From assembly GCA_031291995.1 (NCBI GenBank), contig JARLHZ010000010.1, positions 37,155-101,154 on the forward strand: a stretch of DNA of 64,000 bases. The letters run 5' to 3'. This DNA comes from Candidatus Doudnabacteria bacterium (GTDB lineage Bacteria; Patescibacteriota; Doudnabacteria; UBA920). Positions within the stretch are counted from its first letter, which is position 1, and the number at the start of each line of letters is the position of its first letter. Shown here one piece after another: positions 1 through 64,000 of this stretch. The notes below the pieces were generated by a model. That model worked only from the letters and a program-made list of their open reading frames with translations. It had not been told where the DNA came from and searched no databases. The position numbers and the translations under genes were made by a program.

Positions 1-873
1 TTAGGCTATCGCTTAGAGCGCTGGTGCGCGGCAACATTACAGCGTCCCGATCCGCAAATTATTTGGCAATGTTCCCTGCCCGTGGAAGAATGGAACAAAG
101 CTTGGGCGATTTTTGAATCGCCGAGCGGCAGTGAAAAGGGGCGATGGGAAATTAAACAGGCGCTACCGCATCCCTGGATAGTCAAATTTGGCGAGGTTCA
201 ATTTCAACTCAAACTCTCCCCGTTCAAACACACCGGCTTGTTTGCCGAACAGGCGGCAAACTGGGAATGGATGCTGGCAAAAATTTCAAATGGCAAATTT
301 CAAATTCCAAGCGACGGGTCTTCGGCATCAAATAGTTCCTCCGCAGATGGAAACAATAGAGTGCTAAAAATATTAAACTTATTCGCTTACACCGGCGGCA
401 CGACAATGGTCCTGGCCAAAGCCGGGTGCCAGGTTACCCACGTTGACGCTTCCAAGCCGGCGATTACCTGGGCAAACGAAAACCACAAGCTTAACAATTT
501 GCCAGCCGATTCGGTCCGCTGGATTTTGGATGATGCCGTTAAATTCGTTAAACGCGAATTAAAGCGAGGCGCCAAATACGACGGAATAATTATGGATCCG
601 CCGGCCTTTGGCCATTCGCCCACGGGCAAAACCTGGAAGTTTAACGACGACTTGCCGGGACTGCTCTCCGACTGCGTGGAATTATTGTCGGATGATGCAA
701 AATTTTTAGTTGTAAACGGCTACGCGACAAACTCTTCGGCTTTGGCATTAAATAACCTGCTGGAAGATTCTATATCATCCAAACACGGAAAAATTGAGTT
801 TGGCGAACTTTGTTTAAAACAAAAATCCGGCAGACTCCTGTCCACCGGAATATTCTCTCGTTGGTCAAAATAA
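1..873 (+). CDS. Class I SAM-dependent rRNA methyltransferase, RlmI/RlmK-like C-terminal catalytic part; 5' end truncated by the window edge (frame open back to position 1; the track ORF starts at GTG 82)
   Basis: Motifs LFAYTGG (SAM-binding motif I) and DPPAFG (motif IV DPPxF) typical of the RlmI/YccW m5C methyltransferases; no stop codon upstream in frame. Confidence 0.6.
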   Translation, partial: LGYRLERWCAATLQRPDPQIIWQCSLPVEEWNKAWAIFESPSGSEKGRWEIKQALPHPWIVKFGEVQFQLKLSPFKHTGLFAEQAANWEWMLAKISNGKFQIPSDGSSASNSSSADGNNRVLKILNLFAYTGGTTMVLAKAGCQVTHVDASKPAITWANENHKLNNLPADSVRWILDDAVKFVKRELKRGAKYDGIIMDPPAFGHSPTGKTWKFNDDLPGLLSDCVELLSDDAKFLVVNGYATNSSALALNNLLEDSISSKHGKIEFGELCLKQKSGRLLSTGIFSRWSK

Positions 874-996
874 CTTTTACCGGCAACTGTTTTTACTAAC
901 TACGAATCAGTACGAATATACTAATGAAAGTGCTCAAATCATAAGCATAAGATTAGTATATTAATAACCAATTAGTAGTTAGTAAAGGCAGTTTTT

Positions 997-1380
997 TTAT
1001 TTCTTCGGCTCCAGGTACTCCATAACCTTGCCATAAAGCTCATCCATGCTCATACTGCCTTTTATCCAGTATTCTTTGACGCCCTGATCCAAAAGCATCT
1101 GTTTTAATTCGGGCTTGTCCAAATTAGTCAGCGCGATAACCGGGACGTTCTCCAGGCGCGGGTCGCTTTTTATATAATCTAAAATACCGGAACTGCCGTC
1201 TTCCTTGGTTAACAGCAAATCGAGCAGAATAATATCCGGCGTCGCCGTTTGTAGAACCTGTTTGGCTTCTTCCGGCGTACCCACGGCGTAAACTTCGCTT
1301 TCCCAACTGTCAAAGCGCTGTTTTAACGTATTCAAAATAAGTTGGTCGTCATCGACGATTAAAATTGTGTGTTTACCCAT
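997..1380 (-). CDS. Stand-alone response regulator receiver domain (CheY-like)
   Basis: ILIVDDD ... D ... K pattern of the REC domain; 127 aa with no output domain. Confidence 0.75.
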   Translation of the reverse strand: MGKHTILIVDDDQLILNTLKQRFDSWESEVYAVGTPEEAKQVLQTATPDIILLDLLLTKEDGSSGILDYIKSDPRLENVPVIALTNLDKPELKQMLLDQGVKEYWIKGSMSMDELYGKVMEYLEPKK

Positions 1381-1417
1381 ATTTTTCCGGCGTCGCTCAT
1401 GGCAATCCTTTTAAAAA

Positions 1418-1972
1418 TTAAATTTCGTTGGGATCGGCGACAGCCCGTCCCAAAATAATTAAAAAAACCAATGGGGCGACCAGCCAAATAAAATCCGCCG
1501 GTCCGGAAAGGAAAATCAGGGTAATCAGGTCGGAAAAAGTTTTACCGCTGACCGCGAGGTAGCTTAAAATAGTGTTAATTAGCAGGCCGACCTGCAATAC
1601 GGCAAAAACGATGGCAAACGGAATGGCGGTAAAATGCCGGCCATCCGCCGAAGTCCGAAATGCGTACCGCGACAGCAGCACAAATAAAATTACAAAAATT
1701 ATCAGGAAACTGACCAATTGCTGGATGCTCGACAAAGTATTGGGCAGCGCCTGGCCGACGCTGTTACCCAGCCACGGCGCTTGTAGCACGAACAGTTTGG
1801 CAATATACAGACTCATGAGCAGGCTGATAATTCTGCCCCGTCCGGCCGAAAAAGCGTAAAAAATACTGGCCACCGCCCAAAACAGCAGAATAAACAAATC
1901 CCAGCTGGGCGTATGCCAGTTAAAGTTATGTATTATTTGATTGGCCCCGTCGACTGTTATTATGGCTAACAT
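1418..1972 (-). CDS. Integral membrane protein, possibly CvpA-like
   Basis: Four or more hydrophobic helices; weak resemblance to the colicin V production protein family. Confidence 0.3.
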   Translation of the reverse strand: MLAIITVDGANQIIHNFNWHTPSWDLFILLFWAVASIFYAFSAGRGRIISLLMSLYIAKLFVLQAPWLGNSVGQALPNTLSSIQQLVSFLIIFVILFVLLSRYAFRTSADGRHFTAIPFAIVFAVLQVGLLINTILSYLAVSGKTFSDLITLIFLSGPADFIWLVAPLVFLIILGRAVADPNEI

Positions 1973-2027
1973 TTTTATTTTAGCTTAAGCTCTACTATTA
2001 TAGCACATATCGATAATGAACCCTTAT

Positions 2028-2534
2028 TTAAGCTAAATTATCGTTATTGCCTCCATTTTTACCGTTTTCCGACTGCCAAATTTTATCCAGCTCGATTTTT
2101 AAACCGTTCATTTGCTGATGAATCGAACTTACCTGTTCCCGCACTCCGGCCATGCGATCATCTTCCGTCCTGACTTCTTTTTCCGTTTTTTCGGCGATTT
2201 TCTTTTCGCCTTTAAGGCCGGAAATTATTATTTCGTTTCCAATAAAGTTCGAGACAAACACTCCGGTCATCAGCAATAGTACACTGCCAATAATAAACGA
2301 CAGCGGACCGTCCCACCAGGCGCCCAGGTTTAAATCGACGCTGGACTGGGCCACAGTCGCTCCCGCGGTCAAAAACCCCATAATGTAATCCATGGTATGC
2401 CACACACCCCGCCAAAAAATTACCACCCCAATTCCGCCCGTAAAAGCATAAGCAATAGGGTAATGGCTCAAAAACCTGCGCACATGGTCTTCCAACCTAT
2501 CACCGGCATCATACAAAGTTTTATAAATTGACAT
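2028..2534 (-). CDS. Hypothetical membrane protein with a C-terminal coiled-coil or charged tail
   Basis: Two TM helices followed by a K/E-rich segment. Confidence 0.35.
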   Translation of the reverse strand: MSIYKTLYDAGDRLEDHVRRFLSHYPIAYAFTGGIGVVIFWRGVWHTMDYIMGFLTAGATVAQSSVDLNLGAWWDGPLSFIIGSVLLLMTGVFVSNFIGNEIIISGLKGEKKIAEKTEKEVRTEDDRMAGVREQVSSIHQQMNGLKIELDKIWQSENGKNGGNNDNLA

Positions 2535-2548
2535 AAATTATTTATTAA

Positions 2549-3301
2549 TTATTTTTCTGCGGGACAAAAGTCCCAAATTAATTTAAACCAGGTGCGATAA
2601 GTTTCAGCCAACTGCGGGTGCTTCATAACAAAAATTGTTACGTTTTCACCAACATTGCCAATATCCACGCTGGTAAAGGTGACAATATAGTCGCCGAACA
2701 TATCCGTCACTCCGGGCGTCGGATATTTTTTCGGCAAAAATTTATATTCGCCGCCAACATCTTTTATAGCCTGCGGGATTTTTTCTTTTACCCGATAATC
2801 GTAAAGGGTAAAATATTTTTTATTTTTCCGTTTCATGGCCGCCTGAAAATCTTGCAAATACTGCCTGTCGATGCTGGGTGTAAACCATAAAACCTTGGCT
2901 CCCAAAAAATAAGTATCTTCGGCCACCCGCGCCATATCGCGCATATAGTTTTTGTAGCCTTCCAAGCCTTTGTAAATATACGCGGCTTCTTGTAACGGTG
3001 TGCTTTGATAAAGTTTGTTCAATTCCGGTAAAATGTTCGTTAGTTTCCTTTCTTTTTCTTCCAAAACCTCGGCCAATTTATTTGGAGTTACCGCGCGAAA
3101 CTGATGTTCCCCTTTTTGAAAAATCCGAAAAACCAAACCTTTTTCCACCAACCGGTTTAGCGCGTCATAAACATTGCGGCGATGCACACTGGCCTTAAGC
3201 GAAATTTCCGCCACGCCAATCTCCCCGGCGCTCAACAGCGTCTCATAAATTTTAGCCTCATTTGGGCTAAGCCCAATTTCTTCAAAAACTTCGGAGTACA
3301 T
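2549..3301 (-). CDS. TrmB-family HTH transcriptional regulator; start reassigned to the internal Met (MYSEVFEEIGL)
   Basis: N-terminal winged HTH (GLSPNEAKIYETLL ... EISLKASVHRRNVYDALNRLVEKGLV) typical of the TrmB sugar-regulator family; the first 37 codons of the track ORF read through a palindromic non-coding element. Confidence 0.6.
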   Translation of the reverse strand: MYSEVFEEIGLSPNEAKIYETLLSAGEIGVAEISLKASVHRRNVYDALNRLVEKGLVFRIFQKGEHQFRAVTPNKLAEVLEEKERKLTNILPELNKLYQSTPLQEAAYIYKGLEGYKNYMRDMARVAEDTYFLGAKVLWFTPSIDRQYLQDFQAAMKRKNKKYFTLYDYRVKEKIPQAIKDVGGEYKFLPKKYPTPGVTDMFGDYIVTFTSVDIGNVGENVTIFVMKHPQLAETYRTWFKLIWDFCPAEK

Positions 3302-3306
3302 AATTT

Positions 3307-3417
3307 CTCCAGTTGTGTCATCCCGACCGAGGAGTGCATCCGACGAGTGGAGGGATCCCTTAAATCTAACTAAGGGATTCCTCGGCCAGAGGGCAAAGCC
3401 TCGGAATGACACAAGAA
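3307..3417. repeat. Nested inverted-repeat (palindromic) element: tgtcatcccgaccgagg ... gggatcccttaaatctaactaagggattcc ... cctcggaatgaca
   Basis: Read directly; shares the ggaatgaca / cccttaaa motifs with elements at 10380-10442 and 56742. Confidence 0.6.
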
Positions 3418-3540
3418 TAAAGGTTATTTATCTTATGGTGGCATTTACCACCCTATGGTGCTCTTGGCCACTCATTAAATATAGTTTATGCTATTTGGTC
3501 ACCATTGTCAACTTGATCATGGGACAAGAAGGGAGGAAAT

Positions 3541-4167
3541 ATGGAAGTAATAGTTGGGTTAAAGCTTTTGGCATTACAAGCGGTAATGGCGGGGTTTCAA
3601 AGGATGTACCACTACCACTCTCAGCCTCTTTGGGTTGAATCGGTAGAGGTGGTTTCGTCCGAAAAAATCGAAGGCAAAGATAATTGGAACGGGAAGAAAT
3701 ATGTCTTTGCTATTTCAGCTCTTTCCCGGAACAGAATCGACTCATGCCGGGCTGAAATTTCTGTGGTCAAAAAACCCGCTCCTCAGGACTTCACCGTGGG
3801 GTTGGCAGGATGGTGCCGTAGCCCTGTCGACGTATTATATGTCAATGGCTTTGCCGACAGCTGGCAAGAAATGAATATATCGGTGTTCAGCTCCGACAAC
3901 CCCAATAGCCTGGAAATCGATTCCGAACGTCGACTGCCGTTGACGATATATGAGTTTCCCGTCGCCGAATTGGAACAGCGCGTCAATCAAAGGGTGCAAG
4001 TAAGGCTAAAAGATTGGCACTATGTTGAAGGATCGCTTAACTACTACGGGCCCGGCGCGACCAGACAAGGGGACAACTTCGTCATCATCGACGGCGGCCA
4101 AAGCACTTCGGTTCACATATCAGAAATTGCTCAAGCCTGGGCAGTGGATCGCAGACGACAATTTTGA
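3541..4167 (+). CDS. Hypothetical protein within a GC-rich island
   Basis: Long ORF in a locally GC-rich stretch; no recognisable motif. Confidence 0.4.
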   Translation: MEVIVGLKLLALQAVMAGFQRMYHYHSQPLWVESVEVVSSEKIEGKDNWNGKKYVFAISALSRNRIDSCRAEISVVKKPAPQDFTVGLAGWCRSPVDVLYVNGFADSWQEMNISVFSSDNPNSLEIDSERRLPLTIYEFPVAELEQRVNQRVQVRLKDWHYVEGSLNYYGPGATRQGDNFVIIDGGQSTSVHISEIAQAWAVDRRRQF

Positions 4168-4210
4168 ACTTAAAAATCGCCTTTTGTGATGTGATTAGGA
4201 GAAATTACAA

Positions 4211-4792
4211 ATGAAAATGCGTTACGCATTGATCTACGTGGCGGTCGTAATCATCGGTTGGTTCGTGCCGATTGCGATTACCGGCCAATCAGCACTTAAC
4301 AGCACCGCCGTGACGGCGGTGACAATCACAGCGTTACTGGCTTCGCTCTTGGTAAAGTTCGCGGCATTCGACCGCGCGGAGCGCTGGAACCAATGGGTTG
4401 TGCTGTATGTGCCCATTATGCTCCTGGCTTTCCTGATGGGCGTAGCCATAAAAGACAAAGACACCCTGAGCTGCATCCAGCTTGGAATCGGCTCGCTCAT
4501 CCACGTGGCTTTCTGGCTGTCGTCCTGCGAGTCCGACAGCCTGCGCCTGAGCGAATTCCGGGCGAGCAACGGCGCCGGCATGCCGCACACCAACGATTTG
4601 CTGTTCTCGCTGTTCCTGAACGAACATCGCGGCGCGGCGTCAAACATCGTCAAAAGCCTCGGCAAAGGCTTTCCGGTGAAACTAAAGGAAATTGCGGCAT
4701 TGCTGCCAAATCTTTCCGAGGAGTTCATCGGGGAAGTCCGAAAGGAAATCGAAATCTACCAAAGGAGGAAGCACGGCAAAATATTGCAATAA
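4211..4792 (+). CDS. Hypothetical membrane-anchored protein (2-3 N-terminal TM helices plus a soluble C-terminal domain) within the GC-rich island
   Basis: Hydrophobic N-terminus; several overlapping long ORFs in other frames indicate high GC; RBS-like ggaga upstream. Confidence 0.45.
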   Translation: MKMRYALIYVAVVIIGWFVPIAITGQSALNSTAVTAVTITALLASLLVKFAAFDRAERWNQWVVLYVPIMLLAFLMGVAIKDKDTLSCIQLGIGSLIHVAFWLSSCESDSLRLSEFRASNGAGMPHTNDLLFSLFLNEHRGAASNIVKSLGKGFPVKLKEIAALLPNLSEEFIGEVRKEIEIYQRRKHGKILQ

Positions 4793-4802
4793 ACTATCAA
4801 AA

Positions 4803-4850
4803 AGGCGACGGATGGCTCATACCACCGTCGCCTTTGATTTTGTATAATTT
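4803..4850 (+). terminator. Rho-independent terminator (ggcgacgg ... ccgtcgcc followed by a T-run)
   Basis: Perfect 8-bp GC stem followed by tttgattttgtataatttt. Confidence 0.7.
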
Positions 4851-4897
4851 TATTTCGTTCAAGTAGCTCTTTACCGCCTTGGGCGTGAGCTCCGTTT

Positions 4898-5176
4898 TCA
4901 TTTGCGGACATGCTTACTTTTCTTGTATTTTTTTACCGATTCATGTAAAAAATCCACCATTTCTTTATGAGTATCAAACGGGCCATAAACTCTGCCGGCT
5001 CTAACATCTGCCAGACCCTCGGCAATTCCCTTGTCGACTAAATTTTTAGCCCTTAAAGTAATTTCACCTTTGTTGACGGTGGCTTCAAAAATATCGCCAA
5101 TGTTCACACCGGCTTTTTTTCTTAAAGCGACCGGCAGGGTGATTTGGTATTTTGTTTTAACTTTAACTAGTTCCAT
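4898..5176 (-). CDS. AbrB/MazE/SpoVT-family DNA-binding protein (antitoxin-like), likely starting at the internal Met MELVKVK
   Basis: ITLPVALRKKAGVNIGD swapped-hairpin motif. Confidence 0.55.
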   Translation of the reverse strand: MELVKVKTKYQITLPVALRKKAGVNIGDIFEATVNKGEITLRAKNLVDKGIAEGLADVRAGRVYGPFDTHKEMVDFLHESVKKYKKSKHVRK

Positions 5177-5242
5177 ATGATTACAAAATGTTAGAAAGTT
5201 AGACTTTCTTACATTATAAACCAAAATGACATTCTGTCAAAC

Positions 5243-5281
5243 TTCTAAATAAAAGCGGCGACGGCGCAAATCTGCCGTCGC
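5243..5281 (-). terminator. Rho-independent terminator downstream of hicAB (gcggcgacggcg ... ccgtcgc hairpin plus U-run on the minus strand)
   Basis: Hairpin followed on the minus strand by ttttatttag. Confidence 0.65.
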
Positions 5282-5307
5282 TTTCGATTGCCCAACCTAA
5301 TAAAATT

Positions 5308-5535
5308 TTATAAATTATTTAAAAAATCTTCCCGGTCAATTTCCGCTTCCCTTAAAATTGCTCTGAGCAATCCTCTGCCAATGTCTTCACCACGATGATC
5401 CGGTACGACTGTCGTACGACCATCGGGATGCGCAAAAAATCGATGAGAACCTGACTGGCGAATCTCGATGAACCCGAACATTTTTAAAGCGCGAATAACA
5501 TCGCGCGCTTTAAACATGGGCAAACGGGCAGACAT
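5308..5535 (-). CDS. hicA: HicA-family mRNA interferase toxin
   Basis: 75 aa; ...QSGSHRFFAHPDGRTTVVPDHRGEDIGRGLLRAILREAEI matches the YcfA/HicA fold; 4-nt gap to the upstream hicB. Confidence 0.75.
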   Translation of the reverse strand: MSARLPMFKARDVIRALKMFGFIEIRQSGSHRFFAHPDGRTTVVPDHRGEDIGRGLLRAILREAEIDREDFLNNL

Positions 5536-5538
5536 AAA

Positions 5539-5847
5539 TTACAAAGTTACCATTTCCATAGCTATAAAGCTGGGCTGATGGGACAAACCCAAAATTTTAT
5601 TCCTGTATGCAGAATTTTTTTTTGCAACCTCCAAACATAATTTTATGGCCTCTTTGATTCGCTTACGCAACTCGGTCAATGTTTTAGCCTGTGTATGACA
5701 ACCTGGCAATGTTGGTACCGAAGCTATAAAAAATCCATCCTCATCCTGTTCAATAATTACCGCGTAATTATTTTCCAAACGCGTTGAATAACCGACCATT
5801 TTTTCTCTAACCTTATTGGCGGGATAAATTTTAGATCTTTTCTTCAT
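5539..5847 (-). CDS. hicB: HicB-family antitoxin (may start at the internal Met at 5799)
   Basis: YAVIIEQDEDGFFIASVPTLPGCHTQAKTLTELRKRIKEAI is the HicB/UPF0150 RNase-H-like fold. Confidence 0.7.
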   Translation of the reverse strand: MKKRSKIYPANKVREKMVGYSTRLENNYAVIIEQDEDGFFIASVPTLPGCHTQAKTLTELRKRIKEAIKLCLEVAKKNSAYRNKILGLSHQPSFIAMEMVTL

Positions 5848-5895
5848 AAAAGACAGCTTAAATATCGGCTTGCATAAGTATTATATCATGAAAAT

Positions 5896-7071
5896 CTAAA
5901 AACTATCCTTAATGCTGTTCCAAAGACTTTCGTCTATATTTACCGTCTCTCCCCGTTCGTCGGCCAATTGTTTGAGCAGTTCTTTCTCCTTTTTGGAAAG
6001 TTTGGCCGGGGTGACGACGCGGACGGTAATTAACAGGTCGCCGCGGCGGTCGGGATTATCAATATTCGGGACGCCGTGGTTTTTAACTTTCAGCACCGTT
6101 CCGCTTTGTGTCCCGGCTGGAATTTTTAGTTCAATATCGCTGTCCAAAGTTTTAACAATCAATTTGGCGCCCAGCGCGGCCTGCGTAAAACCAACCGGCA
6201 ATTCCCTGAGCAGATTAATGCCGTCGCGGACAAAATCCTTGCCGGGTTTTACGCGAATGGACAAATACAAATCACCGGCTTCACTGCCGCGGTAACCGGC
6301 TTCGCCTTCGCCGCTTATGCGTACCCGCTGGCCGTTGTCTATACCGGCCGGAATTTTTACCATTATTGTTTTTTCCTGCCGCAAACTTCCAGACCCGCCG
6401 CAGGTTTTGCAGGGTTGTTCCGGAACCTTACCAGTGCCTTCACAGCGGTCGCAGGTTACACGGCTCTGGACCTGGCCAAAAATAGTGCTGCGGTTTGTGA
6501 CAATATTTCCCTGCCCGTGGCATTTGGGGCAGGTGTTAATTTTAGTGCCCGGCTGTCCGCCGCTGCCTCCACAGGTTTTACATTTGTCCTTTTTTTCCAG
6601 TGTAACGGTTTTCTCCGCGCCGAATACGGCTTCCTCAAAAGTTATTGTTAATCCCATTTCCAAATCAATTCCCCGCGTCCTGCGGCTCTGCCTCTGCTGC
6701 CCCCCGAACATCCCGCCAAAAATATCGCCCAAATCAAATTCTATACCGCCTTCGCCAAATCCGCCAAAACCTTCTCCAAATGGGGATCCTGCCGTTCGAT
6801 AACCGCCAAACGGACTTCCCTGGCCTTGATAGTTAAAGCCGCCGCCATTCCTGGCGGCCTGGTCAAAAGTCTGGCCATACTGATCGTATTGCTGCTTCTT
6901 TTCCGCGTTGCCCAAAACCTGGTAAGCCTCGTTGATTTCTTTGAATTTTTCCGCGTTGCCATTACCTTTGTCCGGATGGAACTCGTGGGCTTTTTTTCGG
7001 TAAGCGCGTTTGATTTCGTCCGCCGAAGAGCCTTTGGAAACGCCTAAAATGTCATAGTAATTTATTGCCAT
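5896..7071 (-). CDS. dnaJ: Chaperone DnaJ
   Basis: J-domain with HPD (YYDILGV ... HPDK), G/F-rich region and four CxxCxGxG zinc-finger repeats. Confidence 0.95.
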   Translation of the reverse strand: MAINYYDILGVSKGSSADEIKRAYRKKAHEFHPDKGNGNAEKFKEINEAYQVLGNAEKKQQYDQYGQTFDQAARNGGGFNYQGQGSPFGGYRTAGSPFGEGFGGFGEGGIEFDLGDIFGGMFGGQQRQSRRTRGIDLEMGLTITFEEAVFGAEKTVTLEKKDKCKTCGGSGGQPGTKINTCPKCHGQGNIVTNRSTIFGQVQSRVTCDRCEGTGKVPEQPCKTCGGSGSLRQEKTIMVKIPAGIDNGQRVRISGEGEAGYRGSEAGDLYLSIRVKPGKDFVRDGINLLRELPVGFTQAALGAKLIVKTLDSDIELKIPAGTQSGTVLKVKNHGVPNIDNPDRRGDLLITVRVVTPAKLSKKEKELLKQLADERGETVNIDESLWNSIKDSF

Positions 7072-7109
7072 AGCTAGATTGACATCATTTAAAAAATTTA
7101 AAAGACTGA

Positions 7110-7160
7110 CATGATTGGGTCGGCATTCTTGTCAATCTTGCTCAATCCTGTCAATTTTGT
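7110..7160. promoter_or_regulatory. Cluster of TTGACAA-like repeats (ttgtcaatcttgctcaatcctgtcaattttgtcaat) upstream of dnaJ
   Basis: Three or four tandem copies of attgacaa / attgagca on the coding strand of dnaJ; similar clusters at 37388-37450 and 56645-56815. Confidence 0.5.
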
Positions 7161-7168
7161 CAATTTCC

Positions 7169-7465
7169 TCATTCTGTTCTAAACCCAATCTTGTGCTCGG
7201 GTTGTTCGGACATTTTAATTTGGCCGAACTGCTTTTCGTAATTTTTCAAATTCTCTTCCATAGCCGCGACCACCCGCTTCATATGACCGGGCGACAAAAT
7301 AACGCGGGCGGAAATAATCCCGGAGGGCGGAAAAATATTCATAAAATCCAAAATAAATTCCTCGGGGCCGTGGCCAACCTGTACCATATTGGCATACACG
7401 CCCTTTAGCACCTCATCGGAAATTTTTACCTGGATTTGCTGTCCTTGGTCTTTTTGTTGATCCAT
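7169..7465 (-). CDS. DUF3467-family protein
   Basis: GVYANMVQVGHGPEEFILDF motif characteristic of DUF3467. Confidence 0.55.
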   Translation of the reverse strand: MDQQKDQGQQIQVKISDEVLKGVYANMVQVGHGPEEFILDFMNIFPPSGIISARVILSPGHMKRVVAAMEENLKNYEKQFGQIKMSEQPEHKIGFRTE

Positions 7466-7560
7466 AAAATTGAATTTCTACGAAGTACAAACAAATGTGA
7501 ACTCATGAACAAAGGAGTTTCTCTTCGTAAGTTCGTAAAATTTCGTACTTCGTAAACTGT

Positions 7561-8304
7561 TTAATATTGCGATTTTAGCTGCGAAATTTTAAGCTGTTCG
7601 GCGGGGCAAAAATCCTGTGATATGTATAAACCGAATGCCTCAAACGGCTGGCCATTTTGCCCGATCTGAGTATCCATAACACAGCTGTTATCTGTGGATT
7701 GGGTCTTTAACCCGATCTGGATGCCAAAATTCTGAAGCAGCGAAGATAAAATATAATTATTTAATTGCTGCGGCTCGGAGCGCAAAAAATCCATATAAGC
7801 AGATACGGAGATGGCCGTTCCCGACTCCAAGTATGTAGTCGACATTTCCTGGTCGGCCCTGGGGCTGTAATCCTGTAAAAAATAAACGTAAAATTTACTT
7901 CCCCCTCCCGGCACACGCGTGTCGGAACCGATTCTGGCCGCGTTAAGCGTCGTTAAAGGAACCGTACTGTCGCTCACCGAACCCCCGTCGACAACCTGGG
8001 CGGTCCGGCCGGTATATTTACTTACCAGCGACGCAAAGGCGTTCAGCGGGCTGACATCAACATCCAGCGTATCCGGCTTGAACCACACTATATAAATGGG
8101 GCCGGCTGCTTTAAAATATTCCGCCCTGGCATCTCCCGGTTTATGAAACCCAAATAGTGACCGCAATACCGGATATTGGCCTATGGTATACCTGGTCGAT
8201 TGGTTAAACTGGCTGTCCGGACTGCCCTTGGCCTGCAATTTGACGTAAAAGAACGCCCCTCCCGCCAAAAGCAGTATAATAAAGAAAAACGCTTTCCAGC
8301 TCAT
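7561..8304 (-). CDS. Hypothetical membrane-anchored or secreted protein
   Basis: N-terminal TM/signal anchor (FFFIILLLAGGAFFYV); no recognisable domain. Confidence 0.4.
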   Translation of the reverse strand: MSWKAFFFIILLLAGGAFFYVKLQAKGSPDSQFNQSTRYTIGQYPVLRSLFGFHKPGDARAEYFKAAGPIYIVWFKPDTLDVDVSPLNAFASLVSKYTGRTAQVVDGGSVSDSTVPLTTLNAARIGSDTRVPGGGSKFYVYFLQDYSPRADQEMSTTYLESGTAISVSAYMDFLRSEPQQLNNYILSSLLQNFGIQIGLKTQSTDNSCVMDTQIGQNGQPFEAFGLYISQDFCPAEQLKISQLKSQY

Positions 8305-8363
8305 AATTTTTATTTTACTTATAAGGTACCGGATATTATATACCCGGTACCTTATAGTTTATA

Positions 8364-10301
8364 CTATTTTGGGACTTCTTTATAATCCGCGTCAACAGTG
8401 CCGGAATTACCCCCGGAAGTTCCGCCCGAATTACCGCTTTCCGCCGACGGATTGGCGCCCGCCTGCCCGCCAGGTCCGGAACCCGCGGCAGGATTTGCCG
8501 GCCCGCCCGAGCCTTCGTACATAGCCGCGCCGACTTTTTGGACAGCCTCGCTCAGCGCGTCCATGGTTTTTTTAATCGCCTCAATGTCATCCTTGTCTTT
8601 TACTTCTTTCAGGGCTTTAATTTTTTCTTCCACAGACAATTTGTCTTCGGCTTTGAGCTTTGAGCCGGTCGCGGACCCCGAGCCTGTCGAGGCGGCATCC
8701 TTTAAAGTTTTTTCGGAAACGCTAATGAGCGTATCGGCCTGGTTCCGCATGTCCACGGTTTCTTTGCGCTTTCTGTCTTCGGCCGCGTGCGCTTCGGCTT
8801 CTTTTTTCATCCGTTCGACATCGTCTTTGGACAAATTGGAAGAACCCTGAATGGTAATTTTATTTTCCTTGCCCGTAGCCTTGTCTTTTCCTTTAACAGT
8901 CAAAATGCCGTTGGCATCAATATCAAACGTCACTTCAACCTGCGGTACGCCGCGGGGCGCCGGCGGAATGCCGTCCAAAATAAACTGGCCCAAAGATTTG
9001 TTATCCTTGGCAAATTCGCGTTCGCCCTGCAGAACGTGAACTTCCACCGAAGTTTGGTTATCGGCCGCGGTGGAAAATACTTGGGACTTGGAGGTCGGGA
9101 TGGTGGTATTTCGATCAATCAGCGCGGTACGAATTCCCCCCAAAGTTTCCAGACCCAGCGTCAAGGGAGTTACGTCCAGCAGCAAAATTTCCTTGCCCTG
9201 CACGTCCCCGCCCAAAATGCCGGCTTGAATAGCCGCGCCTTTGGCCACGGCTTCCATCGGGTCTATGCCGCCTTCCACCTGCTTGCCGACGTAAGTTTCC
9301 ACGAACTGTTTGACCGCGGGCATCCGGGTCGGGCCGCCGATTAAAATAATTTTGTCTATATTCTGCGGCGTCAGCTTGGCATCGTTTAATGCCTGCTCCA
9401 CGGGGTGGCGCATTTTTTCCACAATCGGCCGGATTAATTCTTCAAGTTTGGCCCGGGTAATCTTAATTTGCAAATGTTTCGGCCCGTTAGCATCCGCGGT
9501 TATAAAAGGAAGGTTAATATCCGTCTCCATGGTCGTCGACAATTCTATTTTGGCTTTTTCGGCCGCTTCCCTAACGCGGTTCATGGCCATCTTGTCATTG
9601 TTTAAATCCACGCCGCTGGAAGACTTAAAATCGTTTACAATGTAATCGATAAGCGCTTTGTCCATGTCCTTGCCGCCCAATTGCGTGTCCCCGGAGGTGG
9701 ATTTAACCTCAAAAGTAGCCTGATTATCTACCTCTGAAAAATCCATAATCGTTACGTCCAAAGTTCCGCCTCCCAGGTCGAACACGAGAATTTTTTGGTC
9801 TTTTGACGATGATTTATCCAAGCCATAAGCAAAAGCCGCGGCCGTGGGTTCGTTTATGACGCGAACCACTTCCAACCCCGCGATTTCCCCGGCGTTCTTG
9901 GTCGCTTGCCGCTGCGCGTCGTCAAAATAAGCCGGCACGGTAATTACGGCTTTAGCCACCGGTTCACCCAAAAAAGTTTCCGCGTCTTTCTTGATCTTCT
10001 GTAAAATAAACGCGCTGATTTGTTCCGGGGTGTATTCTTTGCCGTTAATCTGGTATTTAAAATTTGTACCCATCTTTCTTTTGGCTTCAAAGATGGTTCC
10101 CTCGGGGTTTGTGACCGCCTGGCGTCTGGCCGGCTCACCGACCAAAAGCTGGCCTTCTTTGGTAAAAGCCACATAAGATGGAAAAGCTTTCCCCGCGGCG
10201 GATGTGCCTTCCGCGGCCGGAATAATCACCGGCGTCCCGCCCTGCATAACACTGGCGGCGGAGTTGCTCGTCCCCAAATCTATCCCTATAATTTTTGGCA
10301 T
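8364..10301 (-). CDS. dnaK: Chaperone DnaK (Hsp70)
   Basis: [23 protein letters not shown], full Hsp70 signature; G/A/P-rich C-terminal tail. Confidence 0.97.
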
Positions 10302-10582
10302 AATGTGTTCTCCTTTTAAAATTTATTCATAATTCTTGTGATTCCCGCGGAGGCAGGAATCATAATTTTTTAGATGCCGGCTCGGGAGCCGGAATGACAC
10401 ATAAGTTAATCCCTTAAAGCCGATAAATCGGCACGCTACATACTTAGATTGCTTCGACATTGTTCACTAATAATTCGATGGCGACTCCTTGCCTGAATTC
10501 CGTCCGGTACGTGGCTCGCGATGACACGAAAGTTTAAATTCCGCGCCAGATCTGCGTCGCTATCCGCGTGCAGATCTGCGGT

Positions 10583-10915
10583 TTAGAGTTCCTCAATGTC
10601 CAAATTCTTAAACTGGTTCAGCGTCATTCCCACAACATTCTTGCTTGCTAATAATTTTTTGGAAGTCGGGAAATCTTTTATGTGGTCTTCTCTCAACTTT
10701 ACAAAGACGTTGCCTTCGCTGCCGTCGGATTCACGCTTAAAGTGAAGGATTATTTTTTTGTTATTTAACTGCTTGCCGGTAATTACGCAGTCATCGGCGG
10801 TCAAGGTTTTTATTTTCTTGTCCTTGTCTTCCCACTCCATTATTTCACCAACTTCAAATATGTCTTTTATGGTCATAGATTCTCCACAAATCACTAATTT
10901 CACAAATGAGGACAA
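10583..10915 (-). CDS. Hypothetical small protein (likely start at the internal Met near 10876)
   Basis: ORF only. Confidence 0.3.
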   Translation of the reverse strand: MSSFVKLVICGESMTIKDIFEVGEIMEWEDKDKKIKTLTADDCVITGKQLNNKKIILHFKRESDGSEGNVFVKLREDHIKDFPTSKKLLASKNVVGMTLNQFKNLDIEEL

Positions 10916-11048
10916 ATCTTACGGCAACTTATTTGCAGTATTTGTGAACATTTGTGATTAGTGGATAATTAATTTTTCTTCTTGCTTATTAAGATCCCTC
11001 GACTCGACCTTCGAGTAATATTCTATAAGGTCTCGCTCGGGATGGTTG

Positions 11049-11600
11049 CTATAATTTGCCACCTTCGGCGGCCTTCTTGCTGATAACCACTTGTGACGGA
11101 CGAATAACCTTACCGTTTAGCTCAAACCCGGACTGAAACTCATCTATAACAATTCCATCGTCTTTTTCCGATTCGACTTCCTTTATCGCCTCATGGAAAT
11201 TCGGGTCGAATTTTTTGCCAATGGCCTCAATTTTTTTGACACCTAAATCCGATAATACTTTATCTAACTGGATGACAATTCCGTTCACTCCCGTCTGCCA
11301 GTTTTGGTATTGTTTTTCAAAGTCCGTCTGCAGATTGCTGTCTGCTGATTGCTGATACTGCGGCAAATGCTTCAGCGCCTGCTCCAGCGTATCTATAGTG
11401 GGCAAAAGTTTTACCACCGTTACTTCTTTGGCAAATTCCAGCAGCTCCTTATTCTCGCGTTCCTTCTGTTTTTTAAAATTTTCGAAGTCCGCGGCCGTGC
11501 GCTTCCATCCGGCCATGGCACTTTCAAAATCGGCTTGGAGCTTTTCTAAAGAAACATCACTGGCTTGATTTTGGTCGTCTTGTTGTATATCGTCGCTCAT
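11049..11600 (-). CDS. grpE: Nucleotide exchange factor GrpE
   Basis: AADFENFKKQ ... FDPNFHEA ... GKVIRPSQVV GrpE motifs; lies between hrcA and dnaK. Confidence 0.9.
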   Translation of the reverse strand: MSDDIQQDDQNQASDVSLEKLQADFESAMAGWKRTAADFENFKKQKERENKELLEFAKEVTVVKLLPTIDTLEQALKHLPQYQQSADSNLQTDFEKQYQNWQTGVNGIVIQLDKVLSDLGVKKIEAIGKKFDPNFHEAIKEVESEKDDGIVIDEFQSGFELNGKVIRPSQVVISKKAAEGGKL

Positions 11601-11717
11601 ATGATTAATTCGGATTCATTGATTGAATGCGGATCTACTGATGCCTACCAACACACTTCGATCATCAGCATCCGTAGACATCAGTTGATCCGTGTACCAT
11701 CGGTAGATCCGTATTAA

Positions 11718-12473
11718 TTATTTAATCATGGTCAATAATATGACTGCCGCTCCCCCGCCCAACAGCTTGGCAATATACTCCATAAGGGACAAATTCTTTT
11801 CGTACTTCATGCTCTTGGGGCCGATTAAACCGATTACGCCTTTTTTGCCGCCGGGCAGGCTGAGGCCGCTGACTATCATAGAATAATCGGACTTTTTGCT
11901 GAGTTTTAACTCTTTTCCAATAAACGTTTCGGGTTTTTGCGAACCTGAATAATCCAGCATCATTTTTTCCGCGTACTGGTCGATGTTATCAAAAAACTGA
12001 GCAATCTCTTTGGCATCCTCCGCCGGCAGGGCCGGATTATCGAGAATATTGGACAGGCCCGTAGTGGAAGTTTCTTCGGGAAAAAGCGTGAAAGATGCCT
12101 GTTGGGAATGGTCGGACAGTAATTTCGCGATTTTCCTCCCCATTTCCGCGTGGATAATCTGCATCTTCATCAATTCGCGCCTGAGCAAATCCTGCTCCTT
12201 TAATGTCAGCTGTACGCGGTCCATAAGTTCGTTCACAAAAAACCGGAATCCTTTATCGGTTGGCACGCGACCCGCGGACGTATGAGGCTGGGTAATATAA
12301 CCGGTTTTCTCCAATACCTGCATCTCGTTTCGGATTGTAGCCGGGCTGACATCAAAAGTATATTTACCCGCCAAATCCTGACTGGCTACGGGTTGGCCGT
12401 TGTCGCAGTTCTCCTTAACTATGGCCGCAAGAATTTTGGCTTGCCTTTGAGTGATATCGGAATTTTTGTCCAT
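11718..12473 (-). CDS. hrcA: Heat-inducible transcription repressor HrcA
   Basis: N-terminal winged helix (RQAKILAAIVKENCDNGQPVASQDLAGKY) and HrcA C-terminal domain; CIRCE operator immediately upstream. Confidence 0.85.
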   Translation of the reverse strand: MDKNSDITQRQAKILAAIVKENCDNGQPVASQDLAGKYTFDVSPATIRNEMQVLEKTGYITQPHTSAGRVPTDKGFRFFVNELMDRVQLTLKEQDLLRRELMKMQIIHAEMGRKIAKLLSDHSQQASFTLFPEETSTTGLSNILDNPALPAEDAKEIAQFFDNIDQYAEKMMLDYSGSQKPETFIGKELKLSKKSDYSMIVSGLSLPGGKKGVIGLIGPKSMKYEKNLSLMEYIAKLLGGGAAVILLTMIK

Positions 12474-12499
12474 AATTTTTACCTTGATTAAACTGCTAC

Positions 12500-12535
12500 A
12501 ATGATAATATCATTAGCACTCTACCATGTCAAGTG
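12500..12535 (-). promoter_or_regulatory. Sigma70-type promoter of the hrcA operon (minus-strand TTGACA, 17 nt spacer, TATTAT) overlapping CIRCE
   Basis: Minus strand reads gcacTTGACAtggtagagtgctaatgaTATTATcatt. Confidence 0.75.
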
Positions 12536-12539
12536 CTAA
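12513..12539. promoter_or_regulatory. CIRCE operator (HrcA binding site) TTAGCACTC-N9-AAGTGCTAA
   Basis: ttagcactc taccatgtc aagtgctaa; one mismatch to the consensus TTAGCACTC-N9-GAGTGCTAA. Confidence 0.9.
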
Positions 12540-12608
12540 CTATCTCTGTAAAAATTTTCTTTTTTTGCTATAATTACGGAAAGATAAAATAATTAATAAT
12601 AGAGGTTT

Positions 12609-13883
12609 ATGAAACCCAAACACAAACAATCGACGGCAGGCCTGGCTATATTGGCTTTGTCGTTTTCTTTTTTTGCCGCGCCTCTCAGTAGTTCGGCGCA
12701 AGTGCCAAGCATGCCAATGTTCGCGATGCCGAGTCAACCGCAATTTAATAACTTTTGGAAACCCGACTTCCAAAAACCGTTCTTTCATGCCCGGGTTTGC
12801 GCCCAGGCATTAGCCGGTTTTGGCCTGGCGGGATGCGACGCCCATGTGATAACTGATGCGGGCGGCAAAGCAAAAACTTTTACCGCTCCTTCCGGTTACG
12901 GGCCGGCGCAATTCCAAGCCGCCTACGGCATAACCGCAGCATCCGGCCATCCAATAATCGCCATTGTTGACGCCTACAACGCGCCAAATATAACCTCCGA
13001 CTTAAATACCTACAACAAACAGTTTGGCCTGCCCTCCTTCCCGGCCTGCGCCAAAAATGTTTCCGGTTCCGCCGTGCCGTGCTTCCAAAAAGTCAACCAA
13101 AACGGCGGCTCGTTCCTGCCTCTGTCCAACTCCGGCTGGGCATTGGAAATTTCCCTGGATGTCGAAGTCGCCCACGGTGCCTGCCCACAATGCAGCATTC
13201 TGCTAGTGGAGACAAATTCCAGCAGCTACAACGACCTGCTCACGGGCATTGATCGAGCGGCCATAATGGGAGCCAAGGTTATTTCCGACTCCTGGGGCGG
13301 CGGGGAATTTTCCGGCGAAACTTCCTACGACAGCCATCTCAACAAACCCGGCGTAGCCATAACTTTTAGTTCCGGGGACAGCGGCTACGGGGTGGAGTAT
13401 CCGGCCAGTTCCCGTTATGTGACCGCGGTCGGCGGCACATCGCTTATGATGAACGGACTAGCGTACGCGGGTGAAACCGCCTGGAGCGGCGCCGGTAGCG
13501 GCTGTAGCCAATTTGAGAGCAAACCGGTTTGGCAAACAGATGCCGGATGCGTTAAGCGCACCATCGCCGATGTTTCGGCCGATGCAGACCCAAATACTGG
13601 CGCGGCTGTTTATGACAGCTACCACTTTAGCGGCAGAGCAGGTTGGTTCCAAGTCGGTGGCACTTCGCTGGCTTCGCCACTGGTTGCCGCGGCGTATGCA
13701 ACGGGAACGCCGATTCCTGCCGGCACTGCGCCAAACCAAATGCCCTATATTAACTCGTCGCTGCTGCATGATGTAACTGGCGGGGGCAACGGCACGTGCG
13801 GCGGAGAATATCTTTGCACCGCCATTTCCGGTTACGACGGCCCGACAGGCTTGGGCAGCCCCAATGGCGGCGGAGCGTTCTAA
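12609..13883 (+). CDS. Secreted sedolisin-like (S53 family) serine-carboxyl peptidase, paralog 1
   Basis: Signal peptide; ExxLD (WALEISLDVE), SGDSG and GGTSLASP motifs match the Glu/Asp/Ser triad layout of sedolisin/TPP1-type peptidases; multiple Cys. Confidence 0.65.
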   Translation: MKPKHKQSTAGLAILALSFSFFAAPLSSSAQVPSMPMFAMPSQPQFNNFWKPDFQKPFFHARVCAQALAGFGLAGCDAHVITDAGGKAKTFTAPSGYGPAQFQAAYGITAASGHPIIAIVDAYNAPNITSDLNTYNKQFGLPSFPACAKNVSGSAVPCFQKVNQNGGSFLPLSNSGWALEISLDVEVAHGACPQCSILLVETNSSSYNDLLTGIDRAAIMGAKVISDSWGGGEFSGETSYDSHLNKPGVAITFSSGDSGYGVEYPASSRYVTAVGGTSLMMNGLAYAGETAWSGAGSGCSQFESKPVWQTDAGCVKRTIADVSADADPNTGAAVYDSYHFSGRAGWFQVGGTSLASPLVAAAYATGTPIPAGTAPNQMPYINSSLLHDVTGGGNGTCGGEYLCTAISGYDGPTGLGSPNGGGAF

Positions 13884-13897
13884 GTCAATTAATAATT

Positions 13898-13931
13898 TCC
13901 GCCCTGATTCGGTTCGGGGCGGATTTTTTAT
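13898..13931 (+). terminator. Rho-independent terminator after peptidase paralog 1
   Basis: tccgccc ... ggggcgga hairpin followed by ttttttat. Confidence 0.7.
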
Positions 13932-14076
13932 GGTGGATAACTTTCCCAAAAACTCCTGATTTATTAAAAAATCAGGCTTTTGACATATGGTGAACGCTCG
14001 TTTACTATTTATTCAAGAGTTACCGGATAACCTTATATTGGGTTTCCGGTAATTTTTTATTATTAATCAAATTAAA

Positions 14077-15261
14077 ATGAAAACAATACTTTTTTTGCTG
14101 GCGCTAACAGCGCTTATTATCACACCCGATATTGTCCAAGCTGCCGCCATTCATAATGCCCGCGTTTGCAGTCTGGCTAAAAAACAAGGCCTGGCCAGCT
14201 GTAATGCCCGCGTAATCACCGATGCCAAGGGTAAAATGGTTGTAAATAATTCTCCAATCGGGTTTAGTCCGGCTGATTTGCGGCATGCCTACAATCTTTC
14301 GGGGAAGGCGGATAATCACCCGGTCGTCGCGATTGTGGATGCTTATGACGACCCGACAATCAAAAGCGATCTGGATGTGTACAGCAATCAGTTTGGTTTG
14401 GCGCACTTGCCGAACTGTAAAACCGATGCCGCCAAATCCTTAGTCCCATGTTTTCAAAAAATCAGCCAGCGCGGCACCGCCGCTTTGCCTTCAATAAATA
14501 AAGGCTGGTCAATGGAAATAGCGCTGGATGTGGAAGCGGTTCACGCTATGTGTGAAAACTGTTCAATTTTATTGGTGGAAGCGACTTCTCCCAATATGAC
14601 AAATTTAATGGCGGCCGTTGACGCCGCGGTTAAAGCCGGAGCAGTGGCGGTTTCCAACTCTTACGGCGGCCCGGAATTTGCGGAAGAAAAACAGTTTGAC
14701 AGCCATTTTAATCGTGCCGGAATCGCGTTTACCGTAAGCAGCGGCGACAGCGGCTACGGGGTACAGTACCCGGCCGCTTCTCCTTATGTCACGGCCGTGG
14801 GCGGGACTTCCTTATATTTAGGCTCGGGCGGCAAATATAAAAACGAGGACGCCTGGAGCGGGGCTGGCAGCGGATGCAGCCAATTTGAGGGCAAGCCGGC
14901 CTGGCAAACAGACAATAAATGCCAAAACCGAACCGTGGCGGATGTCTCGGCGGTTGCCGACCCGGACACCGGCTTTGCGGTGTATACCACGACGAGCGTC
15001 AAAGGCCAAAAGGGTTGGTTTACGGCCGGCGGGACATCCTTGTCTTCGCCGCTTATTGCCGCAGTTTATGCTTTGGCCAAAAATATTCCCAGTGGCCAAA
15101 AAGCCAACAGTCTTCCCTATAACCTGGGAACCAAATCCAACCTGCATGACGTGGTCGGCGGAAGCAATGGGGACTGCAACCCCGCCTATTTATGCGCCGG
15201 TAAAACCAAGTACGACGGCCCAACCGGTCTGGGAAGCCCCAACGGTATTGGCGCGTTCTAA
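14077..15261 (+). CDS. Secreted sedolisin-like (S53 family) peptidase, paralog 2
   Basis: Same motif set (SMEIALDVE, SSGDSGYG, GGTSLSSP); aligns along its length with the gene at 12609-13883. Confidence 0.65.
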   Translation: MKTILFLLALTALIITPDIVQAAAIHNARVCSLAKKQGLASCNARVITDAKGKMVVNNSPIGFSPADLRHAYNLSGKADNHPVVAIVDAYDDPTIKSDLDVYSNQFGLAHLPNCKTDAAKSLVPCFQKISQRGTAALPSINKGWSMEIALDVEAVHAMCENCSILLVEATSPNMTNLMAAVDAAVKAGAVAVSNSYGGPEFAEEKQFDSHFNRAGIAFTVSSGDSGYGVQYPAASPYVTAVGGTSLYLGSGGKYKNEDAWSGAGSGCSQFEGKPAWQTDNKCQNRTVADVSAVADPDTGFAVYTTTSVKGQKGWFTAGGTSLSSPLIAAVYALAKNIPSGQKANSLPYNLGTKSNLHDVVGGSNGDCNPAYLCAGKTKYDGPTGLGSPNGIGAF

Positions 15262-15338
15262 TGTAAAGTTAACTTGACATTAGTTTTTTGCCGGTTTAAA
15301 ATAAAAACAATAACTTAACACAAAAAGGAATCACCAAG

Positions 15339-17084
15339 ATGATCATACAAATACTTTTTGCCGTCCTGGCCGGCATATTAACCATTGCCGCCCCCTGCAT
15401 TTTACCCATGCTCCCGATTTTGCTCGGCGCTTCGGTCGGCCAGCAAAGCAAGCAACGGCCGCTGTTTATTGTGCTAGGATTTATTGTCAGTTTTTCTGCC
15501 GCGGCGCTGGTATTGTCCGCAATCATCAGCCACTTTGGTTTAAGCCCCAACCTGCTTCGCGATATTGCGGTAGTCTGCCTGGCTATTTTTGGACTGCTGA
15601 TGATTTGGCCAAAACCGTTTGAATTGCTGGCTATGAACATGTCCGGCACCATAAACTCCGCCAATAAATTGGGAGGCGGTTCCGGAAATACCGGCGGGCT
15701 GTTGCTCGGCCTGGTCTTGGGCATAGTCTGGACTCCCTGCGCGGGGCCAATTTTGGGATCAATCTTAACCCTGGTGGCAGTTTCCGGCAGTACCTCAAAA
15801 TCGGTGATACTGATGATTGCCTACGCGCTGGGAGCCGGCATCCCCATGCTCATAATCGCCTACGGCAGTCAGTGGATAACAACCAAGGTTAAATGGCTGG
15901 CGCAATATTCGGTGAGACTTCAGCAAATTTTTGGTATATTAATTTTACTATTGGCGGCTGCCATGTATTTCCAATACGACGTTGTAATTGAGGCGGCGCT
16001 GACCCAGGCTTTTCCACAATCCGGTCTGGAAACTCAGTTGGTCCAAAATGGCAACCCTATTTTAAACACCAACCATAATGCACCTATGGAATCTGCCGCC
16101 CTACCATCCCCGCCCGCGACCGGACAAAGCACCACAACGACATCGCAAAATTCCGTTAGACCGGCCACCCCTCTGGATGTTGTCCCTCTGCAAAATTTCG
16201 GCAAAGCCCCCGATTTTACCGGAATAGATCACTGGCTGGATCTTCCAAACAACGCGCAATCGCTGTCGCTGGCCGATTTAAAGGGCAAAGTTGTCCTGGT
16301 GGATTTTTGGACTTTGTCCTGCATAAATTGCATCCGCACCCTGCCATATGTCACAAAATGGTACGATACTTATAAAGGCCGGGGATTGGTTGTAGTCGGA
16401 ATTCACACGCCGGAATTTGATTTTGAAAAGGACACCGGGAACGTCCAAAACGCCATAGAACGTTTTAATATTCATTATCCTGTCGCGCAGGATAATGAAT
16501 ACACGACCTGGAACGCTTATAATAACGAGTATTGGCCGGCCGAATATCTTATTGACCAAAAAGGGAATATTGTCCACGAACATTTTGGCGAAGGTGAATA
16601 TGACGTTATGGAAAATGCCATCCGGGAATTGTTAAATGAAAATACGGCGGTCGGTCCTGAAAATGGCTCGAACTTACAGGGAGTCGGCTCCCCGGAAATG
16701 TATTTTGAAATCTCGCGGCTGAAAAATTTGACACCCGACCAGCAAGCATCGAGCCAGCCGCAAACTTATGCGCTTACTCAAAATTTGGCCCTGAATAATT
16801 TCGCCCTGGAAGGAACATGGCAATTTACCGGCGACCACGCGACTTTGGTAGGCGGACCCGGTAAAATCCGCCTGCATTATCATGCTTCCAATGTCTATAT
16901 GGTGGCCAGCAGCGATAAACCTGTAACCGTGACAGTCTTTGTGGATGGCAAACAGGCCAGCCAGGTGACAATTCAGTCCTCCCGGCTCTACCAGCTCGTT
17001 CAATCCGATTACGCGAACGATTACACCGTGGAAATTGACATCCCACAAGCCGGCCTTAACGCGTTCACGTTTACATTCGGATAA
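15339..17084 (+). CDS. CcdA/DsbD-like transmembrane thiol-disulfide transporter domain fused to a periplasmic thioredoxin-like (TlpA/ResA-type, CxxC) domain
   Basis: Paired Cys in TM helices (AAPCILPML, TPCAGP) typical of CcdA; C-terminal WTLSCINCIRTLP redoxin motif; promoter-like TTGACA-17-TAAAAT and RBS upstream. Confidence 0.7.
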   Translation: MIIQILFAVLAGILTIAAPCILPMLPILLGASVGQQSKQRPLFIVLGFIVSFSAAALVLSAIISHFGLSPNLLRDIAVVCLAIFGLLMIWPKPFELLAMNMSGTINSANKLGGGSGNTGGLLLGLVLGIVWTPCAGPILGSILTLVAVSGSTSKSVILMIAYALGAGIPMLIIAYGSQWITTKVKWLAQYSVRLQQIFGILILLLAAAMYFQYDVVIEAALTQAFPQSGLETQLVQNGNPILNTNHNAPMESAALPSPPATGQSTTTTSQNSVRPATPLDVVPLQNFGKAPDFTGIDHWLDLPNNAQSLSLADLKGKVVLVDFWTLSCINCIRTLPYVTKWYDTYKGRGLVVVGIHTPEFDFEKDTGNVQNAIERFNIHYPVAQDNEYTTWNAYNNEYWPAEYLIDQKGNIVHEHFGEGEYDVMENAIRELLNENTAVGPENGSNLQGVGSPEMYFEISRLKNLTPDQQASSQPQTYALTQNLALNNFALEGTWQFTGDHATLVGGPGKIRLHYHASNVYMVASSDKPVTVTVFVDGKQASQVTIQSSRLYQLVQSDYANDYTVEIDIPQAGLNAFTFTFG

Positions 17085-17093
17085 GCCGACACT

Positions 17094-17288
17094 ATGATTT
17101 TAAACTCTGTTAAACAATTTCGTGAGCGGCAAAACATCACCCAAGAACAGCTTGCGGCCGTAGTTGGCGTGTCCAGACAGACCATAATTGCCATCGAAAA
17201 AGGTAACTATGAACCTTCCCTGGGACTTGCCCTAAAATTGACAAAAATTTTTAAAATTAAGGTAGAAGATATTTTTGTGCTAAAATAA
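17094..17288 (+). CDS. XRE-family HTH transcriptional regulator (Cro/C1-type)
   Basis: QEQLAAVVGVSRQTIIAIEKGNYEPSLGLALKLTKIF canonical XRE HTH. Confidence 0.8.
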   Translation: MILNSVKQFRERQNITQEQLAAVVGVSRQTIIAIEKGNYEPSLGLALKLTKIFKIKVEDIFVLK

Positions 17289-17293
17289 ACTAT

Positions 17294-17656
17294 ATGAAAG
17301 TAATAATTTATTATCTACTATTATTGGTTTTTATAGCCTTAGTTGCCGGCTCACTTGTGCTGGGTAGGCCGCAAAGTATGGGTATGCAGCAAATGCTGGG
17401 CATTTCAGCGGCCTTAATTTTATATGTAATAGCCATGTCGTTCGTCGGGGAAGGCAAAAATCAGGACGAACGGCAAATTCTCCACAAAAACTTATCCAAC
17501 CGGGCGGGGCTCGTAGCCGGGTCTGTGATATTTTCCCTCGGGATTTTATATCAGCTATTTGTCTCCCACAACATAGACTATTGGCTTTGGGCCGGGCTTA
17601 TTGCTATAAATCTCACAAAAATTATCAGTTTAATTTTTCTGGAAAATAGAAATTAA
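17294..17656 (+). CDS. Small membrane protein co-transcribed with the XRE regulator
   Basis: Three or four TM helices; 5-nt gap from the XRE gene. Confidence 0.45.
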   Translation: MKVIIYYLLLLVFIALVAGSLVLGRPQSMGMQQMLGISAALILYVIAMSFVGEGKNQDERQILHKNLSNRAGLVAGSVIFSLGILYQLFVSHNIDYWLWAGLIAINLTKIISLIFLENRN

Positions 17657-17686
17657 AAAATACCCGCGCGAGCGGGTATTTTTAAC
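17655..17686. terminator. Bidirectional rho-independent terminator (tacccgcgcgagcgggta flanked by A- and T-runs)
   Basis: Read directly. Confidence 0.75.
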
Positions 17687-17692
17687 AATCTG

Positions 17693-17887
17693 TTATTTAG
17701 AACCGTTTTCCGTCACTGTCTTGTGGTGGGCTACCACAATCGGACCGGTATCATAGGTGCCGCTGTCGCTTAGCACTATATAACTCACCAACGAAATTCC
17801 TGTAACCACCAAAAAAACAATTGTCCAAATAAACCAACGGGAATCGTAATTTTTTACGGGCGGCTGGGTATTTCCAACATTAGCCAT
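17693..17887 (-). CDS. Hypothetical small membrane protein
   Basis: Single TM helix. Confidence 0.35.
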   Translation of the reverse strand: MANVGNTQPPVKNYDSRWFIWTIVFLVVTGISLVSYIVLSDSGTYDTGPIVVAHHKTVTENGSK

Positions 17888-17918
17888 ATTTTTATTTTAA
17901 TTATTTTATATATATTCT

Positions 17919-18236
17919 CTATAAATTACTGACTTGGTTTTTTGCAGTGCGCACGGCCAGGATGGCAAAAATCAGGCTGACTATCCACAGTGCCAAAATC
18001 GGCAAAAGCACGACCGCGCCGCGGGGATAAAAAAAGAAAAACGCGAAACTGACAATCCCCAATGAATATAATTCAATCAAAAATACCACCACGAGCGCCT
18101 TGATAAGTTTCCCCACGACCGACTCGGCAAACAGCTTATGGACTTTGTAACCTTCGACAATCAGATAAACACTGCCTAAAACCAGCAGGGCTAACGCAAA
18201 CCATAAATAAGCCCCTAATTGACTGCCGTCTTGCAT
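17919..18236 (-). CDS. Hypothetical membrane protein
   Basis: Three TM helices. Confidence 0.4.
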   Translation of the reverse strand: MQDGSQLGAYLWFALALLVLGSVYLIVEGYKVHKLFAESVVGKLIKALVVVFLIELYSLGIVSFAFFFFYPRGAVVLLPILALWIVSLIFAILAVRTAKNQVSNL

Positions 18237-18321
18237 ATACCAATAAATTTGATGTTTATATCCGGTCTTCCCTGTTTGCTATGATTATAGTTTACCATAT
18301 TTTTATGCGCCGGGCAAAAAT

Positions 18322-18762
18322 TTAAGTCTTCTGATGCTCGATATTGATATCCCATAAAAACAACAGGACGCTGATCAAGTCGGTGGTTAGACAATATTGG
18401 CAGATTTTTTTTAACACAAAAAACTGGATGCTTAAAAATGCCAATGAAGCCACGGCCCCAATACCCAGCAGCCAAGTCAGCAGCGTTTTCCAGGTGGCGT
18501 AATAATTGGCGAGTAAGGCGCACACCGCCACCGAAAAAAAATAGGCCACTCCCCATACCGATAGCGGCAAACCCAACAGCATGGAGTACTTGCTGTTTAA
18601 CACGGTCTCACAGCCGTGGGTCAAATCACACGGCACCGCAAAGCCCAAGTAGTGGGTAATGGCCAAATACAGGCTGACCCCTAAGCCAAAAATGGCTAAA
18701 ATTACAATGGCATCATGTTTATGTCTGTGCAGCATATAAAATATTTTAGCATAAATCCCCAA
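18322..18762 (-). CDS. Vitamin K epoxide reductase (VKOR) family membrane protein
   Basis: Loop cysteines (VPCDLTHGCETV) plus a CxxC (ICQYCL) at the start of the last TM helix, as in bacterial VKOR/DsbB-like oxidases. Confidence 0.6.
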   Translation of the reverse strand: MGIYAKIFYMLHRHKHDAIVILAIFGLGVSLYLAITHYLGFAVPCDLTHGCETVLNSKYSMLLGLPLSVWGVAYFFSVAVCALLANYYATWKTLLTWLLGIGAVASLAFLSIQFFVLKKICQYCLTTDLISVLLFLWDINIEHQKT

Positions 18763-18821
18763 AATAACAAAATCCCCTCTCCCGCCACTGGCAGGAGAGG
18801 GGATAAAATCAAAAGGTGATT

Positions 18822-19142
18822 TTAGTACTGGTCGCGCCGGCCGTAGCCGCCGCCGTTGCCGCCCTGGCCGCCAAAACTGCGGCGCGGTCGGTCTTCCAGC
18901 GGACGGGCTTCTTTGACAACCAAAGTTCTGCCGCCGTACTGGCTGTTGTTGAGCGCGTTAATCGCGGCTTCGGCTTCGGCGTCGTTTTCGAATTCGACGA
19001 ATCCAAAACCTCTGCTGCGGCCGGTCATCTTATCGGTGATGACGGTGGCAGTAGCCACAGTGCCGTGCGCGCTGAATAACTGCTTAAGGTCGTCGGATGT
19101 GGTTGCCCACGGAATGCCGCCGACAAAAAGTTTCTTAGCCAT
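18822..19142 (-). CDS. RRM-domain RNA-binding protein with a glycine-rich tail
   Basis: RNP-2 (LFVGGI) and RNP-1 (RGFGFVEF) motifs; C-terminal RGG/GGY repeats. Confidence 0.85.
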   Translation of the reverse strand: MAKKLFVGGIPWATTSDDLKQLFSAHGTVATATVITDKMTGRSRGFGFVEFENDAEAEAAINALNNSQYGGRTLVVKEARPLEDRPRRSFGGQGGNGGGYGRRDQY

Positions 19143-19302
19143 TTATGAATAGGCTTTCTTTTAAGAGCTCACCTTACACTCTTACTTATATATTAAGGCG
19201 ATTAATGCCGGACTAAACTCTTATAAAGATAAACTCTTAAAAGAAGCCTATTGCCCAAACGATCTTAATCGAAGATGATATTAGCATTATAGCCTATTCC
19301 GC

Positions 19303-19335
19303 CAAAAAAATCAACCCCGGTTCGTTGGGGTCGAT
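19303..19335 (-). terminator. Rho-independent terminator downstream of rplS
   Basis: accccaacgaaccggggt hairpin plus tgattttttt on the minus strand. Confidence 0.65.
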
Positions 19336-19355
19336 TTTAAAATTTATGTTTGAAT

Positions 19356-19715
19356 TTAAGCCGCTTTTTTCACGACCTTGGTCTTTCTGAATCTCGGCGC
19401 GCTATCCATGCGTTTACGGGTATAATAAAGCTTGGCTTTGCTTACCAGGGCGGGCTTGGTGACTTCCAACTTCACAATGTTCGGGGAATGGAGCGGAAAT
19501 ATTCTTTCCACGCCAACGCCGTAAGAAATTTTTCTGACCGTAAAAGTAGCGTTAACTCCGGTGCCGCCTTTAATGGCAATCACCAGTCCTTCAAACATCT
19601 GCACGCGTTCCTTGCTGCCTTCTTTAATCCTTTGGTGGACTTTAACGGTATAACCGGTCCTAAATTCCGGCAGCTGTTTGATTTGAGAATCGGTGATGTT
19701 TTTTACAATTGGCAT
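19356..19715 (-). CDS. rplS: 50S ribosomal protein L19
   Basis: Conserved L19 sequence ([10 protein letters not shown] ... [18 protein letters not shown]). Confidence 0.9.
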
Positions 19716-19811
19716 AAATGGATATTTATTGATATTAAAATATTGTGATATTAATTGTGTTTCGAAAATATCTATTAATATCTACTAATATCAACAAATA
19801 TCTACAACACA

Positions 19812-20819
19812 TTATACTTCTTTAACAGTTTTACTGTTTAAATCGACTAAAACTTTCCGCAGATCGTCAGCTAGTTCCGACTCGGCTTCTATCCAGGAAT
19901 TGTCCGGAAGGCGGACTTCAATTTTTTTTGCGTGAAGGAATTGTCTGTGTAGGCCTGGTAAAACAGTCCTTTTCCCGCCATAGAGCTCATCACCCATAAG
20001 CGGGTGTCCTGTGCTGGCAAGGTGGACCCGGATCTGATGTGTTCTGCCTGTATGCAATTTTACCAGAATTAGGGTGTATTTGTCAACCCCGGCCGCAGCT
20101 CTCCCCTCCTTTTCAAGGAGGGGTCCTCGCGAAGCGAGGGGGGTGGTTGGAGTTGGCAGATATTCCAAAACCTGATATTCGGTCACGGCTTCCTTGGCTA
20201 ACACCGGATCTTTGGCCGTTTGTTTCCGGAAATCAGTTTTGCTCTTACCAATGGGCGTTTCAATAAAACCATGCCGCTTTTCAATCTTGCCAAAAACCAG
20301 CGCGATATATTCTTTCTTGATTTTTCGTTCCGCAAACGCGTCTTTTAAAAACTCGTACATTTCCTGGGTTTTGGCCACTAAAATGACCCCGCTGGTATCC
20401 TTGTCCAGCCTATGCACAATCCCCGGCCGGTGATCTTCCCCCACAACCCTAATGTCCTTGAAATGATAGAGCAATGCCGAGGCCAATGTCTCCCCTTTAA
20501 ATCCCGCTCCCGGATGAACAGTCAGCCCTGCGGGTTTGTCTATAATGAGTAGTCCGTGATTATTATATAAAACTTTCAATGGCGTATTCGTCGCCTTCAA
20601 CTCTGTCTGCCGATTTGCGTCTGCTGATTGCTTATAGCTGACTTTATCGTTCAACCGCACCACAAACTTACTCTCCACAATAGGCTGCCCGTTAACCTCC
20701 GCCTGACCGCCCTCTATGTCGCGCTGAATCTGGCTGCGGCTTATCTGCGGCAGCTGCTTGGCCAGATATTTATCCAGCCGGGTTTTTAATTCTTCAACGA
20801 CAAAAGAATGTTCGGACAT
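19812..20819 (-). CDS. RluA-family pseudouridine synthase (RluD-like) with an in-frame hairpin-element insertion
   Basis: S4 domain N-terminus, HRLDKDTSGVILVAKT catalytic motif, TGRTHQIRVH; a 24-aa insert encoded by the palindromic element at 20088-20150. Confidence 0.85.
   Translation of the reverse strand: MSEHSFVVEELKTRLDKYLAKQLPQISRSQIQRDIEGGQAEVNGQPIVESKFVVRLNDKVSYKQSADANRQTELKATNTPLKVLYNNHGLLIIDKPAGLTVHPGAGFKGETLASALLYHFKDIRVVGEDHRPGIVHRLDKDTSGVILVAKTQEMYEFLKDAFAERKIKKEYIALVFGKIEKRHGFIETPIGKSKTDFRKQTAKDPVLAKEAVTEYQVLEYLPTPTTPLASRGPLLEKEGRAAAGVDKYTLILVKLHTGRTHQIRVHLASTGHPLMGDELYGGKRTVLPGLHRQFLHAKKIEVRLPDNSWIEAESELADDLRKVLVDLNSKTVKEV
20088..20150. repeat. GC-rich hairpin mini-element (ctcccctcc-ttttca-aggagggg; cctcgcgaagcgagg) inserted in-frame in the rluD-like gene
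   Basis: Read directly; same family at 52878-52920, 56944-57070 and 32245-32300. Confidence 0.7.
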
Positions 20820-20837
20820 AAATGCGATTCAATAATT

Positions 20838-21608
20838 TTATTGGTTGTTCAGCAAATCCGGACGGCGTTTTTTTGTGCGCTTCATTGCCTCATCCATTCT
20901 CCATTTTTCTATATTCGCATGGTGCCCGGATAATAAAACTTTCGGCACCTTCAAAATTTTTCTTCGCTTTGTAGGGACGGGTCTAGACCCGCCCCTACCC
21001 AGGGCAGGAATCATCAAAATTTCCGGTTTTGTATACTGCGGAAATTCCAGGCTATTTTCGGAAAAAGATTCTTTATCTGCGGATTCATCCTTGCCCAAAA
21101 TCCCTGACCTCAATCTCATTACCGCTTCGCTGATAACCAACGCGGGCAATTCTCCGCCCATTAAAACATAATCCCCGATGGAGATTTCTTCGTCTACAAA
21201 ACTTCTCACCCGCTCATCAAAGCCCTCGTATCTACCGCAGACAAAAATTAACTCATTAAATTTTGCCAATCGCTGGGCCATTTTTTGGTCAAACTTTTGG
21301 CCCTGGGGTGTTAACAAAATTATACGTGCCTGTGTAGGGGCGGATATTATCCGCCCCCTATGATCAGAGACCGACTTTATCGCTTTATATAAAATATCCG
21401 CGCGTAACACCATACCCACACCGCCGCCATATGGCCGGTCGTCAACAACCTGCCTCTCACCCAAACCAAACGAACGTAAGTTTATCGGCTGAATTTGTAA
21501 AAGCCCTAACTTAATAGCTCTTTTTACAATTCCAAAAGACTCCACAAAATTTTCTATAAATGAGGGAAATAACGTAATAATTTTAATCGATAACTTTTTA
21601 GACCTCAT
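20838..21608 (-). CDS. trmD: tRNA (guanine37-N1)-methyltransferase TrmD carrying two in-frame palindromic insertions
   Basis: TrmD motifs ([13 protein letters not shown]; [13 protein letters not shown]); extra segments [20 protein letters not shown] and IISAPTQAR coincide with the palindromes at 20971-20998 and 21333-21360. Confidence 0.85.
20971..20998. repeat. 28-bp palindrome gtagggacgggtctagacccgcccctac (in-frame in trmD)
   Basis: Near-identical perfect palindrome gtagggacaggtctagacctgtccctac at 54214-54242. Confidence 0.8.
21333..21360. repeat. Palindrome tgtaggggcggatattatccgcccccta (in-frame in trmD)
   Basis: Read directly. Confidence 0.7.
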
Positions 21609-21763
21609 GCAATTATTTTAGTAACTTTCGTGCTCTTTAATATTTGGTAGAGACGTCAATATTATAGCATTAAAATAACCCCGGAACGCCGGCAGCCGCC
21701 GGAAATTTCGGGGTTATTAAATTTATAGATTCCGCGTTAGATCCGCGTGCGGATCCGCGTATC

Positions 21764-22129
21764 TTAGAGTTTGAACTCGTCAATAGACTCTTCGGAACTC
21801 TGGCTCATACCCATCGGGCTGCCCATTTGGCTGCCCTGATGACCCATACCACCGCTCATTTCGCGGCGAGGACCACGGTGAGAACCTTCCGGTTCATAGA
21901 TTTTCAAGTTCACACGGGCTTTATGCTTGGCGCCAACTACGCGCAATAAAGTGCGGATGGCTTTGGCCGTCTGGCCCATGCGGCCAATTACCTGGCCCAT
22001 ATCTTCGGGGTTGAGATGCAGAGTAATTAATACTCCCATTTCATCCACGACGCGTTCGGTCTTTACGTCTTCCGGATGGTCGACAAGAGACTTTACAACG
22101 TATTCAACAAAAGCTTGGTCTTGCTCCAT
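21764..22129 (-). CDS. KH-domain RNA-binding protein (UPF0109/YlqC-like) in the rpsP-trmD cluster
   Basis: GxxG-containing KH motif (VIGRMGQTAKAIRTLL); conserved position between rpsP and trmD. Confidence 0.7.
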   Translation of the reverse strand: MEQDQAFVEYVVKSLVDHPEDVKTERVVDEMGVLITLHLNPEDMGQVIGRMGQTAKAIRTLLRVVGAKHKARVNLKIYEPEGSHRGPRREMSGGMGHQGSQMGSPMGMSQSSEESIDEFKL

Positions 22130-22285
22130 AATAGTGCAATTTCTGTGATAGCGTAATTCTGCTTCGACCTTTTCGTTAAATTAGCGCGAGCTATCTTGGG
22201 GATATTATAGGCGAAAGCGGGCTTAGCTGTCAATTATAAAATCCCCAGATGGGAATCTTCTGGGGATTTAGAATTGAATTCTGAA

Positions 22286-22681
22286 TTATTGGGCCGCGGC
22301 TTCCTCGGGCTTGGCTTGTTCGGCGGGGGCGGCGGGTGTTTCGGCGGAGGCTGGAGTCTCGGCGGAAACCGGCGCGGCTTCCGGTTTTGCGGCGGCTTCG
22401 GCCACTACCGGCTTTTTGGGAATGCTGAAAGCTTTGACTTTCGGACCCGAATGCAAGCCTTTAGTAACAAGCAGGTTGTTTAAAGTTTCGCTGAGGGCAA
22501 CGTGCTGGCCCAGCCAGTGCTTTAACCGGTCTTCTTTCACCTGAAAATATTTCTTGCGCGGATTATAGCTTCCCAAAACTTCCAAAAACTTTTTTTGCAC
22601 CGGCGCGGCTTTTTCCGTAAGCACGATTCTAAAATCGGCCTGGTTCTTTTTACCGGTACGCTGTAAACGAATAATGAGCAT
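22286..22681 (-). CDS. rpsP: 30S ribosomal protein S16 with an Ala/Pro/Glu-rich C-terminal extension
   Basis: MLIIRLQRTGKKNQADFRIVL ... S16 N-terminus; start reassigned to the internal Met (ATG at 22681). Confidence 0.85.
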   Translation of the reverse strand: MLIIRLQRTGKKNQADFRIVLTEKAAPVQKKFLEVLGSYNPRKKYFQVKEDRLKHWLGQHVALSETLNNLLVTKGLHSGPKVKAFSIPKKPVVAEAAAKPEAAPVSAETPASAETPAAPAEQAKPEEAAAQ

Positions 22682-22882
22682 AACTGATAATTTATAATTG
22701 ATAATAAATAACCGATATTGCCAGACATAAAAATCTATAAGCAGCAACTTTAGATTTGAATACCGGCGCTTGAGCGTGCTGATATCTTAACATTTAATGG
22801 AAGAAGCGTCAACCTCAGTATTTCGACATGTACTGATGACAAAACCAATTATCAGGAATAAACTTGGGTTAAGAAGGGCTTT

Positions 22883-23098
22883 ATGATTCACTGTGGCAAC
22901 AATCTCAAAGCCGTCAAAACGATCTACGAGAGGCGTAATGCCGACCAAGCCGGATACGTTAAACTTATTGCGCACGCCGCCACTTGCGCGAGTTGCGCAA
23001 GAAACCTGCAAACGCTAAAAGACGAGGAACTTCGTCAATGTTCAACACCCCAGCCTGTCAAACTCAGGTTTGATGGAAAGGAGAACCGCCGACGATGA
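22883..23098 (+). CDS. Hypothetical small Cys-containing protein (possible zinc ribbon)
   Basis: ORF with Cys4, CxxC (CASC) and Cys52; followed by the terminator at 23117-23160. Confidence 0.3.
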   Translation: MIHCGNNLKAVKTIYERRNADQAGYVKLIAHAATCASCARNLQTLKDEELRQCSTPQPVKLRFDGKENRRR

Positions 23099-23116
23099 TG
23101 TTGGCCACAACGCACG

Positions 23117-23160
23117 AAACCCGCACCAAGCCGAATGTTGTGCGGGTTTCTTATTCCTAA
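23117..23160 (+). terminator. Rho-independent terminator (aaacccgcac ... gtgcgggttt followed by a T-rich tract)
   Basis: Read directly. Confidence 0.6.
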
Positions 23161-23173
23161 TTCCTAATTCCTG

Positions 23174-25792
23174 CTATTTCGCGTACTGCTTAGCCTGATC
23201 CAATTTTACGGAAAGCAATTTACTTACGCCATCATCACCCATCGTAACACCATACAAAATGTTGGCCTGGGTCATGGTTTCGCGGTTGTGGGTAATGGTT
23301 AAAAATTGGGTCTGGTGAGCCAGGGTGCCTAAAATTTGGCCGAAGCGGATGGTGTTGGCGTCATCCAAAGCCGCGTCCACTTCGTCCAAAACCACGCAGG
23401 GGGACGGAAAGCAGGTTAGCAGGCTGCACAGCAGGGCAATGGAGGTCATAGCCCGTTCTCCGCCGGACAGCGCCTGAATGCTGGCCAGTTTCTTGCCCGG
23501 AGGCGTAGCCTTAATATCAATGCCGGAAATCGCGTTGCCGGTATGCTCGTATTTTTGCAAAACTTTTTCTTCAGGCCGCAAATCCTGCGGCTGGTTGTCG
23601 TCGGCTTCCGCTCCGGCTTCCACCGGCAATTCTTCGGGTGGCTCATTTTTTATAACGCTTAAATACCCGCGGCCACCGTTAAACAATACTCGGAAATAAA
23701 ATTCAAATTTTTCGCTAATCTTACGGAACGCCTCGTTAAAAGTATCCTTAATCCGCCCGTCCAAATCATCAATAACCTGGCGCAAATCCGTCATGCCTTT
23801 TTGCAAATCCGCCACCTGCGTGCTCAGATTCTGGTGCCGGGTTTCAGTTTCCTGATATTCTTTAAGTGTTAACTCATCCATTCCGCCGATGGTTTCCAGC
23901 TGATTTTTTAACCTGGCTATTTTGTTTTCCAAATCGTCAGTACTGGTTGCCACTTTGCTTTCCCCCAGCGTTTGCCACTCCGGCTGCCCCAAAGTTTTGA
24001 CTACCTCTTCAGCGAGAAGCTGCAGTTGAGTATCTATCTTGGCTTTTTCAATATTTATTATCGACTCTTTGTCTTTAATTTTGGACAGTTCATCCTGGGC
24101 AAGGCGGAACTGGCCTTCGGCGCCCCTCAAACCAGCCTGCCTTTTTTCCTGTTCGCTGTAATGCAGCTTTAGTTCAGTTTCAACTTTGGCCATTTCCTGG
24201 CCCAATTTGTCAACGTCAGCCTGGATTCTTTTTTCCTCCGACAGTAAATTCTGCCAAAATTCATCGGGAGAACTGCTCTGGACCTTTTTTAGTTCCAAAT
24301 CCAAATGCAACTTTTCCTGCTGCAGAGCGGCCAGTTCGCGCTGTAAAAAGTCGACGGCTATCTTGCCCTTGCTCATTTCCAACTGGGCATTATTGACTTC
24401 CTGGTTTAAAACTTCCTTTTGCTTAAGCAACTGATCCAATTCTTGTTTAACCGCTTCCAAACCCAGCCGCGGGTCAGCCACCGTCTGCTTGGCCGCCTTG
24501 CGGAATCTGGTAAAGCTTTCTTCCATGCTATTAGCCTGGTGTTTTATTTCCTCTAGGTTTACCGCCTGTACCAGCATCTGGCTAAATTTTTGCCAGGCTT
24601 CTTCCAGCACGCGCAATTCCAACTCCACAAGATTCCAGTCTATCTGGGCGGGATTACTCAGTTTTTTTGACAGTTCATCAAGTTTTTTATTGACCGTTTC
24701 CAGGCTTTTAAATTGATCGACAAATTTATTCTCCAGCTGCTTTTGCGTTTCCAGCGTATTTTGAATTTGGCCGGTAACTTCCTGAATTTTTCCATGTTTG
24801 TTGTGGACTTCCACCGTCAGGCTTTGGGCATCGCCGGCCACGGCTGTTTTTTGGCTTTGCATTTTCCCCCGTACCAGGCTCAAATCTTCAAGCAAGCGGT
24901 TTTTTTGCGCCTGGAGTTTGTGGAATTCTTCCTGAATTTTTGCAAACGTTCCGCCGCTTTGCTGCCCCGCCTGTTCCAATCCTTCGGCCTGCTGTCTTAA
25001 ATTTGCGGCCTTGGTTTCGCCCGCTTTTTTATGTTCTTCGATTTCCGACAGCTGTTGCAAAATTTTATCGGAAGTCTCTTTAAATTGCCAAAAACTGCGT
25101 CCGTAAAATTCCCGCCGGTAAATTTTTAATTCCTGTTCCAATTCGGCCCTGGCTTCCAACTTTTTCGCCTGGCGGCGCAAACTTTTTAATCTTGGTTCAA
25201 TTTCGGCGATTAAATCTTCCGCCCTCATTAAATTCTGGGCGGTCTGTTCCAAACGCCTTAAAGTTTTATCGCGCTTTATATAATAATTTTTAACCCCGCT
25301 TGCCTCGTCAACCAGATCTTTTACGCCCGGCGGCCCCTGCATAACCATTTGGTCTATAGTGCCCTGGCCGATTACCGTATAGCGGGATGTGCCGATGTTG
25401 CTTTTTAAAACCAAATCCACAATATCCAAAAGCCTGACTTTATTGCCGTTTATCAAATATTCGCTTTCTCCGCTTCGGTCGATTCGCCGCCCAATGCTGA
25501 CTTCCGAAGCATCCAGAGGTATCCGGTGATCGGAATTATCGAACGTGGCGACAACTTCGGCAAAACCCTGCCTCGTCTTTTTATCGCTGCCCGCAAAAAT
25601 CACGTCATCGCTTTTTTTGCCGCGGATAGCCTTGGCGCTCTGCTCGCCCAAAACCCAGCGCATAGCGTCGGCGACGTTGCTCTTGCCGCTGCCGTTGGGG
25701 CCGACAATCGCAATAATCCCCGCTGAAAATTCCAGCGCGGTTTTTTGGGCGAAACTTTTAAATCCGTGGATTTCGAGGCGTTTTAAATACAT
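23174..25792 (-). CDS. smc: Chromosome segregation protein SMC
   Basis: N-terminal Walker A (GPNGSGKSN), long coiled coils, hinge, C-terminal signature LSGGE and Walker B (VLDEVDAALD). Confidence 0.93.
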   Translation of the reverse strand: MYLKRLEIHGFKSFAQKTALEFSAGIIAIVGPNGSGKSNVADAMRWVLGEQSAKAIRGKKSDDVIFAGSDKKTRQGFAEVVATFDNSDHRIPLDASEVSIGRRIDRSGESEYLINGNKVRLLDIVDLVLKSNIGTSRYTVIGQGTIDQMVMQGPPGVKDLVDEASGVKNYYIKRDKTLRRLEQTAQNLMRAEDLIAEIEPRLKSLRRQAKKLEARAELEQELKIYRREFYGRSFWQFKETSDKILQQLSEIEEHKKAGETKAANLRQQAEGLEQAGQQSGGTFAKIQEEFHKLQAQKNRLLEDLSLVRGKMQSQKTAVAGDAQSLTVEVHNKHGKIQEVTGQIQNTLETQKQLENKFVDQFKSLETVNKKLDELSKKLSNPAQIDWNLVELELRVLEEAWQKFSQMLVQAVNLEEIKHQANSMEESFTRFRKAAKQTVADPRLGLEAVKQELDQLLKQKEVLNQEVNNAQLEMSKGKIAVDFLQRELAALQQEKLHLDLELKKVQSSSPDEFWQNLLSEEKRIQADVDKLGQEMAKVETELKLHYSEQEKRQAGLRGAEGQFRLAQDELSKIKDKESIINIEKAKIDTQLQLLAEEVVKTLGQPEWQTLGESKVATSTDDLENKIARLKNQLETIGGMDELTLKEYQETETRHQNLSTQVADLQKGMTDLRQVIDDLDGRIKDTFNEAFRKISEKFEFYFRVLFNGGRGYLSVIKNEPPEELPVEAGAEADDNQPQDLRPEEKVLQKYEHTGNAISGIDIKATPPGKKLASIQALSGGERAMTSIALLCSLLTCFPSPCVVLDEVDAALDDANTIRFGQILGTLAHQTQFLTITHNRETMTQANILYGVTMGDDGVSKLLSVKLDQAKQYAK

Positions 25793-25799
25793 AAATAAA

Positions 25800-25935
25800 A
25801 TGCCAAATAGCAAATACCAAATTACAAATCAATTCCAAATGTAAAATTTAAAATCAGTTTGCGATAAATGTTGGAAATTTGATATTTGGACATTTGGATT
25901 TTGTTTGATATTTGAAATTTGATACTTGAAATTTA
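25800..25935. repeat. AT-rich simple-repeat tract (atttgatatttgga / aatttgatacttgaaattt units)
   Basis: Same repeat family at 46720-46860 and, in shorter form, inside murF at 57505-57530. Confidence 0.6.
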
Positions 25936-26625
25936 ATACTGATTTTTCTTAAGCGCGTCTTCGGCCGCCGACAGTTCCGCTTCCTGTTTGCTCGGACCGG
26001 TTCCCCGCCCGACCTCTGTTTGCCCGACGTAAGCGGCCACCACAAAAACTTTGTTATGGTCCGGACCCGTTTCGCTGACCACGCCGTAAGTCGGCGTCAC
26101 GCCGTTTTTTTCCTGAATGATTTCCTGTAATTTACTCTTCGGATCAACATAACTGCCGCCGGCAATAATACTTGGCAGTTCGACCAAAACTTCGTTGATA
26201 ATAAATTGTTCGGCCGCTTTATAACCGGCATCCAGGTAGACCGCGCCAATGACCGCTTCAATGCAGTTGGCCAAAATTACCTGCCTGGCCCGGCCGGTAT
26301 CCTTGGCCTCGCCGCGGGACATTTGTAAAAAATTTTCAAAGCCCAATTTCTTGGAAATATCCGAGAGCATTTTATAATTCACCAGGGCGCTGCGAAAATT
26401 GGTCAACTCACCCTCGGGATGGGGATAATTTTTATAGAGATATTCGGTCGCCGCCAGCTCCAAAACGGCGTCGCCCAAAAACTCCAGACGCTCGTTATGG
26501 GGCAAACTAAATTTACGGTTCTCATTCAAATAGGACCGGTGGGTAAATGCCGAGACATAAAGGTCAAGATTGTTGACTTTTACTCCCAAAATTTTTTCTA
26601 GCTCCTGTTTATCAAGTGACGACAT
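25933..26625 (-). CDS. rnc: Ribonuclease III
   Basis: RNase III signature ERLEFLGDAVLELAATEYLY plus a C-terminal dsRBD. Confidence 0.93.
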   Translation of the reverse strand: MSSLDKQELEKILGVKVNNLDLYVSAFTHRSYLNENRKFSLPHNERLEFLGDAVLELAATEYLYKNYPHPEGELTNFRSALVNYKMLSDISKKLGFENFLQMSRGEAKDTGRARQVILANCIEAVIGAVYLDAGYKAAEQFIINEVLVELPSIIAGGSYVDPKSKLQEIIQEKNGVTPTYGVVSETGPDHNKVFVVAAYVGQTEVGRGTGPSKQEAELSAAEDALKKNQY

Positions 26626-26725
26626 CGCGATAATGGCGCAAGAATCACGAATCAGGAATTAAGAATGCTTAATTCGTGGTTCTTGGTTCTTGGGAATTAA
26701 ATTATAATACTTTAAAAAAGTCTCT

Positions 26726-26859
26726 GTGCCCCTCGACTACACCACGCTGCGCGTGATTGCGCTCGGGACACTCGACTCGCTCTGCACTTCTTCGTTGGTT
26801 GAGGCCTCCCAAAGGCCGAAACCACGAGCGAGCTTCGGCGTTAGCCGAAGCGAGTCGAG
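26726..26859. repeat. Structured repeat element V, immediately 3' of tRNA-Val (second copy 59769-59888, 3' of tRNA-Ala)
   Basis: About 130 bp alignable with 59769-59888; two internal hairpins differ by compensatory substitutions (cttcggcg-ttag-ccgaag vs ctttgacg-aaag-tcaaag; ggcctcccaaaggcc vs gccctttagggc). Confidence 0.7.
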
Positions 26860-26934
26860 TGGTGGGCGGCGAAGGAATCGGACCTTCGACCCTTTCTACG
26901 TCAAAGAAATGCTCTACCACTGAGCTAGCCGCCC
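26860..26934 (-). tRNA. tRNA-Val (anticodon GAC)
   Basis: Manual cloverleaf: acceptor gggcggc/gccgccc, D-arm gctc-agtggtag-gagc, anticodon loop ttGACgt, encoded CCA. Confidence 0.8.
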
Positions 26935-26945
26935 AAAAACGATAT

Positions 26946-27713
26946 TTAAATTTTATTGCCCGCCGGGGATACTATAAGCGCCGGCAATTCCTGCCTGACG
27001 GTTTCCGGATCTTTTTTTCTATTTATGGTATCTAAAAATAACAATACCACAAAACAATTCAAAATCGCCGAAAGATAAGCAATTAACACTACCACAGCTG
27101 CCAACAATAACCATATTGTAGCAGAATGTCCCGAAACTGAAAACTCCCTGATTAAATAAAGGTCTCCCAATACCCTGTGGACCAAAGCGTAAGATATGCC
27201 GTGCGCTACAATTAAGATGGCGGCCGCGGCTCCCGCAAACGATATTCTTTTATTCCAGGTGTCCATGGCCAGAGACAGGGCCGACGACAAATTTTGATCG
27301 CACAATGCAATATATAACAATGAAAGGCCTGCGGTGGAAGCCGTCACGGCAAAAACCAGCGTATGCAGCGGCCAAAAAGGGAAAATCCAGCGGGCTAAAA
27401 GCACTACAAAGACAGTCATTAAAATCAGGCCTATACCGGAAACGCTTTGGCTTTTAAAATTGTGCCGCGGCTTATCGGGATTGTTAATAAACTTATATGC
27501 CTCTATATCCTGCCACAACCGAATGGTTAATGGAGGCAGTACTGCCATAACCAGAACCAGCCACATTGCAGAAATATGGTTTAACGATTGCGGTCTGACC
27601 AGCTGGCCAACGGCGGAAAAAGCCCCTGCCTGTAAAATCGCCAAAATCCACCAGCGCGGAAACCGGCTGGTGGATAAAATAGACTCGAGTAAAATAGGTT
27701 TCAATTTCGGCAT
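26946..27713 (-). CDS. Hypothetical polytopic membrane protein
   Basis: Six or more TM helices; no motif recognised. Confidence 0.4.
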   Translation of the reverse strand: MPKLKPILLESILSTSRFPRWWILAILQAGAFSAVGQLVRPQSLNHISAMWLVLVMAVLPPLTIRLWQDIEAYKFINNPDKPRHNFKSQSVSGIGLILMTVFVVLLARWIFPFWPLHTLVFAVTASTAGLSLLYIALCDQNLSSALSLAMDTWNKRISFAGAAAAILIVAHGISYALVHRVLGDLYLIREFSVSGHSATIWLLLAAVVVLIAYLSAILNCFVVLLFLDTINRKKDPETVRQELPALIVSPAGNKI

Positions 27714-27733
27714 ATCCGGATTTTAAACAGCCA

Positions 27734-29623
27734 CTAAACCGCGGCAACCGCGGGCGTTTCCACAATCGGCGGGAACTCCGGAGCCCGCTGTTTTTCCGCG
27801 GGAATAATATCTTTTACAATCGCGAAAAAATCTTCCTGTTCCAAAGTTTCGTCTTTTATCAGCCTCTGGGCAATAGTTTCAAGATAATTTCTGTGTTTAG
27901 TCAGAACCTCAATCGCCCGTTCCAGGCCTTGCTTCATGATTTTGGAGACTTCCTCATCTATGGTCTTGGCCACCGCTTCGCTGTAATTTCTTTGTTCCGA
28001 AATTTCCCGTCCCAAAAATACCATTTCATGCTGGTCACCCAAAACAATCGGCCCGATTTCTTCACTCATGCCATAATTCATTACCAACTTTCTCGCCACT
28101 CCGGTCGCCACTTTCAGGTCGTTGGATGCTCCGGTCGTCAGCTCTTTAAATACAAGCTTTTCGGCCGCGTAACCGCCCAACAAAGCGGCAATTTCGTCCA
28201 AGAAACTCTGCTTGGTGTGCAAATGTTTATCTTCAAAAGGAAGTTTCATGGTATAACCCGCCGCGCGGCCGCGGGAAATTATGGAAACTTTGTGCACCGG
28301 ATCCGAATACACCAGAACACTGCCGATTAACGCATGGCCGCCCTCGTGATAAGCCGTAATTTCCTTTTCTTTGGTCGATAAAATATGGCTCTTTCTTTCC
28401 GGACCGAGCATAACTTTTTCTATCGATTCCTTTAGCTCGTCATTGCCGATTTCCCGCTTATTGAGACGCGCGGTAAGGATGGCCGATTCATTGATTAAAT
28501 TAGCCAAGTCCGCGCCGGAAAAACCGGGAGTGCGTTCGGCAATTTTCCGCAAGTCCACGCCTTTGGCCATGGGCTTGTTTTTGGAATGAACCTTTAAAAT
28601 AGCTTCGCGGTCGTTAATATCGGGCAAATCCAAAATTACCTGGCGGTCAAATCGTCCGGGACGGAGCAGTGCGGGATCTAAAACGTCGGGCCGGTTAGTG
28701 GCGGCCATGACAATCACGTTGGTGTCGGTTTCAAAGCCATCCATTTCCACCAAAATTTGGTTTAAAGTTTGTTCCCGTTCGTCATGCCCGCCTCCCAGGC
28801 CGGCGCCGCGCTGGCGTCCGACGGCGTCTATTTCATCAATAAAAATAATGCACGGGGCATTTTTTTTGGCTTTTTTAAATAAATCGCGTACGCGCGCCGC
28901 GCCAACACCCACGAACATTTCCACGAATTCCGAACCGGAAATATGGAAAAAGGGTACGTTAGCTTCGCCGGCCACAGCTCTGGCCAGCAGGGTTTTGCCG
29001 ACACCCGGGCTGCCGAGCAACAAGACGCCCTTGGGAATTTTCGCCCCCAGGGACAAAAACTTTTGGGGGAACCGCAAAAATTCGACAATCTCCTTTAGCT
29101 CTTCCTTGGCCTCTTTGGCGCCGGCGACATCGGCAAACTTTACGCGATTCTTTCGTTCGTCGTTCAGCTTTACCGAACTCTGGCCAAAACTTAAAGCGCG
29201 ATTATTGCTGCCCTGCACCTGTCGCATAAGGAAATAAACGAACAAACTGACTAAAGCCAGCGGCAATAAAATGGAAAGTATCGGGCTGGCCAGGTTGGAC
29301 CAGATACTGCCGGTATCGTATTCGATTCTTACTTTATCCGGGGTCAGCTTGGACGGATCAACGCCGGTATTTTTAAAAAATGCCACCACGTCCGTACCTG
29401 AAACAATTTTGGCCTGCTCTTGGGTTTCGCTATCTTTAACTTTGACCGTCACCAAACTGTCGGAAATCGTCATGGTGTCAACTTTCCCCTGGTTAAGCAG
29501 GGTGCTGACCTCCGACATGGATACCGAATTGACTTTTGGATTTTGGTTAAATGCCGAAAAAATCGCGGTAATAAACAAAAACCCGACTAATATTAATATG
29601 ATATTCTTAATAATTTTTCCCAT
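27734..29623 (-). CDS. ftsH: ATP-dependent zinc metalloprotease FtsH
   Basis: N-terminal TM helices, AAA Walker A ([17 protein letters not shown]), SRH, HEGGHAL zinc site. Confidence 0.96.
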
Positions 29624-29968
29624 ACTAGCTCCTGTTTAAAAGAATTAAGGTTATTAGATTATACAAATTATTTCGAATTTAATCAATGGCTTAATGGATG
29701 CCCCGCTTTGCTTCCATAAACCGCGCGGCCGATTAAATATCGAGCGTGGAATATTCGCGTTTGCGTTGCGGAGAATGTAAACATAATAGAACTTTCGGGC
29801 ATAAAATTAACTATACCCTAATTGAGCTCTTATTTTTAATTTTGAAAATTAAATTTTGCCCTGTACCAACTCGCTACGACCTAAAAGTCGGCTCGGGTGC
29901 AGGGAATGTACCAGTCGGCTAACTGGGTTCATGGCTGCGCCATGTACCGGAGCAAAGCGACTGGTACA

Positions 29969-30055
29969 TGGTGGGGACGGTGGGAGTTGAACCCACAAGC
30001 CCTTGCGGGCACAAGGTCCTAAGCCTTGCGCGTATGCCAATTCCGCCACGTCCCC
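29969..30055 (-). tRNA. tRNA-Leu (anticodon TAG), type II with a long variable arm
   Basis: Manual fold: acceptor ggggacg/cgtcccc, anticodon stem caagg/ccttg with loop ctTAGga, variable-arm hairpin gccc-gcaa-gggc, T-arm gtggg-ttcaact-cccac, CCA encoded. Confidence 0.8.
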
Positions 30056-30164
30056 AATGAACGATAATAACTCATTAAATCGCTTTAATTGGCAAATCTA
30101 TTTTAGCAGTTTAAGGCTTATGTTGGCAAAACAAAATGCCTCCACCCTAATTGGACAACGGCAA

Positions 30165-30365
30165 AATAAAGGTTCCCCGCCGCAAGCAGCGGGGTATTAC
30201 TGCAAGGAACAGCTGCATCTTCGCGGCAAGCCGCGAGGTATTGAACCTTTCTTTCCGCCAAAGGCGGATCCGCCTCCGGCGGAAGCTCCCTGCCTGGCGG
30301 CAGGCAGGCCTCGGCTCGCTTGTCCTTTGAAAGACAAAGGACAGACTCGCCTACGTCGCGAATAA
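30165..30365. repeat. Structured repeat element L between the pilin-like array and tRNA-Leu (second copy 59608-59760)
   Basis: Shared blocks aataaaggttccccgccgcaagc..ggggtattactgcaa and cctcggctcgct ... ctacgtcgc(g/t)aataaaa; internal hairpins differ (gtcctttgaaagacaaaggac vs cggccataaatggccg); minus-strand end forms a terminator-like GC hairpin plus U-run; carries an extra 28-bp GGATCC palindrome absent from the other copy. Confidence 0.65.
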
Positions 30366-30374
30366 AAACTACAA

Positions 30375-31268
30375 TTATTGCCCTTTGGTAATAACGCTGC
30401 TGATTACGGTAATTATAGCGTACGATAATAGCACGACAATGACGCCGATAATGGAATTAACAATGGCTTTTTTGCCTTTTTCCGACTGCTCCTCGTTGCC
30501 CGCGGAAGTAATATACCAAAAGCCGCCGACAATAAGCATTAGCACGGCAATAACTCCGGCCAGCGCCAACAGCAAAGTAATTATCTTAGTCAATAAATCT
30601 GTCAGGCTATTGCTGGCGCAAATTCCCCCGTTGCAAGCCGAACTGTTCGGCGGCAGGCATAAACCGTTAACCGAAACTAAACCAGCCGCGCAGTTACCTT
30701 GTGTCTGGCCAGTTCCGTTAGTACTTGCGCCGGTAAGCGAGATGCCCATTGCCGTTGCCGTATCAGAGCCGACGATTCCGTCATTGGTCAGGTTGTGTGA
30801 TTGCTGCCAAAGCTGAATTCCCTTGATTGTTTCTGAGTCGCAAGTTCCGCTGTAAGTGACATTGCTGTCAACACCCTGCACGATTCCCTGAATTTGCTTA
30901 ATAATATTTGGGTCGGTAGTGCCGCAAGACCCGCCGCCCTTCGGCGACCCAATAGCGTATTGAGAAGAATTGTTGTTAGCCGGCAATCCACATTTACCGC
31001 TGTTACATACCAGTCCGCTTTTGGAAGTACCGCAATCCGCGCTGGTGGAACAAGGCGTAGTATTCGTTACCGTCTCACAGGTGTTGCCGTTTGTTTTATC
31101 ACAAAATAAGCCGGTAGCGCAATCGGTATTAAAAGTGCATCCGTCCCCCAGCTGCGCGTCGGCAAAAACAAAAAAAGGGTAAGCTAAAAATACGCCAACA
31201 ATTAAGACGACTAATGCCGAAATATTTAAATACCTCAATGAAAACCCTTTTGCATGCGTCCCGTTCAT
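30375..31268 (-). CDS. T4SS-pilin-like (TrbC/VirB2-like) secreted protein with a Cys-rich N-terminal domain, member 1 of a five-gene array
   Basis: Signal peptide; C-terminal conserved block IVGGFWYITSAGNEEQSEKGKKAIVNSIIGVIVVLLSYAIITVI (two TM helices flanking an SAGNEE..EKGK loop) shared by all five paralogs; 12 Cys in the N-terminal domain. Confidence 0.6.
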   Translation of the reverse strand: MNGTHAKGFSLRYLNISALVVLIVGVFLAYPFFVFADAQLGDGCTFNTDCATGLFCDKTNGNTCETVTNTTPCSTSADCGTSKSGLVCNSGKCGLPANNNSSQYAIGSPKGGGSCGTTDPNIIKQIQGIVQGVDSNVTYSGTCDSETIKGIQLWQQSHNLTNDGIVGSDTATAMGISLTGASTNGTGQTQGNCAAGLVSVNGLCLPPNSSACNGGICASNSLTDLLTKIITLLLALAGVIAVLMLIVGGFWYITSAGNEEQSEKGKKAIVNSIIGVIVVLLSYAIITVISSVITKGQ

Positions 31269-31311
31269 TTTGTGTCTATTTTAATTTTCCGGATTCGAAC
31301 AGAAGGAAAAA

Positions 31312-31731
31312 TTAATAACCCGAAGCCACGTAATTGGAAATTACGTTGATAATTACGAATGATAAAACAATTATGACTATGCCAATAATGGCGTTAACCA
31401 CGTTTTGTTTGCCCTTTTCCGCGGCTTCTTCGTTGCCGGCGGAAGTAATATATTGGTAACCGCCGACAATGACAAACACAATGGCGATAGCCCCGGCAAT
31501 ATACAGCAGCATGGTTATTACCAAATAAATTAAACCGTTCTGGCCGGTCAGATGCGTCGCGCCGCCAATACCCATACCTCCCGTGCCAGGAAATAAACCA
31601 CCAACGCCGTTCAGGCCGCTTCCAAACGCGTCACCGCCCGTGCTTTGGGCCGATACTAATCGCGGCATCGCCAAAATGCTTCCAAAAACAACCGCCGCCT
31701 GCCAATATTTGAGTTGTAAATATTTTTTCAT
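31312..31731 (-). CDS. T4SS-pilin-like small secreted protein, member 2
   Basis: Signal peptide plus C-terminal IVGGYQYITSAGNEEAAEKGKQNVVNAIIGIVIIVLSFVIINV block. Confidence 0.6.
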   Translation of the reverse strand: MKKYLQLKYWQAAVVFGSILAMPRLVSAQSTGGDAFGSGLNGVGGLFPGTGGMGIGGATHLTGQNGLIYLVITMLLYIAGAIAIVFVIVGGYQYITSAGNEEAAEKGKQNVVNAIIGIVIIVLSFVIINVISNYVASGY

Positions 31732-31822
31732 TGTATTTTAAATTTTTTATCAAATCCGAAAACAAAAACAATTTGTTCTCGGATTTGATCCCAAACAATA
31801 CGCTTGGGACCAAAATTTCAAA

Positions 31823-32230
31823 TTACGGCGCGCTAGTCGAATTCGGACTGGCCACCAGGCTGGAAATAACGTTTATAATCACGTAGGACAAGATTATAAT
31901 CACGATACCGATAATTGCGTTAATGGCCGTACCTTTGCCTTTTTCCGCGGTTTCTTCGTTACCGGCTGAGGTAATGTACCAGAAGCCGCCAATAATCAGG
32001 AACAACACGGCAATACCGAAGGCAATGCCCAAGAGCCAGTCAATTACCGTGCGAATAAAACCGTTAATGCTGGTAGATTGACAGTTTAAACCCGTTGACG
32101 GGTCGCACTGAAAATTGGCATTTAACTGAGCGCTTGCCAACACCGGAGCGGAAATTAACATAACGGACAACATAACTTCCGCAATTTTAATCAGTTTTTC
32201 TTTTTTTATTATTTGTTTCAAGCTGTTCAC
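31823..32230 (-). CDS. T4SS-pilin-like small secreted protein, member 3
   Basis: C-terminal IIGGFWYITSAGNEETAEKGKGTAINAIIGIVIIILSYVIINV block. Confidence 0.6.
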   Translation of the reverse strand: MNSLKQIIKKEKLIKIAEVMLSVMLISAPVLASAQLNANFQCDPSTGLNCQSTSINGFIRTVIDWLLGIAFGIAVLFLIIGGFWYITSAGNEETAEKGKGTAINAIIGIVIIILSYVIINVISSLVASPNSTSAP

Positions 32231-32244
32231 CCCCTCTCTGTACC

Positions 32245-32300
32245 TTTCCCTCTCCCTCCTTGCCCGCCGAAGCCTTTTGGCAAAGGCGGGTGGGAGAGGA
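32245..32300. repeat. GC-rich nested-hairpin element (cctctccctcc ... gcccgccgaagccttttggcaaaggcgggtgggagagg) between pilin-like genes 3 and 4
   Basis: Read directly; an extended -10 (tgGTATAAT) lies just upstream on the minus strand at about 32330-32345. Confidence 0.55.
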
Positions 32301-32370
32301 CAAAGGTGAGGGATTAGGATTAATTTTTAATTTGACTTTATTATACCACAATAGTTACCTTGTTTCCATG

Positions 32371-32814
32371 CTAACTCCCATGCAACAGTAAATTTGAAAT
32401 AATTCTGACGATAACGGTGGCTAAAATTACCACCACCAAACCGATAACTGAGTTAATGATTATTTTTTTACCTTTTTCCGACTGCTCCTCGTTGCCGGCC
32501 GAAGTCACATAAAAGAATCCGCCAATTATTAAAAAGACCGCCGTGACCACGCCAACCAGGCCCATTGCCCAATAAAATACCGCCAAAACCAGGCCGCTAG
32601 CCGAGCAAAAATAAGGCAGGCTGCTGCTGGCTACCACATTGGCGCCGGAACTCAATCCGAATTGGCTCATAAAATTGGCACATCGCTGGTCAGAAGAAAT
32701 TACCGGCGCCTGATTTTGCGCCCCGGCCACAGCCGGCACCAACGCCAAAAATGACAAGTTGAATAGAACCAGCAGTGAGGCGATTTTCGCGAACTTGATA
32801 AATTTAATTCCCAT
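32371..32814 (-). CDS. T4SS-pilin-like small secreted protein, member 4
   Basis: C-terminal IIGGFFYVTSAGNEEQSEKGKKIIINSVIGLVVVILATVIVRI block. Confidence 0.6.
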   Translation of the reverse strand: MGIKFIKFAKIASLLVLFNLSFLALVPAVAGAQNQAPVISSDQRCANFMSQFGLSSGANVVASSSLPYFCSASGLVLAVFYWAMGLVGVVTAVFLIIGGFFYVTSAGNEEQSEKGKKIIINSVIGLVVVILATVIVRIISNLLLHGS

Positions 32815-32831
32815 ATTTTTGTTGTTAGATT

Positions 32832-33326
32832 TTATTGATGCAGTAACTGCTCGGGCAAATTGCTACAGGGATTTTGGTCAATGATCAGGTAATTCATGGG
32901 GTTAGTGAGATCAAGCCTGCAATTGGCGTTGTTCTTTAATGAAATATCGCGGGTCAGCAGGACATTAACCACCGTATTAATAAGCATAAAGGCGATTAGC
33001 ACCAAAATAAACCCGACGACCGCTTCCGAGATTCCGCTTTTATGTTTGGTAATCGCTTCTTCATTACCCATGGAAATGACCAGCCAAAATCCGTGGTCAA
33101 CAATTTTGTATGCCGCGTAAACTCCGGCCATGGCAATCAACCAGTTGGTGACCTTGGCAATGAGAGTAAATATATCTATAACCGTACACGGTTTTTCGGC
33201 CGCGCCACCGCACGGTACCAGCCCGGCCGCGTGCGTAACGTGCGGCATACTGACGGCAAATAAACTAACAGCCGATAAAGCCAGGATTCCAAGGAAAATT
33301 TTTTGTTTCTGTGCGGACATTTTCAA
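32832..33326 (-). CDS. T4SS-pilin-like small secreted protein, member 5 (most divergent)
   Basis: C-terminal FWLVISMGNEEAITKHKSGISEAVVGFILVLIAFMLINTVVNV block. Confidence 0.5.
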   Translation of the reverse strand: MKMSAQKQKIFLGILALSAVSLFAVSMPHVTHAAGLVPCGGAAEKPCTVIDIFTLIAKVTNWLIAMAGVYAAYKIVDHGFWLVISMGNEEAITKHKSGISEAVVGFILVLIAFMLINTVVNVLLTRDISLKNNANCRLDLTNPMNYLIIDQNPCSNLPEQLLHQ

Positions 33327-33641
33327 TACTAATCAATTACCCCGCAGCAGAGCTGCGAGGTATGAACTGCAGGTTGCAAAGGAGTTGCTATAACCCCGGA
33401 GCAGAGCTCCGAGGAAATCTTATTCATTATACCATAAGCTGACCGGAACCGCCAAACCATTACTGGTAACAGCTCTCAATCTTGAGTAGGACAAACCCGG
33501 AGGCCGGAAATACTGGCGATTTTATGCAGCGAGAATTGGGATGCGTTGTGATATCAGGCGCAGACTGATGAACGAGAAGCCCCCCAGGCCGCGGAAAATC
33601 GGAAGGATTTTCGGCCTCACTCAGGCTTGTGAATTTTGATC
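33327..33641 (-). promoter_or_regulatory. 315-bp ORF-free leader upstream of the pilin-like array with two tandem covarying hairpins
   Basis: ccccgcagcagagctgcgagg and ccccggagcagagctccgagg have an identical architecture with compensatory stem changes. Confidence 0.45.
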
Positions 33642-34937
33642 TTATTGATTTACCAGAGTAGCGGCCTGCTGTTGGCCCTGTTGCAGCGCTTGCTGGGCGG
33701 CCATGCCGTTCAAAATCACATTATCTATCATTTGCCCGAAAATTCCGTCCATCTTAACCTGGTCGGGCTTGTAAAAAGACTTCGCGGTCAAGTCGGAATT
33801 GGCGAACACGCCAATGTCCGGGTCCTGGACCTGCAGGCTGATTAAATCAAGACGGGAAGACGGCACCTTATTTTTCGCGTAATACTGGTCAAGGGAACTT
33901 TTGCTGGTTATAAAATTTATAAAATTCCAGGCCGTGTTCGGGGATTTGCTCTGTTTGCTGACCACTTCGCCCCAGTAATTGGCAAAGTTGACGGCCGGCT
34001 GGGTGAGGTTCGGCTGGGGCATGGGAGCCACGTCAAAATTTAAATTCGGATTTTTCTGCCTCAGACTGGCCAAAGTAAAAGAATAACTGATTAAAAACGC
34101 GGCGCGGCCGTTGGCAAAGGCGTCTATGGAATAATCGCTCCGCGCGTTCCAGTTATAATTTGGCGAAGCGGGATTGGCAAAAGAAGTGTAATAGTTCAGT
34201 CCGTCCAAACCCGGATTATCGCTTTGGCCGTTTTGGGTAACGGCATTAGCGAATACCGGCCTGGTCCCGTCCGTAGAAAACGGAGCGGCCCCTTTTTGAA
34301 GCATAAATAAATACAAAATATCCACAGCGCGATTGACGTTGGCGTTAGTGCCGGCGGCCAGGCCGCTCAGGGTAAAATAACCGGTCTGGTCGGCGCGTTT
34401 GATTTTTTGCACGTCCTGAGAAAGTTCGTCCCAGGTTTTCGGCGGGGTGGCTATGCCGGCGGATCCTAAAATATCCTTATTATAGTAAAGCCCCAGGCTA
34501 TCGACGCTTAAAGGTACGCCGTAAACTTTTTGGTTGAGCGTAAAATCCTTAACCGCCACATCCACGAAAGTATTTTTATAGTTGGTGTACGATAAGATTG
34601 TACTGGTCGCCGGACTGATTTTGTTTATATACTGGGGCAGCCAGGAATTATTGATGGCGAAAATATCGGGGCCGGACCCCGAAGCCAAGGCGTTGATTAA
34701 ATCCTGCGGATAAGTATTAATGTCTTTTTGCGTAAATACCACCTGGACATTGGGATATTTTTGCTGATACGCACTAATCAGCGGCTGAATTTGCGCGGTG
34801 GTAATAAACGGATCCCAAAAATTCAGCACAATCCGCTGCGATGCTGTCCCGCCGCCGCCGCATCCGGCGGAAACGAACACTATTCCCAAAATGGCCAATA
34901 ATATTTTTGATTTGAAAATTTGCGTTTTTTGTTTCAT
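33642..34937 (-). CDS. ABC transporter substrate-binding lipoprotein (sugar-type, solute-binding family 1)
   Basis: Lipobox (VFVSAGCGGG), size and sequence character of MalE-like SBPs. Confidence 0.65.
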   Translation of the reverse strand: MKQKTQIFKSKILLAILGIVFVSAGCGGGGTASQRIVLNFWDPFITTAQIQPLISAYQQKYPNVQVVFTQKDINTYPQDLINALASGSGPDIFAINNSWLPQYINKISPATSTILSYTNYKNTFVDVAVKDFTLNQKVYGVPLSVDSLGLYYNKDILGSAGIATPPKTWDELSQDVQKIKRADQTGYFTLSGLAAGTNANVNRAVDILYLFMLQKGAAPFSTDGTRPVFANAVTQNGQSDNPGLDGLNYYTSFANPASPNYNWNARSDYSIDAFANGRAAFLISYSFTLASLRQKNPNLNFDVAPMPQPNLTQPAVNFANYWGEVVSKQSKSPNTAWNFINFITSKSSLDQYYAKNKVPSSRLDLISLQVQDPDIGVFANSDLTAKSFYKPDQVKMDGIFGQMIDNVILNGMAAQQALQQGQQQAATLVNQ

Positions 34938-34953
34938 TGTTTAAAATATTAAA

Positions 34954-35826
34954 TTATTCTTTCAAATTTTTAAGATACGCGGCGAATTCATGTTTTAACT
35001 CATCGTGTTTTAGCCCAAATTCCACCACCGCTTTTAAATATTCCAGCTTATTGCCGGTGTCATAATATTTGCCGTTTTGGATTTCCACGGCATAAACATC
35101 CCGCTGTTTGGCCAATTGATTAATCGCGTCAACCAGCCACAACTCCCCGTCTTTGCCGGTTTTGGTTTTAGATAATATATCAAACAGTTCCGGCGGCATT
35201 ATATAGGCCCCGTGGGTCGCCAGATTGGAAGGCGCTTTGCCGACGGCCGGTTTTTCCGTAATTTGATTAATCTTAAATACTCCGGGCGCGACATCCGATA
35301 CCGCCGCAATTCCGTATTTATTTACCGCTTCGTCCGGCACTCTGACCGCGGAAATATTGGCCGCGCCGTATTTATCCCAAACATCCATCATTTGCTTCAG
35401 CCTCGGCGGAGTGGAATAAATAAATTCGTCTCCCCATAAAATCGCGAACGGCTCATTGCCAATGACGCGGCGGGCGTTTAAAATCGGGGTACCGTTGCCA
35501 TAAGGCCCTTTTTGCCGCACGTAAATAAAATTGGCCATCTCCGCGATTTTGCGGACTTGGTCGGCCTGCTGCTGTTTGCCGGCTTCCAGCAGGCGTTTTT
35601 CCAGCTCGAACGGATAATCAAAATGGTCCTCTATGCTGCGTTTATGCCAGCCCGTGACAATGACAATGTCTTCTATTCCCGAAGCGACCGCCTCTTCAAC
35701 GACGTACTGGATAATCGGTTTATCTACAATCGGCAGCATCTCCTTGGGCATAGCTTTGGTCGCCGGTAAAAAACGTGTCCCAAACCCCGCCGCCGGAATA
35801 ATCGCTTTTCTGATTTTTAGTTGCAT
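34954..35826 (-). CDS. galU: UTP--glucose-1-phosphate uridylyltransferase
   Basis: KAIIPAAGFGTRFLPATKAMPKEMLPIVDKP N-terminal signature of GalU. Confidence 0.9.
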   Translation of the reverse strand: MQLKIRKAIIPAAGFGTRFLPATKAMPKEMLPIVDKPIIQYVVEEAVASGIEDIVIVTGWHKRSIEDHFDYPFELEKRLLEAGKQQQADQVRKIAEMANFIYVRQKGPYGNGTPILNARRVIGNEPFAILWGDEFIYSTPPRLKQMMDVWDKYGAANISAVRVPDEAVNKYGIAAVSDVAPGVFKINQITEKPAVGKAPSNLATHGAYIMPPELFDILSKTKTGKDGELWLVDAINQLAKQRDVYAVEIQNGKYYDTGNKLEYLKAVVEFGLKHDELKHEFAAYLKNLKE

Positions 35827-35872
35827 GCCTATATTATAAGATAGTAATCGCGAATATACAAATTCGCGGTTA

Positions 35873-37378
35873 CTATTCTGTTTTTGGCCGGTAAATTAGG
35901 GCTTCACCGAGATGCCGGGCTGAAATTTCTTTCGCGCCGGCCAAGTCGGCAATGGTGCGGGAAACTTTTAATATTCGGTGGAGCGAGCGCCCGGAAAAAT
36001 TATATTTTTTCATGGCCGATTTCAGCACATCCTGCTCGGTTTTGGCCAGCCGGCAGTATTGCTTTAATTCCGGCAAATTCATCTCGCTGTTTGTCTTGCT
36101 GGAATTGTACCGCTTTTGCTGGACGGCGCGGGCGGCCGAAACCCGTTTTTTAATTGCCTCCGAACTTTCCGAGCGCTGCTGGTCTGTCATTTTTTCGTAA
36201 GGCAGCCGCGGTACTTCCACGTGCAGGTCAATGCGGTCTAGCAGCGGACCCGAAACTTTTTTTTGATATTTAAAAATTTGTCCGGGACTGCAAACGCAGG
36301 GTTTTTGCCGGTCTCCGGCATAACCGCAGGGACACGGGTTTTGAGCGGCGACCAAAGTAAATTTTGCCGGAAAAGTAAAACTGCCCGACGCGCGCGCGAC
36401 CGTCACCACGCCGTCTTCCAACGGCTGGCGTAGCGCCTCTAAGACATTGCGGGGAAATTCCGGAAACTCATCCAAAAACAAAATTCCCCTGTGCGACAGG
36501 GTAATTTCACCCGGGCGCGGATTTGCCCCGCCGCCGACCAAAGCGACATTGGACGTGGTGTGGTGCGGACTGCGCACCGGACGGCTGGACACCAAACTTC
36601 CGGAAAGTTTGCCGGCAATACTGTAAATTTTAGTCAGCTCCAGGGCTTCGCTTAGGGATAAATCCGGTAATATGCCGGCCATTGCCCGGGCCAAAAGCGT
36701 TTTGCCGCTGCCGGGCGGGCCGGACAACAGGAGATTATGCGAGCCCGCAGCGGCAATTTCCAAAGCGCGTTTGGCCAGTTCCTGCCCGGCGATATCAGCC
36801 ATATCCAGCGCCGCGCTCAAATTTTTTAAAATGTTTTCCGGTTTTTGGCGGGGCTCGGGCCGTAGGACGACAAGCCCCGACAAATGCCCGAATAATTTCC
36901 TTAAGCTGTCCACCGCGTAAACTTTAATGCCCTCGACCAAAGCCGCTTCTTTGGCGTTTTGTTTGGGCACGAATAATTCCTTAAAGCCCGCCTCCGCCGC
37001 TTTTATAGCGGCGGCCAGAACGCCGGGAACCGGACGCAGTTGCCCGTCCAAAGACAGTTCTCCCAAAAACATTTTTCCTCTACCGTCAAACACCAGCTGG
37101 TCTGAGGCCGCAAGCACTCCAAGCGCTATTGGCAAATCAAAATGCGTCCCCAGTTTGGGCACGTCGGCCGGAGCTAAATTTATCGAAACGCGGGTGGGCG
37201 GATAATTACACTCGGAATTCTTAATGGCCGCCTTGACGCGTTCGCGGCTTTCCTGGACCGCGGTATCCGGCAGTCCGACAACAATAGTCGCGGGCAACCC
37301 GTTGGTCACGTCGACTTCAACCTCAATCAGTTCCGCGTTTAACCCGATAACCGCGGCGGAAAAAACTTTGGCAATCAT
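35873..37378 (-). CDS. YifB/ComM-family Mg-chelatase-like AAA+ ATPase
   Basis: N-terminal Lon-like domain (AELIEVEVDVTNGLP), Walker A GPPGSGKT, C-terminal ChlI-like domain; start at the internal Met MIAKVFSA. Confidence 0.85.
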   Translation of the reverse strand: MIAKVFSAAVIGLNAELIEVEVDVTNGLPATIVVGLPDTAVQESRERVKAAIKNSECNYPPTRVSINLAPADVPKLGTHFDLPIALGVLAASDQLVFDGRGKMFLGELSLDGQLRPVPGVLAAAIKAAEAGFKELFVPKQNAKEAALVEGIKVYAVDSLRKLFGHLSGLVVLRPEPRQKPENILKNLSAALDMADIAGQELAKRALEIAAAGSHNLLLSGPPGSGKTLLARAMAGILPDLSLSEALELTKIYSIAGKLSGSLVSSRPVRSPHHTTSNVALVGGGANPRPGEITLSHRGILFLDEFPEFPRNVLEALRQPLEDGVVTVARASGSFTFPAKFTLVAAQNPCPCGYAGDRQKPCVCSPGQIFKYQKKVSGPLLDRIDLHVEVPRLPYEKMTDQQRSESSEAIKKRVSAARAVQQKRYNSSKTNSEMNLPELKQYCRLAKTEQDVLKSAMKKYNFSGRSLHRILKVSRTIADLAGAKEISARHLGEALIYRPKTE

Positions 37379-37387
37379 AGAATGAGC

Positions 37388-37450
37388 ATTTAAAAAATTG
37401 ACAAAATTGAGCAAAATTGAGCAAAATTCTTTAATACCATTTTTGACAAT
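37388..37450. promoter_or_regulatory. Cluster of TTGACAA / TTGAGCAA repeats upstream of the yifB-like gene
   Basis: attgacaaaattgagcaaaattgagcaaaatt ... tttgacaatttttt ... ttgtcatttttgtcaat. Confidence 0.5.
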
Positions 37451-37453
37451 TTT

Positions 37454-37933
37454 TTAAATTTTGTCATTTTTGTCAATAACTTTGGCGGGCTTGAGCGCTA
37501 ATAAGATAATTCCTAAAATAATATACCCATCGGCCAGATTATATATTCCCACCCAATGATAAAAAGCAATGTAAATAAAATCGCGCACGTAGCCAAGCGC
37601 GATTCTTTCCGCGATGTTACAAAATGCGCCGGCAAAAATAAGGACGAATGCCAGCCGCATTATGCCGGTAAACTCGCGGTGATGTTTAGCGGCGTAATAT
37701 ATCAAACCGGCCATAACGCCAAAATATATCAAATACATTAAAAAAACCGGCACCGGCAGGCTAAACGCGAATTGCCGATTTTGAAAAATATTTTGGGCGG
37801 CAGACTTACTGAACTGGTCAGCCGCCACCAAAAAAATAAATAAAAAAGCGATAAGCCAATTTTTTTTGCTTTCGCTTTTTTTGAAATCGGTAAAATTTTC
37901 CATAAAAAACAGTATTTGGCGCATCCGGTGCAT
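37454..37933 (-). CDS. lspA: Lipoprotein signal peptidase II
   Basis: LspA conserved motifs (DQFSK; GAFCNIAERIALGYVRDFIYIAF; IYNLADGYI). Confidence 0.8.
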   Translation of the reverse strand: MHRMRQILFFMENFTDFKKSESKKNWLIAFLFIFLVAADQFSKSAAQNIFQNRQFAFSLPVPVFLMYLIYFGVMAGLIYYAAKHHREFTGIMRLAFVLIFAGAFCNIAERIALGYVRDFIYIAFYHWVGIYNLADGYIILGIILLALKPAKVIDKNDKI

Positions 37934-37953
37934 CGGTAACTAATCGGCTAAAA

Positions 37954-38259
37954 CTAAATTGCCTTATCCGCCCATGGTATAGCTCTGAGCCGATCTTCGG
38001 AAATTTCCTTCCCATCGACTCCAATGCCATACGTCCCGTTTTCAATTTTCTCCAGCGCTTTATCAATTTTTTCCAAATCAAGTGTCACTCGGGCAATCAT
38101 ATCCTGACTGACTTCATCGTCTTCGACTTCCTGAGCGTTGGAATCTATGTCGGCTCCCAATTCTTCATGAGGGTTTAGCCCCGCCAAATCATTTTGCAAC
38201 TTTTGTTTCGCGGCCAGCAATTGCTGCTTCATTTCTTCAATAAATTCTTTGTTTAGCAT
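37954..38259 (-). CDS. DksA/TraR-like protein lacking the C4 zinc finger
   Basis: Coiled-coil N-terminus and a C-terminal ENGTYGIGVDGKEISEDRLRAIPWA resembling the DksA C-terminus without cysteines. Confidence 0.45.
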   Translation of the reverse strand: MLNKEFIEEMKQQLLAAKQKLQNDLAGLNPHEELGADIDSNAQEVEDDEVSQDMIARVTLDLEKIDKALEKIENGTYGIGVDGKEISEDRLRAIPWADKAI

Positions 38260-38284
38260 AAAAGTTTAATTAAATTAATTCTCA

Positions 38285-38410
38285 TATCCGCGGGCTCGGA
38301 CCGCCGTAAAATTTTTTTGCCCCGCGCCTTGCCCGCCCAAGCTTTACTACTACCAACACCGTTCGTTGGCAAGGCGTAGAGGCAAAACAAATTTTTCGGC
38401 GGCCCGAGCC
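38285..38410. repeat. About 125-bp GC-rich nested hairpin (gggctcggaccgccg ... cggcggcccgagcc enclosing cgccttgcc ... ggcaaggcg) in the leader of the dksA-like gene
   Basis: Read directly. Confidence 0.55.
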
Positions 38411-38958
38411 TTACCCGAAAGGCATATATTTTGCCTGTAATTCTTTCTTGCATTATATCCGATAACATTCGGTCTGGCAATTTTTTTGCCCTTAAGTAAG
38501 TTGTTAAGCCATAGAAAAAGGCCCTTTCGGGCCTAGCAAATTGAAAGCAAAATGTCTAGCGAAAAGGGCCTTGTAACCGGGTTTCGATCGGTCACGCGCC
38601 GCTTAAGCTCCAAGGCCAAAACTTTTTGGTCCTAAACCTTAAGCAGCGGGCAACACTCTGTCGAATTCCGGCCTTCCCGGCATAACAGCCAGGAGAGCGT
38701 CTGAATTCCAACCTAATGTCAAACTACACTCTAAACTTCTCTTGTGGTGAATTAACACCTTAACAATTTGATTAACCTAATTTTGGGCTAATCCTTCATT
38801 TTTATTTTTGTTTTACAAACAGCCTGGATTGGACAGGCTATGACGAGAAGTTTAAAGGAAAACTGATTTTAAAAACGATTAAAAGCAGGTTTCCTTCAGT
38901 GAGTTTGAACCGCCTTTGGGGCGGAGTTTTTAAAGAGCTACAATCTTTGTTTCAATAT

Positions 38959-39123
38959 TTATCCACAAAACTTATATATTTAGGATAACATCCATACTGG
39001 CTTTTGTCAATAAACACGAGTTTTTTTATACTGTTTCCTTTTAAATAAAAGGGGTTTTAAGTTCAAATCGACTAAAAAGAGATAAAAACCGTACTTTTCC
39101 ACAATTGTATAATTTGTGGATAA
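38959..39123. promoter_or_regulatory. Cluster of DnaA-box-like 9-mers (TTATCCACA at 38959; TTTTCCACA at 39095; TGTGGATAA at 39115) in a large ORF-free region
   Basis: Two perfect and one near-perfect consensus DnaA boxes within 165 bp; AT-rich tracts nearby. Confidence 0.4.
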
Positions 39124-39149
39124 GTTGTGAAATTCTCCATCAGCTAGAA

Positions 39150-41546
39150 CTATTCTGCCAATTTAGCCCCGGGCAGGGTTTTATAATAGTCCTTAAACAC
39201 TAAAGCGTAAGGTTTATCCAGTTTTTGATCAATAACATAGATGTCTTCCAGCTCGTCAGTATAAAAAAACTTTAATACTTCATGAAAATTCAATAAAGCC
39301 TTAGGCAGGGCATAATCGTTAAAAGCGTTATTTAAGGTTTTCCCCAGCGCTTCCTGGTACGGATGGGTAAACTGGTCAAAAGGCAGGCGGCATACTATCA
39401 ACCTTTTTACCGCCAGTTTGCCGACCGGCTCCACCGGGTTTTGCGCGGCCAAATGTTTAAGGATAAATTTATCGGTACATAGCAGGAGGCTGTTTTTATG
39501 AATAGAGAAGTTCCGAAAGATTTTATTGCTGCCGCCGGAATTATTTTGAACAAGCAGGGAAGCAAAGCTTTTTAACTCTTGATATGTCTGGTCATAAAAT
39601 TCCCGGACTTGAACTTGGCCGGCAAATAAAATCGCGGCCGGCAGAACATCGGCATCGGAGATCAATTCCCGAAGTTTATCCTGCGTTGCGCCCGCGGCCA
39701 GGCAATGGAAAGTAATACCCGCCTGTTTTTTTGCCAGACTCTTTTTCTCCCCGGAAAATAAGTCCCCTTGTTTTGCCGGCAAGGCTTTGCGCTTGGAACC
39801 GATAAACTCCACCGTGCCGCGATCAAAATCCTCCAAACCCAAACGAGCAATAAAAAAATCGGTAACGACCGCGTTATCCAGCGAATCGGCAAAACTAATG
39901 GAGACAAAAGGCCGGAGCGTTTTGCCCACCAGATCTTTAATATCCAGCGGCATGCTCAAAAACGCGCAGCGATTTTCCGCCAGTTCAATCCATTTAACAC
40001 GGTTTTCCTGCTGAGTAAAAAAATCCTCCAGGTTTAAAATAAATTTTTCGATTATCGCGGATTTAAAAACTTTATTGTGTTTGGCCAGCTTGACCGTATA
40101 ATTTTCCGCGGAATTTTTAATCTTCTGGTATTTTTCGTCATATTCGCTCTGTTCCGAAATTTTATAATACTGGAAGGTCGGGGGGTTGGTCTGGAGCAGG
40201 GCGCTTGCCAGCCCAAAAAATAAATCGCCGTCGGCCAAGGCCTGACTGACAGTCACCGCGTACTTTTCCAGGCCAAAGCCGCCTTCGGGGTCAAAATATG
40301 ATTTTAGTAAATAATTAATATAACCCCAGCTGACCTTGCTCCCCATATCGGCCGTGATTATTCTTTCAAATTCATTTAAGCCGCAAATAACCGTCTTGCG
40401 CTTTGTGTAATAGCCAAGGCTTGAAAGCTGCAGGAAAACTTCCTGGTCGCAGGCGATAAGCCCTTCGGCCTCCTGTCCGTTAAGTTCTCCTCCGCTGATA
40501 AGTTCCTTAAACTGGCCGCCAAAAAAAGACAAATTCAAATCCATAAATGTTTCGGTTTGCCAGTTCGTCTGGCGCCAGACCAAAACTTTCAGAATAAATT
40601 TAATTTGTTCAACCGATAAATTTTTTTGTTTTATCAGGGATTCAAACTTATTTTCGTTAAATGTCTGCTCCGGCAGAAAAATTGGTTTGGCCACTAATTT
40701 TTGGCGGTATAATTCCAAAACCTGCCTGGATTTTGGGATAACCAGGAGAGACTTGGCCTGTTGATTCGCCAGCGACAAGGCTAACCATGGAACGTAATCC
40801 GCGGCTAAAGAAAAATTATAAACCCGTTTTCCTTCGAGTTTAAAAACCCCGGATTTTGGCGCGATTTCCCGCGACCGGTCAGAAATTATTGGAAAACTCC
40901 AGGCGGGAAGATTAATATCCAGCAAGGGACTCCAGGTAAAATTGTACGGCTCAATAAATGACGCGATTTGCTTTTTTAGTTTATCCGGCAGACCCCGATA
41001 CAGCTGTAAAAGTTTCTCCAATAATTTTAGAGTCGCTTTGCTGTCGGCAAGGGCGCGATGGGCGTCTTTATGTTCAATGCCAAAAGTATGCATCAAGTTT
41101 TCCAAATTATAGCTGTGATGTGTCGGCAGCAGCCATTGCACCAAGTCCAATGTATCGATTGATTCTCCGGAAAACTTTATGCCAAAACCCTGTAAAAATT
41201 TTATATCAAAAGCAATATTGTGCCCGACAATTACGGCATCCTTAAGAAGTTCCTGCAGTTCATCGCGATGCTCCGAAAATGGTTCCGCGTTATCCAACTC
41301 CGCCTGTCTTATTCCGGTCAACCCCAAAATATTTGCCGGCACTTCGCCATGGGGTTTAAATACCCTGCTATACTCTTTGGCAATCTTAATTCGCGCCGGC
41401 TTCGCACCGGTCCCGTTTTTCGTGTCCGGCTTCGTGTCAAATTCAAAAAACACGAAGCCTATTTCCAAAACCTCATTCTTCAACGGATCAAACCCGCTGG
41501 TTTCAATATCCAAACTGCAATAAATTTTATCCTTTTTTAATGTCAT
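39150..41546 (-). CDS. DnaQ-like DEDDh 3'-5' exonuclease domain fused to a large (about 600 aa) uncharacterised C-terminal region, possibly a degenerate DinG-like helicase
   Basis: Exo I LDIETSGFD, Exo II VIVGHNIAFDIKFL, Exo III HRALADSKAT; no intact Walker A/B in the remainder. Confidence 0.6.
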   Translation of the reverse strand: MTLKKDKIYCSLDIETSGFDPLKNEVLEIGFVFFEFDTKPDTKNGTGAKPARIKIAKEYSRVFKPHGEVPANILGLTGIRQAELDNAEPFSEHRDELQELLKDAVIVGHNIAFDIKFLQGFGIKFSGESIDTLDLVQWLLPTHHSYNLENLMHTFGIEHKDAHRALADSKATLKLLEKLLQLYRGLPDKLKKQIASFIEPYNFTWSPLLDINLPAWSFPIISDRSREIAPKSGVFKLEGKRVYNFSLAADYVPWLALSLANQQAKSLLVIPKSRQVLELYRQKLVAKPIFLPEQTFNENKFESLIKQKNLSVEQIKFILKVLVWRQTNWQTETFMDLNLSFFGGQFKELISGGELNGQEAEGLIACDQEVFLQLSSLGYYTKRKTVICGLNEFERIITADMGSKVSWGYINYLLKSYFDPEGGFGLEKYAVTVSQALADGDLFFGLASALLQTNPPTFQYYKISEQSEYDEKYQKIKNSAENYTVKLAKHNKVFKSAIIEKFILNLEDFFTQQENRVKWIELAENRCAFLSMPLDIKDLVGKTLRPFVSISFADSLDNAVVTDFFIARLGLEDFDRGTVEFIGSKRKALPAKQGDLFSGEKKSLAKKQAGITFHCLAAGATQDKLRELISDADVLPAAILFAGQVQVREFYDQTYQELKSFASLLVQNNSGGSNKIFRNFSIHKNSLLLCTDKFILKHLAAQNPVEPVGKLAVKRLIVCRLPFDQFTHPYQEALGKTLNNAFNDYALPKALLNFHEVLKFFYTDELEDIYVIDQKLDKPYALVFKDYYKTLPGAKLAE

Positions 41547-41732
41547 AACTGCCTAATTTTACCACACCCCCGCCAATAAAAAAACCCACCCAAACTTAGG
41601 TAGCAGGTCCAATTGCTAGACCATCTCGGAACAGGTGGAAAACCTTTTTGGGCTTTGGCAAGAGATATTTATTTTACGATGATTAAAAATTCTGAAATCA
41701 AATTTGCTATAGCCGCCAAGTTAAAAAGATAT

Positions 41733-43584
41733 TTAAAGATAGCCATTCCTGCTTTTCTCTTCCAAGGCATTTGCTAAAGGAGAATCTAGATTAAGAACCA
41801 CCCATCTTTTTTGTCCACCATGATACAATGTGTTCCATTTCATTGCCATAGGAATTCTTTTAGCGGCTATTGCTTCCTCAGGAGTTTGCCAGTGAGCGTC
41901 GTTTGTTTGAATGGCTTGCTCTAAAATTTGGTCTTCTGCTCGATTTAATCTTTCAACTTGCACCGAATACAATTCTCTGTTTGGACCTTTGGGATTTATT
42001 CGTTGGTCAGATATTCTTAGAACCTCCATTGCAAAATGTATGTCAGCCAAGTCTAAACTGCTTGCATCTGACTTTTTTATCATCTGGACAATCCGCATGG
42101 CATCTTGTTCGGTTGGCTCTTTAAAATCATCAACGAAATGCCCCTTAGAGTCACGCCCTAAAAGAGTCCCGTTATATTCATCTTCAAGTGCTTTTATAGT
42201 AACAGCATTGTCTTTGGGTTCAGCCATTTCTGTTTTGGCGGCAGAAAGCTTCCCTGTTAAGAAGGCATTGTAATCTGATTCTATCTGTTTAACTGTCCCT
42301 CGAGCTTTTTCCGCCAACTCATAAAATTTAGCCTTCAGGTTAATTTCATCGCCAGATTCTGAAAGCTGTTTTATTTCTTGCACGGCCTGAGCCATATCTG
42401 GCCCAGTTTCAGGTAGTCCAATCCTACAAACCTCACTGCTAATAAATTTAAGCTCGTCTGGGATAGTTGAAACTCTTTTAGGCATGGACATGCTCCTTGG
42501 CGGCGGTTTCATTGGGTCAAATGACCCTTCCGGCATTGGAGGACAATCTTGCAATTCCACTTTGTCAGGATATAATTTAATCAACGTTTTAAAAAGTTCT
42601 GCGTAATTTGGACTGTAAACTTCGCTAATCATCAATTCTAGTTTTTCGTCCCTGTTCTGTCTATACCAATCCAGAAATGATGCCATTAGGTGGTATTTTG
42701 TAATCGTCGAGGCATATGGATCGGTACTGCCCGCTTCCATAGTTTGAGCATCAGCCGTAAACAGTTGTTCGAATTTCACCTGGAAAATTTTACCGTCATG
42801 GGAAACCGCATTAGCCAAGGGATGGTCTGAGTGTTCGCCTTTGAGCCAATACTTAAAAGATTCTATAAACCTATCACTTGGATCAACCCCGGCAACCCTT
42901 CTTTCTACCATAGTTGTTAAACCCTCATTATAAAGAATACTGTAAAAATAACTCTCTGGCTCTAGCGTATGGGTGTACTCGTGGACAAATGTATCTTCTG
43001 GAGCTGCGTTGGCACCAGAAATAATATTTATGTTTTTTTTTGACTGCTTTTTTGTCAGTAAAGCCGGCCGTGGTCTCCGTGGCAATATCTTTAGAGGTAG
43101 TTGCTCCGTGAATCAGTATCGGCGGGACTTCCGCCTGGGTTGCTCTTTTATATTTATCTGGCAAAAATTTATCCGCCAGTTCAAAATCTTTTTTATATTC
43201 GCCCTTTTTTAAATAATTCAAAAACCTATCTACGAGTTGTTGGTCGCTTGGCGCAATATCGGGGTCAACATAAACTGTTAAGCCAGTCTCTAATACTTCT
43301 TTTCTGAATTTCCTTTTTATAACCTCGGCGACTTCGGGCTGGGTGCTAAATACTTCGCTTATAACGTTACTACGTTCTAAAATAGAAAGTTCCGCTAATT
43401 CACTTTTTGTTTTTTCGTCATTTTCTAGTAACTCTTTTCTTTTATCCACCTCGTCATTGATAGTAAGGGCTTCTTCATGGTATTCATCCATCTTCGCCCG
43501 TTTTTCAGCATCAGAAAATTGACCAAATTTTTCTTGGTCAACAATTTTGCTAAAGTCGAATTGTTCGTTAGATCCTCTCGGCAT
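41733..43584 (-). pseudogene. HExxH-motif protein gene split by a frameshift at a T9-10 homopolymer (track ORFs 41733-43085 and 42928-43584)
   Basis: Two overlapping same-strand ORFs; homopolymer tttttttttt at about 43033-43044; VHEYTH motif in the downstream part; AT-rich region. Confidence 0.45.
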
Positions 43585-44004
43585 ATAACCTTATTTGCTA
43601 TATTATATACCTTTTTGGTCGTATACAAAACCAAAAAGTTTTCCAATTCCCAGTGGATTAGCAAATGGATTTTGAAAAAATTAAAATTTCAATTACTATT
43701 TGTACGCAGTCTAAATATTCATTTGATCTATTCCCAGTGGCGCTTGCATTTGGTAAACTTTAAAGCCCCACATTAGCCGGGGTTTAAAGTGGCTTAATTT
43801 TAGGTCAAAATCAGATTTTAATCTTTTTCTATCAGTCCATGTTTTTGCAAAAATTGGACTATCGGCTTGGCGCATTTTAGACAAATAGAATAATGGGGAA
43901 CCGGACTTAAATAACCAATGCTTATTTCATTATCGTATTCAACTTCTTTGAAACAAATATCGCATTTTGTGATATACATAAATTTTTGGTTGTTTTTTTA
44001 TAAT

Positions 44005-44119
44005 TGACAAAAAAAATTGAACTGCTATAATTTAATTACTTTTGGGATATACCCACCGATCCGGAGTTTAGGCTCCGGTGATTATTTGGAAACTCGAGCA
44101 ATGTCTCGAGTTTTTGTTT
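44005..44119 (+). ncRNA. Candidate small RNA: consensus sigma70 promoter (TTGACA-16-TATAAT) followed by two hairpins and a terminator, antisense to the 3' end of the mazF-like gene
   Basis: ttgaca 44005-44010, tataat 44027-44032; hairpins ccggagtttaggctccgg and ctcgagcaatgtctcgag followed by tttttgttt. Confidence 0.45.
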
Positions 44120-44476
44120 AATTTCAATAAGATCCTTATTTTCCAACGTCGCAAGCCTCCTCTGAAACCTGTTTACATGAAACATTCTAATCTGATACAA
44201 AAGCACAAATTGAGTAACGCCATTAACAAGAACACTTGAAAACCAAGAACCGATTTTTGGTTGAGTAGATAGCGGTATGCCAATAAAACTGACTGACGAC
44301 AACTTCCTAACAACCAAGACAGGCCTTCTAAAAGTAACCCCTTTACCACATGATTCACTGCCGATATTTATTCCAACGGAACACCACCAAATATCCCCAG
44401 ATTTGAAAAGAAATTTTTCAGACCTCCTTTCTAAAGCTTTTTTCTTTTCATTCCAATTATCAAAATCCTTTTGCAT
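44036..44476 (-). CDS. PemK/MazF-like endoribonuclease-fold protein (orphan; no adjacent antitoxin ORF)
   Basis: SGDIWWCSVGINIGSESCGKGVTFRRPVLVVRK ... FIGIPLSTQPK resembles the MazF/PemK core. Confidence 0.5.
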   Translation of the reverse strand: MQKDFDNWNEKKKALERRSEKFLFKSGDIWWCSVGINIGSESCGKGVTFRRPVLVVRKLSSVSFIGIPLSTQPKIGSWFSSVLVNGVTQFVLLYQIRMFHVNRFQRRLATLENKDLIEIKQKLETLLEFPNNHRSLNSGSVGISQK

Positions 44477-44560
44477 TTAGGCCTCCAAACTGTCTATTAA
44501 CAAGCCAGAGGCCACATATTGTGGCCTCTGGGGTCTATAGATTTAAATTTATAAGCCGAC

Positions 44561-45634
44561 TTATTTTACTTCCACTTCATCGGCTACTTCTTCCGTCTGC
44601 TTGACCGGAATTGCGTCGCCCGCTTTAACTTTGTCGCGGACGGCTTTGTCCACGTCTTTAAAGACTTTGGGATTGTCGCGCAAAAATTGTTTGGCTGTTT
44701 CTTTGCCCACGCCAAGTTTCACTTCTCCAAAACTGTGAGTATTGCCGCTTTTTTCTATGACGCCGATGAGTACGCCCGTATCCAATAAATCCCCGGCCGC
44801 GCTAATGCCTTCGTTATACATAATATCGAACTCGGCAATTTTAAACGGCGCGGCAACTTTATTTTTAACTATTTTCGCTTTTACGCGGTTACCGATAATT
44901 TTATCGCCGTTTTTTATTTGCGCGTTGCGGCGCACCTCAATGCGGACGGATGCGTAAAATTTTAACGCGTTGCCGCCGGTCGTTGTTTCCGGATTGCCGA
45001 ACATAACGCCGATTTTCATACGGATCTGGTTGATAAAAATAACTGTTGTGCTGGTTTTGGAAATAATCGCGGTTAATTTGCGCAGCGCCTGGGACATTAG
45101 CCTGGCCTGCAGGCCCATGTGACTGTCGCCCATTTCACCTTCAATTTCGTTGCGAGGAGTCAGCGCGGCGACAGAGTCTATAACAATTAAATCCAGCCCG
45201 TTGGACCGAACCAAAGTTTCGCAAATATCCAAAGCCTGCTCGCCGTTATCAGGCTGTGAAATTAGCAGGTCTTCCAATTTAACGCCGATGCGTTTGGCAT
45301 ATTCGGGATCCAGCGCGTGCTCGGCGTCTATAAAAGCCGCGAGTCCCCCCCGTTTTTGTACTTCGGCTATCATATGCAAAGTTAATGTGGTTTTTCCGGA
45401 TGACTCCGGACCGTATATTTCAATAACCCGCCCCTTGGGAATGCCGCCAACTCCCAGGGCTAAATCCAAACTAATACTGCCCGTGGGAATGGATTCCACG
45501 TCCATGGTTTTGGAATCGGACAGCTTCATAATGCTTCCGGCACCGAACTTTTCCTGGATCTGGTCCATGGCGCTGGTTACGGCTTTCCACTTCCCGGCAT
45601 CAGCCGCCGGCGTTTTTGTTGTTTGTTTCGTCAT
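44561..45634 (-). CDS. recA: Recombinase RecA
   Basis: Walker [11 protein letters not shown]; conserved RecA blocks throughout. Confidence 0.97.
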
Positions 45635-45761
45635 AAATTTAGCTTAGCTTATAACAATTGGTTAATAACCGGTAACTGTTATAAGTTATTTATTATAAAT
45701 TACCGATCATAATTATTTTATACGAACGTTCACCTATTGTCAAACAATGCTTGTGGATAAC

Positions 45762-46718
45762 CTACTTTGGAGCGGGAATAGATGTCGGCAAAGCAGGCGC
45801 GAAAAATGACACATTATTAAGAGGCTCTTTGCTCTTACCCATTGGCCCCAAATTTTGGCCATCCAGCCAAACTACCGTGGCGCCGGCATTGGACGTGGAA
45901 ATAACTATTTTTTGAGCCGCGGTAAAAACTTTACTGTCGCCTGAATTAAAACTGAACGTTTGGGAAGATTGATCGTCGATTGCGGCGTTTAGGGTTACAG
46001 CCGCGCTAAGATCAATTTTTAATGACAGCGGGGTACTGCTGGCTACCGCGGAGCTCGTTATATTTATACTTTGGCTGGCCGTTTTCCCAAATCGGTTGCT
46101 GGCGGTAACCACTATGGTTTTTGGTCCCGGAGTCAGACCGATTTGCGTTTCAAATTTTCCTTTTGCGTCCACAAAAACATTTTCCTTGTTTACCGTAACC
46201 TGGGCAGACGGGTCGGTTTGCCCGGCAACGTCGGTGGAAGATCCGGAAATGACCGAGTTGTTTTGCGGTGAAAAAACCGTCAGGCCCGGCGTTTTATTTA
46301 TCGATAAAACCTGCCAAACTATGTAGGCCACGGTAAGAGCGACAAATAGCATACTGCCGACTAAACTAATAATCTTCGGAGTCACCACCATCTTCCCCAA
46401 AAACCGCCGCTGCCAGGCCGCGGTGGCCTGTCCGGCCGAACGCGCAATCTGCTGGCTTATGCCTTTTTCCTTTTTAAATTGAGCGACCAATTCGTCAGGG
46501 TCGGCCGAGTATAAAACGGCAAGCTGCCGCAAAAAACCAAAAACATAAACATCGGCCGGCAGGCTTTTAAATTCCCCCAGCTCCAGGGCTTCCAAAAATT
46601 TAAGCTTGATGCCTGTTTTTTTTGAAACTTCTTCCAGCGTTAATTCCAAACTGACGCGAGCGGACTTTAAAAATTCGCTTAAAATTTCCGTCTGAATTTT
46701 TTTTCGTTCAAATAACAT
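45762..46718 (-). CDS. RodZ-like cytoskeleton protein (XRE HTH, TM helix, extracellular domain)
   Basis: N-terminal HTH (LTLEEVSKKTGIKLKFLEALE), single TM helix, S/T-rich C-terminal domain. Confidence 0.6.
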   Translation of the reverse strand: MLFERKKIQTEILSEFLKSARVSLELTLEEVSKKTGIKLKFLEALELGEFKSLPADVYVFGFLRQLAVLYSADPDELVAQFKKEKGISQQIARSAGQATAAWQRRFLGKMVVTPKIISLVGSMLFVALTVAYIVWQVLSINKTPGLTVFSPQNNSVISGSSTDVAGQTDPSAQVTVNKENVFVDAKGKFETQIGLTPGPKTIVVTASNRFGKTASQSINITSSAVASSTPLSLKIDLSAAVTLNAAIDDQSSQTFSFNSGDSKVFTAAQKIVISTSNAGATVVWLDGQNLGPMGKSKEPLNNVSFFAPALPTSIPAPK

Positions 46719-46719
46719 G

Positions 46720-46860
46720 CGGGCAATATCAAATTACAAATGTTAAATTACAAACAAAATCCAAATGTCAAAAATCAAATTACTCCGGCATTATAATAAA
46801 TTTGATTTTGATATTTGGATTTTGGTCTTGATTTGAAATTTTAAATTTGTAATTTTTAAT
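46720..46860. repeat. AT-rich simple-repeat tract (caaattacaaatg / atttgattttgatatttggattttg units), same family as 25800-25935
   Basis: Read directly. Confidence 0.6.
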
Positions 46861-46862
46861 TA

Positions 46863-49139
46863 TTATTGTTGTTCCTCTTCAATTCCATACTCCGCTTTTT
46901 CATCGGGCGGAATTACACCATAAACTTCGCGCGGTTTGGCGCCCTCGCCGGGGCCGATAATCCCCTGCCCTTCCAAAATATCCAGCAATCTGGCGGCCCG
47001 CGCGTAACCGACCCGCAAGCGGCGCTGGAGTAATGAAGCCGACGCCTTTCCCGCTCGCTTAACTTCTTCTATTGCTTCGGACAATAACGGATCGTCATCG
47101 TCTCCCCCGCCCTCGCCTTCTCCACCCCCAATACCCAATGCCCGTTTGGGTTTTTCCACCACATCGTCGTTATAAATAACCGCGCCAACCTGCGCTTTAA
47201 AGAAGTCCACGACTTGTTTAACTTCCTTTTCGCCAATATAAGCTCCCTGGATGCGTTTGGGTTTGTTGTATTCGGCGGATGTGTAAAGCATATCGCCGTT
47301 GCCCAAAAGTTTTTCCGCCCCCGAACTGTCTAATATCGTCCGGCTATCGATTTGTGAAGCGACCGCAAAAGCAATGCGGCTGGTAATGTTGGCTTTTATC
47401 AGGCCCGTAATAATATCCACGCTGGGGCGCTGGGTGGCCAGAACCAAATGGATGCCGACGGCGCGCGCCATTTGCGCCAATCTGACAATGGCCGATTCCA
47501 CGTCGGCCTGGGCTACAGCCATCAGATCAGCCAATTCGTCCACCAAAATCACTATATAAGGCAAAGCCAGACCTGCGGCTTCGTTGTATTCCAAAATATT
47601 CCGCTTGCCGGCTTCGGACAAAAGTTTGTAACGGCGATCCATTTCCGCCACCGCCCACTTTAAGGCGTTAACGGCTTTTTCGTTTTCGGTAATTACCGGC
47701 GTCAGCAAATGAGGGATGCCGTTATACAAATTCAGTTCCACCCTTTTCGGGTCCACAACAATAAATTTTACGTCCTGCGGCGTATTGCGGTAAAGCAAAC
47801 CAATAAACAAACTGTTAATGGCCACGCTCTTGCCCGTACCCGTGGCGCCGGCTATCAGCAAGTGCGGCATTTTGGCCAAATCCACCACCATGGGATGGCC
47901 GGCCACGTCGCGGCCCAAAGCCAGGCCGAGTTTGCTCTTGTGGTTTACAAAGTCTGTGGTCTGCATAACTTCGCGCAGGCGCACAATTGCCGTGGATTTG
48001 TTTGGGACTTCAATGCCGACCAAGGCCTTGCCCGGAATGGGTAATTCCATGCGGATGGAATGGGCGGCCAAAGACAGCGCCAAATCGTTCTGCAGCGCGG
48101 CGATTTGCGAAAGTTTTACTCCCACCGCCGGCCTTAAAGTATATTGCGTAACCGTCGGCCCCACGTTGACCTCGCCCATTTCCACGTCTATGCCAAAATC
48201 CGCCAACGTCTTTTTTATGATGGCCACGTTTACTTCGATGTTGCCGCTGTCCACTTCCGCGTGATTGTCGTCAAGTAAATCAAAACCCGGCAGTTTCCAA
48301 TCCTTGCGGTCTTCCAGGGTGATGGCTTCTATTTTTAACCCGTCAACCTTGCCCGCGTTAATTACCTTGGTAATCGGGGTAATGGGCGATTTGGTTTTAA
48401 TATTGGTGTTATTGTTATCGTGATCGTTATCATTTATCCTAGGATTTTTATCCAAAACCCTTTCTTCCACAAATCCTTCTTTGCCCATGGCGTTGATTTT
48501 CAAGACGGCGGGAGCTGCCTTGTCCGCCGCAGCCTTGGCGGCGGCGGATATTTCTTCCTTAGCGTTATCTTCCGACTCGGGTTTTTTGGCAAAAAATTGG
48601 CGCAGGGAAAAATCAAATATTATTAACAGCGAAATAATCGCCAAGGCCGTAAGAATCAAACTCCCCGCCCAAAAACCCAAAAAATTAAACAGGGGCTGGG
48701 AAAAAATCGCGCCCAAATACCCGCCGCCGCGGCCTTCCATGGCCAAATCAAAAGCGCTTAAATCGCTGCTCAAATAAAAAATGTGAACTAATCCGGCAAT
48801 GCTGCCCGCCAGGAGGACGGCGCCAAAATAGACCCGCCAGTAAAATCCGCCGCCGCGGCCGTCTTTTTCCAAATCTTCTTTATAGAGGGAAATGGCAACA
48901 CTTAATAAAATCAGCGGCACGGCATATGCCATTAAGCCGAAGCCCAGCGACAGGGAGCGGAACAAATTGACGCCCAGACTTCCTGCCACGCCGGCAATGC
49001 TTAAGACCACTATTAAAGCCAAAACTATAAAGATTACCACCGCTATCCCGCGCTTGGTTTCACCTGAAAGATTTAACGATGGAGTCGGTATTTTTCTGTC
49101 TTCTTTATCTCTGTCTTTGCCTTTTTTTCTTTTAGCCAT
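46863..49139 (-). CDS. ftsK: DNA translocase FtsK/SpoIIIE
   Basis: N-terminal TM domain, low-complexity linker, motor domain with Walker A GATGTGKS, C-terminal winged-helix gamma domain. Confidence 0.95.
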   Translation of the reverse strand: MAKRKKGKDRDKEDRKIPTPSLNLSGETKRGIAVVIFIVLALIVVLSIAGVAGSLGVNLFRSLSLGFGLMAYAVPLILLSVAISLYKEDLEKDGRGGGFYWRVYFGAVLLAGSIAGLVHIFYLSSDLSAFDLAMEGRGGGYLGAIFSQPLFNFLGFWAGSLILTALAIISLLIIFDFSLRQFFAKKPESEDNAKEEISAAAKAAADKAAPAVLKINAMGKEGFVEERVLDKNPRINDNDHDNNNTNIKTKSPITPITKVINAGKVDGLKIEAITLEDRKDWKLPGFDLLDDNHAEVDSGNIEVNVAIIKKTLADFGIDVEMGEVNVGPTVTQYTLRPAVGVKLSQIAALQNDLALSLAAHSIRMELPIPGKALVGIEVPNKSTAIVRLREVMQTTDFVNHKSKLGLALGRDVAGHPMVVDLAKMPHLLIAGATGTGKSVAINSLFIGLLYRNTPQDVKFIVVDPKRVELNLYNGIPHLLTPVITENEKAVNALKWAVAEMDRRYKLLSEAGKRNILEYNEAAGLALPYIVILVDELADLMAVAQADVESAIVRLAQMARAVGIHLVLATQRPSVDIITGLIKANITSRIAFAVASQIDSRTILDSSGAEKLLGNGDMLYTSAEYNKPKRIQGAYIGEKEVKQVVDFFKAQVGAVIYNDDVVEKPKRALGIGGGEGEGGGDDDDPLLSEAIEEVKRAGKASASLLQRRLRVGYARAARLLDILEGQGIIGPGEGAKPREVYGVIPPDEKAEYGIEEEQQ

Positions 49140-49284
49140 ATAAATTTGATGTTTGTTCCCTATTTTCCGTAGTATTCCGTAATCTTTTAATTCTTATTCC
49201 GTAGTTTATTTTAGCACTTTTTTGCCTAACTTAAAACCCCGCCAAAATTTTCACCCCGGATAGTTATAAGATTGCCTAAATAAA

Positions 49285-49500
49285 TTATTTTTCAAAATCC
49301 TCGGCTTTTAAATCTGCCTGCCTTAAAATGGAACTAAAAGTCCCTTTTGGTATTTGTTTCCTGCCGGCCGGGACAATCACGGTTAATATCCGGTTGCCAG
49401 TCTTACGATACTTAATATGACTGCCCTTCTGCGAGGCAAACAAAAAGCCCTGGTTTTCCAGGACTTTTAAAATCTCTTTTGATGAATATAATTTAGGCAT
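49285..49500 (-). CDS. hicA: HicA-family toxin (second copy)
   Basis: SSKEILKVLENQGFLFASQKGSHIKYRK ... VPAGRKQIPKGTFSSILRQADL. Confidence 0.75.
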   Translation of the reverse strand: MPKLYSSKEILKVLENQGFLFASQKGSHIKYRKTGNRILTVIVPAGRKQIPKGTFSSILRQADLKAEDFEK

Positions 49501-49711
49501 ATGCTACGGACATTTTGGTGAGTTCTGCCTTTTGGATTTTGCTTATTTTTGGCGTTTTTGCGTCTTCAAAATATAGTTCCAAAGCTTCCTGTAAATTTTT
49601 TATAGCTTCCCTTTTAGTCTTGCCAAAGCTGGAAACATCCACGTTCAAACACTGGGCAACATAAAATTTGTCTTCTTTCCAAACTGCCGATTGTAAATTA
49701 ATTTTAGCCAT
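49493..49711 (-). CDS. hicB: HicB-family antitoxin (short form, second copy)
   Basis: YVAQCLNVDVSSFGKTKREAIKNLQEALELYFED; 8-nt overlap with hicA. Confidence 0.7.
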   Translation of the reverse strand: MAKINLQSAVWKEDKFYVAQCLNVDVSSFGKTKREAIKNLQEALELYFEDAKTPKISKIQKAELTKMSVAYA

Positions 49712-49933
49712 AAAATAATAATTATTTTACCATTTCTTCCAATTCGCTTAAATCGACTGCCAGTTTAGATTTTTGCACAATCAACTTTAGATGTTTATAA
49801 AAACTTTGACTCACTTTTTTTAATTCAAAATATCTCTCTTCCGAGATACTGTCTAATGACGTCTTTTTTATCTGCATAAAATTTCCTTAATCACCATATA
49901 AGTATAAAACCGCATTAATAGGAAGTCAACATC

Positions 49934-49985
49934 AATTTAAAATCCCGCCCCTTTTCAGAGGCGGGATTGGTTTGTTGTTTTATCC
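49934..49985. terminator. Bidirectional rho-independent terminator (atcccgcc ... ggcgggat)
   Basis: Read directly. Confidence 0.65.
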
Positions 49986-50014
49986 TATTCTCTATTCGCT
50001 AAGCCCTATTCACT

Positions 50015-50605
50015 CTACAGACCCTTAACTTTGACCTTCTTCGTCTTCGCCTTTGCGGCTTTCGGGATAATTATAGTCAGAATCCCGTCTTTTAGGTCGG
50101 CCTCGATGCTTTCGCTTTCAATGTCCACGGGGATGATGACCGAGCGGGAAAAATTACCCCAGTAGCATTCCTGGTAAAAATAATCGTCCTGGGGAATCAT
50201 TTCGTCTTTGCGGCGGCTGCCTTTGACCGTAAGCATGTCGTTGGCCACGGTAATGTCTATGTCGTCAGGCCGGACTCCGGCAATGGTGGACTTGATAATC
50301 ACATTATCCTTGGTCTGGTACATGTCTATATTTAACTGGCCTTCAAAATCGCTGAGCCATTCTTCGTTGCCATTGCCGTTGGGCTGGGCTGATTCTTTGG
50401 TTTGTGTTGTTTGTGTTTGCTGCCTGGGCATAATCACTTCTTCTTCAACTTCCAGTTCGCGTTCTTCCACCGCGTCATCCGGAGACAGTTCTTCGGCTTC
50501 CACAACCTCTTCCTGGTATTGTGAAACAGGCTGGATCATTGGCTCTTCCGTCACGCTACCCCCCATTATCTTTCCAAAAAACGAAGTTTTTTCTTTCTTA
50601 GGCAT
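50015..50605 (-). CDS. Hsp20/alpha-crystallin family small heat-shock protein with an N-terminal acidic extension
   Basis: ACD block (FEGQLNIDMYQTKDNVIIKSTIAGV ... GILTIIIPK). Confidence 0.8.
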   Translation of the reverse strand: MPKKEKTSFFGKIMGGSVTEEPMIQPVSQYQEEVVEAEELSPDDAVEERELEVEEEVIMPRQQTQTTQTKESAQPNGNGNEEWLSDFEGQLNIDMYQTKDNVIIKSTIAGVRPDDIDITVANDMLTVKGSRRKDEMIPQDDYFYQECYWGNFSRSVIIPVDIESESIEADLKDGILTIIIPKAAKAKTKKVKVKGL

Positions 50606-50728
50606 AAATTTTTACCTGTTCCCCCGTCAAACTTCCCGGGGTAAATTAATCTTATGCTGTTATCTTAGAACAATAAATATATTGCGTCAAATGGATTTTT
50701 TGAGGTTTTTTCCGCCCCGTGCAACCTG

Positions 50729-51808
50729 TTAAACCAACCGCCCCACAGCCAGGGCGGCGGCGTCTTTAGGAAATAATACGTCAAGTTTCGGGTTCGATTT
50801 TAGGGCGGCCCTAAAACTTCCCGAGCGTACTTCGTCTATAGCCTGTTCGGCTATCTTGCCGTATTTGGGCATGACCAAATGGTTGTGCAAAAGATAATCA
50901 AAATTATATTGCTCCTGCCCGGGCAAGAGATGCGAAATTATCATCGGCAAATTCCAGCGCAGCGCTTCACTGACAGACAGCCCGCCGGGCTTGGTAATGA
51001 ACACGTCGGCTATGGCATACAACTCGTCCATTGCGGGATAAAATCCCAGCACAGTAACGTTGCCGGCAGAGGCCAGCTTGCTTTTTAGTTGCCTGTATAT
51101 AATTTCATTTTTCCCGCAAACGGCAAAAACTTTTATGTTCGGTTGATTGGCAAACTGGGCGACCAGATTCTCGTCCACCCCTGTTCCCAATGAACCGCTG
51201 CCGATTAATATAACTTTATCCCGCGGGCCGACGCTCAACTTATTTTTTATTGAGCTGATGTCTATTTCAACTTCCGGCTTTAGCGTCATTCCGCAGACAA
51301 AAATTTTATTCTCCGGCACGCCGAGCTTAACCATTTGTACTTTTTGCTCGGCAATGTTCGCCAAATAAAAATCTGCCTGCGGGTAAAGCCAGTAGCGATG
51401 CAGATGGAAATCGGAAAAGGCGATACCGAACAATCCTTTGTACAAATTTCGTTTTTTAAGATACGCAATGACCGCCGAAGCCGTGGTTTGAGTGGTTATA
51501 ATTATGTCCGGCTTAAACTCTTCCACGTAACTTTGCGTGAGCTTGTGATTAAAACCCGCTATAAAAACCCGAAAGGGCAAAATAAGAAAGTGACCATAAT
51601 CGTAAAGCCATCCCCAAACAAAAGGCAGACGGTTGTTTATAAAACTATGGATGGTCGTGACGGACTTTTCGAACATCCCCTTCTGGACAGATCCGATATC
51701 GTCCGACTTAACCGTAAATCCGTTAGCTTCCAGTTGCGTGCCAATATTCTCCGCAATGCTTTTGTGCCCAAGACCCACCGAAGTATATAAAATGAGAACT
51801 TTTTTCAT
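50729..51808 (-). CDS. GT28-family glycosyltransferase, MGDG-synthase/UgtP(YpfP)-like
   Basis: N-terminal KKVLILYTSVGLGHKSIAENI resembles the UgtP start (ILTASYGNGH); about 360 aa two-domain GT-B size. Confidence 0.6.
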   Translation of the reverse strand: MKKVLILYTSVGLGHKSIAENIGTQLEANGFTVKSDDIGSVQKGMFEKSVTTIHSFINNRLPFVWGWLYDYGHFLILPFRVFIAGFNHKLTQSYVEEFKPDIIITTQTTASAVIAYLKKRNLYKGLFGIAFSDFHLHRYWLYPQADFYLANIAEQKVQMVKLGVPENKIFVCGMTLKPEVEIDISSIKNKLSVGPRDKVILIGSGSLGTGVDENLVAQFANQPNIKVFAVCGKNEIIYRQLKSKLASAGNVTVLGFYPAMDELYAIADVFITKPGGLSVSEALRWNLPMIISHLLPGQEQYNFDYLLHNHLVMPKYGKIAEQAIDEVRSGSFRAALKSNPKLDVLFPKDAAALAVGRLV

Positions 51809-51875
51809 GGGACAATATCTACTGATTTTTTCCGGCTTTCGATGTACATCAGCGCAAAGAATTCCGGGATTACCC

Positions 51876-53234
51876 CTATGGGTGGAATAATTTAATTATT
51901 GCGTCAAATTCTTTGTTATTCAATAATTTCTTTTCCAATACCAATTCACGGATGGTTTTGTTGCTATTGACGGCTTCCTTTACTAATTCACTGGCTTGGT
52001 CATAGCCGAGTTTTGGACTGAGCAGGGTGGCGTAGGCTGTGGATTTTTCCAGGAGTTCTTTACAACGCGCGCGGTCGGCTTTTATGCCGTCCACGCATTT
52101 TTTGGCAAATTGCAAAATTAATTCATCCATCAATTTTAAACTTTCAATTAACCGGTCGGTCATTATTGGCAGCATTACTCCCAGTTCCAGCTGAGCCCCT
52201 TCGGCTCCGTGCTCAATGGTCAAATTATTGCCCGAGACCAAAAAGTACAGCTGGCTAACGGCTTCAAGTAAAACAGGATTCACTTTGCCCGGCATAATCG
52301 ACGAGCCGGCCTGCAGCTCCGGAATCATGATTTCTCCCAATCCCCCTTTGGGCCCGGCCGAGAGCCAGCGCAGGTCGTTGGAAATTTTGGACAGGTCGAC
52401 GCAAAACGCGACCAACGCCTGTGACATCCAGACAAAGTCGCTGTCACTACTGGTTTGAGGCATAAAGTTAGCCGCGGGCTTTAGCGGCAGTTTGGTAATT
52501 TTATCGAGTTCAATGTATAACTGCTTAATGTATTTTGGAGAGGCGTTTATGGAATTACCGACCGCCGTGCCGCCTAAATTCAGCTCCAACAGATTCTCCA
52601 TAGCTTTGCGGATTCGCTGCTGGCCGCGCCTGACGTATGCTTCGTACGAGGCAAATTCGCTTCCCAAGGTAATAGGTACCGCGTCCTGCAGATGCGTGCG
52701 ACCAAGTTTTACTATTGATGAAAAATCGCGGGATTTTTTTTGCAGGCTTAGCGCCAGTACATCCGTTGTCGCGAGCAATTTTTGCGCCAAACGGTAAGCG
52801 GCAATCTTAAATGCCGACGGCATAACATCATTTGTCGAATGCGACATGTTAACATGGTCGTTGGGATGCACCAGCGGAAGCTCTCCCCTTTTGAGGGGAG
52901 ATGCCCGAAGGGCAGAGAGGTTGCCTTGCAAAATCTCAGTAGCCCGGGCGGCAATTACCTCGTTGGCATTCATGTGGTTTGAAGTCCCGGCGCCGCCCTG
53001 AAATGCCGGCAGGACAAATTGCTCCCAGTGTTTGCCTTCCAGTATCTCATCGCAGGCCTTCACAATCGCGGTTTTCCTGGCATTATCCAATTCTCCCACT
53101 TTATTATGGGCAATGGCCGCGGCTTTTTTAATTTCCACTAATGCCAGCAAAAACTCTCTGGGAGCTTTACGGAAACTGAACGGAAAATTCTTAATCGCCT
53201 TTTCCGTTTGCGCACCGTAATATTTTTTATTCAT
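51876..53234 (-). CDS. Class II fumarase/aspartase family lyase (FumC/AspA) with an in-frame hairpin-element insertion
   Basis: Signature GSSIMPGKVNP; HPNDHVNMSHSTND block; extra LSALRASPLKRGELPL encoded by the element at 52878-52920. Confidence 0.85.
   Translation of the reverse strand: MNKKYYGAQTEKAIKNFPFSFRKAPREFLLALVEIKKAAAIAHNKVGELDNARKTAIVKACDEILEGKHWEQFVLPAFQGGAGTSNHMNANEVIAARATEILQGNLSALRASPLKRGELPLVHPNDHVNMSHSTNDVMPSAFKIAAYRLAQKLLATTDVLALSLQKKSRDFSSIVKLGRTHLQDAVPITLGSEFASYEAYVRRGQQRIRKAMENLLELNLGGTAVGNSINASPKYIKQLYIELDKITKLPLKPAANFMPQTSSDSDFVWMSQALVAFCVDLSKISNDLRWLSAGPKGGLGEIMIPELQAGSSIMPGKVNPVLLEAVSQLYFLVSGNNLTIEHGAEGAQLELGVMLPIMTDRLIESLKLMDELILQFAKKCVDGIKADRARCKELLEKSTAYATLLSPKLGYDQASELVKEAVNSNKTIRELVLEKKLLNNKEFDAIIKLFHP
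52878..52920. repeat. Hairpin mini-element (ctcccc-tttt-gagggga; cccgaagggc) in-frame in the fumC/aspA-like gene
   Basis: Same family as 20088-20150 and 56944-57070. Confidence 0.65.
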
Positions 53235-53260
53235 CGGATTATTTTAATGGATTTAAACAG

Positions 53261-53290
53261 TTGTATTATAGACCATTTTTCAGGTATAAT
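53261..53290 (+). promoter_or_regulatory. Promoter of tRNA-Ser (TTGTAT-18-TATAAT)
   Basis: Read directly; the tRNA 5' end lies 14 nt downstream. Confidence 0.55.
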
Positions 53291-53303
53291 AAACACCAGC
53301 CGC

Positions 53304-53393
53304 GGAGAGGTCGCATAGTGGTCTAGTGCGCTGGTTTCGAAAACCAGTAGGGGCGCAAGCCTCTCGAGGGTTCGACTCCCTCCCTCTCCGCCA
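53304..53393 (+). tRNA. tRNA-Ser (anticodon CGA), type II
   Basis: Acceptor ggagagg/cctctcc, anticodon stem ctggt/accag with loop ttCGAaa, long variable arm, T-arm gaggg-ttcgact-ccctc, CCA encoded. Confidence 0.8.
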
Positions 53394-53428
53394 CAGTCGC
53401 TCGCAGCGGCGTGGCTCCGCCAGAAAGT

Positions 53429-53456
53429 TAAACCCCCGAATTCGGGGGTTTTAGAT
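53429..53456. terminator. Terminator hairpin (aacccccgaattcgggggtt plus T-run) shared by tRNA-Ser (+) and rnhB (-)
   Basis: Read directly. Confidence 0.75.
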
Positions 53457-54212
53457 TGACCGCAAATTTTTGCAAAAACTTTTACGATGAACCGACGACA
53501 AGCCGTTTTGGAGAATCATTGTTCGATGAAACAAAGTACCGTAACCTTTGTGCTGGGCAAAGTTGTAGATTGGGTAGTCCTGATGAATTTTGGTCATAAG
53601 CCGATCGCGATAAACTTTCGCGATTATAGAGGCGGCGGCAATCGAAAGAATTTTATTGTCACCGTCTACTACGGCTTCCTGGTCAATATCAAAATTGGGG
53701 ATAGTAAATTTGCCATCGATAACCAAAAATGGTCTTTTCGTGCCTTTGTAGTGCAGGCCCTCGGCCTGCTTTTTCTTTTGGGGCAGGCCATGGGCCTGCA
53801 CTACATGAGAAAATAATAACCCTTCAACTGCCTTGCGCATTGCCAGCAATGTCGCGTTGTGAATATTTATTTCGTCAACTATTTCCTGCGAAACTTGCCC
53901 GATGCTCCAAGCGAGCGCCTGCTCTTTAATAATAGAGGATAATTCTTCGCGCTTTTTAACGGAAAGTAATTTGCTATCGCGCACACCCTGCTTCATGTCC
54001 CATGTTTCAAGATTCATGATTACCGCCCCGGCCACCACCGGTCCGGCCAGACACCCGCGTCCGACTTCGTCGCAGCCGATAACCATGTGATAACCATCGG
54101 ATATTTTTTTCTGTTCGTAGCGAAAATTCATAGGTTTAATGTCAAACAAGATTTCTTGCAAATCCGTTTCACCCTTTTCTGGCTTAACACCATCAAAGCG
54201 AAGATGAAACAC
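53451..54212 (-). CDS. rnhB: Ribonuclease HII with an in-frame palindromic insertion (N-terminal extent uncertain)
   Basis: VIGCDEVGRGCLAGPVVAGAV catalytic N-terminus, DSK ... motif; 21-aa insert VVQAHGLPQKKKQAEGLHYKG encoded by the nested palindrome at 53748-53810. Confidence 0.85.
   Translation of the reverse strand: MFHLRFDGVKPEKGETDLQEILFDIKPMNFRYEQKKISDGYHMVIGCDEVGRGCLAGPVVAGAVIMNLETWDMKQGVRDSKLLSVKKREELSSIIKEQALAWSIGQVSQEIVDEINIHNATLLAMRKAVEGLLFSHVVQAHGLPQKKKQAEGLHYKGTKRPFLVIDGKFTIPNFDIDQEAVVDGDNKILSIAAASIIAKVYRDRLMTKIHQDYPIYNFAQHKGYGTLFHRTMILQNGLSSVHRKSFCKNLRSI
53748..53810. repeat. Nested palindrome gtagtgcaggccc-tcggcctgc ... ggcaggcca-tgggcctgcactac, in-frame in rnhB
   Basis: Related copy gtagtgcgggccacgggcctgcactac at 58418-58445 (intergenic). 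Confidence 0.7.
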
Positions 54213-54213
54213 A

Positions 54214-54242
54214 GTAGGGACAGGTCTAGACCTGTCCCTACG
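54214..54242. repeat. Perfect 28-bp palindrome gtagggacaggtctagacctgtccctac (intergenic, rnhB-ddl)
   Basis: Same family as the trmD in-frame copy at 20971-20998. Confidence 0.8.
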
Positions 54243-54248
54243 AAAAAA

Positions 54249-55433
54249 TTATTGTCGAATTTTTTTGCCGCCTAACTTCGCTCCGTTCAATTGCTTTAGC
54301 ACGCTGCTTTCAAATGTAAAAGTTATTTCCCGCTTCTCTTTGAATTTTTCTTCCGCGAATTTTATCAGCTCTTTCAGTAATTCATCCAGCTCCAATCCAC
54401 TTGCCTTCCACAAGTGGTGGTACAATGTTCCCGGCATCGGATTAACCTCGTTGGCAAAAAATTGTTTGCTCTGTTTGTCAAACAAAAAATCCACGCGAGC
54501 AATTCCGCTGCACCCTAAAGCTTTATAAACTTTTAGCGCGGCATTTTGTAAGGCGGATGTGGTCGCCTCATCGAGTCTGGCGGGGATAATCAGGTTGTTA
54601 ACTGCTTTACCGGTCTGGGCTCCGCCGTCGCTGATATATTTGTCTTCAAAATTAAACAAGTCATTATTAAAAACCGATTCCTGCAATAAAGAGGCGCGCG
54701 GCTTTTTATTTCCAGTAATACAGCAAGTGACGTCCATTAAATTTTCCACAGCCTGTTCCACCAAGACCTTCTCGTCATAATGCAAAGCAACTTCAATCTT
54801 TTGTTCCAGGTCTTTGTCGTCTTTGGCTTTTCCAATGCCAATGGAAGAACCCAAATGAACCGGCTTGACAAACAATGGATACTTTCCTAATTCTCTAATT
54901 TTCTCTTTTACTAATTCTCTGTTTTCTTCCCAGTCTTGCTTATAAAAATAAACAAACTTCGTCGTCGGAATGCCCGCGTCCTTCATGACGATTTTGGTCA
55001 ATGCCTTGTCCATAGCCACGACCGAGGCTGGCACACCACAACCGACATAAGGAATACCGAGCATCTCAAACATGCCCTGAATGGTTCCGTCTTCCCCGTA
55101 AGTTCCATGAAACGCGGGAAAGGCCATATCAATTGTAATTGATTTTCCGGCAAACCCCTTGCGCTTAAACACCATCTTCCCCACCGACTCCTGCATGTCC
55201 AAATAGTATTCAAAATATTTTTTGTTGTCTTCCGGTTTATGGTTAGGGTCGGTAAACAATTTTAAGTTTCCCAAATCCTCGTCCAGCATCCACTTGCCGG
55301 TCTTGGTTATGTAAACCGGTGTTACCGGATAGCCCAAACCTTTCAGACCCGCGATGATGAGTTGGGCGGTAATAATAGATATATCATGCTCCGTACTGCC
55401 GGAGCCAAAAAATACGCCAATGTTTTTTGTCAT
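54249..55433 (-). CDS. ddl: D-alanine--D-alanine ligase
   Basis: IGVFFGSGSTEHDISIITAQ N-terminal domain, ATP-grasp motifs; start at MTKNIG. Confidence 0.9.
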   Translation of the reverse strand: MTKNIGVFFGSGSTEHDISIITAQLIIAGLKGLGYPVTPVYITKTGKWMLDEDLGNLKLFTDPNHKPEDNKKYFEYYLDMQESVGKMVFKRKGFAGKSITIDMAFPAFHGTYGEDGTIQGMFEMLGIPYVGCGVPASVVAMDKALTKIVMKDAGIPTTKFVYFYKQDWEENRELVKEKIRELGKYPLFVKPVHLGSSIGIGKAKDDKDLEQKIEVALHYDEKVLVEQAVENLMDVTCCITGNKKPRASLLQESVFNNDLFNFEDKYISDGGAQTGKAVNNLIIPARLDEATTSALQNAALKVYKALGCSGIARVDFLFDKQSKQFFANEVNPMPGTLYHHLWKASGLELDELLKELIKFAEEKFKEKREITFTFESSVLKQLNGAKLGGKKIRQ

Positions 55434-55448
55434 AATTTTTTTCTGTCG

Positions 55449-55491
55449 GTAGCGTGCCCATTTATGGGCGTTCCCGGATCGCCGATAAATC
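55449..55491. repeat. Hairpin gtagcgtgcc ... ggcacgctac enclosing gccgataaatcggc; a 22-mer is shared with 10420-10441 upstream of dnaK
   Basis: Exact 22-mer gccgataaatcggcacgctaca occurs at both sites. Confidence 0.65.
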
Positions 55492-55503
55492 GGCACGCTA
55501 CAG

Positions 55504-56658
55504 TTACATAATTGTTCTTCTCAAATGCTGCGGGATGTGCACCAAAATTTCGTACGGAATACATTCGCAAAGTTTGGCCAAATTCTCTATAGAGTTTTTA
55601 TCATTTTTGTTGGCGCTAATTACAAACACTTCATCTTCCAGCTTTACATCGGGAACTTCGGTTATATCTATGCTGCTCATGTTCATACTCACGCGCCCAA
55701 CAATCGGACAATAAATCCCACAAACCTGATAAGACCCTTTATTGGACAGCCGGCGATCCACTCCTTCAGTATACCCCACCGGCACGGTGGCAACAATCAT
55801 GGGTTTTGTCGCTTCAAACGTAACCCCATAGCCGACTTTTTCCCCGGCTCCGATTTTTTTTATTGAACTGAGTACGGACACGAGCTCCATTACGGGTTTT
55901 AATTCCAGTTTTACTTCACGTGAAGGGTTAATCCCATAAAGTCCAATCCCCAACCGGCTGACGTTGGCCTCGATTTTATCCGCGTAGGCCGCACCGGCGG
56001 TATTAGAAGCGTGAAAATATCGAATATATGAAAACTCTTTTTTAAATTGGACGGCCGTGGAATTCCACTTTGCAATCTGGCCTAAAGTAAACCGGTTATC
56101 CGCGCCGTCGGCATCGGCAAAGTGGGTGCAGAGGCCTTCCAAATTAATATTCCGATTGGATTTAATGGCCTTTATTGCTTCGGCAATTTCCGATTCCATA
56201 ATCCCCTGCCGGTTCATCCCGGTATTTATTTTCAAATGGATGTTCAGCGGCCGAGTTAATTTGGCGGATAAATTTTTTAAAATTCCCAAATCAATAATTC
56301 CAAAGCTGACCTCATTTAGCTTGGCGGATAATAATTCATTTTCCCGGCAATATCCCAAAACCAAAATTTTGGTTTTAATGCCGTGCTGGCGCAAAGTCAG
56401 GGCTTCGTAAAATGAATCAACCATAAAAAACGCCACATCTTGATTATCGAGGACCTCCGCGACCTGGACCATGCCGTGACCATAAGCGTTACTCTTTAAT
56501 ACCGGCGCGAAAATTAAATTTGGATATTTGCCCTGGAAGCCGTGCAAATTAAATAATAGAGCGTCTTTAAAAATCCGCACTTCAATTAACGGTTGGTAAT
56601 TTATTTTTGGTGACAATATTTTATTTAAAATTTTTCTAATGTTGCTCAATTTTGTCAA
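55504..56658 (-). CDS. alr: Alanine racemase
   Basis: PLP-site motif APVLKSNAYGHG; TIM-barrel plus C-terminal beta domain size. Confidence 0.88.
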   Translation of the reverse strand: MTKLSNIRKILNKILSPKINYQPLIEVRIFKDALLFNLHGFQGKYPNLIFAPVLKSNAYGHGMVQVAEVLDNQDVAFFMVDSFYEALTLRQHGIKTKILVLGYCRENELLSAKLNEVSFGIIDLGILKNLSAKLTRPLNIHLKINTGMNRQGIMESEIAEAIKAIKSNRNINLEGLCTHFADADGADNRFTLGQIAKWNSTAVQFKKEFSYIRYFHASNTAGAAYADKIEANVSRLGIGLYGINPSREVKLELKPVMELVSVLSSIKKIGAGEKVGYGVTFEATKPMIVATVPVGYTEGVDRRLSNKGSYQVCGIYCPIVGRVSMNMSSIDITEVPDVKLEDEVFVISANKNDKNSIENLAKLCECIPYEILVHIPQHLRRTIM

Positions 56659-56815
56659 TCTTATTTAATCTTGGTCAATTATTTATACAGGATTTCAGAT
56701 ATTTTTGACTGCCGATGAAATGCTAACTACAGTCAAAAATTCTGGAATGACAGAATTTCCTGTCCCCTCAATTTTGTCAATTTTATTTAATCTTGGTCAA
56801 TTTTGGTCAATTCTA
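56645..56815. promoter_or_regulatory. Two direct copies (56647-56680, 56770-56805) of caattttgtcaat(c/t)ttatttaatcttggtcaatt between murF and alr
   Basis: TTGTCAAT / TTGGTCAAT units, same family as 7110-7160 and 37388-37450. Confidence 0.5.
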
Positions 56816-58396
56816 AATGTACTGGTCTCCCCAGTCGTTCTGAAACATTACCACGTCGCCGGGTTTTAAAATATTTTTCAAGCCCGCGTGGGCTTCTAGT
56901 GCGCTGTCAAACCAAATAATTTGCGGTTTTTTGACTCCAACCACCTCCCCCGCTGACGCGGGTACTCCTCCTTGAAAAGGAGGAGAGCTCGACGTTTTTT
57001 CGGACAACCGCGGAGCCTCCCCTCCTGGCAAGGAGGGGTGTCCCGCAAAGCGGGACGGGGAGGTCTGAATTCCTTCTTCAACAAACCCCGTCACGCTATT
57101 TCTTATAAAAATTGCAACGTCCGCCACGCCGGCAAGCTCCCGGCCAATTTGCCGATGAACTTCGGCGGAAGAGTTCCCCATTTCCACCAAACCGGGCGTA
57201 ATATATATTTTCCGCCGGTTTGTGAATCGCGACAAAACCTTTATTGCCTCCCCCACCCCGTCCGGATTGCCGTTGTACGCGTCATCTATAACTAATACCT
57301 CGCCCGCCGATTTAATCGGCTGCAGCCGGTGCTCCACGGGCTTTATATTTGTAATACCCCGTTTCAGCTCATCATCCGACATCCCCAAATTTTTGCCGAT
57401 CTTGACCGCCGCGTCCACATCACCCAGCGCGTACTCTCCCAATAAGTTTACTTCAATTTTACCAAACGATTCCAATTCCGCTTCCCAGCAAAGTTTTTCG
57501 GTATTAAATTTTTGATATTTGATATTTGATATTTGTCCGCCAAAGGCGGATCCGCCTTTGGCGGAATATTTTTCCACCTTGTGGTCCGGCCAAATAAATT
57601 TTTTATAATTATCCATTACTCTTTTATCATCGGCGTTTAACAGCACCACAGCTCCGGGCTCGGAGCCGCTGACAATTTCAAAAATCGTGGACGCCACCGT
57701 TTCCATATTTTTCATTCGTTCCAAATGCGATTCGTTTATGCCGGTTACCACGGCAATATTAGGCTTTGCTATATCGCAGATCTCCCCAATGTCCCCGGCG
57801 TAATGTTCCCCCATTTCTACTATTAATACCTGAGTTTCATCAGTCACCTTATTTAAAATCCACCGCGCGATTCCCACCGGCGTATTTACACTGTCCGGAG
57901 TGGCTAATACCTTAAACCTAATACCTAATACCTTCCCCAGTACTTCCTTCATCGTAGTCTTGCCGTAACTGCCCGCTACCCCGATTATTTTTAAATCAGG
58001 CGGCATATTACCGATTTTAGATTTGGCGCGGATCGCCAATCTTTTTTTTGCCAAACTATCAAACGGTTTAAGCAGCAATAATACAACGCTAAATAACAAA
58101 AAATAAAAAGGCGACAAAATTATCGCCGCGATAACCGCGGCAACAAAAAAATTGCCGATTGAACCGGTTAAAATTACAGTTATTAAGCCGCTAAAAATTA
58201 TGACAAAACCGTGCAAAGCCACCGCCATAAGCATCATTGCCTTGGCTTTTACGCTCCACACCAATTCCTTCCGCTGTTCCCCTCTCGGCCATGGCCCCTT
58301 TTTAAATAACAACTTCCAATACCTGCCCAGCTCATAGTTTTCCAGCTGGAGCAGGTACAATTGATACCTTATAAATTTCGGAACAATAAAATCCAT
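56813..58396 (-). CDS. murF: Mur ligase family UDP-MurNAc-pentapeptide synthetase (MurF-like) with an N-terminal membrane extension and two in-frame repeat-element insertions
   Basis: Mur ligase P-loop GSYGKTT and middle/C-terminal domains; upstream of alr-ddl; about 100-aa N-terminal segment with 2-3 TM helices; inserts at 56944-57070 and 57505-57564. Confidence 0.75.
   Translation of the reverse strand: MDFIVPKFIRYQLYLLQLENYELGRYWKLLFKKGPWPRGEQRKELVWSVKAKAMMLMAVALHGFVIIFSGLITVILTGSIGNFFVAAVIAAIILSPFYFLLFSVVLLLLKPFDSLAKKRLAIRAKSKIGNMPPDLKIIGVAGSYGKTTMKEVLGKVLGIRFKVLATPDSVNTPVGIARWILNKVTDETQVLIVEMGEHYAGDIGEICDIAKPNIAVVTGINESHLERMKNMETVASTIFEIVSGSEPGAVVLLNADDKRVMDNYKKFIWPDHKVEKYSAKGGSAFGGQISNIKYQKFNTEKLCWEAELESFGKIEVNLLGEYALGDVDAAVKIGKNLGMSDDELKRGITNIKPVEHRLQPIKSAGEVLVIDDAYNGNPDGVGEAIKVLSRFTNRRKIYITPGLVEMGNSSAEVHRQIGRELAGVADVAIFIRNSVTGFVEEGIQTSPSRFAGHPSLPGGEAPRLSEKTSSSPPFQGGVPASAGEVVGVKKPQIIWFDSALEAHAGLKNILKPGDVVMFQNDWGDQYI
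56944..57070. repeat. Composite hairpin element (ctcctccttgaaaaggaggag; cctcccctcctggcaaggaggggtg; gtcccgcaaagcgggac) in-frame in murF
   Basis: Encodes about 39 extra aa (SPSRFAGHPSLPGGEAPRLSEKTSSSPPFQGGVPASAGE). Confidence 0.7.
57505..57564. repeat. (tgatatt)x3-4 microsatellite plus the 28-bp palindrome ccgccaaaggcggatccgcctttggcgg, in-frame in murF
   Basis: The same palindrome (one variant) sits inside repeat L at 30255-30282. Confidence 0.7.
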
Positions 58397-58453
58397 ATAT
58401 TATTTTTTATCCCGAATGTAGTGCGGGCCACGGGCCTGCACTACACGTCGCAA

Positions 58454-59209
58454 TTAGGTTATAAATTCTCCCACCGCTTTTGCGAATTCTTCCGGCTCAT
58501 CCGAAAAGCTGAAATGGCCGGCATGTTTGAGAATTAGGAATTTGGAGTTTGGAATTAGGAATTTCATAAGTTCCCCGAATTTTGGAGGCGTGTCTTTGTC
58601 ATTTTTCCCGTTTATAATTAGCGTCGGCACGGTAATTTTTTTCATGTCTTCCGATAAATCTTCGCTTGTAATATTGACAAAAGTTTTTTGCAGTTCCGGC
58701 GTAGCTAGGTAGTCTTCCGCCCCGATTGATTTATAAATTTTTTTTCGCAATCCGTGCATAAACTCCGGCTTAAAAAAAGGCTTTACAATTTTTGCGCCAA
58801 TCTTCATCATATTCTTTTTATCCGATGGCATGGCAAACCCGGCGCTGTCCGCTAAAATTAGCTTGCTGATTAATTCCGGATGTCCAGCCGCCAGTTTAAT
58901 TCCAATGCGGCCGCCGAACGAATGGCCGATGATTATTACATTAGTAAGTTCCAATTTTTTAATGAACCCCGCCACAACTTCGGCATAACCCCCTACTGTC
59001 ATCGCATGCATTGGGATTTGCGACCCACCAAACCCGGGCAAATCCAGGGCAAACAAATGACAATTGACAATTGACAATTTACTTAGCACATTTTGCCAAA
59101 TTTCTTTATTGGAACGCCAACCATGCAAAAAAAGCAAGGTTTTGCCGGCATCCCCCGATGTTTCCTGGTAACTAATTAAATAATTATTTACGATAACCTG
59201 CTTAGTCAT
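58454..59209 (-). CDS. Alpha/beta-fold hydrolase
   Basis: HGW ... nucleophile elbow GHSFGG. Confidence 0.75.
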   Translation of the reverse strand: MTKQVIVNNYLISYQETSGDAGKTLLFLHGWRSNKEIWQNVLSKLSIVNCHLFALDLPGFGGSQIPMHAMTVGGYAEVVAGFIKKLELTNVIIIGHSFGGRIGIKLAAGHPELISKLILADSAGFAMPSDKKNMMKIGAKIVKPFFKPEFMHGLRKKIYKSIGAEDYLATPELQKTFVNITSEDLSEDMKKITVPTLIINGKNDKDTPPKFGELMKFLIPNSKFLILKHAGHFSFSDEPEEFAKAVGEFIT

Positions 59210-59270
59210 GTTTAAATAATAGCATTACCTAGCACAAGATAAAACCCCAGCATTATGCTGGGGTTTTATC

Positions 59271-59344
59271 TGGTCGGGCTGCTGGGAATTGAACCCAGTC
59301 TACACGCACCCGAAGCGTGCGTACGACCGGCATACTCCAGCCCG
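59271..59344 (-). tRNA. tRNA-Pro (anticodon CGG)
   Basis: Acceptor cgggctg/cagcccg, anticodon stem cacgc/gcgtg with loop ttCGGgt, T-arm ctggg-ttcaatt-cccag, CCA encoded. Confidence 0.7.
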
Positions 59345-59607
59345 ATTGTTATTGTGGAAGGATAAAAATAACCCTGATTAGGGCTTTAATCCTTGATTAG
59401 ATTTTCTTTTTTGATTCTTGACCATTTTTTGACTTGGATTTCTCTTTGCCTTGCTTGTATTAAACTAAGGAAAGTTTCTGCGTAGACAATTTCCCCGCCA
59501 CCGTGTTGTTTTGTCCATTGAGCGCCTTTGCCTGAGTTATGCCGAAATTCTCATTGAGGCGGAAAATTTGTGCATCCAGTGTACTAAGTTCCGTCGTTAC
59601 AACTAAA

Positions 59608-59760
59608 AAAATAAAGGTTCCCCGCCGCAAGCAATGGGGTATTACTGCAAAGACATCGCTACAATTGCGCGGCGAGCCGCGCGGTATTGAACCTGTATTA
59701 GCTCCTCGGCTCGCTCGGCCATAAATGGCCGGACTCGCTCTACGTCGCTAATAAAACACA
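59608..59760. repeat. Structured repeat element P (copy of L at 30165-30365, lacking the GGATCC palindrome insert)
   Basis: See L; contiguous with element A. Confidence 0.65.
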
Positions 59761-59768
59761 CAGTTGTT

Positions 59769-59888
59769 TGCCCCTCGACTCGGTTGCGCTCGCTCGGGAC
59801 ACTCGATTCGCTACAAAGCTGGTGGTCGGTCGAAGCCCTTTAGGGCGTAGACCACGAGCGAGCTTTGACGAAAGTCAAAGCGAGTCGA
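59769..59888. repeat. Structured repeat element A (copy of V), immediately 3' of tRNA-Ala(GGC)
   Basis: See V. Confidence 0.7.
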
Positions 59889-59962
59889 GTGGTGGACCTG
59901 GAGGGAATCGAACCCTCGACTAATCCATGCCATGGATCCGTATTACCATTATACTACAGGCC
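59889..59962 (-). tRNA. tRNA-Ala (anticodon GGC)
   Basis: Acceptor gggcctg with G3:U70, D-arm gtat-aatggta-atac, anticodon loop atGGCat, CCA encoded. Confidence 0.8.
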
Positions 59963-60053
59963 CCTGCTCCGCCAAGGCTTCGCAGGGCAAGCCCCGCGTA
60001 ACCTCGACATTTGGTTTGACACTAAGATATATTACTCGATTTCTCTAAAATTA

Positions 60054-60425
60054 TCAATAGCCCTTTGGCAGATTTACCTGGATTTGCTGGCCGTTGGGCA
60101 AAGTGACAATTGTCGGCGTGCCGCTCCCCTGCTGGGCATTCTGATTATCGGATGGTGTTTGGCCTGTGGGAATTAATTTTTTCGCAGAGTTTACTAAATC
60201 TGTAAAATTTCCGACTTGATCCTCAAAAGGTTTTAACAAACCGGTTTTCTGTAATATCCAACCAAGAATAACAACAATTATTGCCAACCCGGCCACATAC
60301 CCCAAAGCGCTAAACATGCCGTTAAAAAAAGATCTCCAAATCCCGGCACTGCCGGTTTTCTTTTTAATTTCCGCTAAATTTTCATTCAGCTTCTCCAGCT
60401 CTGTTTTCAAATCCGGGTCAATCAT
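60054..60425 (-). CDS. Hypothetical membrane-anchored protein
   Basis: Single TM helix; C-terminal Q/G/T-rich region; start at the internal Met. Confidence 0.35.
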   Translation of the reverse strand: MIDPDLKTELEKLNENLAEIKKKTGSAGIWRSFFNGMFSALGYVAGLAIIVVILGWILQKTGLLKPFEDQVGNFTDLVNSAKKLIPTGQTPSDNQNAQQGSGTPTIVTLPNGQQIQVNLPKGY

Positions 60426-60491
60426 GACTTTATTATAGCAAATGCTTTTCTTTGGACACAGTGCTTGCACTGCGCAGCTTTAGCGAAGCAG

Positions 60492-60566
60492 TGGTGCCCT
60501 CGGCAGGAATCGAACCTACATCTCATCCTTAGGACGGATTTGCTCTATCCATTGAGCTACGAAGGC
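60492..60566 (-). tRNA. tRNA-Arg (anticodon CCT)
   Basis: Acceptor gccttcg/cgagggc, D-arm gctc-aatggata-gagc, anticodon loop gtCCTaa, T-arm gtagg-ttcgatt-cctgc, CCA encoded. Confidence 0.7.
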
Positions 60567-60676
60567 AAAATTGTACGTTTGCCTCAACGATTATAACACA
60601 AAAGTCGCGCTTGTGTTAGAATCATAAGTATGGTAACATAGCAAATTTTTGATAATTAAATAATATTTCTATAATT

Positions 60677-62026
60677 TTGTCAAATAGTACACAAAAAAAG
60701 TTCAATAAGATAAATATTGCACAGGCATTCTTTGTTTTATTCATTTTTAGCCTATTTTTTCCGATTAGATACGTTATTCCAACAAAAAGCGCCTATTTAA
60801 TAGGGGTCTATTCAGATTTTACATCAATATCCCTATATTTAAGCGATATTTTTTTAATTATCACGTGGTTTTTTTGCTTTCTACCACGTGATATAGGTTA
60901 TTTCTGGCTAAGGATAAAGGATAAAAGTTTAATAATATTCATAATATGGCTTATTTTAGGCCTTTTATGGCATCTGCGTGACAAAACTAGCCTAAACCTA
61001 TGGTATTCGCTTAAATATGCGGAATTAATTGTTGCATATGGAACATTTAGCCATTTATTCAGCAAAACATCAATAAAATCGAGTTTTTTGAAGCTATTTG
61101 CGTTTTTTTCCAGTTTTGAAGCCTTTTTGGCCATTTGGCAGTTTAAAACTCAAAAATCTCTAGGTTTTTACAAACTTGGCGAACAACACTTATCAAGGGC
61201 CATAACCGGCGTGGCAAAAATTGTTTCAGGTGGAACAACATATATTAGGGGATATGGGACGTTTCCGCATCCAAATATCCTATCTGCCTTTTTAACAATC
61301 GGACTGATGGTTTGCCTATATTTATTGTTAAATTCAAAAACCCTGACCTCAAAAATCGCTTTTAGCCTGGCTATTGCCATAAACACCTTAGGCTTGGCGG
61401 TAAGTTTTTCCCGAGCCGGCTATTTGGCATATGGAGCCGGTCTAATTGTATTTTTCGGTTATTTGTTCTACATGGAACGGATAAAAATGCCGTCTCTCAT
61501 AGCAAAACGAGTATGGATAGCAGCCGGGGTATGTCTTGTTTCTATATTGGCATCCTTAATTATGTTTCGGCCATTTTTACTGACCCGAGCGAATGTGACA
61601 GATGATTCCTCCCTGCAAAGAATTTTTTACGCGAAAATCAGTTTAAATATGATGGCTCAGCATTCAATATTTGGGCTTGGAGCAGGGGAGAGCCTGCTCC
61701 ACATGCAACAATATTCGCCAATTAAGCTTTGGACATACCAAATTCAGCCCGTTCATAATTATTTTTTGCTGTCCGGAGCGGAACTGGGAATTCCGGGAAT
61801 GTTAATTTTGATTTGGGTATTTCTTTCTCACCTGTCGGGACTACTAAAAAATAACCATACAACTTACAACATACTACTTACAACAATCCTTGTCGCGATA
61901 TTAGTCCTAATGCAGTTTGATCACTATTTCTACACCCTCCAGCAAACTCAGCTCTTACTCTGGACTGTCTTAGCACTCATCGCGGCGGAAATTAAAAACC
62001 CACTCATTTCAGAAGGGGTGAACTAA
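60677..62026 (+). CDS. O-antigen ligase/polymerase family (Wzy_C-like) polytopic membrane protein
   Basis: About 12 TM helices with a periplasmic loop (YGTFPHPNILSAFL ... H) typical of the WaaL/O-antigen ligase domain. Confidence 0.55.
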   Translation: MSNSTQKKFNKINIAQAFFVLFIFSLFFPIRYVIPTKSAYLIGVYSDFTSISLYLSDIFLIITWFFCFLPRDIGYFWLRIKDKSLIIFIIWLILGLLWHLRDKTSLNLWYSLKYAELIVAYGTFSHLFSKTSIKSSFLKLFAFFSSFEAFLAIWQFKTQKSLGFYKLGEQHLSRAITGVAKIVSGGTTYIRGYGTFPHPNILSAFLTIGLMVCLYLLLNSKTLTSKIAFSLAIAINTLGLAVSFSRAGYLAYGAGLIVFFGYLFYMERIKMPSLIAKRVWIAAGVCLVSILASLIMFRPFLLTRANVTDDSSLQRIFYAKISLNMMAQHSIFGLGAGESLLHMQQYSPIKLWTYQIQPVHNYFLLSGAELGIPGMLILIWVFLSHLSGLLKNNHTTYNILLTTILVAILVLMQFDHYFYTLQQTQLLLWTVLALIAAEIKNPLISEGVN

Positions 62027-62076
62027 AAATCCGTAGACATCAGTAGATCCGCAGACAATCAGTAGATCCGTGTTAA

Positions 62077-62547
62077 CTACTTATGGTATTCTTTGCCGGC
62101 CAATATTGTACACGCCCGATAAATTTGTTCTTCCAAAACTACCCGGGCCATGTTATGCGGGAAGGTAAGAGGGGACAGGGACAATGAATAATTGCTGTAT
62201 TGGCGCAAAGATTCGTGCAGGCCAATGCCGCTGCCTATTACAAAGACCAACTCCTTGCCCAGGCCGCCAATGCGCTCCAAAAAGACAGAAAAATCTTTGG
62301 AATTCCTTAAACTGCCTTTTTCTTCAAGTAAAATCACTACCGCGTCTTCCGGCAACTGTTTTACAATTTTTTCCGCTTCCTGCTCCTTTATTTTATCCAA
62401 ATCCTGATTTTTCCCGTACCCGATTTCCGGCAACTCAATCACCTTAACTTTAGCAAAAGGGGACAGGCGCTTTAAAAACTCAGCCTCCAAATCCTTGTAA
62501 GCCTTTTCCTTAAATTTTCCGAGTGCAATTATTTTTATCTTAAACAT
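62077..62547 (-). CDS. rlmH: 23S rRNA (pseudouridine1915-N3)-methyltransferase RlmH (SPOUT)
   Basis: MFKIKIIALGK ... VFVIGSGIGL ... SLSPLTFPHNMARVVLEEQIYRA; start at the internal Met. Confidence 0.8.
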   Translation of the reverse strand: MFKIKIIALGKFKEKAYKDLEAEFLKRLSPFAKVKVIELPEIGYGKNQDLDKIKEQEAEKIVKQLPEDAVVILLEEKGSLRNSKDFSVFLERIGGLGKELVFVIGSGIGLHESLRQYSNYSLSLSPLTFPHNMARVVLEEQIYRACTILAGKEYHK

Positions 62548-62607
62548 ATTACCATTGTAACAAATAATCGGGTACAATAACACCAAAGACCTATCAAAAA
62601 GTCAGCC

Positions 62608-63258
62608 GTGAAAAAACAAAATAAATATTCAAAAGCTTTAACACAAAATTCCGGGTTCACGTTAATTGAACTCCTGGTTGTTATTTCCATTATTGGTTTA
62701 TTGGCATCTGTTGTTTTGGTTACGGTGTCCAACGCCAGGGAGAGCGCCAAAAGAGCAACCGCGGTTGAAAACATAAAGCAACTACAGATTGCTCTGGAAA
62801 TTTATGCCACGGACATGGGATTTTATCCGCCTGATGTCAGCCGGGGATGGGATCCCGGCATTGCCCAAGCCCTGCCGTATGACACCACAGGCAGCGGTAA
62901 TGATTGCGCGACCAATTTGGCCAGCTGTATTTGCAACAATTACTTAACCTGTACCGGCAGTTCGCCCGATAATATCCCGGCGAACTGGATAAATATTGTT
63001 CAAACCAACTGGTGCGGTCCGTATACTATAAAATGGCCAATTTTCACGCCATGGGGAGGGGTTTACGATTATAATTACTGGCCCGTCACGACTGACCGCA
63101 ACGGCTGCATGGTTCCGCCCGGAATTTATTTGGGCATAGAATCCGGCAGCGGCTTTACTTTGGACCCGGGCACCGAACAAACTCTCTACAACGAAGGTCT
63201 GGACAACGACGGCTGCCCCAATAACGGTGAAGTCCAGATGTTACTTGTTAAGCTATAA
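62608..63258 (+). CDS. Type IV pilin / pseudopilin with a class III signal peptide
   Basis: Prepilin cleavage/methylation motif GFTLIELLVVISIIGLLA; Cys pairs in the C-terminal domain. Confidence 0.8.
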   Translation: MKKQNKYSKALTQNSGFTLIELLVVISIIGLLASVVLVTVSNARESAKRATAVENIKQLQIALEIYATDMGFYPPDVSRGWDPGIAQALPYDTTGSGNDCATNLASCICNNYLTCTGSSPDNIPANWINIVQTNWCGPYTIKWPIFTPWGGVYDYNYWPVTTDRNGCMVPPGIYLGIESGSGFTLDPGTEQTLYNEGLDNDGCPNNGEVQMLLVKL

Positions 63259-63281
63259 ATAAAAACCCCGATTAAGGGGTT
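63253..63281 (-). terminator. Terminator hairpin (aaccccgattaaggggtt) after tRNA-Ala(CGC)
   Basis: U-run on the minus strand (ttttatttatag). Confidence 0.6.
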
Positions 63282-63304
63282 ATCAAACGCTGTACAATAC
63301 CGAG

Positions 63305-63378
63305 TGGTGGACCTGGGGGGAATCGAACCCCCGCCTCGGCAATGCGAATGCCGCGTAATACCACTTTACTACAGGCCC
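63305..63378 (-). tRNA. tRNA-Ala (anticodon CGC)
   Basis: Acceptor gggcctg with G3:U70, D-arm gtaa-agtggtat-tac, anticodon stem cggca/tgccg with loop ttCGCat, CCA encoded. Confidence 0.8.
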
Positions 63379-63424
63379 GTAAAATCCCTATAATTTTAAC
63401 TATAATTACAACTTAAGTAAAGGC

Positions 63425-63664
63425 ATGTTTTATTTCTACATTTTAAAATGCAAAGACGGCACACTGTACTCGGGCAGCACGAATGATCTTAAAAAACGCG
63501 AGGCGGTGCACAACTCCGGCAAAGGGTCTAAATATGTTATTGCCCATGGCGGCGGAAAAATTGTTTATCATGAAAAATTCAGAAAGTGGGGGAAGGCGCT
63601 AAGTCGGGAGGCTCAAGTAAAAAAATTATCTCGCAGAAAAAAGCTGGAGCTCATTAAAAAATGA
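63425..63664 (+). CDS. GIY-YIG nuclease-superfamily small protein (UPF0213-like)
   Basis: FYFYILKCKDGTLYSGSTNDLKKREAVHNSGKGSKY ... matches the GIY-YIG core. Confidence 0.75.
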   Translation: MFYFYILKCKDGTLYSGSTNDLKKREAVHNSGKGSKYVIAHGGGKIVYHEKFRKWGKALSREAQVKKLSRRKKLELIKK

Positions 63665-63726
63665 ATGTGGATAAATGGTTTGACGTATGGTAAACGATTG
63701 TATACCATTAAACTATTACTAATTAA

Positions 63727-63897
63727 TATAGGACTTACGCGCTTGGCCGAATACGAGGCATTTTCCGCGGATTTTGCGAGGCGTAGTTCACCTACGGCGA
63801 GCAAAACCGCAAGGAAAATAACGAAGTAGTCGGACAAGCCCCTTGCGGGTTTCGTCTATTGTCTAAATATTTGTAGACGAAACGCGTAAGTCCTATA
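63727..63897. repeat. About 170-bp element bounded by 15-bp perfect terminal inverted repeats (tataggacttacgcg / cgcgtaagtcctata) with an internal 10-bp-stem hairpin
   Basis: Read directly; no ORF. Confidence 0.5.
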
Positions 63898-64000
63898 ATA
63901 GTTTAAATATGGAAATTTATACGGATCTACAAGTCGAAAAATTTACCCGATCTTTGCAAAGGCAGGCGGGCACCAAAATAGTAAGGACAATTGAACTTTT

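Follow-up and report, generated by a model that had tools for sequence, protein, structure and literature searches.

The Rickettsia palindromic elements (RPEs) are in-frame palindromic repeats found in unrelated, often essential genes, where the added peptide is tolerated in the protein fold (PMC10969869, PMC3733652); they are about 150 bp long, fall into about ten families, and have been reported from Rickettsia (PMC10969869). [quoted passage not shown] MITEs such as Correia/NEMIS, ERIC, and RUP are small non-autonomous mobile repeats that sometimes sit in frame within genes (PMC10969869), measuring 70 to 300 bp and having terminal inverted repeats of 15 to 30 bp and target-site duplications (PMC3733652, PMC10969869).

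Here we analyze a 30-nt palindrome lying in frame in murF on a 64,000-nt stretch of DNA (the window) from a Candidatus Doudnabacteria bacterium. Like the RPEs, it is a palindromic repeat in frame in unrelated protein-coding genes; unlike them (about 100 to 150 bp), it is a twin hairpin of 30 nt in which four loop bases are free, and it is present in more than 10 labeled phyla. With REPs and REPINs it shares the form of a short GC-rich stem-loop palindrome and an inferred spread within genomes, but it has no GTAG or CGTC tag, ending in TCCGCC and GGCGGA between TTY and RAA flanks. Whereas REPs are predominantly extragenic and of high copy number, 79 of the 125 copies listed lie in long open frames and only two occur in the 64-kb window; moreover, the sequence is common to several phyla, and no RAYT gene was found among the 50 open reading frames (ORFs) of the window or in about 1 Mb of fetched loci. 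In contrast to MITEs, the entire element measures 30 nt, with two abutting 15-nt units, no internal region, and no target duplication.

Short palindromic repeat families such as REPs and RPEs are usually limited to one species or genus. Short GC-rich palindromic insertions are also known from the AT-richer mitochondrial genomes of fungi, namely, the var1 GC clusters of yeast and the PstI palindromes of Neurospora, some of which are optional, some located in coding sequence, and some centered on a 6-bp restriction-type site. Our element is likewise a short, GC-rich, optional palindrome in coding sequence with a restriction-type center; the fungal insertions are organellar and species-restricted, the clusters of yeast have been described with short target repeats, and we know of no fungal mitochondrial palindrome with the sequence of the element. 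DNA uptake sequences (DUS/USS) are short conserved motifs, often in inverted pairs and tolerated in preferred frames of coding DNA, and their enrichment in genome-maintenance genes has been reported; their core is about 10 to 12 nt, present roughly once per kb and family-specific, whereas the element has 30 nt, reaches no more than a few copies per 100 kb (2 per 64 kb), and is found in several labeled phyla. IS200/IS605-type single-strand transposition would fit the exact, duplication-free gain and loss and the TTY/RAA preference reported below, but this preference is symmetric on both flanks, and no Y1 transposase linked to the element was found in about 1 Mb of fetched loci. On our best reading, the element resembles the RPEs of Rickettsia or intragenic REPs, yet is far shorter and common to many phyla. 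Full-text literature searches, including one with the core sequence GGCGGATCCGCC, returned no description of it, the sequence matches being cloning primers.

The palindrome in murF and its copy in repeat L

The features of the window discussed here are as follows.
56813..58396, minus strand: host gene murF (UDP-MurNAc-tripeptide--D-Ala-D-Ala ligase), an ORF of 527 aa
57536..57565, no strand assigned: palindrome TCCGCCAAAGGCGGATCCGCCTTTGGCGGA, in frame in murF, encoding SAKGGSAFGG (aa 278-287)
57508..57535, minus strand: heptanucleotide array, on the coding strand CAAATAT x3 then CAAAAAT, encoding QISNIKYQK; native murF by sequence comparison
30163..30372, minus strand: repeat L of family D20, a GC hairpin stack between a pilin-like gene and a tRNA-Leu gene; paralogue of P
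30254..30283, no strand assigned: the other copy of the 30-nt unit, located within the intergenic repeat L; its loops are AAA and TCC
30288..30308, no strand assigned: second hairpin CCCTGCCTGGCGGCAGGCAGG, 21 nt, present only in L in the L/P alignment
59608..59770, minus strand: repeat P, a paralogue of L that lacks the palindrome; its empty site reads ..GTATT/AGCTCC..
59392..59616, minus strand: GIY-YIG pseudogene with two in-frame stops, directly downstream of P

The product of the 56813..58396 ORF is 100% identical to a protein from a Candidatus Doudnabacteria MAG and matches solved MurF structures (3zl8, E = 1e-29; 1gg4, E = 2e-28). YSAKGGSAFGGQISNIKYQKFNT is found in its translation, and the ORF holds both the palindrome and the heptamer array. 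A preliminary description of this DNA had placed a 28-bp palindrome in frame in murF, and the placement is confirmed with a true unit of 30 nt: ccgccaaaggcggatccgcctttggcgg occupies positions 57537-57564 of the window, and adding the flanking T and A yields a perfect palindrome at 57536-57565 whose 15-nt arms are 100% complementary. As single-stranded DNA, this copy folds into one 13-bp hairpin (-16.9 kcal/mol, z = -6.6). In an AlphaFold (AF2) model of MurF (mean pLDDT, 88.6), SAKGGSAFGG joins strands 273-277 and 292-298 as a loop modeled with low confidence, and the insert is predicted to occupy a beta-hairpin turn.

The same description held that a 7-nt microsatellite had been inserted along with the palindrome, a view that we reject because palindrome-free MurF orthologues (P0004, P0007, and others) have a heptamer array at the equivalent place, built of lineage-specific units and encoding a position-homologous peptide (QISNFKFQ or EISDLRLR). 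The array of the window, which TRF reports as period-7 TTTGATA with 3.6 copies and 100% matches at 57511-57535, falls in beta strand 292-298 of the AlphaFold model. Construction of the MurF arrays by 7-bp target duplication was likewise ruled out, unit number being equal in filled and empty genes. Judged from these orthologues, the array is native sequence outside the insertion, yet a recurrent landing place for the palindrome.

Searching the window with 3 mismatches allowed returned exactly two copies, in murF and in L, against 0.00 expected from 100 shuffles. The L copy, with its core at 30255-30282, has two base differences from the murF copy (second loop TTT to TCC) and folds as single-stranded DNA into two 6-bp hairpins (-12.5 kcal/mol, z = -4.0). 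Its absence from P, already noted in the earlier account, was borne out by affine-gap alignment, in which the L-only block at 30254-30283 is exactly TCCGCCAAAGGCGGATCCGCCTCCGGCGGA; the gap boundaries coincide with those of the palindrome, at 30 nt and not the 28 first given. L additionally has the 21-nt hairpin listed above, its third hairpin differs in sequence from the P counterpart, and it ends with about 17 nt resembling the remnant of a GIY-YIG gene start. Comparison of two sequences by eye suggests that P, at about 150 to 165 nt, is itself an insertion ahead of the GIY-YIG gene: at the homologous locus L121, this gene is intact and P is absent, and the pseudogene of the window is 78% identical to the L121 GIY-YIG protein (tblastn). 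One intact GIY-YIG gene (63425-63661; PF01541, E = 8e-17) is present in the window besides the pseudogene and the apparent remnant. Rfam gave only tRNAs and chance matches (window at gathering score; 59200-60000 at E up to 10), and no NCBIfam model fits the small GIY-YIG proteins.

Distribution, conservation, and movement of the element

Scanning one genome per species, we found at least 120 loci with at least 125 copies in unrelated genes and genomes. Nearly letter-identical copies lie inside essential genes of uncultured bacteria from more than 10 labeled phyla, the taxon labels being those deposited; some carrier MAGs bear the label Gammaproteobacteria or 'bacterium'. The matches listed include 62 CPR-labeled MAGs, together with Omnitrophota, PVC, Ignavibacteria, and others; two matches in Chloroflexota of 69 to 70% GC are possibly due to chance. 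Host genes identified by Pfam include DnaG, AspS, PheT (two copies), UvrB, UvrC, Pgk, FolD, AtpD, CysS, DnaJ, TsaD, and RpoC. Viral contigs (IMG/VR, 2 matches), phage records (INPHARED, 0 matches), and plasmids (PLSDB, 3 weak matches) are almost devoid of the element. Phages and plasmids were set aside as carriers on this basis, and passage between phyla is therefore left unexplained, a point against the mobile-element reading. A separate palindrome family with a TCTAGA center and GTAG ends is 28 nt long, nearly invariant, and located mostly in short open frames; it was set aside as a sister class, its behavior being closer to that of an ordinary REP.

The unit reads TCCGCC-NNA-GGCGGA/TCCGCC-TNN-GGCGGA, that is, two abutting 15-nt hairpin units that are near reverse complements. 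Among the matches listed, 26 of the 30 bases are invariant, four loop bases vary freely, and the ends are TCCGCC and GGCGGA in 125/125 copies; center variants such as GGCGGgTCCGCC and GGCGGAcCCGCC exist. In the roughly 1 Mb of fetched loci, 126 copies are intact at each of the 24 scored positions and 15 have one to five mismatches, compared to none in shuffled sequence, and dimers outnumber monomers (136 versus 36). Flanks of the copies listed are mostly TTY before and RAA after the unit (T at -2 in 87%, A at +2 in 79%), symmetrically on both sides. Inverted repetition beyond the unit ends does not exceed what base composition gives, and a weak flank-to-flank similarity (z = 5) stems from the period-7 register of heptamer arrays, not from duplication. 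An intrinsic terminator was ruled out, since the hairpin has T upstream and A downstream on both strands and most copies are inside genes.

Orthologous genes with and without the palindrome reveal how it is gained and lost. MurF orthologues differ by exactly 10 codons, SAxGGSAxGG, at one common site (site 1), and these 10 residues are the sole gap in the protein alignment of filled and empty genes. Site 1 is filled in P0001, P0002, P0005, and P0011 and holds a decayed copy in P0035, while close relatives are empty; filled junctions read AAATAT/unit/CAAATA and GAATTT/unit/AAGATT, and empty ones read AGATAT/GAGATT and AAATTT/CAAATT. Carriers are scattered across the MurF tree, and the presence/absence of the 10 codons extends to genomes about 94% identical, as in P0002 (filled) and its sister P0007 (empty; 94% nucleotide identity). 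A further MurF site, which follows KVLSRF, holds the unit in P0005 and P0010, and three of seven genomes have it in Ddl after GIGKV. No target-site duplication was seen between filled and empty DNA at the four comparable sites (MurF, Ddl, and L/P): the palindrome is gained and lost as a precise block of 30 nt, without such duplication. The proposal that it is an independently inserting unit is therefore upheld by the exact L/P gap, the 10-codon MurF polymorphism, and the many further copies. Recurrent occupancy of a site could also reflect ancestral presence and repeated exact loss instead of repeated insertion. In sister genomes, orthologous Ddl copies differ at three of four loop bases and at none of the other 26, which is not predicted by simple neutral decay after insertion.

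Because the unit is 30 nt long, its insertion never shifts the reading frame. Open frames of at least 150 codons contain 79/125 listed copies (63%), 67 of them in frame 0 (SAxGGSAxGG), with the remaining frames accounting for 5 and 7. Roughly one-third of the listed copies lie outside long open frames, among them the L copy, one in a pseudo-tRNA anticodon loop, and intergenic composites. Read on the sense strand, the peptide has K, E, R, G, or Q as its first variable residue and S (43), F (14), or L (5) as its second. The inner variable pair gives A:C mismatches more often than G:U pairs (33 versus 13), which rules out selection on an mRNA hairpin. Genic copies would persist almost solely in the frame that reads Ser-Ala-x-Gly-Gly twice, a peptide that may be small and flexible enough to be tolerated in surface loops; selection would act on this translated peptide, favoring K, E, or R at the first variable residue and Ser at the second, and RNA hairpin stability would not be its target.

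Among the listed copies, loops are identical in 9 of 22 same-genome pairs (41%) versus 5.3% of pairs between genomes, a count reached in 0 of 20,000 permutations, which points to spread within genomes. The element multiplies within genomes, and new copies inherit the loop bases. In Pfam searches, none of the 50 window ORFs matched a transposase, a DNA methyltransferase, or a restriction enzyme. A phmmer search with the TnpA proteins of IS200 and IS608 against all open frames of the roughly 1 Mb of loci returned one IS200-type gene (L069), whose end hairpins are unrelated to the element; no RAYT/IS200 link was found in these loci. That no mobilizing gene was found in either set counts against a mobile element.

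Nature of the element and alternative explanations

We consider it likely that the palindrome is a copy of a very short, non-autonomous, mobile twin-hairpin DNA element. Its movement would need a sequence-specific trans-acting protein able to recognize either the 26 fixed bases or the twin hairpin, most naturally a HUH/RAYT-like transposase working on single strands or else a nuclease specific for DNA structure; the element itself would have no host function. More speculatively, and with rather less confidence, we suggest that it may represent an undescribed pan-bacterial class of 30-nt twin-hairpin mobile elements that is actively colonizing essential genes in frame in CPR, Omnitrophota, PVC, Ignavibacteria, and further uncultured phyla by exact, duplication-free insertion and excision at TTY/RAA, moved by a widely shared putative sequence-specific enzyme, possibly the multicopy, tRNA-linked small GIY-YIG nucleases.

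Identity of 26 bases over more than 10 labeled phyla, in contrast to the situation in REPs and RPEs, could point to a function or to a universal enzyme. If the 30-mer were a functional DNA signal under selection (for protein binding or cleavage, DNA uptake, or recombination) that is needed chromosome-wide and hence also in genes, then 26 invariant bases over many labeled phyla beside four free loop bases, the confinement of all three differences in an orthologous pair to loops, the genome-maintenance role of several hosts (DnaG, UvrB, and UvrC), and a two-fold symmetric consensus, as for a dimeric DNA-binding protein, would all be accounted for. We nevertheless regard such a signal as unlikely, given that density is low and uneven (2 in 64 kb of the window; at least 2 on two contigs totaling 1.57 Mb in another Doudnabacteria MAG), that close relatives are filled or empty without compensation, and that no conserved neighboring gene was seen; we know of no protein common to the carrier phyla that reads such a site. 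Selection of the Gly/Ser/Ala linker (SAxGG)2 as a module with a role in proteins would agree with the frame bias (67/79 listed copies) and the clear residue preferences on the sense strand, but the variable codons differ at their first and second positions, whereas no variation is seen at third codon positions of the stems, a pattern contrary to constraint acting on the protein, and the third of listed copies outside long frames would also have to be explained, which together make this account very improbable.

The element could also be moved by the small, tRNA-linked GIY-YIG nucleases, multicopy in these genomes, with the twin hairpin as their substrate. The L copy is about 70 nt upstream of the apparent GIY-YIG remnant, P directly precedes the pseudogene, the window holds an intact gene in addition, and three of the six GIY-YIG genes in the 120 listed loci (L003, L027, and L117) have a palindrome at most 250 nt upstream. 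We still judge this assignment improbable, as 9 of 13 genes examined have no such hairpin nearby, L027 and L117 possibly represent one ancestral event, and the flanks of these genes are among the few noncoding stretches of compact genomes, where hairpins may simply accumulate; nor do we know of any biochemical precedent for a GIY-YIG nuclease moving such a hairpin. Template switching can make perfect hairpins in one step, as one source describes for miRNA genes (PMC10710096), and a convergent origin of the copies, each palindrome having formed locally where replication switched templates or slipped on hairpin-prone sequence, would suit the perfect palindrome of murF and the slippage-prone heptamer arrays adjoining some copies. 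Such an origin is hardly credible in view of the same 26 bases in at least 125 unrelated contexts, empty sites that hold no source sequence, zero matches in shuffled sequence, and loops common to copies within genomes. Equally remote is the link to a restriction-modification or Dam-type system that the preliminary description had raised as possible from the GGATCC/GATC core and that our data do not favor: GATC is somewhat underrepresented in the window (103 versus 158 expected), and the GGATCC center is present in copies that were selected by the search pattern, but GGATCC itself is neither avoided nor enriched (12 versus 10.9 expected), conservation covers 26 of 30 bases rather than 6, centers vary, and the 50 window ORFs scanned include no DNA methyltransferase or restriction enzyme.

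Should the mobile-element reading be true, many annotated proteins of uncultured bacteria would hold a 10-residue insert of selfish origin, including RNA polymerase beta-prime, ATP synthase beta, primase, tRNA synthetases, and MurF, and the inserts would affect alignments, phylogenies, and structure predictions of the carrier lineages. Exact, footprint-free movement combined with recognition of 26 fixed bases would imply an unusually specific enzyme, of interest as a tool. One sequence present across phyla that share little else may be used to trace how DNA is exchanged within communities of groundwater and sediment, and its presence or absence between near-identical genomes may mark recent changes in the genomes of unculturable organisms.

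A 30-nt palindrome in murF and in an intergenic repeat

The palindrome reported in the preliminary description was confirmed at 57537-57564, and with the flanking T and A these 28 bases form a perfect 30-nt palindrome (57536-57565; here, the unit) made of two abutting 15-nt units. A period-7 array (57511-57535; 3.6 copies, 100% matches) lies directly ahead of it, and both fall within a 527-aa minus-strand open reading frame (ORF; 56813..58396) whose translation includes YSAKGGSAFGGQISNIKYQKFNT. This ORF encodes MurF: its product matches a Candidatus Doudnabacteria MAG protein at 100% identity and solved MurF structures at E = 1e-29, and its 1440 homologues (E <= 0.001) carry Mur ligase domains. 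In the AlphaFold model (mean pLDDT 88.6, pTM 0.84), the insert is a low-confidence loop with strands 273-277 and 292-298 on either side (block 281-290, mean pLDDT 58).

A second, larger murF insertion (56939-57061; aa 446-486) holds four GC hairpins, encodes ...FAGHPSLPGGEAPRLSEKTSSSPPFQGGVPASAGEVV... and is disordered in the model (pLDDT < 50). In orthologues this site holds other repeat-derived peptides (VIARSEATKQS, RHSEGVQPTEES and TTPSRQGGTPLL) and is thus a hot spot for several repeat families.

The sole other match to the palindrome in the whole window (up to three mismatches; 0 expected by chance) lies at 30255-30282, within one of two paralogous stacks of GC hairpins.

30163-30372, minus strand: intergenic repeat L, with the palindrome
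59608-59770, minus strand: repeat P, paralogue of L without the palindrome
59392-59616, minus strand: GIY-YIG pseudogene
63425-63661, plus strand: intact small GIY-YIG gene (PF01541)

MAFFT misaligned L and P, and an affine-gap alignment was used instead. The blocks confined to L are 30 nt at 30254-30283, exactly the unit; 21 nt at 30288-30308, another hairpin; and stretches of 7 nt and 8 nt. The gap in P has the palindrome's own boundaries; different boundaries, which would have refuted the preliminary view, were not observed. P stands immediately ahead of the GIY-YIG pseudogene (59616->59392, two stop codons); at the homologous locus L121 of another genome, the GIY-YIG gene is intact and P is missing, so that P itself was apparently inserted as a block of ~150-165 nt, judging from these two sequences compared by eye. 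The ~17 nt after L (about 30165-30185) look like a GIY-YIG gene remnant.

Among other repeats in the window, the 113-nt direct repeat family D1 is explained by a tandem array of four paralogues that encode a type IV secretion pilin domain (PF18895; 30375-32814). A 77-nt repeat (79% identity) is common to the 3' trailers of tRNA-Val and tRNA-Ala (26814-26890 vs 59844-59920), includes a hairpin (GAGCGAGCTTCGGCG...CGCCGAAGCGAGTCGAG) and matched no Rfam family.

Filled and empty sites in orthologues

In a MAFFT alignment of 120 MurF orthologues (P numbers), the ten residues SAKGGSAFGG are the only extra residues at the palindrome site. The window peptide just after them, QISNIKYQKF, aligns with QISNFKFQKF, EISDLRLRNF, KVSSIKYKVF and similar peptides in insert-free orthologues; the heptamer-encoded peptide is thus native to murF, and the earlier proposal that the microsatellite was inserted along with the palindrome is not supported. 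At the DNA level, the inserted unit is invariably TCCGCC-NNN-GGCGGATCCGCC-NNN-GGCGGA (30 nt), and comparison of filled with empty MurF sites revealed no target duplication.

Flanks of filled and empty MurF sites
Window, filled: AAATAT / unit / CAAATA
P0002, filled: GAATTT / unit / AAGATT
P0005, filled: AAGTTT / unit / CGAGTT
P0011, filled: AGATTT / unit / AAGATT
P0007, empty: AGATAT / GAGATT
P0004, empty: AAATTT / CAAATT

Carriers are scattered across the neighbour-joining MurF tree, and the sisters P0002 (filled) and P0007 (empty) have murF genes 94.1% identical except for one 30-nt gap. P0106 carries, at the site of the window palindrome, another 30-nt insert that shares only the outer six bases with the unit. 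In P0025, one 15-nt unit occurs alone and out of that reading frame. A second MurF site, after KVLSRF, is filled only in P0005 and P0010 (locus coordinates L123 9385 and P0010), and a Ddl site after GIGKV is filled in three of seven Doudnabacteria-type loci (L121 13433, L122 13416, L123 11807) and empty in the window ddl (54249-55496). Such presence and absence among close relatives indicates that sites are gained or lost within ~6% nucleotide divergence.

The ddl genes of the sister genomes L121 and L122 are 93.2% identical, and their orthologous units differ at three of four loop bases and at none of the other 26 (by hand arithmetic, p ~0.001, with ~0.2 loop differences expected from the gene's codon-position rates). 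Hence, either the loops have a much higher mutation rate than the stems, or replacement of resident copies takes place at hot spots. Loops are identical in 9 of 22 same-genome pairs (41%) vs 5.3% between genomes, a count reached in 0 of 20000 permutations; together with the ddl and MurF patterns, this indicates that copies descend from one another within genomes.

All nine murF orthologues examined at the DNA level keep a heptamer array here, but its unit differs by lineage (CAAATAT, CAAATTT, AAGATTN, CGAGTTT, AATTTTC; window 57508-57535; L121-L124, L127-L130), which implies that this coding microsatellite turns over in concert. Arrays of heptanucleotides are common in the window genome, also inside genes (281, 22680, 23153, 25798, 25877-25938, 26639/26673, 46831, 57904, 58526, 59053, 61858), and period-7 repeats are ~5-fold enriched in the flanks of palindromes elsewhere.

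Occurrence, structure and reading frame of the family

A scan of one genome per species with the pattern CCGCCNNNGGCGGATCCGCCNNNGGCGG returned at least 125 copies in at least 120 loci.

Carrier loci by depositors' taxon labels
Patescibacteria/CPR: at least 62
Omnitrophota: at least 10
PVC (Kiritimatiellae, Verrucomicrobiota, Lentisphaerae, Planctomycetes): at least 12
"Gammaproteobacteria" (third-party assemblies): at least 12
Ignavibacteria/Bacteroidota: at least 4
Chloroflexota: at least 2
Firmicutes: at least 2
Deltaproteobacteria: at least 1
Firestonebacteria, Margulisbacteria and Auribacterota: at least 3 together
Unclassified: at least 12

The GC content of the loci spans 30 to 70% among the matches listed, and the two Chloroflexota matches, in 69-70% GC DNA, could be due to chance. 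Viral contigs gave only two matches, plasmids only three weak ones, and the phage records searched none.

In almost all copies, T precedes CCGCC and A follows GGCGG (bases outside the search pattern, read off the listed flanks); among the matches listed, position -2 relative to the 30-mer is T in 87% and position +2 is A in 79%. The flanks show no pairwise covariation, which indicates a preferred TTY / RAA context and not an extended palindrome. Loop 1 follows N-R-A and loop 2 follows T-Y-N, the four loop bases occurring in 53 raw combinations (42 after merging strand orientations) among the matches listed. Loops are complementary in 24 of the 125 copies listed, vs 16.8 expected for independent loops; being so rarely complementary, they leave two 6-bp hairpins with 3-nt loops as the common structure, and the perfect murF copy could also form one 13-bp hairpin. 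Dimers number 136 vs 36 single units. Across ~1 Mb of fetched loci, 126 copies are intact at all 24 scored positions and 15 have one to five mismatches, with no matches in shuffled control sequence; a hand count puts the copies outside the search-pattern selection at about ten intact and about eight decayed.

A composite intergenic repeat of ~185 nt in a Kiritimatiellae MAG has the palindrome as one of its modules, together with GTCATTCCGAGCG-type repeats, and in a Patescibacteria MAG a single 15-nt unit lies inside another repeat of ~70 nt (loci: L003 4480-4600; L006 4569-4752 and 6390-6572; L053; L005 330-600). Larger repeats thus reuse the hairpin unit.

Of the 125 copies listed, 79 fall in open frames of 150 codons or longer, and 67 of these read SAxGGSAxGG, 5 PPxADPPxAE and 7 RRxRIRLxRK. 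Pfam names 19 of 20 host genes scanned, namely DnaG, AspS (two genomes, different sites), AdoHcyase, PheT (two copies in one gene), UvrB, Pgk, a class I tRNA synthetase, FolD, UvrC, AtpD, CysS, DnaJ, an EPSP-synthase-family enzyme, GH57, TsaD, RpoC, a type I restriction R subunit and an ArsA-like ATPase. In coding-strand orientation, the first variable residue is K/E/R/G/Q and the second is S (43), F (14) or L (5), and the inner variable pair forms 33 A:C mismatches vs 13 G:U pairs. Both the residue choice and the A:C excess are as predicted by selection on a translated, exposed peptide, and are the opposite of what selection on an RNA hairpin would produce.

Movement and relation to known elements

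The preliminary view of an independently inserting unit is thus borne out and extended by the exact 30-nt gaps in L/P and MurF and by the many further copies. Gain and loss of the 30 nt are exact, duplication-free and in a TTY / RAA context; the unit spreads within genomes with its loops inherited, and survives mainly in one frame. We suggest that a trans-acting, sequence-specific enzyme may move it. No mobilising enzyme was found among the 50 window ORFs scanned with Pfam, which are ordinary CPR housekeeping genes except for the small GIY-YIG protein (63425-63661) and RNA methyltransferases. An IS200-type transposase occurs only once in the fetched loci, and the hairpins there are unrelated to the unit. 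The methylase or restriction link once proposed for the GGATCC core found no support.

In three loci (L003, L027, L117), the 250 nt upstream of a small GIY-YIG gene include the palindrome, which is also present ~70 nt upstream of the apparent remnant beside L. However, no such hairpin is present near 9 of 13 small GIY-YIG genes, and the flanks of these genes are among the few non-coding stretches on offer; we regard this proximity as no more than a lead.

The small GIY-YIG genes (79-96 aa, PF01541, multi-copy, with no NCBIfam model) look like a separate mobile gene family; further examples are at L121 1524-1775 and 6532-6816 and in L122, L123, L128, L027, L117 and L003. Most of the 13 examined adjoin tRNA genes, and in several loci tRNA-Ala is followed by a conserved hairpin-containing spacer of ~110-190 nt (CTCGACTCG...CGAGTCGAG) and then the GIY-YIG gene. 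In L027 (7380-7850) and L117 (6540-7000, minus strand), the gene is flanked on one side by a duplicated 5' half of tRNA-Ser(UGA) and on the other by the complete tRNA-Ser. The anticodon loop of this half is precisely where the palindrome sits (CTTG / unit / AAAACC), and in L117 the D-arm of the half holds a further hairpin.

The window also has another perfect palindrome, GTAGGGACAGGTCTAGACCTGTCCCTAC (28 nt, GTAG ends, TCTAGA centre), at 54214-54241 and 20971-20998. One copy occupies the intergenic stretch that separates the genes for RNase HII and Ddl, and trmD contains an in-frame variant. Its 55 exact metagenome matches, 49 of them identical, lie mostly in short open frames, and it thus behaves like a GTAG-tagged REP.

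Fungal mitochondria offer a further analogue of the 30-nt unit in their GC clusters and PstI palindromes. Closest in behaviour are the Rickettsia palindromic elements, which likewise insert in frame into unrelated genes (PMC10969869), and the minority of REPs located inside genes (PMC3733652). The unit is, however, a fifth as long as the Rickettsia elements, and it lacks both the GTAG or CGTC tag and the extragenic placement of REPs, with no RAYT linked to it in the loci searched. Unlike MITEs, it has neither terminal repeats around a core nor target duplication. Our literature search, incomplete in coverage, returned no description of the 30-nt sequence, nor of inserts of this type in CPR and related phyla. 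We rate the element as probable in-frame palindromic selfish DNA; what surprises is that many uncultured phyla, as judged by deposited labels, have a single 30-nt sequence in common.

Follow-up and report, generated by a model that had tools for sequence, protein, structure and literature searches.

Two stretches of a Doudnabacteria contig share conserved blocks, fold into hairpins and lie near tRNA genes, and the question they raise is whether such sequences belong to the tRNA loci, encode an RNA, or are copies of an element that spreads through the genome. We analysed them within a 64,000-nucleotide segment of the contig (the window) and refer to them as L and P. The initial annotation had described a structured repeat family that links the 3' end of a pilin-like gene array to tRNA loci. 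Comparison with relatives in other genomes indicates that L and P, together with a third fragment, are probably copies of an interspersed non-coding repeat, roughly 150 nt long, that moves, or moved until recently, in the genomes of CPR/Patescibacteria of the Doudnabacteria type.

Copies in the window

The two homologous copies reported by the initial annotation were both recovered, with exact limits of 30165-30366 for L (202 nt) and 59610-59755 for P (146 nt); both are full elements, read on the plus strand. Pairwise alignment with blastn joined their 5' parts over 87 nt (E 1e-23) and their 3' parts over 33 nt (E 1e-3), and revealed conserved blocks broken by a hairpin with a wholly different stem in each copy. 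That this hairpin occupies the same position with unrelated stems, TGTCCTTTG/CAAAGGACA in L and CGGCCA/TGGCCG in P, had been correctly noted. A family profile searched against the window with nhmmer returned P at E 7.5e-40 and L in two parts, at E 1.6e-24 (5') and 4.7e-7 (3'). The covariance model (CM) scored P at 153.8 bits over model positions 1-153 and L at 85.2 and 28.9 bits.

Read in the plus sense, P runs AATAAAGGTTCC ... CGCTAATAAA. An AATAAA hexamer forms each boundary: the 5' hexamer (59610-59615) was placed with a profile over 45 insertion sites, and beyond the 3' hexamer (59750-59755) the flanks are unrelated between copies. Helix P1 (59615-59694), in which AGGTT at 59615-59619 pairs with AACCT at 59690-59694, encloses hairpin 1 (CCCCGC...ATGGGG, 59620-59639), whose tip varies in sequence and length among copies, and hairpin 2 (GCGCGG CGAG CCGCGC, 59667-59682), which is followed by the conserved GGTATTGAACC. 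Hairpin 3 (CGGCCA TAAA TGGCCG, 59715-59732) has a variable stem, and at least ten other stems occupy the same place elsewhere. The corresponding hairpins of L are CCCCGC CGCAAGCA GCGGGG (30175-30194), TCGCGG CAAG CCGCGA (30221-30236) and TGTCCTTTG AAAGA CAAAGGACA (30321-30343). L is 56 nt longer than P because it carries two nested palindromes, a 30-nt double palindrome (TCCGCCAAAGGCGGATCCGCCTCCGGCGGA, 30254-30283) and a 19-nt palindrome (CTGCCTGGCGGCAGGCAGG, 30290-30308); both are missing from a nearly identical copy at another locus, L014.

A partial, diverged copy that the initial annotation overlooked lies at 33340-33416 on the plus strand (nhmmer E 2e-6, model positions 9-76; CM 17 bits, E 0.05). 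It consists of hairpin 1, the linker and hairpin 2, and lacks the end motifs and the 3' domain. No additional copy emerged when the entire window was scanned with the CM and the filters were switched off. The pilin-like array itself comprises five tandem paralogous small genes on the minus strand (30375-33326) with a T4SS-pilin domain (PF18895), and is bracketed by L/P sequence in the same orientation, with the partial copy upstream and the full copy L downstream.

The genes around the copies, seven tRNAs among them, are all or nearly all on the minus strand. GC skew is negative throughout the window, and the minus strand is therefore the G-rich strand. The order tRNA-Ala, element A (a separate repeat, discussed below), P, about 260 nt and tRNA-Pro on the minus strand is as originally described. 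On the strand of the neighbouring genes, L lies 107 nt and P 260 nt upstream of a tRNA.

Distribution across genomes

An exact-pattern scan of species-representative genomes returned 14 true copies, in CPR MAGs, and a metagenome scan with a differently anchored pattern returned 46 loci, 42 of them true. Removal of same-locus duplicates left 43 distinct full sequences at about 45 distinct insertion sites. Copy length ranges from 114 to 263 nt and is mostly 145-165 nt. Profile search of the fetched loci, which carry numbers such as L014, added a second copy in L023, L039, L061 and L071, and found three in L055. The carrier MAGs are labelled Doudnabacteria, Saccharibacteria (one MAG, with 6 copies on 5 contigs) or simply 'bacterium', unclassified, and one contig is labelled 'Legionella'. 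Several element loci, including one from a Doudnabacteria MAG, are syntenic with the window at 67-82% nucleotide identity, and the window thus belongs to this organism group. The 'Legionella' contig (L014, NZ_JARLJR010000064.1, labelled Legionella sp. MAG) carries the copy nearly identical to L; part of it aligns at 72% to the CPR MAG contig L012, and the contig probably stems from a CPR organism and was mis-binned into the Legionella MAG.

Nothing already described matched the element, whether a known RNA family or a known MITE, in agreement with the initial annotation, which had not matched it to the consensus of tmRNA, RNase P or SRP RNA. Scanned with Rfam at gathering thresholds, the whole window yielded tRNAs alone. 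At E values up to 10, the two loci (59200-60100 and 29900-30500) gave overlaps of at most about 20 bits, against thresholds of 37-82, and the element did not reach the gathering threshold of tmRNA, RNase P, SRP, 6S, ribozymes or omega/HEARO-type RNAs. Phage and plasmid records searched with blastn contained no match to it, and its pattern did not occur in viral contigs; a phage or plasmid origin was rejected for want of matches in these collections. A literature search returned no account of such interspersed repeats in CPR bacteria. As far as these searches reach, L/P is a family of structured repeats of mobile type not described before in CPR bacteria, which have very small genomes and, to our knowledge, are considered poor in mobile DNA.

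Boundaries and paired helices

The ends of the element are sharp. At about 45 sites it reads AATAAA-GGTTCC ... CGC(G/T)-AATAAA between unrelated flanks, and every copy starts A/ATAAAGGTTCC and ends CGC(G/T)AATAAA/, where the slash marks the boundary. In the boundary profile of the 45 insertion sites, position -1 is A in 44 and there is no conservation further out. No terminal inverted repeats were found: apart from the A/T hexamer, the 5' end AATAAAGGTTCCYCG bears no relation to TTTATTCGCGACGTAG, which is the 3' end in reverse complement. Within these limits the 5' domain consists of helix P1 (AGGTT/AACCT), which closes two similar hairpins, each followed by GGTATT. The linker CTKTMTTAGCTCCTCGGCTCGC, hairpin 3 and the tail CTCGCYCTACGTCGCKAATAAA come next, and in this 3' domain the stem of hairpin 3 can be of any sequence.

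The covariation claimed for the repeat family holds across its members. In a CM alignment of 52 distinct copies, 96.9% of the cells at the 16 pairs of P1 and hairpins 1 and 2 are paired, against 31-55% (maximum 54.5%) in a control in which the 3' partners were slid by 1-3 columns. Changes on both sides occur in 53 cells at four pairs; a MAFFT alignment was also examined. Pair 13/61 of hairpin 1 is C-G in 25 copies and U-A in 23, and three pairs of hairpin 2 are changed on both sides (C-G/G-C, G-C/A-U and U-A/G-C). The changes are confined to a small number of positions and for the most part distinguish one subfamily from another, so the independent compensatory events are few. P1 is paired in 98% of its cells over the 52 copies and, being almost invariant, shows no covariation and says nothing either way. 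For hairpin 3, the copies show ten or more unrelated stems of 7-13 bp, always at the same position and always able to fold.

While the stems covary, the single-stranded junctions GGTATTACTGCA, GGTATTGAACC and CTACGTCGC are constant. The last of these, conserved in nearly all copies, contains CTAC (the complement of GTAG) and CGTC. CGAGG after hairpin 2 can also pair with CCTCG before hairpin 3, with a change from A-U to G-C in 2 copies and from G-C to A-U in 3. This helix shares bases with hairpin 2, and several recombinant copies disrupt it; it is possibly an alternative state. Two other ideas about the sequence were abandoned. A likeness of GGTTCAATACC in the minus sense to a T-loop was dropped, as the largest subfamily has GGTTTAATACC, and the coding of a short peptide was rejected, as the ATG-initiated frame seen by eye in P is made by a private CAATGGGG change and other copies are without it.

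Strand and the terminator-like end

The minus strand had been taken to be the functional, transcribed strand, an assignment on which the evidence is mixed. The window minus sense is the more stable fold in 40 of 43 copies. Shuffling traced about 3 of the 5 kcal/mol to composition (G+U content) and gave similar z-scores (-4.0 versus -3.4), so the choice of a functional strand by folding energy was set aside. In the plus-sense reading, the helices contain 19 G.T cells versus 9 A.C cells, several of the latter in extended-hairpin copies and probably misaligned, and these wobble counts lean towards the plus sense. Of the 42 loci with enough context, 29 have the plus sense on the C-rich strand (29 versus 13); where the skew is strong, the count is 17 versus 6. 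This is a moderate orientation bias to the replication strand, of about 70:30. The skew bias and the wobble bias indicate opposite strands, and for elements of the IS200/IS605 type a stronger strand bias than 29 versus 13 would be expected.

A minus-sense end made of a GC hairpin and a U-run had been described for both copies. A consensus scan flagged this end in L (30194-30175, followed by AACCTTTATT) but not in P. In both, a 4-nt gap separates the stem from the T-run, which is interrupted. This terminator-like end, flagged for L only, is not canonical. Transcript 3' ends at GGAACCTTTATT, should they occur, would mean that the element has terminator activity.

Modularity and nested palindromes

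Three 5' subtypes (CCCCG, CCTCG-CAGC and CCTCG-GAGT) and the 3' subtypes mix in different combinations among the copies. Hairpin 3 is lost in L019. The reverse strand of L036 carries, at about 4608-4790, a 5'-domain-only variant that ends in CAATAAA; it is composed of hairpin 1 with a TCCGCC palindrome at its tip, a long insert, hairpin 2 and GGTATTGAACC, and lies directly upstream of a DnaA-like ORF (MNNQQLWQAILGSLE...). Palindromes of the forms TCCGCC-NNN-GGCGGA and CCTGCCTGCCGGCAGGCAGG occur at the tip of hairpin 1, at the tip of hairpin 2 or after P1, depending on the copy, and a palindrome related to CTGCCTGGCGGCAGGCAGG sits in the hairpin 1 tip of L033 and L074. L033 and L067 have an insert that resembles the tRNA-trailer repeat, element A.

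Similar palindromes are found inside a gene. A 31-nt perfect double palindrome, TCCGCCAAAGGCGGATCCGCCTTTGGCGGA, lies at 57536-57566, in frame in the minus-strand ORF 56813-58396. It encodes ...AKGGSAFGGQ... in this MurF-like gene, in a loop that exceeds its counterpart in solved MurF by about 3 residues. This palindrome recurs in copy L (30254-30284) and in L070 (5277-5308), L027 (293-324) and L028 (3485-3516); besides L, copies from other genomes contain it, and it also occurs on its own. The same ORF contains, at 56935-57075 (minus), a stretch of about 140 nt that contributes some 45 extra residues (TSPSRFAGHPSLPGGEAPRLSEKTSSSPPFQGGVPASAGEVVG), past the region that can be aligned with solved MurF structures. 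It comprises four consecutive GC-rich hairpins and an outer closing stem (DNA fold z -5.1), and has the appearance of a repeat inserted in frame within a gene, as Rickettsia palindromic elements are.

Evidence of recent movement

The presence of the element differs between syntenic relatives. In L038 a copy follows directly on the ortholog of window 208-834 but is missing at that place from both the window and L066, and a copy that L066 carries between two genes is missing from L041. Copies at eleven loci from one metagenome are 94.8-99.3% identical, and L007 and L057 carry identical copies at two loci with unrelated right flanks. The left flanks of L007 and L057 have 12 nt in common (GCAAGAGGTCTA); the repeated unit may sometimes be longer on its 5' side, or a partial segmental duplication may be involved. 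Head-to-tail copies with one common AATAAA occur in L012 and L032. The hexamer stands at both ends of every copy and always has the same sequence, and one-sided deviations from it (L014, L043 and L056) are not mirrored at the other end.

A search for a high-identity empty site found none, the exact-protein look-ups of four flanking genes leading to contigs that end inside repeats. Because the syntenic relatives are about 70-80% identical, base-precise junctions cannot be read from them, and because there is no clean empty/filled pair, target-site duplication and insertion next to a target are indistinguishable. Logan short-read contigs of the same strain (L076-L081) carry exactly the flanking proteins of the window and end inside L, inside element A, within tRNA-Pro and 37 nt past the last pilin gene. 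The repeats act as short-read assembly breakpoints, and so matter for genome reconstruction. Together the insertion differences, the near-identical copies, the shared-hexamer tandems and the contig ends indicate that the element has recently moved. The repeats mark recent genome change among close strains.

One point against a mobile element is that no mobilising enzyme was found in the sequence searched. No Y1/HUH transposase below E 0.4 was obtained when IS200/IS608 TnpA sequences were searched with tblastn against the window and about 290 kb of related loci, and the roughly 350 kb searched contained no autonomous relative with the same ends and tnpA/tnpB. No cargo was found; solitary 5' or 3' ends proved to be truncations, contig ends or the short variant.

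Gene context

Copies are nearly always downstream of at least one gene, often by a few bases. Relative to the flanking ORFs, about 12 are in the (+,+) and about 17 in the (-,-) arrangement, 4 are convergent, and a single copy in about 45 is divergent. At several loci the boundary hexamer contains the TAA stop of the ORF. The 148 ORFs within 3 kb of copies hold 169 Pfam families, each in at most 4 ORFs, and the commonest neighbour domains are ordinary housekeeping ones (e.g. HSP70, MreB, FtsW and methyltransferases). There is no transposase among the 25 most frequent Pfam families of these ORFs, and the OrfB/Y1 family is absent from the recurrent neighbours. A linked protein, as in a riboswitch-like leader or an omega or bridge RNA accompanied by its nuclease or recombinase, was also considered and was rejected on finding no recurrent family among the 148 ORFs.

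A tRNA scan of 44 other loci found a tRNA within 500 nt of the element in only one. The proposed link to tRNA loci therefore does not extend to the family, and the tRNA adjacency seen in the window is coincidental. The suggestion of a tRNA-operon spacer or a single non-coding RNA gene fares no better, given unrelated housekeeping neighbours and copies in both orientations.

Comparison with known repeats

REPs are described as GC-rich palindromes of 20-40 bp, one end of which directly bears an unpaired tag, GTAG or CGTC; they are located mostly downstream of genes, between co-directional or convergent ORFs and sometimes within genes (PMC3733652). Single-strand, hairpin-dependent mobilisation in trans has been proposed for them, and Proteobacteria, Cyanobacteria and Planctomycetes are named among the eight phyla covered (PMC3733652). 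Like REPs and BIMEs, L/P has GC-rich hairpins, many extragenic copies downstream of genes, mosaic modules and no classical inverted ends, and it lies between co-directional or convergent genes with one divergent case in about 45. Its motif CTACGTCGC holds both CTAC and CGTC, but about 5-10 nt from the hairpin and not at its foot as in REPs. In contrast to REP/BIME, the L/P unit has a set composition: three distinct helices, joined by long single-stranded stretches of conserved sequence, make up its roughly 150 nt. No RAYT (Y1 HUH) gene, of the type associated with REPs, was found in the sequence searched, and L/P occurs in CPR bacteria, a group other than the phyla named for REPs.

In Streptococcus pneumoniae, BOX elements are modular non-coding boxes with a variable middle module; they fold strongly, lie between genes, vary in module number and have no transposase of their own. 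L/P is likewise modular, folding, dispersed and without its own transposase, but shares no sequence similarity with BOX, occurs in another phylum, and keeps its module positions while the stems are replaced. PATEs, which derive from IS200/IS605 elements, lack terminal inverted repeats, insert beside a short specific sequence, form structure on one strand with hairpins near the ends, and can be arranged head to tail; the ends of IS200/IS605 elements carry similar hairpins. L/P resembles them in its non-inverted ends, its hairpins near the ends, its position beside a short sequence and its head-to-tail copies. It differs in that the end hairpins 1 and 3 are dissimilar, the two alike hairpins, 1 and 2, both lying in the 5' half, in that no parent IS or TnpA was found, and in its strand bias of only about 70:30.

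Classical MITEs (Correia/NEMIS, ERIC and RUP) have terminal inverted repeats and short, variable target duplications. L/P matches them in size, copy number, non-coding and intergenic character, insertion polymorphism and perhaps an influence on where transcripts end. The lack of inverted ends sets it apart from classical MITEs, and one and the same hexamer borders every copy. With the Rickettsia palindromic elements the window shares palindromes nested in frame in the MurF-like ORF (57536-57566 and 56935-57075), whereas the L/P unit itself was seen only between genes. The best-supported placement of L/P is as a non-autonomous, modular repeat closest in kind to REP/BIME and BOX elements.

Alternative explanations

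The copies might instead be a multi-copy family of genes for functional small RNAs, or for an RNA that serves an unlinked protein as a scaffold; their junctions would bind a protein or ligand and their spread would be secondary, for example through an RNA intermediate. We consider this unlikely. Covarying stems beside constant single-stranded junctions also mark functional RNA, and to that extent count against a mobile element; the hairpin 3 position is kept while its sequence is not, G.T exceeds A.C on one strand (19 versus 9 cells), and the folds beat shuffled sequences (z about -3.4 to -4). However, the unrelated flanks allow no conserved promoter outside the element, and no promoter was flagged within the window copies or next to them. 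Both orientations to neighbours occur, presence varies among close relatives, and copies tolerate nested inserts, truncation and even the absence of their entire 3' domain, all of which sits poorly with an RNA gene, as does the lack of an Rfam match even at E up to 10 and of a linked protein gene. That the element is a spacer or processing element tying tRNA loci and the pilin array together, transcribed with the tRNAs from the minus strand, is highly improbable: the 107 and 260 nt that separate the window copies from a downstream tRNA, and the position of P after tRNA-Ala and element A, suggested it, but the single tRNA-near case among 44 other loci, the different neighbours there and the mixed orientation argue against it.

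The regular position behind genes, with one divergent copy in about 45, would suit an intrinsic terminator or a module protecting mRNA 3' ends that the host keeps for its role at gene ends and not for mobility. The terminator-like score of the minus-sense end of L fits this explanation, and in 29 of 42 loci the strand that carries the sense with hairpin and T-run is the G-rich, gene-rich one. REPs, too, are described as mostly downstream of coding regions (PMC3733652). Yet about 40% of copies are oriented without any T-run, the T-run is interrupted and set 4 nt off the stem, P was not flagged, and many copies have a canonical terminator hairpin downstream that is separate from the element (e.g. 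L002b, L003 and L066). The sharp AATAAA ends and the near-identical copies would also be left unexplained, and we regard selection for such a role as quite unlikely to account for the family. As a secondary effect, a terminator role is compatible with a mobile repeat.

Proposed mechanism

Returning to a mobile repeat as the probable explanation, pairing that is kept through stem turnover, conserved junctions and the absence of inverted ends lead us to infer recognition of a folded single strand. This strand, of DNA or possibly RNA, is probably read by an enzyme encoded elsewhere, acting in trans, that would paste the element next to or into the hexamer AATAAA, often one holding the TAA stop of the upstream gene. 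The route may resemble HUH transposition of the IS200/IS605 or REP/RAYT type, or site-specific recombination at a 6-bp core; AATAAA on both sides, common to the tandem copies, would fit either hexamer-adjacent insertion or such recombination. Once inserted, the element is probably a passive 3' hairpin cluster and a weak terminator in one orientation.

The conserved junctions, compensated stems, replaceable third hairpin and fixed AATAAA joints also led us to consider that the element is more than selfish DNA and serves as the folded substrate, as single-stranded DNA or RNA, of an unrecognised structure-reading mobilisation or RNA-guided system of CPR bacteria, either a hairpin-dependent transposon of a new class with a distant enzyme or a multi-copy structured RNA with a cellular role. 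To this we assign a low probability. For a mobile repeat, the sharp AATAAA joints and three helices offer a defined substrate with which to find the mobilising enzyme. We know of no REP/RAYT- or IS200-type biology described in the CPR part of the bacterial tree, and an enzyme that reads folded single strands, if real, would extend such biology to CPR bacteria.

Other repeats in the window

The window holds layered structured repeats: the L/P unit, a tRNA-trailer repeat, and small palindromes that nest in repeats and in a cell-wall enzyme gene. The tRNA-trailer repeat, element A, is unrelated to the L/P unit. It consists of the homologous 3' trailers of tRNA-Val and tRNA-Ala(ggc) (26715-26860 and 59761-59889, minus; blastn E 2e-10), which begin with CTCGACTCGCT right after the encoded CCA. 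The trailers contain a covarying hairpin (TCGGC/GCCGA versus TTGAC/GTCAA) and a long-range pairing of CACTCGACTCGCT with AGCGARTCGAGTG. Element A was absent from the other fetched loci searched, and tRNA-Ala(cgc) at 63305 has only CACTCG in common with it. Two pairs of direct repeats, 11670-11724/62029-62083 (84%) and 11320-11357/20599-20636 (82%), are rich in ATCCGTAGA / GTCTGCTGATTGCT and unrelated to L/P. Inspection by eye also revealed HicA/HicB-like small gene pairs at 5308-5847 and 49285-49711, and a GIY-YIG-like ORF of 79 residues (63425-63664) beside tRNA-Ala(cgc).
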